25,189 nt of DNA from a virus. Taxonomy: Duplodnaviria; Caudoviricetes. The notes below the pieces were generated by a model. The model had not been told where the DNA came from, did not search any database, and saw nothing but the letters and a program-made list of their open reading frames with translations. Position numbers and translations under genes: made by a program. Shown in pieces: positions 1 through 25,189 of this stretch (position 1 is the first letter of the stretch; every line of letters starts with the position of its first letter). The stretch lies in the IMG/VR virus record IMGVR_UViG_3300015370_000252, positions 1 through 25,189 of that record, one strand, 5' to 3'.

Positions 1-92
1 GGATCATCAACCATTGGAAAAATATCAGTAGATACTGGGGTAGTATTTGCACCCAGAGCAGTGATTTTGAGATCGGCCAATTTATACCCCCA
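1..92 (-). CDS. 5' end of probable virion structural (tail/fibre-like) protein, runs off window
   Basis: Manual translation MGYKLADLKITALGANTTPVSTDIFPMVDD...; ATG at 92, or TTG at 80 preceded by GGGGT; follows another structural-like gene. Confidence 0.55.
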
Positions 93-124
93 TTTCTAAT
101 AATTTTTTATCAACCATATTATTC

Positions 125-568
125 CTATGCTAGCTGTAAGATCCCTTCGATTGACCAGGGTATATCGACTTGAGTAGCTGTAGCGGGAATATCAGCTGTA
201 AAGTCAATGAATGCAATTGGAATATCATTGGTATTTGTTCCATCGACATATTTGTAGATTAAGACCCCCTGATAATCTCTAGTAGCATTTCCACTTAGAC
301 CAGCAAATGACACGTCAGCCGCGTCAAATTCTGCTCTATCATTGGCATTATCGGCTGCTACAACCTCTGAGGTTAGCGCTACATCCGCATATCCCGTAGC
401 ATTGGCCACATCTATTAAAGTATAGTTCACAAGAGTGTTGATTGCATCTACTTCCGTATCACACGTAGTTGTATTCATACATAGTCTAGCCCTAATGTCA
501 TTGGTATCTAAATCAATAGTCCCATTCATTAGTCCGACCTTTGCTGAATTTGGTATTGCGCTCGCCAT
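125..568 (-). CDS. Putative virion structural protein (147 aa)
   Basis: Strong SD GGGAGGT; acidic Ala/Thr/Asp-rich sequence with IDLDTNDIRARL..GYAD.ALTS..FDAADVSF..W...GILQL pattern typical of phage tail-region proteins. Confidence 0.65.
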   Translation of the reverse strand: MASAIPNSAKVGLMNGTIDLDTNDIRARLCMNTTTCDTEVDAINTLVNYTLIDVANATGYADVALTSEVVAADNANDRAEFDAADVSFAGLSGNATRDYQGVLIYKYVDGTNTNDIPIAFIDFTADIPATATQVDIPWSIEGILQLA

Positions 569-645
569 AATTACCTCCCTATATTCTTCTATCTTAGAGT
601 TAATACTTAAAACTCATAATAACACCCTATGTTATTTCATTAAAA

Positions 646-900
646 TTAGATAATTGCTTCAGGACCATAAAATCCAATTACATTTTCGATAGCTCCAGCA
701 GCCATAGCATATGGAACTTCAACTTGGTTTACTACTCCACTCCTAGTTTCAACAACCACGCTTTTAAACATTCTGCCATTTATAGCAAATTCAACTGGCA
801 TAGTGAATTTAAGCATTGTAAAAGAAGGCATCGTTACTTGAGGTGCTTCTTTTATTAAATCAACACTAACAGTTTTCTTATTGGCTTTACGTTTTGCCAT
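646..900 (-). CDS. Possible nested in-frame protein (84 aa, MAKRKANKK...)
   Basis: In-frame ATG at 900 preceded by AAGGAG SD just after the GT4 domain ends. Confidence 0.45.
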   Translation of the reverse strand: MAKRKANKKTVSVDLIKEAPQVTMPSFTMLKFTMPVEFAINGRMFKSVVVETRSGVVNQVEVPYAMAAGAIENVIGFYGPEAII

Positions 901-2604
901 TTTAGTCTCCTTTTTTATTAATTCTAACCAACTCTTAAATATAATATCCCAAGAATGTTGTTTAGCCTTAGCTTTGGCTTTACTAGCCAACTCTTTTCGT
1001 TTTTTATGATTGGTTAATATTTCTACTACAGAGTCTACGAATTCTCCAGCTAATTCACTATTAGATAATATAATTCCACCCTCTCCTACAGTAGTAGGCA
1101 AAGCTCCTAGGTCACTAGTTACTGGTACTGCACCCGCAGCCATACACTCCATTACTGATATACAGAAACACTCATCATAATTACATGGATATGCCATCAC
1201 CTCTGACTCTAATTGATGTTGTACTAGTTCCTTGCGCTCTACTTTCCCCAAAAAATCAACATAGTCTAACTTATTGAACATCCCTTTATATTCGCCGTTT
1301 CTAGCCGTCTCCTGACCCCACAAACGATAATCTGAGGTAATAGTTAAGTTAAATTTTGGGACACGTTTCTTAATCTGCGGAGTTAAAACACTTAAGAGCT
1401 CCAGTCCTCTCATCGGCACACTACAGAATATCACTTTACTTTTAATCTTTTTAACTTTCTTTTTATAATCAACTAGATTTATCCCAAGATCAATGACTTC
1501 TACTCCTTGGGTTTTATAAGTATCCTCTAAATATTTTTTATGAAATTCCGAGATCGCAATAGTCTTATCTACATAAGGAAACACCTTCATATCCCACACT
1601 CCTTGAGCATCAGTATATTGATCACAACTCCAAAACAGCTTAAGTTTAGTATTAGCAACCTCAACGATTGGGTGCCAAGATCTAAATAAAACAAACACAT
1701 CGCAGTATGATGTAGATACATACTCAAAGATATTGTGATAATGTACTCCCCCAAACACACCTACTTTATCAGTATGATTATATATTTCTGTTCTCCAGCC
1801 GTTTTTTGCAAACTCTCTGGCTAAGAGAATAATTGAAGCCTCAGCTCCACCCACACCCTTACCCTCAAAGTCTTCATCTAAAAACCCATAAGGTACTCCA
1901 GATACAAAGAACACTATTCTCTTCTTTTTAGTATTTTTGAGATGCCTCACCATCATTTTATTTCTAAATACAGCCTGGGCAAATATTGTAGTTTTGGGAA
2001 TGTCTATCTGGTCAGAACTTCTTGACTGTAAATGGTGAAGCGCCACGGGTACTTCTAACAATTTATAACCCTTATCCTGAGCCACTACGCTCATCCACAC
2101 ATCTTCAAAATAGGCGGTTCCAAAGTCCTCACACCAAACCTCATCTCCAACCTTAATCTCGTCAAACATCTCCTTAGAGCCAAACACGCACCACCCAGCT
2201 ATATAAGGAGTAGTAATTAGGTCAAAAGCTGTCAATGTATTGTAATCAATTATTTGAGGACCAATCAAAGATTTTGGGGTTTCGTCCAAAGCTTGATTCA
2301 ACATCTCCAACCAATTAGATGAATGATGAACTACATCATTCGAAATAAAACAAATTCTATCTCCAGTAGCTTGAGCATATCCTAAATTATTTCCTCCACC
2401 AAAGCCTAAGTTTTTATCCGATAGAACAACTTTAATCTTCTTTTCTTTTTTAGCTATGTCTTTTAACCACCTATCTGTTCCATCAGAACTCCCGTTATCA
2501 ACAACAATAAGCTCCCAATCTCCTGGAACTTTAAGCATCTGGTTAATAAACGGTACAGTTAAATCATAGAGGTGGTTGAACACTGGTAAAATTAAACTCG
2601 TCAT
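646..2604 (-). CDS. Two-domain glycosyltransferase (N-terminal GT2/GT-A + GT4/GT-B) with extra 84-aa C-terminal module
   Basis: GT2 motifs LILPVFN, ELIVVDNGSSDGT, NLGFGGGNNLG, FISND, YFEDV; GT4 motifs GGAE, ECFCISVMECMAAGAVPVTSDLGALP. Confidence 0.9.
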   Translation of the reverse strand: MTSLILPVFNHLYDLTVPFINQMLKVPGDWELIVVDNGSSDGTDRWLKDIAKKEKKIKVVLSDKNLGFGGGNNLGYAQATGDRICFISNDVVHHSSNWLEMLNQALDETPKSLIGPQIIDYNTLTAFDLITTPYIAGWCVFGSKEMFDEIKVGDEVWCEDFGTAYFEDVWMSVVAQDKGYKLLEVPVALHHLQSRSSDQIDIPKTTIFAQAVFRNKMMVRHLKNTKKKRIVFFVSGVPYGFLDEDFEGKGVGGAEASIILLAREFAKNGWRTEIYNHTDKVGVFGGVHYHNIFEYVSTSYCDVFVLFRSWHPIVEVANTKLKLFWSCDQYTDAQGVWDMKVFPYVDKTIAISEFHKKYLEDTYKTQGVEVIDLGINLVDYKKKVKKIKSKVIFCSVPMRGLELLSVLTPQIKKRVPKFNLTITSDYRLWGQETARNGEYKGMFNKLDYVDFLGKVERKELVQHQLESEVMAYPCNYDECFCISVMECMAAGAVPVTSDLGALPTTVGEGGIILSNSELAGEFVDSVVEILTNHKKRKELASKAKAKAKQHSWDIIFKSWLELIKKETKMAKRKANKKTVSVDLIKEAPQVTMPSFTMLKFTMPVEFAINGRMFKSVVVETRSGVVNQVEVPYAMAAGAIENVIGFYGPEAII

Positions 2605-3494
2605 ATTTCTTCCAGCATTTTCTCAACCCTAGCCTTGAAGGTGTGAGGTTGTACTTTTTTATAACCATTCTCTGCAATTCGCTTCATTTCTTTAGGATTA
2701 TTAAGAAGTGTGTCTATCTTTGCAATAGCTTCATCTTCAGAGTTAAACCCCACATAATCTTCCCCATCTATAAAATCAAACTTTCTTAGATCTGGTACAT
2801 GATTGGTAACCACACATCTACACATCGCCAATCCCTCCCAAAACCGAGCAGGTAAATCCATTTTAGAAGACCAATTAAACGCTATTGGAGCGCTATTGTA
2901 TAACTTTACATATTCATCATAAATATATCCTATCCCAGCAAACACTCTCCAACCTTTAGCAGCTACACCATCCAGCACGCGCTTGCGATGGTCATACTGA
3001 AGGCCACATAACACCACATCATATTTCTGTTTTACAGTTGGAAGATACTTATATATCTCTGGATCATAACCATATGGCATCCAACCGTCATCTGGCTTTC
3101 TATAGTGATCTTGCATAGAAAAGTATTTATCTGCATGTTCTTTTTGAAGATCATAATTAACTACATGTGGATCAGTCCCAATCACAATATTTGGGACTGG
3201 GGCCTTACCACTAATATAATAGGTGTCTGCTGCTTGGATTAATAGATCTGGTTTAATCTTAGCCAACCTAAGTGTTTCAAAAACGTTTTTCATCTCAATA
3301 ATGGGAACATCTGGTGATTCAACCGTTGGTGGGAACCAATACTTCTTAGGATATTCAGTAACACCTTCCCAGGGGATACTCCCCCTAGACCAAGGACCAA
3401 TAGATATAACCTCATGACCAGCTTGCTCTAGCCCCCAATGGATGTAACGGCCCATAGCCATGGGATAGTGTTTATAAAATACCGCTACGGTCAT
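2601..3494 (-). CDS. GT-B glycosyltransferase (CgeB/Glyco_trans_1_2-like)
   Basis: YDVVLCG..R, YVKLYNSAPIAFN, RFWEGLAMCRCVVTN, IAENGYKKVQPHTFKARV; start re-called to ATG 3494 (GGGAGG SD) rather than 3545. Confidence 0.8.
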   Translation of the reverse strand: MTVAVFYKHYPMAMGRYIHWGLEQAGHEVISIGPWSRGSIPWEGVTEYPKKYWFPPTVESPDVPIIEMKNVFETLRLAKIKPDLLIQAADTYYISGKAPVPNIVIGTDPHVVNYDLQKEHADKYFSMQDHYRKPDDGWMPYGYDPEIYKYLPTVKQKYDVVLCGLQYDHRKRVLDGVAAKGWRVFAGIGYIYDEYVKLYNSAPIAFNWSSKMDLPARFWEGLAMCRCVVTNHVPDLRKFDFIDGEDYVGFNSEDEAIAKIDTLLNNPKEMKRIAENGYKKVQPHTFKARVEKMLEEI

Positions 3495-4629
3495 CTTCCT
3501 CCCAAGGCATAGTAAATTCACCCTGTAAAACTTCCATAGAGCCATATCCTTGATAAAAGTCTTTAACTAACCCTATGACTTTTTCTTGTTCACTAAACTT
3601 TAAACCATCGTGTACTGGTAGAGTTAGGAGGTTTACCCACAACTTATCCACAACTGGCATCGGATCTTTAGCAGCCTTTTTCCAATAAGTCATCTCATGT
3701 AAAGGCTTAAAATGAACCGAAGTGGCAATTCCATTCTCTGCTAACATTTCTGAAAGTCCATTCCTGTTGTAGCACTGCATCGTATAATATTGGACTGTAT
3801 AAGTGTTCTTAGGAGTCTTAATAAACTTAATATCTTTAAAAGCGTCATTATATACGCTCTGGTGAGCGCGTCTCTTAGCTGTCATCTCATCCAATCGTCT
3901 CAGTTGACCAAGACCAATGACAGCAGTGATGTCATTCATGTAACCTTTAATAGCATTAGCTTGAGTAATGTCATAATCCCAAGTATATTTCCTGCCCAAA
4001 GTTCTAGAGTAGGTTGTTTTCTCTACTCCCAGCCAGGTTAAAGTTCTTAACTTGTTGTAAATTTCTTTATCATTTGTAGTAATCATTCCCCCATCACCGA
4101 CTGGAAGGCTCTTAACCGCCTGGAAAGACCAGATAGTTATATCTGCATCTTTACCCGCTCCTGGCGTACAGGCAGCATGAGCGGCATCTTCAATCACTAG
4201 AATATTGCCAGCTTTTTTTTTAATAGCTTTAATATCAGCTAAATGTCCATGAGAATCTACAGCTATTATGGCCTTAGTTTCGGGAGTTATTTTTATCGCT
4301 TCGGGGTCTATACAGAAATCATCAGCTCTAATATCGGCAAACGTCACATCCATGTCATTATATTCACCCACAATAGCATCGGAAACAAATGTGAATGGAG
4401 TGGTGATTAACTCTCCACCCCTAATATCATAAACCTTTAAACACAGGTCTAGGGCAGCAGTACCCGAACTAGTACCAACAGCATATTTAGCTCCTACCTT
4501 CTCTGCAAACTTTTCTTCAAATTCTTTAGTCTTTGGTCCCTGTCCAACCCAACCACTGTCTAATACTTCACATAATTCTTTTTTTGTTTGTTCATCAAAA
4601 GTGGGTCTTAAAACTGGGATAACTTTCAT
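3472..4629 (-). CDS. DegT/DnrJ/EryC1/StrS PLP-dependent NDP-sugar aminotransferase
   Basis: SGWVGQGP..FEEKFA, SSGTAAL, TPFTFVS, IEDAAHA, SFQAVKSL (PLP Lys), GDGGMITTND, LTLPVH. Confidence 0.93.
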   Translation of the reverse strand: MKVIPVLRPTFDEQTKKELCEVLDSGWVGQGPKTKEFEEKFAEKVGAKYAVGTSSGTAALDLCLKVYDIRGGELITTPFTFVSDAIVGEYNDMDVTFADIRADDFCIDPEAIKITPETKAIIAVDSHGHLADIKAIKKKAGNILVIEDAAHAACTPGAGKDADITIWSFQAVKSLPVGDGGMITTNDKEIYNKLRTLTWLGVEKTTYSRTLGRKYTWDYDITQANAIKGYMNDITAVIGLGQLRRLDEMTAKRRAHQSVYNDAFKDIKFIKTPKNTYTVQYYTMQCYNRNGLSEMLAENGIATSVHFKPLHEMTYWKKAAKDPMPVVDKLWVNLLTLPVHDGLKFSEQEKVIGLVKDFYQGYGSMEVLQGEFTMPWEEDDRSGIL

Positions 4630-5333
4630 ATTTTCCTTTCATATAACTGGTCCCATAACATAGTATTTAAACTAGTATCTCTAGGCAACCTAACTGGGAT
4701 ACTCACTCTCTTAGTAGGTTGAACCATCCTTGTCCTTAATGCTAATTGATATAAATTCTTTCTACCAGTTCCAATATTAATTACTTTAGGAAGCGTTGCT
4801 TCATTATTTACAGCTCGGGCAACTCTCTCTGCAATAATTTCCACATAATCTCCAGAGGTCCACATATCTGTAGGCACTACTGGATGTGGATATGGGCTAG
4901 GTTTAAATAGAGTTCTAATAATAGAATATTTGGGAGATTTAGTTGCCACAAATTCTCCAAGTAGTTTGGTCATTGAATAAAAATTAACTGGAGCTGGGAC
5001 ATCTCCTTCTTTATAATTCCCCTTTTCTCCATCAAAAACATACTCCGTACTCATATAAATAAATCTAGGAGATCTAACGGCCAGTTGTTCTGTCCCAAAT
5101 ACATTAACTCGATAACACTCGCACTTCTCATACTCAGCTTTGCCTACATCAGTATAAGCCCCCAGATGCAATACTACATCTGGTTTATACTTCTGAAAAG
5201 CTACTTTAATTGAATCCACACTAGTTAGATCCATTTCTTCTCTATCTACAAAGATAGCATCTTTAAAATATTGTTTTAGATGACTTGCCAGCAAACCTTT
5301 GCCGCCTGTAATCATTAGCTTTTTTGACTGCAT
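4626..5333 (-). CDS. RmlD-like NDP-4-keto-6-deoxysugar reductase (SDR)
   Basis: ITGGKGLLA Rossmann motif, AYTDVGKAE, STEYVFDG, PVNFYSMTKLLGE (YxxxK); shorter than typical RmlD. Confidence 0.88.
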   Translation of the reverse strand: MQSKKLMITGGKGLLASHLKQYFKDAIFVDREEMDLTSVDSIKVAFQKYKPDVVLHLGAYTDVGKAEYEKCECYRVNVFGTEQLAVRSPRFIYMSTEYVFDGEKGNYKEGDVPAPVNFYSMTKLLGEFVATKSPKYSIIRTLFKPSPYPHPVVPTDMWTSGDYVEIIAERVARAVNNEATLPKVINIGTGRKNLYQLALRTRMVQPTKRVSIPVRLPRDTSLNTMLWDQLYERKI

Positions 5334-5739
5334 TAACTAGCTCTCCTTTCAGAGCTAAATCTACTATTTTTTTCATTTCTGGATTTGGTTTCGCATCTTT
5401 ATTTCTAGCTCTCTGTAAATCTAAATATGAGAGACCTTTCTTTTTCATCATTTTCTCTTGTGCTATCTCGTGGGGTTTGAGTTTAAGTCCCATATGTTTC
5501 CAAAATGGAGTAGCCCAATATTCTTCTTTAGAATGTAATGATTGATAGTGCGGAGTTATATGACCACCAATTTTATCTAGTTTATTCTTGCAATTTTTGC
5601 AAGGAAGCACACTAAACCTGAGGTCTATAATAGCTCCTACCTCGTCACAATTAGGGCACTTAGTGCAAGAATTACAAAAAGATTCTCCTAAAGTGTTTAT
5701 CCTAATCATCTCGCCAGTACCACAAAGTTTACACTTCAT
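5263..5739 (-). CDS. Hypothetical protein with N-terminal Cys-rich zinc ribbons
   Basis: Four CxxC pairs (CKLC, CNSC, CPNC, CKNC), basic C-terminus; overlaps both neighbours. Confidence 0.65.
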   Translation of the reverse strand: MKCKLCGTGEMIRINTLGESFCNSCTKCPNCDEVGAIIDLRFSVLPCKNCKNKLDKIGGHITPHYQSLHSKEEYWATPFWKHMGLKLKPHEIAQEKMMKKKGLSYLDLQRARNKDAKPNPEMKKIVDLALKGELVNAVKKANDYRRQRFAGKSSKTIF

Positions 5740-6779
5740 TTAAAAACTCCACTAATTTTTTAACACATAATTCCCAAGAATAATTCTTATGAATAAATTT
5801 ACTCGCCTTTTTACCCACTACAAAAGAATAATCTTTATTTTCATACATATGCCTCATTGCGCCCATTAATTCTGGAATATCTATTTTTGCCCAATTACCA
5901 GGCTGCTCCACCATTGGGTTAGCTTTATACAACCCTGCTGGAGTTAGAGCTAATCCTAGATGAGCTATATCTTCTAAACCCGAATAATTAGTCAAGATAG
6001 TTGGTAAACCAGTGGCCATTGCTTCTCGAGGAGGATAGCCAACCCCTTCAGCTTTTGATGGAAACACAAAACAATCTAAATCTTTATACCACTCAACTAA
6101 TTTCTTATAACTCCACAGTTCTGTTGTGATTTCAATTCGTTTATCTTTCATGTTGGCGTAGTAGCCTAAAAACGGGTCTGTACTATGAAGTAGTAATTTC
6201 ACTGGCTCTCCTTGGTCAAACTCACTGGAGAACGCACGTATTAGCTCAAAAACGCCTTTTCTATCATTCAAGTACCCACAAGAGCCAAACAGATACTCAA
6301 CCCGCTTACGCTTGTTTCTTTCACGATATCTAAACCTCTTAGTATCTATACCGTGAGGAATAACTTTAATTGGTACAAACACTCCACATTTCTTAAAAAC
6401 TCGTCTATAAAAATCATTGGGGACAATTACATAATGCATTGTGTTTAATGCACCTACCCATGTTGGACCGATTTCATCAGTCTCAGCCATGGTGTTGGCT
6501 ATCTTAACCTCACACTTGTTTAAATAAAAATGATCTGGGGTGGTTTCTATAATTCCAATTCTTCTCTCCTCAAAAGGTTTATCAAACATTTCGCGCTCTT
6601 CATCATCTAGTACATCCCACTCATCGGTACCAGGTCTAGGAATAAATTTAGCGCTTATTGACACATCTACCCCACTTCTGATAAGGTACTTACACCAGTT
6701 AATATTAGCTATTCCGTAAGGGATAGCCCCCGAAAGGAGTAAAATATCCCAGATATGAGACTTTTAGATTCGAAGGCAT
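5729..6779 (-). CDS. GT4 glycosyltransferase whose 5' end (6779-6723) is out of frame with the body (6718-5729)
   Basis: Body: IPHGID, RKGVFELIRAF, FVFPSKAEGVGYPPREAMATGLPTI. AAGGAGG + ATG 6779 gives MPSNLKVSYLGYFTPFGGY; YGIANINWCKYL continues in the body frame after 7 extra nt. Confidence 0.8.
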
Positions 6780-7330
6780 TATGTGTATCCTCCTTTCTTC
6801 CCAATCCTCAAAAAAGGAAGATTGGTAGGGGTGGATATATTTACATCTCTATTCCTGACCACCCTAACAGGACTAAAGATGGATATTACCTTGAACATCG
6901 ATTTATAGTTGAGAAGTATCTTGGAAGACTTCTTGATAGAAAAGAAGCTGTACATCATGTAGATCATAATCCAGCCAATAATAAAATAAATAATTTGATA
7001 GTTTATAAAAGTTCTGGACAACACTTGAAACATGAACATAATATAAAAAATAGGTTCGGCCAATATACCAAACCTGGAAAAATAACTCTTGAAATTAAAA
7101 AAGGTATTTATAAAAATTGCCTGATTTGTAAAAAGAAATTTTATTTGCTTCCATCTAGAAAGAAATATAAATTTTGTTCCCGTAAGTGCATGGGAAAATC
7201 TTATAAAAATAGACCAGCTCCTTGGATGAAAAGACCACGATCTCTTGAAACTAGAAAAAAAATGAGTCAAAGTGCTAAAAAAGCCCATAGAAATAAACTT
7301 GGAAAATTTATTCACAGCTCCCCCTTGTAA
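6755..7330 (+). CDS. Free-standing HNH homing endonuclease, antisense to the operon
   Basis: GYIYISIPDHP..GYYLEHRFIVEKYLGR..VHHVDHNPANNKINNL (HNH_3-like); CxxC..FCSRKC zinc finger; NUMOD3-like RSLETRKKMSQS. Confidence 0.88.
   Translation: MRLLDSKALCVSSFLPNPQKRKIGRGGYIYISIPDHPNRTKDGYYLEHRFIVEKYLGRLLDRKEAVHHVDHNPANNKINNLIVYKSSGQHLKHEHNIKNRFGQYTKPGKITLEIKKGIYKNCLICKKKFYLLPSRKKYKFCSRKCMGKSYKNRPAPWMKRPRSLETRKKMSQSAKKAHRNKLGKFIHSSPL
6779..7315 (-). CDS. Antisense ORF over the HNH gene (178 aa, Phe-rich); function doubtful
   Basis: Open frame with GGGGGAG SD; GTGA overlap with upstream stop and TAATG overlap with downstream GT start; composition is that of a shadow frame. Confidence 0.3.
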   Translation of the reverse strand: MNKFSKFISMGFFSTLTHFFSSFKRSWSFHPRSWSIFIRFSHALTGTKFIFLSRWKQIKFLFTNQAIFINTFFNFKSYFSRFGILAEPIFYIMFMFQVLSRTFINYQIIYFIIGWIMIYMMYSFFSIKKSSKILLNYKSMFKVISIFSPVRVVRNRDVNISTPTNLPFLRIGKKGGYT

Positions 7331-7500
7331 TCACTACCAAAAATAATCTGATATTGAGCCAGAGCAAGTTCTGACTTAACCCCCTTTTCAAATAAAAAAT
7401 TAACCCCGTTGACACCACCAGAGATGGTTCGTTTTGGAGTTATAGTATATTTCCCGACTATCTCGTTAAGAGCTTTGACGGGTTTGATTGACCTCTTCAT
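7312..7500 (-). CDS. Small capsid-linked hypothetical protein (62 aa)
   Basis: Immediately downstream of the MCP; GVNGVNFLFEKGV resembles from memory small proteins found after N4-gp56-type capsid genes. Confidence 0.6.
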   Translation of the reverse strand: MKRSIKPVKALNEIVGKYTITPKRTISGGVNGVNFLFEKGVKSELALAQYQIIFGSDYKGEL

Positions 7501-7602
7501 TTTTGTTTTGTCTGGCGGTGTTTCCTACTTCAAAGTGGATTCTTTCGGGACCGTCAGCTCCGATGTAACTGAGTGATAAAGTGTTACATAACTTCAAAAA
7601 GC

Positions 7603-8562
7603 CTATCTAGGTGTCTCAAGTCTATACATCCAGTTGTTGTTCAAAAGAACAGACTTAAACATATATTTCCAAGTAAGAGCGTGTTTATTCGCCCATTCAT
7701 CTCCATGTCCACCAGGTTTGGTGTAAACCACATCATAGTCATTCAGCATCCATTTGGTAATACCATATGAATTTTGTCCGACAATAATGGATTGCTCTAA
7801 AGTTGTAACAGCATTGTTAGAACCCGAGCTACCAATAGTAGGGGCCATAGATGAGAATTGAAACCCAATACCTAAAAATTCAGCGATAGTTGCAGTGTAG
7901 TAGTAATCTCTAGTACCACGACTAACAATTTCTCTAAAACTGGAATCTTTAAGCATCTGTTCAACTATATTAGCGCTAACCATAGCACGGAAGTTTCCGC
8001 GAATTGGTTTGCCATCGTTGTTTCGGAGTGCCGTAACAACAGCTAAAAAGTCGTTCATATCAGCCTTATCATTACTGTCTAATAGGTTACGAGCAGCCTT
8101 ACCATTTCCATAGTAAGCCGAAGTACCAACTCTTAGTACATTAATGACTTCTTGCTCAATAGCTTCTGAGGCGTGTTGAGCATTTAGCATTCTCAATTCC
8201 TTGGGAATATCTGCGAACGAAGTGTAATCTACACCTTCATTCCAGGCGTGACCTTGACCAAACAAGAAATCTACCTGAGCTGATACCGTAGTATCTGCTG
8301 GGGTTGCTGGAGTCCAGGTTGGGGAAGTACCAGTGGTGTTCTTAATATACTGATAAACAGTCGTACTAAAATCGGTTCCACCAGCAGCTAATCCAGGCTT
8401 GGTCATTCTAAACCATTGTCTAGTATGTCCTGCGCGTTTCCCAACGCGGTCGCCTTGTCCAAACTGTTGATAGATTAAATTGGGTTTTGCCCATTCTAAT
8501 CCTTCTGCAACAAAATCTGTTTTTTCTAGATCTGTAAGTGTGCTTATTGCAATTGCAGCCAT
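7603..8562 (-). CDS. Major capsid protein, N4-gp56-like
   Basis: 319 aa after scaffold; AAAGGAG SD; YQQFG, LRNNDGKP, SIIVGQNSYG, KPGGHGDEWAN..WK..F.SVLLNNNWMYRLET C-terminal pattern. Confidence 0.85.
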   Translation of the reverse strand: MAAIAISTLTDLEKTDFVAEGLEWAKPNLIYQQFGQGDRVGKRAGHTRQWFRMTKPGLAAGGTDFSTTVYQYIKNTTGTSPTWTPATPADTTVSAQVDFLFGQGHAWNEGVDYTSFADIPKELRMLNAQHASEAIEQEVINVLRVGTSAYYGNGKAARNLLDSNDKADMNDFLAVVTALRNNDGKPIRGNFRAMVSANIVEQMLKDSSFREIVSRGTRDYYYTATIAEFLGIGFQFSSMAPTIGSSGSNNAVTTLEQSIIVGQNSYGITKWMLNDYDVVYTKPGGHGDEWANKHALTWKYMFKSVLLNNNWMYRLETPR

Positions 8563-8581
8563 ATTTTATAATCTCCTTTCG

Positions 8582-9247
8582 TTATTTATGACTCTCCCGA
8601 TAATCTTTCAGGGCTTTCCTTTGCTCTGGGGTCCATTCATCAACTGGTGTGTCGAGAATTGCCTGTATTTGAGCAGGGGTAGCTCCTATGTTTGCATCTG
8701 GCGTATTACTTCCAGCTACATGGACATCTTTTTTAGGGGGAGTTAAAGAAGGGTTTTGCTCAGCTATAAGTTCCATTTCTGATTCGATATAGTCCTCTAT
8801 ATCAAGCAATCCTGTTTCTACGTCTTGCGTTTCCGCTTGAATGTAGCCTCTTGGATTTCTCAGAATGGCTCTTTTTTGTGACTCAGGAATATCAGGATAA
8901 TTCTTGAGAAGCTTACTAGCACCACTCTTCAATTCACTCAACGCTACCTTAGTTTCCAGTTGTCTAATATAGACATCTTTATTATCAGAAGGCGCTGATT
9001 GAACACCACTCCTATCAGTTTGTCCTCTCCTTAGTCTGCGAAACTTTTCTCGTTCTGCTTTGAGGGCTTTCTTGAGATTTTCATGTTCCTGCGAACTAAT
9101 GGTTCTTTCCTCAGCTGCTTGAGCTGGGGGTGTAACTACAGGCGCCGCAGCAGGTGCTGGGGTTTTTGTGTTACCTAACTCACTACCTTGCGGAGTAGTC
9201 GGTGAAGCGGGAGCTTCGGTCGCAAGCGGTTGTTTAACATCTTCCAT
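8582..9247 (-). CDS. Putative capsid scaffolding protein
   Basis: Directly upstream of MCP; Pro/Ala-rich N-terminus, coiled coil LKKALKAEREK, helical C-terminus; start re-called to ATG 9247 (GAAAGG SD). Confidence 0.7.
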   Translation of the reverse strand: MEDVKQPLATEAPASPTTPQGSELGNTKTPAPAAAPVVTPPAQAAEERTISSQEHENLKKALKAEREKFRRLRRGQTDRSGVQSAPSDNKDVYIRQLETKVALSELKSGASKLLKNYPDIPESQKRAILRNPRGYIQAETQDVETGLLDIEDYIESEMELIAEQNPSLTPPKKDVHVAGSNTPDANIGATPAQIQAILDTPVDEWTPEQRKALKDYRESHK

Positions 9248-9267
9248 GATGACTAACCTTTCTAACA

Positions 9268-9333
9268 TTTTTTTTACGTGGCTACGTACCACGAAAAAAG
9301 GTGTATTACAATATATGTATCATATTATTGTAA
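9268..9333. promoter_or_regulatory. Two adjacent inverted repeats upstream of scaffold gene
   Basis: T8-A-CGTGG-7nt-CCACG-A6 (9268-9299) and TTACAATATATG-TAT-CATATTATTGTAA (9306-9333). Confidence 0.45.
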
Positions 9334-9345
9334 AATATGCAAATA

Positions 9346-12093
9346 TTATTGTTTGGAAGCTTTTTTCATTTCTTCAACATATTCTCTTAAAAACTGTTTT
9401 CTTTCTTCTTCATCAGTAAATCTTTGATCCCTCATTATTGAATACATTTGAGATTCAATTTCTTCTATCTCTAATATTTTATTAATAAAATCAAATCTCT
9501 TCTTTTCTTCTGGCCTTAAAGCTGTGGTCTTTAATCCAAAAGCATCAAACAAAGCCATTTTCACATCTCTAGTTCTACCAGCATAATCTTTTTCGCCTTT
9601 GAAAGCTGGTTTAATCTTTCCAAAATAAGTTCTATATAAAGCTGGTAAAATTGTATTAGCTGCGTGTGCCCACTTCTGAGACCCCGCTCTTCTAGGTTTG
9701 ATACTAGTCATGTCTTTAAAACTAAATCCTGGTAATTTAGAATCTCCAAACTCCTTATCAAAATAGAAATCTTTTTTAGCTTGTTGCTGAGCAACTTCCA
9801 TAGCAAAAGGATTTAATGATAATCCGAATGGCAATTGACCCCTACTTAAACTATCAACAGGACTTTCACCTAAATTACCCCACGGATATAAATATTGGGT
9901 ATCTAAAACTATTCTATCGCCATCCTTAGACTTCCACGGCAATTGGATGCTGTCCTTCTGCCACTCTGGTCTATCCTCTTCTGGCACCGTATCGCCACCA
10001 TACGCTTCAACTGCTTGTTTAAACCTAGGATACTTAGCAAGTCTCTCGGGATGTTTTATTGCAGTTTTTACGGTAAAAGGTATCGCTTGCCTGGAAAATG
10101 AATAAAATGGAATTATTCTACTCATCAGCACACGCTCACCAGAACCAATCTTATAAGGTGAGAAGATGGCTTTTTCAGCCAAATCCTTAGCTACTTTTAA
10201 AACTGCAGGATCTGCCAACACCTCATCTAAACTTCTATTTCCTACTTTAACAATGTCATCAATAGACCTTTTGAACACACTTAGTTTGGCTACATCTTCT
10301 GAATGATTCTGGAACGTCTTCCACAAATCTAAAAATTTCCTAATGTTTCCTTTTTGAACAAGATCAGCATTTCCCATTAAAATTTTATAATTATCAATTA
10401 AACCAGCTTTACGAATTAAACTAACATTCTCAGCTGCACCAACATATTTTTGAGAACCATGTCCGAGGTAATTAAACAAGCCTTGAAACGAATCAATAAC
10501 CGTTCTTGCTAAACTTCCACCAGTAGCCATATTAGCCAAAATCTGGTTAGAAATAATGTTCCTTACATGATAAGCGGGATTATAAATAGTTTTACCAAGC
10601 TTCCAAAGATTAAGTGCTTTATCATGGAAATTCCAAGCTTTGTCCCAAGCAGTAGTACCTGCTCTAGCCGCAGAACCTTTAATAAAATCAACTACATCTT
10701 TTGGAAGAAGCGTATCTTTAAATATCCCAGCAGTTTTAAGATTAATCACATCGGCTGGCACATAACCAAAATCCCTTAAGGCATCTGGGCCATTCTTTAC
10801 TAATAACTTTTGAGCCTCATCTGCCTTTAACCCAAACTTCTCAGCAATAGCTATGTACCCACGCGCTATCTCATTTTCAGTTATCTCGGTTCCAAGTCCT
10901 TTATAAACAGCGGGTGAAAATTCCTTTATATAACCCTCCTTACCCTTTCTCTCTTTCATAAATCTCTGGAGCAATTTAGGAGCTCCAGAAGGCGTTGTAA
11001 TATAAGCAGTATCACCGCCTTTAATCATCTGATCCCAAATATGTGTTAAGTACTTACCTTCATATTTTGCAAAAGATTCTGGGCTTAACCCAAACTTACC
11101 TTTAGTTTTTTCAAATAACTCCACTCCCTCTCGTCCAACCTTGTCTCCTAAATCAGTCATTTGTTTAGCAATTACTCTAAGTGGCTCATCGGCTTTAGCT
11201 ACAACCTTGGCGCCGTTCTCCATTAATTCACCAACTATTCTTTGTTGTTCTGGAGTCATTCCATCTGCTGCTTTTTTAATAATCTTCTGTAACTGATTAA
11301 CTCTAAAATTAGCCATATCCACAGCCTCATCCAATAGTTTTTTAGCACCAGGAGCTTTAAACCCTGGCTCAAGTGCTTCAATAACACTACCGAGTTTACT
11401 CTTCTTTATATAATCACCAGTAGCGCCAGTAGCCTTTGAAATTGGCTTCATAAATTGTTGACCTAATTTAGCTGCTCCTGGTATCGCGCTAACAGCCTTA
11501 CCTATTCCAAATTCTGCTACGGTGGGATAAAGAACTTCTAAAGCAAAAGCAATATCTTTTGAAAGTGGGGTAATTTTTTCACCAGCCTCTCTTCTCTTAT
11601 CTACAACGCTTCCTTCTCCTAAAAATCCTCCACCCCAAGGATCTAGTTCTTTTGAAGGTTTAAAAACATTCTTAAGTCCAGCTTTTATACCACTAGGCTT
11701 AAGTGGATCAAATGCTGCAGACAAAAATCCAGAAAAACTCTTGGGTTCATTCCTCGTTCCACTTTCTCTTTGTCTTTGCTCACGATCCATTACCACACCA
11801 CTAGTATATCTAGATGGGGCCATTAAAGCTCTTCCCGCTGCTTGTCCAAGTGGTGTTGCCATCTTCTCTCCCAACCAACCCAAGCCTTCCATTACTTTGC
11901 TTCCAAATGGTGAAGCTACTGCTTTTTGAAAACGCTCTGAACCTAGTATCTTTTCTCTAGTTCTTTCAAAGAAACCTTTTTCTTCTTGTTGATAAGAAGG
12001 TTGTGGTTTAGAAATTCGTGGAGTTGGGGTAACAGTAGGAGCGGCGCTAGGCGCGGTTGTTCCTGCTGAAGATGGGCTCCAATATTTTGACAT
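9346..12093 (-). CDS. Large putative internal virion/DNA-ejection protein (915 aa)
   Basis: Helical Lys/Gly/Ala-rich; NPAYHVRN and IIPFYSFSRQAIP..LPW segments resemble podovirus-type internal virion proteins; within head operon. Confidence 0.55.
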   Translation of the reverse strand: MSKYWSPSSAGTTAPSAAPTVTPTPRISKPQPSYQQEEKGFFERTREKILGSERFQKAVASPFGSKVMEGLGWLGEKMATPLGQAAGRALMAPSRYTSGVVMDREQRQRESGTRNEPKSFSGFLSAAFDPLKPSGIKAGLKNVFKPSKELDPWGGGFLGEGSVVDKRREAGEKITPLSKDIAFALEVLYPTVAEFGIGKAVSAIPGAAKLGQQFMKPISKATGATGDYIKKSKLGSVIEALEPGFKAPGAKKLLDEAVDMANFRVNQLQKIIKKAADGMTPEQQRIVGELMENGAKVVAKADEPLRVIAKQMTDLGDKVGREGVELFEKTKGKFGLSPESFAKYEGKYLTHIWDQMIKGGDTAYITTPSGAPKLLQRFMKERKGKEGYIKEFSPAVYKGLGTEITENEIARGYIAIAEKFGLKADEAQKLLVKNGPDALRDFGYVPADVINLKTAGIFKDTLLPKDVVDFIKGSAARAGTTAWDKAWNFHDKALNLWKLGKTIYNPAYHVRNIISNQILANMATGGSLARTVIDSFQGLFNYLGHGSQKYVGAAENVSLIRKAGLIDNYKILMGNADLVQKGNIRKFLDLWKTFQNHSEDVAKLSVFKRSIDDIVKVGNRSLDEVLADPAVLKVAKDLAEKAIFSPYKIGSGERVLMSRIIPFYSFSRQAIPFTVKTAIKHPERLAKYPRFKQAVEAYGGDTVPEEDRPEWQKDSIQLPWKSKDGDRIVLDTQYLYPWGNLGESPVDSLSRGQLPFGLSLNPFAMEVAQQQAKKDFYFDKEFGDSKLPGFSFKDMTSIKPRRAGSQKWAHAANTILPALYRTYFGKIKPAFKGEKDYAGRTRDVKMALFDAFGLKTTALRPEEKKRFDFINKILEIEEIESQMYSIMRDQRFTDEEERKQFLREYVEEMKKASKQ

Positions 12094-12094
12094 A

Positions 12095-14344
12095 TTATTT
12101 AAATGTGTTAATTTTTTTAAGCCAATTCCCTACGCTACTTACTCCTGACTTAACCGTATCTTTAACTTTTGTATACACATCTCTTAAAGTTGGACCAGTA
12201 AACATCTTAGATTCAGGTGGTTTCCATTCATCTTTTGGTAACTCCATCTTAAATCCAGAGCTCTGCAAGGCATTAGGTTTATACTCTGGGCTAGTTAATT
12301 GGGTACCAAAATTTATTGGTGCTGGAGTGTAGTTGGTGGTGGGAGCATATGCTGGTGTAAATGTTGGTTGAATAGATGGTTGATCAAACTTAATGTTTTC
12401 AAATCCACTAAAGTCAACTGGTTTACCAGGCTCACTACTAGGAACTAGTTTTCCATCTGGTCTAGTCTCATATGAGGGATATAAAGTTTCTTTGGGCTTT
12501 AAGTCTTGAGGTGGTAATTCTTGTTGATCTCCTAGTAGAGCTGCTGCGGCCGCTTCTGCTTGTTTTTTCTGTTGTTCTTCTGGAGATAAGCTATTGAAAT
12601 AATTCTGTTTCTCTTGAACTTCATAATCTTTCCATGATTGACCAGTCCTCTGATCTGGGCTGTTAAACCAGTTGCTAATATCTGTATTTGTTTTCGCTAA
12701 ATCAAATGCTTTTACTAGTTCTCCTTCTAAATCGTACTTAGCTTGAACATATATTTCTCCCTCAAATTCAGCATAAGAATATGTATTAAACCTACCAGGA
12801 ACCTCACCCTCTAAATAAAATGGAGTTAGTTGTACATAAATATTATTTCTCCCAGGAACTTTCCCTATAGATTCACCAACCTTAGTATTAATAAGAGTTG
12901 TATTTCCAGCATCATCAACTATTTCGACCTGAGTATTAAGTGGAACAAACTTCTGAACTTGATTACCATTTTTATCTTTGGTAATTAAAAGACCAGTCGC
13001 CTGTTTTCCTTGTAAATCAATTGGTTCTTTTTGATATAATACAGTTACGTCTGCAATTAATTTATTAATTTCTTCATCAGTATCACCCGCATAAGCATCC
13101 AATGTCCTAACATATTGAGCTAATTGATCTGTTTTGGAAGTAACTTGAGCATCGGTGTTTCTAGCAGCCTCTTCATAAGTATATGCTTTCTCTGGAGCTT
13201 GTTGTGCCCAAGATGAATATAAATCTCTTCTGTTCTTTAATCCTTCAAATGTTCCTGTTTTTTCATCCCCACCACCATTAAGATAAAGTGCATAAATATA
13301 AATATAGTCTTTGTATTGTTCTACAACTGATTGATCTTTTCCAGAATCATATAGCATTGCCCTAAACCGATCATCCTCTTCTTGAAACTGAGCCTTCATG
13401 TCTTTAATTGTAGTGGCGAGTTCTGACCCATCTGCTTTTCTAACTCTAAATGTTCGACCCTCAAACTCTTCAATCGTAGTTCCCTTTTGAACATCAAGTC
13501 CCAACTTCTCAGTAAATTGGTCAATTGTAGGCAACATATCATACAAACCTGCTTCCTGAGCACTCTGATCTATACCATTCAACTCTATTACCGCATCATC
13601 TGCGGAAATATACCCCCGCTCATAATTAGACTTGACTAAATCTAGTCTCTCATCTATCTTATCGCGAGCTTCTTTTTTCGTCGCGGCTGGTAGTTTGGTT
13701 GTTCTTATTTCATTAGACTTACTTGCCCATTCCAGCGCATCAATCGTTTCACCATCTCTTTGAGCCTCCTCTGCCAGCTTCATATAAGCTGCTGCTTGTT
13801 TTTGTAAACTATCTACTCCAGGAGGAAGTAAAGATAGTTCGTACTCGGCATTTGCACGTGAAAACTTTCGCTCTTCCTTTTTAATGTCCCCATAAACCTT
13901 CTCAGCCTTACCATTCCAATCAGCTACAGCCTGCAATGCCCTACTATGAGCTGGCGTACCTTCTTCTAAATTAGTTGCTCTCTCATTATAATAAGTAGCC
14001 AAAGCCTTAGCAGCTTTAATCTTTTCAACTCCCTCTGCAGCTTTATAATCAGTTTCAAGTCTCTCTCCATTAACCACTACCTCAAAGTCTCGCAGCTTAT
14101 CTTCAATATTAACCTTATCCATCTCAGTAAAATAAGGATTACTGGTCGCAGACTGCAAATAAGAATACATCTCTTCGTTGGAAACAAACCCATCACTATA
14201 ACGCTTAACCATGCTTTCAAACTGGGCATCAGCCATTTTACGGGCAATAGAATCAGCTGCGCTACTTAACGACCCAGGTCGAAGAACTTTCCTCTTAGTG
14301 GTTTTGCGCCTATCTCTTAAGGCAGCTCGTCTTGCATTCGCCAT
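12095..14344 (-). CDS. Large hypothetical protein, probable virion internal protein (749 aa)
   Basis: Abuts portal stop; basic N-terminus, long acidic helical region, Pro/Thr-rich C-terminal part. Confidence 0.5.
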   Translation of the reverse strand: MANARRAALRDRRKTTKRKVLRPGSLSSAADSIARKMADAQFESMVKRYSDGFVSNEEMYSYLQSATSNPYFTEMDKVNIEDKLRDFEVVVNGERLETDYKAAEGVEKIKAAKALATYYNERATNLEEGTPAHSRALQAVADWNGKAEKVYGDIKKEERKFSRANAEYELSLLPPGVDSLQKQAAAYMKLAEEAQRDGETIDALEWASKSNEIRTTKLPAATKKEARDKIDERLDLVKSNYERGYISADDAVIELNGIDQSAQEAGLYDMLPTIDQFTEKLGLDVQKGTTIEEFEGRTFRVRKADGSELATTIKDMKAQFQEEDDRFRAMLYDSGKDQSVVEQYKDYIYIYALYLNGGGDEKTGTFEGLKNRRDLYSSWAQQAPEKAYTYEEAARNTDAQVTSKTDQLAQYVRTLDAYAGDTDEEINKLIADVTVLYQKEPIDLQGKQATGLLITKDKNGNQVQKFVPLNTQVEIVDDAGNTTLINTKVGESIGKVPGRNNIYVQLTPFYLEGEVPGRFNTYSYAEFEGEIYVQAKYDLEGELVKAFDLAKTNTDISNWFNSPDQRTGQSWKDYEVQEKQNYFNSLSPEEQQKKQAEAAAAALLGDQQELPPQDLKPKETLYPSYETRPDGKLVPSSEPGKPVDFSGFENIKFDQPSIQPTFTPAYAPTTNYTPAPINFGTQLTSPEYKPNALQSSGFKMELPKDEWKPPESKMFTGPTLRDVYTKVKDTVKSGVSSVGNWLKKINTFK

Positions 14345-16198
14345 TTACTGTCCTTTAGCTTGTAAGTTCTGTCTAGTTTGATCAATAAATCCCTGGGGAC
14401 TTGAGAATGAAGTTGTTCCACCTTTCACCGAAGCTGGTTGTGGCATACCTTCTCCACCTTGAGCGGAGATCATTGTTGGTGCCGACTGATTAACACCAGG
14501 AGCTCCAGGAACAGCTGGTGGTCCTGCCTCTTGGGCTTGCAATAAATCATTAGCCCGTTTTTGAGCCTCTACCAATCCAGGAGTAACTTGATACATCTTA
14601 GCTCGATACTCCATTAATTCAGCATCTCTAGTCTCGCGCTTCATCTCTTCAATAATTGCATCTACGTCCCTATAACCTAGTTCTTTAAAGGCATATCTGA
14701 AAGGAAGTCCCATCTGCACTTTATTTAATACATTCACAATCTCATCTGATTGGGTAATAGGCATAACCTGTGCCCAATCAAAATCAGGATTGCGCAAGGC
14801 AAATTCACCTGTAGCTTCATCTTGGAAAATTTCCGTATCACCATAATAGAAATTCCCATACATCTGAATCTTTTTGAAAATATCTCGTAAAGCCAACTCC
14901 CAAGCATCATGCTTGAAATCAATTAGTTCTACAAGAGATTGATAATCAATGGCTTTAGAACGGCCAGAATCAGCTCCTCCTGCTCCAAAGGTTACTTTAG
15001 GCACACCCATGTCATACATCGTATCTCTCACCCGATTAATATAAGAATCTACAGGAAAGGTATTCACATTAGCAGCTAGTGGTTCAAACCGAGCCGAGCC
15101 ATCTGGGGAATCAATAAAGATTACTCCACCTGATCCTGACTTAATACTTTCGGGATCAAAGTCTTCCATATTTATTGCCACATACCGCTGGTTAGCACCT
15201 ACCCTAATATAAGATCTTTCTTCATTGGAGGCTTCATTAAATTCAATTTGGGGGTCCATCATGTCATCAATATCTGAAATAGACCAAGGGGAACGGGGTT
15301 GTGGAATGTTATGAATAATAGTCCAGAAAGGAACCTTAGGATAAGTGACATCATCCTTCTCCACATACTGAATCATTTCTTTGCCAATCAACAAACAGTA
15401 ATAATCTCGATCATCATACTCAACTAAAGTAACTGAAGGTGACTTGGTTTCTCCAGAGGGTAGGGCAGTAGTACCAGACCACTGCTTGTCTTCTGCCCAA
15501 GCAGAGCCTTCATTAGCTGTCGCCCTATCCTTATCTTTAGTTGTATGAGCTAAGGAATCAGGAACCTTAATCCCAAACTCATCTTCAATACTCTTTAATG
15601 TTCGTTCTTCTTCAACTATAACAGCATCATACTCATGCACATCATCTCCGCGCCACGCCACCATAATATTATCCATCTTCTCTAAATTAGTAATTTTAAT
15701 ATTCCACTCTTGCCCATCCTTTTGGGGATAGGTCTTAATCGCCGCATCACCCATCGTGACTTGATTCATACAAGCTCGCCTATAAGCTTTTAGCCAAAAG
15801 TCATTCTTATCTAACACATCATCAACAAACGACTCTACCGCTTGCGCGCGAATCCTTTCATTCTCTACAAAATCAGCACTAACTAATTTGCGTGCAGGAA
15901 ATGTGACATTAGGAGGATTATTAGCTAGTCCATAACTAATCTTCTTTGCAGTTTTACCAGCATAGTTAAAGACCGCATTAGGATGTCCTTTTTTCTCAAG
16001 GGTAGTCTTGCCAACAATATTTGTGTAATTATGACGACCTGTATAAAAATCAAAGCGTTTCTTATATAGAGCTCTTCGTGTATCTCTATCAGGTTTTAAA
16101 GCCTCTTTAAGATCATTAATCTTTTTCCTTTTTTCTTTACGTTGGCTGGGTGTGCCTTCAAGAACTAACTTTGAGTCTTTAAAATCTATTTTATCCAT
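14345..16198 (-). CDS. Portal protein
   Basis: 617 aa directly after terL; R.DFYTG, VFNY, MGDAAIK, PWSISDIDDMMDPQIEFN, SGRSKA; Pro/Gln/Gly-rich tail. Confidence 0.82.
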   Translation of the reverse strand: MDKIDFKDSKLVLEGTPSQRKEKRKKINDLKEALKPDRDTRRALYKKRFDFYTGRHNYTNIVGKTTLEKKGHPNAVFNYAGKTAKKISYGLANNPPNVTFPARKLVSADFVENERIRAQAVESFVDDVLDKNDFWLKAYRRACMNQVTMGDAAIKTYPQKDGQEWNIKITNLEKMDNIMVAWRGDDVHEYDAVIVEEERTLKSIEDEFGIKVPDSLAHTTKDKDRATANEGSAWAEDKQWSGTTALPSGETKSPSVTLVEYDDRDYYCLLIGKEMIQYVEKDDVTYPKVPFWTIIHNIPQPRSPWSISDIDDMMDPQIEFNEASNEERSYIRVGANQRYVAINMEDFDPESIKSGSGGVIFIDSPDGSARFEPLAANVNTFPVDSYINRVRDTMYDMGVPKVTFGAGGADSGRSKAIDYQSLVELIDFKHDAWELALRDIFKKIQMYGNFYYGDTEIFQDEATGEFALRNPDFDWAQVMPITQSDEIVNVLNKVQMGLPFRYAFKELGYRDVDAIIEEMKRETRDAELMEYRAKMYQVTPGLVEAQKRANDLLQAQEAGPPAVPGAPGVNQSAPTMISAQGGEGMPQPASVKGGTTSFSSPQGFIDQTRQNLQAKGQ

Positions 16199-16234
16199 AG
16201 CGATTATACTCCCATAAATATTTACTTCTTGAAA

Positions 16235-17740
16235 TTAGATAATAGCATTAAAATCATAAGCATACATTCTATTATGAGTCTGCTTGGGTCTCCGCAGTTC
16301 TAACCACCAAACCAATTGTGCTAGTGTCACCACTATATCATTCCTTATTTTTTTATCATCCAACCGATAATTTTGTAACTCAGAAATAACCACATCTTCG
16401 CTAGGCATCCTAAGCAAACCCCAATTATGATTCTCATCAATAGCCTCATTGCCGTGGTAAGTTAACTTCCTCCTCCTCTTCGTACTCTGTCCTCCATCAA
16501 ATGCTGCCTTTAAACTAGTTAGCATCTCTGACTTAGCTCTCCCTCCAATATCAATAGATATAGGCTTAAGATGTCTTAAAAAGGCACTGGCGTTCTTTCC
16601 ACCCAAAGCACTACCATCAATAATTAGTTTACCTGGAAACTTCTCCTTAATCTCTTCCACTTTAAGATACTGCATGGGAATAGGCATCTTATTACCCTGA
16701 ACACGGAAAAAATGCACTAGCCTGTAGGGTTCTTCCGTATAATCTATAACTAAAATCACCGTATAATCAGCCCAGACACTCTTCCCTCCAGCAAAATCGG
16801 CACTAGTAAAATAGTCTCTCCCAGCCACACCTCTTTCCAACCAATGCATATTTTCATCCACAGCATTACTAATCCTTTCAAACCCAAAGTACTTATCTCC
16901 ACTCTCCACATACTCCCCTTCAATAATCTGCTTCCTTAACATTGGATCTGCAATCTCTTCAGTCTTCTTTATCTCCACAGGATCTAAGAACGTATTATCA
17001 TACATTGTTCCCTTTTGAGTATAAAAATTATTTCCCTCATTCTTCATATCATCTTGGGCCATTTCAATTATCCGCAGATAGTCATGTCCTTCGGGTTGGG
17101 GAGTACCCACAAAGTCTAGTACCCCTCCTAACGAGACTAGACGGGGCAAAAGGGTAATATTAGTAAATGTCCACAACTCCGCAATATCCGCACACTCATC
17201 TCCTGATATAAAAGCAATACTCTTTGCTTTAAAAGCCGCTCCCATCTCACTATAAGATCTAATAAGCAACTTAGCTCCTGTAATAAACATTAAACTGGGT
17301 AACATTTGAGCATCTACTCTATCCTCCATAATTGCCCAGCCCTTCAATTGACTCCTGTTAGTCCTTCCCCATTCCTGATGCATATGATTGGGAAACATAA
17401 TCTTCCCTTCAACAATATCCTTAATCAACCTTGGAACCTCTCTAGCTTGCTCATAACCAGGTCCAAAGTTTAAAGTCTCATACGGTTGATCTAACCACTC
17501 TCTCTCTGAAAGAACCTTACCCGCGAGCTTGGGCTTAGTCATACACTCCCAAATATGCTTAATCGCCTCACTCATAGTCTTACCCCACCTATTACCAGGC
17601 CTCAATATATTAATCTTCCGATGACTTTCCTTAAACCAGACTTGTTGCCCTGGGTGTAAAGGCAAGCCAAGAATCTTCTGTGCAAAGAAAACTGGATCTT
17701 CTCTAATCTTATTCGAGTAAAGTTGTTGGGGGGTCTTCAT
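16235..17740 (-). CDS. terL: Terminase large subunit
   Basis: LHPGQ (Q motif), GNRWGKT (Walker A), FISGDE (Walker B), GTP coupling motif, DNTFL, ADFAGG..DYT and RNDIV nuclease acidic residues. Confidence 0.92.
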   Translation of the reverse strand: MKTPQQLYSNKIREDPVFFAQKILGLPLHPGQQVWFKESHRKINILRPGNRWGKTMSEAIKHIWECMTKPKLAGKVLSEREWLDQPYETLNFGPGYEQAREVPRLIKDIVEGKIMFPNHMHQEWGRTNRSQLKGWAIMEDRVDAQMLPSLMFITGAKLLIRSYSEMGAAFKAKSIAFISGDECADIAELWTFTNITLLPRLVSLGGVLDFVGTPQPEGHDYLRIIEMAQDDMKNEGNNFYTQKGTMYDNTFLDPVEIKKTEEIADPMLRKQIIEGEYVESGDKYFGFERISNAVDENMHWLERGVAGRDYFTSADFAGGKSVWADYTVILVIDYTEEPYRLVHFFRVQGNKMPIPMQYLKVEEIKEKFPGKLIIDGSALGGKNASAFLRHLKPISIDIGGRAKSEMLTSLKAAFDGGQSTKRRRKLTYHGNEAIDENHNWGLLRMPSEDVVISELQNYRLDDKKIRNDIVVTLAQLVWWLELRRPKQTHNRMYAYDFNAII

Positions 17741-18254
17741 CTACCAATTCTCCTTCAATAGTATCTCCTAAGAATCCGCCAAACATTTTAGCCATCTGTA
17801 ATTTAAGGGCATCTTGGGTAACTTGAACTTTCATTCGGTTCGTCACACTGTCTTGAGCCTTCATAATCTCCCCTATCTTCAATTCTTTGCGGGCTACTAG
17901 GGGGTTATCTTTCCAAAAATCAACCATTCCAGCGCCAATATCCATTAAGCCTTGGGATAAATCATTTAAATTAGTTGTACTCATTCTATGGGGGGAGTCT
18001 GCTGGGGCATTAAGAGGAATGTGTTTTTTTGCTTCATTATAATGTTTCTTAGCGAAATGGCGGTAACATGCGGCTTCCAGAGATAGAGGTGACTTATGTC
18101 CAGTTTTAGACATGAAATGATCATAAATCTCTTTACGGGGGACTCCAGCCTTCCAGGTTTGTTCAATTTGAGAGCGGTAGGGGGAATTACAAAGCTGGCA
18201 CGGTCTAAAACTAGAAATATAAGCTCTTTTAGTCTTCGTCTTTGGCATGGTCAT
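17709..18254 (-). CDS. terS: Putative terminase small subunit
   Basis: Overlaps terL start; N-terminal CQLC..R..IE..RH...H zinc/HTH-like segment. Confidence 0.65.
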   Translation of the reverse strand: MTMPKTKTKRAYISSFRPCQLCNSPYRSQIEQTWKAGVPRKEIYDHFMSKTGHKSPLSLEAACYRHFAKKHYNEAKKHIPLNAPADSPHRMSTTNLNDLSQGLMDIGAGMVDFWKDNPLVARKELKIGEIMKAQDSVTNRMKVQVTQDALKLQMAKMFGGFLGDTIEGELVDEDPPTTLLE

Positions 18255-18289
18255 AGTAACACTATATACTTTAAAATACCCCTTGTCTA
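18255..18289 (-). promoter_or_regulatory. Sigma70-type promoter for the late operon, probably leaderless
   Basis: TAGACA (18289-18284), 17 bp, TATAGT (18266-18261), 6 nt, ATG 18254; no SD. Confidence 0.55.
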
Positions 18290-18384
18290 CTGTCTAGCGT
18301 ATCAAGTGGTACACATATATGACAGGGAACCCATACCACTTCGTCACCCCCAGTGCCCCCCATTATTATTATGATATTCAGTTT

Positions 18385-18412
18385 ACGTCGCACAATAAAT
18401 ATTGTACGACCC
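18385..18412. other. dif-like 11-6-11 inverted repeat (candidate tyrosine recombinase site)
   Basis: ACGTCGCACAA-TAAATA-TTGTACGACCC; inner 9-bp arms match at 8/9. Confidence 0.45.
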
Positions 18413-18606
18413 GACCTCACTTGAGGTTATTTTGTATTTTATAGTCCCCCTAAACCGATATTCTATCCTATAGCCTGCATAAATACGAGAATAATAGGAG
18501 TAAATTAGCAGTCAGAGGCGGCGAGTGCTAACGGCAAGATGCTGCGCGAAACGCAGATAAATGGACGCAATCTCTAGCTAATTATATGCAATCCGTACTT
18601 TCACTA

Positions 18607-18635
18607 TTGACAAATATGCGCTTATGCATTAGTGT
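18607..18635 (+). promoter_or_regulatory. Sigma70-type promoter for rightward genes
   Basis: Perfect TTGACA, 17 bp, TAGTGT. Confidence 0.55.
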
Positions 18636-18750
18636 TATATTTAATCAGCAAATCAATAAGAATATAGAAAAAATACAACTCGAGAGAAAAGACAACTATC
18701 GTCACCGTAAACTACAGAATAATATAAATTAAAAATAAAGGAGTAAGCTC

Positions 18751-19254
18751 ATGCAAAAAGCAAAGAGCCGAATCAAAAAGCTTGAACAAGCTACCAGGCT
18801 TCAACCCCCCGCCACCGCCGTGATCGCGCTATCTATACTAGTCATCAGCTTATGGGCGCTAACCTTCTATTTCCTTCTTCTTACCCCAGAACCTACAGAA
18901 CCCATCGTTATCAATCACACCATTATTAAATCAATACAACACGACAAGGGTGTTAACTTCTGGACTGGTAAAGCCTCCTACTATTCAAGAGAGGGCTGTA
19001 TTGGCTGCTCTGAGAGCCTCACAATGGCCAACGGTCAACCGCTTGACGATTCTAAGTTAACAGTAGCCTTCAACAAGCTGCCACTAGGTAAAACAGTTAG
19101 AGTAATCAATAACACCACCTATGATGTCGTAGAAGCTAAAATAACCGATACTGGAGGGTTTGAGAGGCTTGGAAGAATCATAGACCTATCAGTGGCTACT
19201 AAAGAAGCGATTAATTGCTCTGATATATGTGATGTAACTATACTATATAAATAG
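18751..19254 (+). CDS. Membrane-anchored RlpA-like (double-psi beta-barrel) lytic transglycosylase
   Basis: AAGGAG SD; TM segment; GKASYY, TMANG, TVAFNKLPLG..VRV.N, ITDTGGF..RIIDLS. Confidence 0.85.
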   Translation: MQKAKSRIKKLEQATRLQPPATAVIALSILVISLWALTFYFLLLTPEPTEPIVINHTIIKSIQHDKGVNFWTGKASYYSREGCIGCSESLTMANGQPLDDSKLTVAFNKLPLGKTVRVINNTTYDVVEAKITDTGGFERLGRIIDLSVATKEAINCSDICDVTILYK

Positions 19255-19322
19255 TTGAATATAGCCAGGGCAATGGGCGAGTAATAAATATAATATAAAT
19301 TATTATAACAAGGTAAAACATT

Positions 19323-19493
19323 ATGAAAGAGCAAAAAGACACAACTAAATGGATGGTTAACCCATATCAAGCCGCTAGAGAGCTTGAGAGCATTGAAAAA
19401 CTAGAGCGGGAAATTAATCAGGAACTTGAAACCGATCATCCCAACATTATCGTGCTTCATTCTTTACCCCATAGAACTGTATTAGTATTATAA
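19323..19493 (+). CDS. Hypothetical protein (56 aa, not in ORF track)
   Basis: MKEQKDTTKWMVNPYQAARELE...RTVLVL*; AAGGT upstream; fills gap in plus-strand run. Confidence 0.55.
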   Translation: MKEQKDTTKWMVNPYQAARELESIEKLEREINQELETDHPNIIVLHSLPHRTVLVL

Positions 19494-19517
19494 ATTAATT
19501 AATAGGAGAAAAATAAC

Positions 19518-19733
19518 ATGACGAATTATAGACAAAGAAAACTATATAAAGAGTTTACGCCATATCTAGCCACGGCATACGCCGAGGGATTCTGCGAAGG
19601 TGATGGGGCCAGTGAAATTGATCAGCTTACCGCGTGGCAATATCTACACGATAAAAAATTAGCCTATAGTTTGCAGGGGTGGTTTGGCCGTAGGGCTCAG
19701 TCTTTAATAAATAATGGCTACATAAGGAAATAA
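19518..19733 (+). CDS. Hypothetical phage protein (71 aa)
   Basis: AGGAG SD; AWQYL.D...AYSLQGWFGRRA..LI..G pattern of small phage early proteins. Confidence 0.75.
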   Translation: MTNYRQRKLYKEFTPYLATAYAEGFCEGDGASEIDQLTAWQYLHDKKLAYSLQGWFGRRAQSLINNGYIRK

Positions 19734-19903
19734 TGTATAAAATGACGCAAGCACAATCTAGACTTGAATACTTAAGAGGAGAAATTGAGGCGGAGCGTAT
19801 TAGCTACGATGAAATAGCCGAGCTACAATCACTGGCCGCTCATATAGAAGACGACGACGTATTATTAAAACAATGGGCCAATGTGCCCGAAGGAGATAAC
19901 TAA
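19733..19903 (+). CDS. Hypothetical phage protein (56 aa, not in ORF track)
   Basis: TAATG coupling; ...RLEYLRGEIEAERISYDEIAELQSLA...WANVPEGDN*. Confidence 0.7.
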   Translation: MYKMTQAQSRLEYLRGEIEAERISYDEIAELQSLAAHIEDDDVLLKQWANVPEGDN

Positions 19904-19904
19904 A

Positions 19905-20135
19905 ATGCGCACACTTAACAAAAAGCAAAAAACGCTTTTAAACCAATTCATCAAAGACTACTATAAAGGCTCTGGAGGCAACTATCCTCATGATGTGGAC
20001 GACATTAACCCCGTGTTATGGTCAGAGATTGAGCAAACTAATGATCATGAGACACTTTACCAAAACGCCAATCGTTATATTAACGACCAAGTAATGACTG
20101 GTAAATATCAGAGACCCAACTTCGTACAGCTTTAA
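19905..20135 (+). CDS. Hypothetical protein (76 aa)
   Basis: Start re-called to ATG 19905 (MRTLNKK) with AAGGAG SD, 1 nt after the previous stop. Confidence 0.7.
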   Translation: MRTLNKKQKTLLNQFIKDYYKGSGGNYPHDVDDINPVLWSEIEQTNDHETLYQNANRYINDQVMTGKYQRPNFVQL

Positions 20136-20136
20136 A

Positions 20137-20202
20137 CTCTAATCATGCCCACTTGGGCAACAGGCGGGCATAATGAGAGCTTAACAACTCGCTCTTTAAC
20201 AA
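20137..20202 (+). promoter_or_regulatory. Long imperfect hairpin followed by boxA-like sequence
   Basis: CTCTAATCATGCCCACTTG-GGCAA-CAGGCGGGCATAATGAGAG, no U-tract; CGCTCTTTAACAA at 20190-20202. Confidence 0.6.
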
Positions 20203-20241
20203 TTCAATATCGTTATATTTACCTCAAGGAAGGGGTATAAT

Positions 20242-20784
20242 ATGAGAATTAACAAAAGTAATCTCGAGAGCGTATTTCAATCAACTAAGACCAGTGTAGA
20301 GACAATGGAACTCAAAGGCTATGAGTATATTTGCAATTTATTTGCCGATAGCTCAGGGTTTGGGCAAGAAGACGAAGCATCACTCACACCCAAGCAGCTA
20401 CTAAAAGAGCTAAAGACCATAGTAGAAGAACATGGAACCGTTCACACCTTCATTAGTGAAGCAGGACAGTTTCAGGTTAACATCGGAGTATTCAAGCAAA
20501 CAGGCAAGCGCAGAACGCGCAGAATCGCCAATAACACGCTAGAAGTCTATAAAACCGATAAATACCAGGATCTAGAAGCCATCAGACTACATGATACCAA
20601 CATCATCACTTTTTTAGACAATGGCAAAATCCGATTAAATAATGGAGGATGGCAAACCAGGACCACGGCAAGTCGTATAAATGACTATCTGCCAACTGGC
20701 TACCTACTCTATCAAAAAAACTGGAACTGGTTGATTGATACCCCGACGGGCACAATCGAATATCAAAATGGAATGGAGATATAA
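20242..20784 (+). CDS. Hypothetical phage protein (180 aa)
   Basis: AAGGGG SD; C-terminal IRLHDTNI...LNNGGWQTRTTASRIN motif recurrent in phage early genes. Confidence 0.75.
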   Translation: MRINKSNLESVFQSTKTSVETMELKGYEYICNLFADSSGFGQEDEASLTPKQLLKELKTIVEEHGTVHTFISEAGQFQVNIGVFKQTGKRRTRRIANNTLEVYKTDKYQDLEAIRLHDTNIITFLDNGKIRLNNGGWQTRTTASRINDYLPTGYLLYQKNWNWLIDTPTGTIEYQNGMEI

Positions 20785-21000
20785 ATGCAAAAAGTATATA
20801 AAGGCTTAACCCAAGAGCAAAAAGATAAAAACATTATCTTTACTTCTACACTTTCAGAGTATAGAACCGAGACACTCTTGGACTTAACGCACGAAGTAAA
20901 AAGTACAGATACTAATAAAGAGGTGACAGTCGAAAGACTATTAAACGATAGTTTTTTTAATAGCTCACCACTTTGGAAATATAATATAATAAGAAAATAA
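20785..21000 (+). CDS. Hypothetical protein (71 aa)
   Basis: Abuts previous stop; GGAG SD; followed by terminator. Confidence 0.7.
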   Translation: MQKVYKGLTQEQKDKNIIFTSTLSEYRTETLLDLTHEVKSTDTNKEVTVERLLNDSFFNSSPLWKYNIIRK

Positions 21001-21028
21001 CTAGAATATAACGATATTGTTGCAAACT

Positions 21029-21052
21029 AACCCGTCAAAAGCGGGTTTTTTT
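21029..21052 (+). terminator. Rho-independent terminator
   Basis: AACCCGT-CAAAA-GCGGGTT followed by T run. Confidence 0.85.
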
Positions 21053-21177
21053 GCGTCTACCTTACACTATGTACCTCTTTTGCTGTACTTTACGATGAGC
21101 AATGTTGTCTTTTACTCAAGAGACCAAAACCCACACTAAGGACGGTATATAATAATTATTCAATGAAAGGAGCCAAA

Positions 21178-21393
21178 ATGACAGAAGAAATCTATAACGG
21201 CGGCGAAACTTCAAGCGTCCAGTTGCGTCTCAATAGTAAGGGAGTCTACACCTGGACCATCTACCTTCAGATAAGGGAAGGAGTCGGGCCAACTCAAGTT
21301 GCAACTCAGTTGCGGGAATTTGATGAGGCGCTACGGTCTACATTTCCCAATCATGCTAAAAAAGGTGGTGGACGTATGGTAGGATTTAATTAA
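21178..21393 (+). CDS. Hypothetical protein (71 aa)
   Basis: Start re-called to ATG 21178 with AAAGGAG SD; SSVQLRLNSKGVYTWTI motif; TATAAT upstream. Confidence 0.7.
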   Translation: MTEEIYNGGETSSVQLRLNSKGVYTWTIYLQIREGVGPTQVATQLREFDEALRSTFPNHAKKGGGRMVGFN

Positions 21394-21421
21394 TTATTAC
21401 AGAGAGGGGGGTATTACGATT

Positions 21422-21649
21422 ATGTCACATGCATATCTAGATGAAGGAGTTAAAACACCTATCAAAGAGAAATTTGCCAGGGCACGCGGCCTATTCATTC
21501 CAGGTAGACTAGGATTCTCATTTTATATTGGTAGAAAAGAATTATTTGTGGGATTTGAAGTAAGTAGAGTATCAATCCCTACCAAAGTTAAGAGAGTGAA
21601 GCGTAAAATTGAACACGCTAGAGTTACATTCGTTCCAACGCGCGAATGA
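21422..21649 (+). CDS. Hypothetical basic protein (75 aa)
   Basis: GAGGGGG SD; followed by terminator. Confidence 0.65.
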   Translation: MSHAYLDEGVKTPIKEKFARARGLFIPGRLGFSFYIGRKELFVGFEVSRVSIPTKVKRVKRKIEHARVTFVPTRE

Positions 21650-21866
21650 GATATAACTGAAGCCAGTCGGGGGGTAAGTTTTTTACCCGAGACTGGCTTT
21701 TTTTATCGATTAACTTTTCTCGTTCTATTTCTTCTGAAGCAGGTCTACTAAACATTAAGGCAATTTGTTTTCTATTTCTATAATACCAACGCAACTGAAT
21801 TACTCTATACCTATTGGGGTTTAGTGTTCGAAAACTCACTGATGCTGAAACCTTTTTTAAAGACAT
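21624..21866 (-). CDS. Possible hypothetical protein (80 aa)
   Basis: ORF track; overlaps both neighbours and reads through the terminator hairpin, so uncertain. Confidence 0.35.
   Translation of the reverse strand: MSLKKVSASVSFRTLNPNRYRVIQLRWYYRNRKQIALMFSRPASEEIEREKLIDKKSQSRVKNLPPDWLQLYLIRALERM
21660..21704 (+). terminator. Rho-independent terminator at convergence point
   Basis: AAGCCAGTC..GGGTAA-loop-TTACCC..GACTGGC followed by T7. Confidence 0.8.
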
Positions 21867-22080
21867 GTGTTATCCGTCCCAATAACACTTTAACCTCATT
21901 TTCTTTTCTTTGCAAGCTATTCACTAACTCGTCCACTTCTGAAGCCTGAAGCCCATCAGCAGTAAACGATAGTCTATACAAGGCATCTAGTAGCCTCGCA
22001 TTAGCTTCTACAGCTTCTTTTTGGTCTTTTTGAGGATCAGAGTTGTCTCTGATGTGTTTAACACTTTCATACAGTTTCAT
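21811..22080 (-). CDS. Hypothetical protein (89 aa)
   Basis: ORF in minus-strand run; start lies inside a 10-bp tandem repeat. Confidence 0.6.
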   Translation of the reverse strand: MKLYESVKHIRDNSDPQKDQKEAVEANARLLDALYRLSFTADGLQASEVDELVNSLQRKENEVKVLLGRITHVFKKGFSISEFSNTKPQ

Positions 22081-22090
22081 ACAGTTTCAT
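22061..22090. repeat. 10-bp tandem repeat x3 over a start codon
   Basis: ACACTTTCAT ACAGTTTCAT ACAGTTTCAT. Confidence 0.85.
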
Positions 22091-22329
22091 TATAATTCTT
22101 CAACAGTTCCCTTCCCTGCATCTACGTGCATATCTACCTCTTCATTCTTCTTAGCTTTAATGCCAAGCCTAATTCTAACAACAGTATCTACATAATTCTG
22201 TCTGTCTTTTTGCGTTAAACCTATTAAATACTCAAGGGTATTACCCCAAGAGTTCAGCGCTCCGATTATGGCGCCAACGCTATTGAGGTGTTTTTGCTCA
22301 ACCTCGGTGAGTTTGTGAGTTTTGCTCAT
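22090..22329 (-). CDS. Hypothetical protein (79 aa)
   Basis: AAGGAG SD, ATGA coupling. Confidence 0.7.
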   Translation of the reverse strand: MSKTHKLTEVEQKHLNSVGAIIGALNSWGNTLEYLIGLTQKDRQNYVDTVVRIRLGIKAKKNEEVDMHVDAGKGTVEEL

Positions 22330-23096
22330 ATTTTCTCCTTATTAAACTTTTTATGACAGAATGGACATTCAATTTGCTCATCCAAGAGCTTTTGGATTCT
22401 TTCCTTCTCAAGTCTCTCTTTATCTGCTTGAGCTTTTTGCTCGGCCAGCTTTTTATCGGCTTCTTGTTTGGCTTTACGTTCTTTTTTATCTCTTAGCTCT
22501 TTTTCAGCTCTTAATTTTTGCTCGGCCTTTTCACGCTTTTTCCTCTCTTCATCAATTTTCTTTTGCTCCTGCTCACGTTTTCTAAGCTCTACTTTATCTC
22601 TAACAGCTGCTTCTCTCTTTAACTTTTCATTTTCTTCTAGGATTTCCTTTTGCTCGACCAGTTGCTTTTTTATTCTAGCTAATTCCTCGGCTGCTAGTCT
22701 TTTTTCTTCTTCTATTCTAACTTTTTCGGCCTTTTTTTCTTCTTGAATCTTTACAAAATTTTCCTGTAATTTTAAATGTTCTTCTATTGGCTTTAAAAGT
22801 GATTGTAAAAATCTAGCTATAGCATCAATTGCCTGACCTTTTCTTAAGCTTTGTTCTTTTAATACTTTTCTTGACTTCTCAAGTTCAATTCTTAAATCTG
22901 AAAACTTCTTTCGAACTACTTTAGCCATTTCTATCTCAGTTGTTTGAGAAGCATTAATAACAACTATTTTTTTAGCTTTAACCTCCCATTCTTTGGCTAC
23001 TTCTTCATAGTGACCAAACTTATCAAGTAAAGTTTTACCTTCTTCAGACTCTAATCCACTTTCCTTAACTATTGTTTGTAATTTCATTTCTATCAT
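22326..23096 (-). CDS. Coiled-coil phage protein with C-terminal CPFC knuckle (256 aa)
   Basis: R..LEKSRK.LK..SL..GQAID...L...IEEHL..QE pattern, E/K/R-rich coil; ATGA coupled. Confidence 0.75.
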   Translation of the reverse strand: MIEMKLQTIVKESGLESEEGKTLLDKFGHYEEVAKEWEVKAKKIVVINASQTTEIEMAKVVRKKFSDLRIELEKSRKVLKEQSLRKGQAIDAIARFLQSLLKPIEEHLKLQENFVKIQEEKKAEKVRIEEEKRLAAEELARIKKQLVEQKEILEENEKLKREAAVRDKVELRKREQEQKKIDEERKKREKAEQKLRAEKELRDKKERKAKQEADKKLAEQKAQADKERLEKERIQKLLDEQIECPFCHKKFNKEKI

Positions 23097-23395
23097 TTCT
23101 TTACTCCCAAACTAACTAATAATTCCTCAGCTGTTAAACGCGTTGGAACCGTCCCTCGTAGCTGACCTACTTGGTCCTCATCACCTACTGGCATTACAGC
23201 CTCATTTGGCCCCTCTAATGGCTTCTCAGAGGCTATATAACAAGCCTCGCATGCCATATTCTCTTCTTCACCCAATAAAAAGTCTTGTGGTTGGTGACAT
23301 TTAGAGCAAGTAAGAATCTCAGATCTTTCAATACCATACTCCCTAACACTTATTACCTCACCCTGATCGTTTCGTTTTATTATTTGTTTTTTCAT
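23093..23395 (-). CDS. Hypothetical zinc-finger protein (100 aa)
   Basis: CSKC...CEAC; TAATG coupling. Confidence 0.65.
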   Translation of the reverse strand: MKKQIIKRNDQGEVISVREYGIERSEILTCSKCHQPQDFLLGEEENMACEACYIASEKPLEGPNEAVMPVGDEDQVGQLRGTVPTRLTAEELLVSLGVKK

Positions 23396-23685
23396 TAATT
23401 TATCGTACCAGTTATTTTAAATTTGGCTACGTCCTCATATTTTATAATTAATACTATTGTCCACACTGCCTCTGAAGTATTTTGGGGGATTGTATTAAGA
23501 CACTCCTCAATAATTGTACTCATCTCATAGAGTTTTTTATCTTGAGAAACACGTTCAAAAATACTTTTTACACCAGTTTCTATTTTACCAGATCTCTCTT
23601 GGGTTATTCCCATAGCAACTCTTATGTCAAACTTATCTGGAGGCATATGTGTAATTAAATTCATAATGTTTAAGACCCTTTCCAC
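23395..23685 (-). CDS. Hypothetical protein
   Basis: ORF track; alternative ATG at 23664 with GAAAGGG. Confidence 0.6.
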   Translation of the reverse strand: MERVLNIMNLITHMPPDKFDIRVAMGITQERSGKIETGVKSIFERVSQDKKLYEMSTIIEECLNTIPQNTSEAVWTIVLIIKYEDVAKFKITGTIN

Positions 23686-23837
23686 TACTCTCGTAGCTGT
23701 TTAATTTCTCTACCTAATTGTCTATAAAAATCATCTATTTTTTCAAAGTTAACAAATCTTTTGACCGTTCTCTCTAGTGCCTCAAGTATCTCTTCGTCGG
23801 TGCCTTTAATCTCATACTCTATATATTTTTTTATCAT
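23685..23837 (-). CDS. Hypothetical protein (50 aa, not in ORF track)
   Basis: MIKKYIEYEIKGTDEEILEALE...QLRE*; GGAGG SD; ATGA coupling. Confidence 0.65.
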   Translation of the reverse strand: MIKKYIEYEIKGTDEEILEALERTVKRFVNFEKIDDFYRQLGREIKQLRE

Positions 23838-24007
23838 TTTCCCTCCAGTTTTTTAATCAACTCGCTAATCTTCTTACTTGCTTCTAGCTTAGTCATTTTA
23901 TCTATTTCTTCCCAAGAGATAGGCTCTCCTGTTTTTACACCCAAGCTCATCAAAGCAAATCCTTGTCTGGGAGTAGGACCGCTTTCAGGAAACATACTTT
24001 TTTGCAT
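23834..24007 (-). CDS. Small DUF3072-like protein (57 aa, not in ORF track)
   Basis: PTPRQ..ALMSL...E....MTKLEASKKISEL pattern. Confidence 0.55.
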   Translation of the reverse strand: MQKSMFPESGPTPRQGFALMSLGVKTGEPISWEEIDKMTKLEASKKISELIKKLEGK

Positions 24008-24116
24008 AATCTTTGCAATCTAAACATAGTGATGAGTTGCTTCCGCCTAGATACTTTTCCCCGCAGTCCTCGCACCACTTCTGTTGTCGGTAGCCCTTCT
24101 TCTTGTAGTTACCCAT
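23985..24116 (-). CDS. Small zinc-finger protein (43 aa, not in ORF track)
   Basis: MGNYKKKGYRQQKWCEDCGEKYLGGSNSSLCLDCKDYAKKYVS*. Confidence 0.6.
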   Translation of the reverse strand: MGNYKKKGYRQQKWCEDCGEKYLGGSNSSLCLDCKDYAKKYVS

Positions 24117-24291
24117 TATTATATAATCTTTTATAAGTTTCTTCTTCTATTAATTTAATAATTTCCTCTTGTGATTCATAATCAAAATCTGTTTCATCAC
24201 AAGCTGTAGCATTGCAATAACATTGTCTTTTTTTAATTGGATTTCCACCAGTATCATATCCATCTATATAATTAAAACACCTCTTTTTCAT
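24109..24291 (-). CDS. Hypothetical Cys-containing protein (60 aa)
   Basis: AAGG SD-like; ATGA coupling. Confidence 0.55.
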   Translation of the reverse strand: MKKRCFNYIDGYDTGGNPIKKRQCYCNATACDETDFDYESQEEIIKLIEEETYKRLYNNG

Positions 24292-24350
24292 TCCTTGTGC
24301 CTTTCACAATAAATAACAAATAAGATCAGTAGTATTATTAAATAAATCAT
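24288..24350 (-). CDS. 20-aa hydrophobic micropeptide
   Basis: MIYLIILLILFVIYCERHKE*; ATGA overlaps at both ends. Confidence 0.55.
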   Translation of the reverse strand: MIYLIILLILFVIYCERHKE

Positions 24351-24574
24351 CCAATGTTTTTAAATCCAGGTTCTTTAATTTTCTCTCTCCACCTTTCAGT
24401 TTGTTGTTCTTTAAGCTGACCTATTAATTTTCCCAGCGAAATCATCATATCTGTAGCGTGTTCAATGGCATCTGTTTCCGATGGATGCCAGACTGTCACT
24501 TGAAGATGTGGCATTATAGACCATATATAACTTAATGTTTTTTCGCTCTCGCGAACTTCTCTTGTTGTTGGCAT
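24347..24574 (-). CDS. Hypothetical protein (75 aa)
   Basis: AAGGAGG SD. Confidence 0.7.
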   Translation of the reverse strand: MPTTREVRESEKTLSYIWSIMPHLQVTVWHPSETDAIEHATDMMISLGKLIGQLKEQQTERWREKIKEPGFKNIG

Positions 24575-24584
24575 GTGCCTCCTT

Positions 24585-24758
24585 TTAATTTATAACTTGT
24601 TCTTCTTCTCGGTATTCTCTCATATCATAAGCCTTGTGTATTACTATCCAACAAGTATCATCCTCACTTCCCTCAACCCTAGGATTACAGCGACACTCCT
24701 TAGAATTAGTATTGTGTTCTTTAAAGTCATTGTTTGGATAAACATGCCAGTCTTTCAT
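24585..24758 (-). CDS. Small His/Cys phage protein (57 aa, not in ORF track)
   Basis: HVYPNND..EH....CRCNP....IVIHKAYD.RE; TAATG coupling. Confidence 0.7.
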   Translation of the reverse strand: MKDWHVYPNNDFKEHNTNSKECRCNPRVEGSEDDTCWIVIHKAYDMREYREEEQVIN

Positions 24759-25087
24759 TATTCCTTTATTTTATCTCTTAATAGTTGGAGTGCTTGGTCT
24801 AAAGCGTCATTTTTACTAAATTCACAGTCACAAAAACCATTAACATAATCACCGCTCCCATCACAAAAACAATTTGGAATATTAACCTTCATCTCCTCCA
24901 CCTCACTCTCAATAGTCTTGAGTAGGTCTGAGATGAATTTGTTTGCACTTGGTAAGAGGCACTCTAATAAGTCCTTGTTGCTTAGATCAGTCCAAGCATT
25001 TTCTGAATGATTTTCTTGCCAGTCATCAGCTTCATCAAACATCTGCTTTATAAATGATTCTAACTACTTACTGTTTATATTAGACAT
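24758..25087 (-). CDS. Hypothetical protein with in-frame TAG at codon 8
   Basis: AAGGAG + ATG 25087: MSNINSK*LESFIKQMFDEADD...; in frame with track ORF starting 25042. Confidence 0.5.
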
Positions 25088-25189
25088 TTTGCTCCTTAGT
25101 GGGGGTGGATAGGGATTTAGTTAAAAACTTTCTTTGGTCTTTTTTATCAATCCATTTTTCTAAACACTCGTCTACGGTTTGGTCAACAA
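25080..25189 (-). CDS. 3' end of a hypothetical gene entering the window
   Basis: Open frame ...VDQTVDECLEKWIDKKDQRKFLTKSLSTPTKEQNV* overlapping the next start. Confidence 0.5.
   Translation of the reverse strand, partial: VDQTVDECLEKWIDKKDQRKFLTKSLSTPTKEQNV

Follow-up and report, generated by a model that had tools for sequence, protein, structure and literature searches.

A tailed-phage glycosyltransferase gene with a 7-nt gap between matched tyrosine codons beside an antisense HNH gene: a candidate for translational recoding

The glycosyltransferase gene and its gap

The window, the whole 25,189-nucleotide stretch analysed here (IMG/VR record IMGVR_UViG_3300015370_000252), is a tailed-phage-like genome part in which terminase, portal and major head protein are present, and a comparison with 50,697 phage records gave no close relative. 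The head gene is followed immediately by a cluster of five sugar enzymes (646-6779), which suggests a role in virion or surface glycosylation. Its first member is assigned to the GT4 glycosyltransferases by Pfam PF00534 (51 bits, cut-off 26) and PF13692 and by PHROG 2170, has 3oy2 as its nearest solved relative, and belongs to a protein cluster whose database copies sit on contigs of 41.4 and 41.3 kb.

This gene is interrupted near its start (Table 1). The first 19 codons of the start frame encode the family N-terminus and the remainder is out of frame up to its TAA. Since the main frame has its earliest ATG, GTG or TTG at residue 39 only, the protein is stored in databases as a 311-aa fragment (P0002), an example of how gene callers truncate such enzymes. 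We re-derived every coordinate of the sequence-only reading that preceded this analysis, and the AAGGAGG, the ATG at 6779, the start frame of 24 codons, the TAA at 6707-6705 and the gap at 6722-6716 were all reproduced; its statement that removal of the 7 nt yields a seamless 347-aa GT4 also held, both in length and in the spacing of the family motif. In an AlphaFold model of the +1-shift reading (pLDDT 94.2), which has a two-domain alpha/beta fold, strand beta-1 spans residues 6-12 and the break falls in the loop ahead of the first helix, so that the 311-aa fragment would be predicted to lack both elements. Losing beta-1 and the first helix would be expected to kill a GT-B enzyme.

Table 1. 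Features of the glycosyltransferase locus in the window and layout of the breaks in related loci
Feature	Position	Strand	Basis or remark
Major head protein, upstream in the GT4 operon	7603..8562	-	phrog_1357
62-aa upstream ORF marking the insertion boundary	7312..7500	-	Comparison with intact relatives
Free-standing HNH endonuclease gene, 191 aa	6755..7330	+	HNH_3, E 3.6e-08; PHROGs HNH
Open mirror frame of the HNH gene, 178 codons	6779..7315	-	0/178 TTA/CTA/TCA, P 3e-6 (window usage)
Shine-Dalgarno AAGGAGG	6789..6795	-	9 nt 5' of the ATG
Start-frame ORF, 24 codons	6705..6779	-	ATG 6779-6777, TAA 6707-6705
Candidate take-off codon TAT (Tyr19)	6723..6725	-	End of the loop from beta-1 to the first helix
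7-nt coding gap CCCTTAC	6716..6722	-	Coordinates re-derived, family spacing, jump enumeration
Candidate landing codon TAC, last three gap bases	6718-6716	-	
8-bp hairpin made by the insert, GUAA loop	6708..6727	+	z -3.47 on +, -1.31 on -
Main GT4 (GT-B) glycosyltransferase frame	5729..6715	-	TAA 5731-5729
Downstream sugar genes: 158-aa ORF, RmlD-like, DegT aminotransferase, two more glycosyltransferases	646..5739	-	Pfam
Break in the window			7 nt, TAT>TAC, sense CCC after take-off
Break in L015 (60% identical)			7 nt at the window's site, TAT>TAC, TAG directly after take-off
Break in L017			1 extra base, TTT>TTC
Break in L014			1 extra base, TTT>TTT
Break in L031			5 nt, TAT>TAT
Break in L045 (39% identical to P0003)	L045:4672-4731	+	6 nt, in-frame GGT-TGA-GGT

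Breaks in related loci

Scanning with anchors in the GT4 body or in the head protein yielded 35 distinct loci whose 5' end is visible. Duplicates were dropped (L002-4, L012, L022, L027, L032-36, L044, L046, L132, L136 and L142, and those in the pairs L128/L045, L127/L043, L129/L042 and L140/L001), as were, before counting, L028, which has no 5' end, and L030 and L037, which represent a different gene. The GT4 gene is broken in 6 of the 35, always inside a single motif of ~30 nt and at codons equivalent to 10-19 of ~345, with gaps of 1, 1, 5, 6, 7 and 7 nt. The six belong to three clades that have intact sisters; their grouping in a single clade is rejected (p-AU 1e-6). When 13 intact genes are compared at the DNA level in 30-nt segments, the motif ranks among the four best conserved. 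Of 127 protein clusters, 114 show the fixed spacing (112 recognized by pattern and 2 by eye) and 13 have shortened or out-of-frame starts, and none carries an in-frame insertion in the motif. Shortened starts in P0016, P0019, P0031, P0056, P0067, P0097, P0109 and P0120 may hide more breaks, while the out-of-frame reading of the motif in P0006 and P0030, judged from protein alone, is kept outside the six of 35.

In all six broken loci, a forward move of the P-site tRNA to a matched codon restores the family spacing. The codon immediately after take-off is a stop in two of them (L015 and L045) and a sense codon in the window, L014, L017 and L031. The break of L045, which lies behind an AGGAGG and a GTG start in a complete viral record of 44.5 kb, would be a textbook layout for a stop-hop, with re-initiation at an ATG two codons past GGT-TGA-GGT as an alternative. 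An alternative genetic code was rejected for both loci with a stop, as TGA ends four of the six long ORFs of L045 and reading through the TAG of L015 still runs into a TAA. L015 keeps GGCTAT-NNN-TTACGG with flanking synonymous sites that differ from those of the window, and DNA identity round the break (0.60-0.71, as in other pairs) gives no sign of recent common ancestry of the two. The question raised by the sequence-only reading, whether homologues conserve the 7 nt, thus has a divided answer: L015 has an insert of this length at the same site, and the other breaks measure 1, 1, 5 and 6 nt.

Matched codons would be expected by chance for 6% of random inserts of 5-7 nt, 32% under a short duplication model and 17-42% for inserts of 1 nt. 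Exact tandem duplications always yield them, a class to which the 5- and 7-nt inserts do not belong. L015, L031 and P0030 form a subclade with every member broken. The close sisters L019 and P0003 are intact.

A conserved Trp at residue 28 (102 of 116 proteins) is replaced by Gln only in L014, L017, L031, P0006, P0030 and P0126. The Gln28 copies are all broken at codons 12-15 and belong to two clades; Gln28 might perhaps reflect a 5' block that these copies share, or else be a further change at the target site. A literature search, mostly of open texts, returned nothing on breaks in this GT4 family or on bypassing in phages of Patescibacteria.

Selection on the broken genes

The frames downstream of the breaks are under purifying selection. 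Omega is 0.04-0.12 between broken copies, 0.08-0.14 between broken copies and the intact L019, and 0.09-0.13 for the main frame of the window against three relatives, with 0.05-0.09 for the head protein and RmlD; these values average whole branches with dS near saturation, and a recent break would go unseen. The window retains 81 of 83 conserved columns, broken copies as a set 80-82 and intact ones a median of 81, and we found no second lesion in any of the six broken GT4 copies. L014 and L017 share one break at a pS of 0.73 between them, and L045 differs from its sisters (pN 0.21-0.25, pS about 0.8) as much as these differ among themselves. Private changes number 21 synonymous and 8 non-synonymous in the window, and 12 and 5 in the intact L019.

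In the population of the window, Ala243Ser segregates (position 6052, 2 runs) in the conserved AEG motif of GT4, at a column where Ala is invariant in 46 aligned sequences. Another variant at 6765 (4 runs) leaves the GT4 leader peptide unchanged but replaces Leu by Ser in the HNH protein.

The HNH gene and its mirror frame

The HNH gene is antisense to the operon, and its start overlaps the 5' end of GT4. It has the features of a free-standing endonuclease gene, namely an HNH_3 domain, an intergenic position and a patchy distribution among relatives. In close intact relatives, GT4 starts on an ATGA or GTGA overlap with the 62-aa ORF. This old overlap is precisely the point where the antisense HNH gene of the window, L017 and L015 is inserted, followed by AGGAGG and a new start; L014, L031 and L045 have a short spacer and the same new start with no HNH gene. 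In the window, the AAGGAGG takes the place of the translational coupling of the intact relatives.

An HNH gene lies directly upstream in three of the six broken loci and in none of the 29 intact ones, and an AGGAGG start is present in six of six and 1 of 29, respectively. The corresponding Fisher values (0.003 for HNH, 4e-6 for AGGAGG) are overstated, there being only three independent contrasts, on which a sign test gives p 0.25 for the Shine-Dalgarno and p 0.5-1 for HNH. The putative link between the HNH cassette and the GT4 break is well supported by layout and draws on few independent events.

The HNH core of the window is 42-45% identical to those of L017 and L015, and the three proteins share a common core (34-45% identity) with differing accessory parts. 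L015 and L017 have the most similar HNH layout and different inserts, while the window and L015 have the same insert site and different layouts; because of this mismatch, nuclease and insert appear to reassort. Other endonuclease-like ORFs, HNH-like to the eye, crowd the sugar operon: they lie between RmlD and DegT in L019, after DegT in L031, and nearby in L130, L043 and L045, and in L008 an ORF that by eye resembles LAGLIDADG proteins splits the head gene, possibly as an intron.

On the operon strand, the HNH gene is mirrored by an open frame, which begins at the ancestral coupled GTG and closes with a TAA overlapping the new ATG. The frame is likewise open in L017 and L015 (0 TTA, CTA or TCA in 177-178 codons, P 2e-6 to 3e-5), and would likely keep ribosomes on the operon mRNA. 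Among relatives of the HNH family, it is open in 12 of 16 genes that are antisense to both neighbours versus 2 of 23 co-oriented ones, with orientation judged crudely, both open co-oriented cases GC-rich, and L099 perhaps a different case. Mirror frames that are both open and coupled to the two neighbouring genes were observed in L049, L061, L074, L085, L096, L105, L106, L108, L109, L111 and L123. An antisense HNH gene with an open, coupled mirror frame is likely to act as an anti-polarity device, to judge from these arrangements, and a literature search on open mirror frames of antisense HNH genes returned no paper. As a trait of the HNH family, the open frame loses weight as special evidence of GT4 expression.

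We also considered whether the insert serves as part of an HNH promoter, and rejected this as no passing sigma-70 site spans it. Inside GT4 and directed towards HNH (~6658-6687, plus strand) there is a TTGACA with an 18-nt spacer and a weak TG-extended -10, which is not a passing site. On the HNH strand of L017 and L015, next to the GT4 Shine-Dalgarno on its upstream side, good sigma-70-like -10 boxes are visible by eye ~7 nt ahead of the likely HNH ATG, a spacing that suggests leaderless HNH mRNAs there. A group I or II intron was discarded too, there being no Rfam intron match in five broken loci and the inserted stretch being filled by the HNH ORF.

Local RNA structure and codon context

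The sequence-only reading had placed the take-off codon in a stem (6720..6750, minus strand) and assigned it a possible role in recoding. This stem exists (-11.7 kcal/mol), and it is no better than those of shuffled sequences (z -0.58 over 111 nt, -0.45 over 48 nt and -0.41 over 71 nt) and is absent from L015 despite the 7-nt insert at the same site; a role for it is not supported. A second hairpin (6708..6727) is made by the insert itself and, on the GT4 strand, has TAT in its 5' arm and TAC in its loop. It is specific to the window, being absent in L015, and may play a role in HNH expression or be a mere sign of origin by template switching. No RNA structure is common to the broken loci, the take-off stem-loop being absent in L015 and L045.

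The A-site codon of the window, CCC, accounts for 49 of 285 Pro codons of the phage and is not rare, which argues against a hungry codon at take-off. The gene 60/MobA layout includes a mini-Shine-Dalgarno 5-7 nt before the landing codon; a G-rich run is present 8 nt 5' of TAC in the window and L015, and it is encoded by Gly-Gly codons in intact copies too.

Hosts of the related phages

A related prophage, L029, shows 55-70% identity in GT4, portal, terminase and head protein and is located terminally on a 125-kb Collierbacteria contig, which runs into lower-GC glycosylation genes that we judged by eye to be of host type. Searches of the class and the order gave this prophage only, with a related prophage in 1 of 286 genomes of the order. 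Among 151 genomes of the class of this contig, ribosomal protein L9 was detected in 11, compared with 148 for L20; one of the 11, G070, is flagged as unpublished, and its removal changes nothing. Microgenomates are stated to lack L9 in the portions of the literature covered (PMC7304191), and loss of L9 is reported there to raise frameshifting and hopping (PMC6815119). Other labels among the relatives are a Saprospiraceae-labelled record and a Saccharibacteria-labelled bin, G002, that has an L9 match and a 6-kb contig of the phage family and may be mis-binned. Going by the hosts indicated for relatives, an L9-less host may permit hops.

A proposed hop between matched codons

The sequence-only reading had put forward a ribosomal hop or a +1 frameshift. 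Five other matched-codon breaks, two A-site stops and a conserved downstream frame support the general idea, and we consider it probable that translational recoding rescues the reading of GT4; a +1 shift at CCC-U is disfavoured. The more specific proposal that the 7 nt are part of a mobile HNH cassette, shield the gene from its own nuclease and are hopped from TAT to TAC has, in our view, about an even chance of being right.

According to this proposal, the HNH endonuclease would nick intact alleles in or near the motif and spread together with the rewritten 5' end, the insert spoiling the HNH target and leaving the protein unchanged. In a fraction of ribosomes, tRNA-Tyr would re-pair 7 nt downstream and synthesis would go on to the normal 347-aa enzyme; the remaining ribosomes would release a 24-aa peptide, and the strong Shine-Dalgarno would offset the loss from failed hops. 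L014, L031 and L045, with the new start and no HNH gene, would be remnants after loss of the nuclease. A host without L9 would make short unassisted hops efficient enough, a permissive host standing in place of a stimulator. A hop fits all six broken loci, whereas a +1 slip fits only the window, L014 and L017, and re-initiation fails in the window and L014; against the proposal as a whole stands the absence of HNH from half of the broken copies. The further idea that recoding tunes the first glycosylation enzyme found no support.

Extended to the whole group, the proposal would be that homing endonucleases in phages of L9-less Patescibacteria immunise their targets through almost any matched-codon insert of 1-7 nt, with neither a stem-loop nor a peptide signal, an idea that we advance tentatively and regard as somewhat doubtful. 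If true, it would line up within one gene family naturally occurring steps that begin with a +1 slip, pass to a sense-codon hop and end with an in-frame stop-hop, would show how elaborate bypasses like that of T4 gene 60 begin, and would give the loss of L9 a visible genomic consequence.

Alternative explanations

The same cassette and rescue could operate through a +1 frameshift at CCC-U (or GGG-G), which would add two residues to the loop and which we consider unlikely. Re-pairing is possible both from CCC to CCT and from GGG to GGG, L014 and L017 require exactly a +1 slip, and the model of the shifted product folds at a pLDDT of 94. A GGGGG run also sits 4 nt ahead of CCC, a spacing loosely likened to the layout of prfB; this run is expected from the Gly-Gly codons anyway, and the A-site after CCC holds TTA, the commonest Leu codon (185 of 452), and not a stop. 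The two extra residues would be at odds with a motif that is free of in-frame insertions in 127 clusters, and neither the in-frame case of L045 nor the 5-nt case of L031 is a +1 event. What favours a hop is L015, which has TAG at the place of CCC and no matched +1 option there, yet keeps TAT...TAC.

The inserts might instead be repair scars or escape mutations that silence a dispensable enzyme, each break being recent. Several different inserts at one site would fit repeated nuclease damage, the intact site is quasi-palindromic, and the window and L031 carry inserts that lengthen local inverted repeats in the manner of template switching; Ala243Ser segregates, and the sisters L019 and P0003 are intact. 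The lack of a second lesion in six of six broken copies and the low omega between them (0.04-0.12) speak against this, as do the break shared by L014 and L017 over saturated synonymous divergence and the subclade of L015, L031 and P0030 in which all are broken. The 5' segments, moreover, keep the family sequence in frame behind a strong Shine-Dalgarno, and a scar gives no reason for stops flanked by matched codons twice. The inactivating scar beside the HNH gene that had been offered earlier is thus rather improbable, with the HNH gene more likely the carrier of the insert, and retains a small share of our belief.

Less probable again is a split enzyme, in which the leader peptide supplies beta-1 and ribosomes re-initiate for the rest, like the split T4 topoisomerase. 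There is a main-frame ATG, GTG or TTG near the break in L015, L017 and L045 and further up in L031, and the leaders of L015 and L045 end just past the family-like part. In the window and L014, a canonical start is missing at this place, yet their residues after the break are conserved; out-of-frame starts come automatically from Tyr-Gly, Gly-Gly and Phe-Gly codons, and the matched codons are left unexplained.

Removal of the extra bases before translation, by DNA phase variation, polymerase slippage or splicing, is very improbable. L014 and L017 are one-base expansions of T runs, and contigs conceal minority alleles, but the 5-7-nt gaps lack a run of identical bases, five broken loci have no Rfam intron, and six bridging assemblies show no indel. 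These assemblies come from groundwater runs, and the mapping over 6716-6725 called for by the sequence-only reading was done on their contigs: six of seven runs span 6716-6722 with the 7 nt present, and the seventh has no coverage there. Two of the six are possibly the source of the window and the other four come from three studies, one with a depth of ~999; all seven are assembled contigs, which drop rare variants, so a minority insert-free allele is possible. At base 6765, none of the four main runs agrees with the window, which has an error or a variant there, but an assembly error as the origin of the 7 nt is refuted at contig level by the six gap-free runs and by the 7-nt insert of L015 at the same site, and we give it practically no credence.

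Comparison with known recoding and homing systems

To our knowledge, the bench-proven programmed bypassing in bacteria is that of T4 gene 60. In the portions of the sources covered, to which the comparisons below refer, the MobA element is described as the donor of a new N-terminus whose nuclease frequently disappears or is exchanged (Manning and Atkins, bioRxiv 10.1101/2022.08.31.505936); self-nicking is reported there, citing Bonocora 2011, to be prevented by the bypass insert. The locus described here is like gene 60/MobA in having an HNH gene beside its target, a new start with a homologous N-terminal stretch, and an insert that interrupts a conserved motif and is flanked by codons which a single tRNA can read, if need be by wobble. 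In both, some copies have a stop after take-off, and the nuclease is lost or exchanged while the insert stays. The two differ in the target, which is a glycosyltransferase and not a topoisomerase (large subunit), in the gap, which is 1-7 nt here and 20-50 there (50 nt in T4 gene 60), and in the position and codon of the break, which vary here (Phe, Tyr, Gly) with no conserved stem-loop. The A-site codon is a sense codon in four of the six loci, the HNH gene is antisense with an open mirror frame, and the upstream gene is unsplit. Bypassing is bench-proven for gene 60, while our case is a prediction from sequence. The GT4 cassette may by analogy work like MobA/gene 60 but is not a member of that class: its target is another gene, its gaps are shorter, it has no conserved stem-loop, and the window has no stop directly after take-off.

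No natural in-frame stop-hop was known as of a 2016 review, in the portions covered (PMC5009743). The GGT-TGA-GGT of L045 has the same in-frame layout as the synthetic stop-hops treated there and L015 represents an out-of-frame form, unlike the window, which has a sense codon at the stop position. The 'savior' indels of compensatory frameshifting (PMC5009743) are similar in that a protective indel is tolerated through low-level slippage, and the 1-nt copies L014 and L017 would work like these or like a prfB-type +1 shift (PMC5009743, PMC6815119). The prfB shift relies on a Shine-Dalgarno-like stimulator and a stop (PMC6815119), whereas the CCC of the window is not an A-site stop and we saw no sign of feedback regulation.

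Skipping of matched-codon inserts under permissive host translation would be shared with the mitochondrial byps of Magnusiomyces (bioRxiv 10.1101/2022.08.31.505936) and with a candidate UUA bypass of a Streptomyces phage (PMC10732093). The byps differ in length (27-55 nt) and in being mitochondrial, and a link with endonucleases is undescribed in the portions covered. Like the free-standing homing endonucleases of T4, which are expected to cut a neighbouring gene and co-convert its flanks (PMC2988022), the HNH gene is intergenic and adjoins a conserved gene; its antisense insertion with a coupled mirror ORF is undescribed in the parts of that source covered, and points to homing endonucleases that invade operons backwards without polarity. 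One gene family here offers six natural designs with very short gaps, each of a size that suits a reporter, with and without an A-site stop and with intact sisters as controls. They open two questions to direct test, namely how little is needed for hopping to be useful and whether genomes that have naturally lost L9 can tolerate such inserts.
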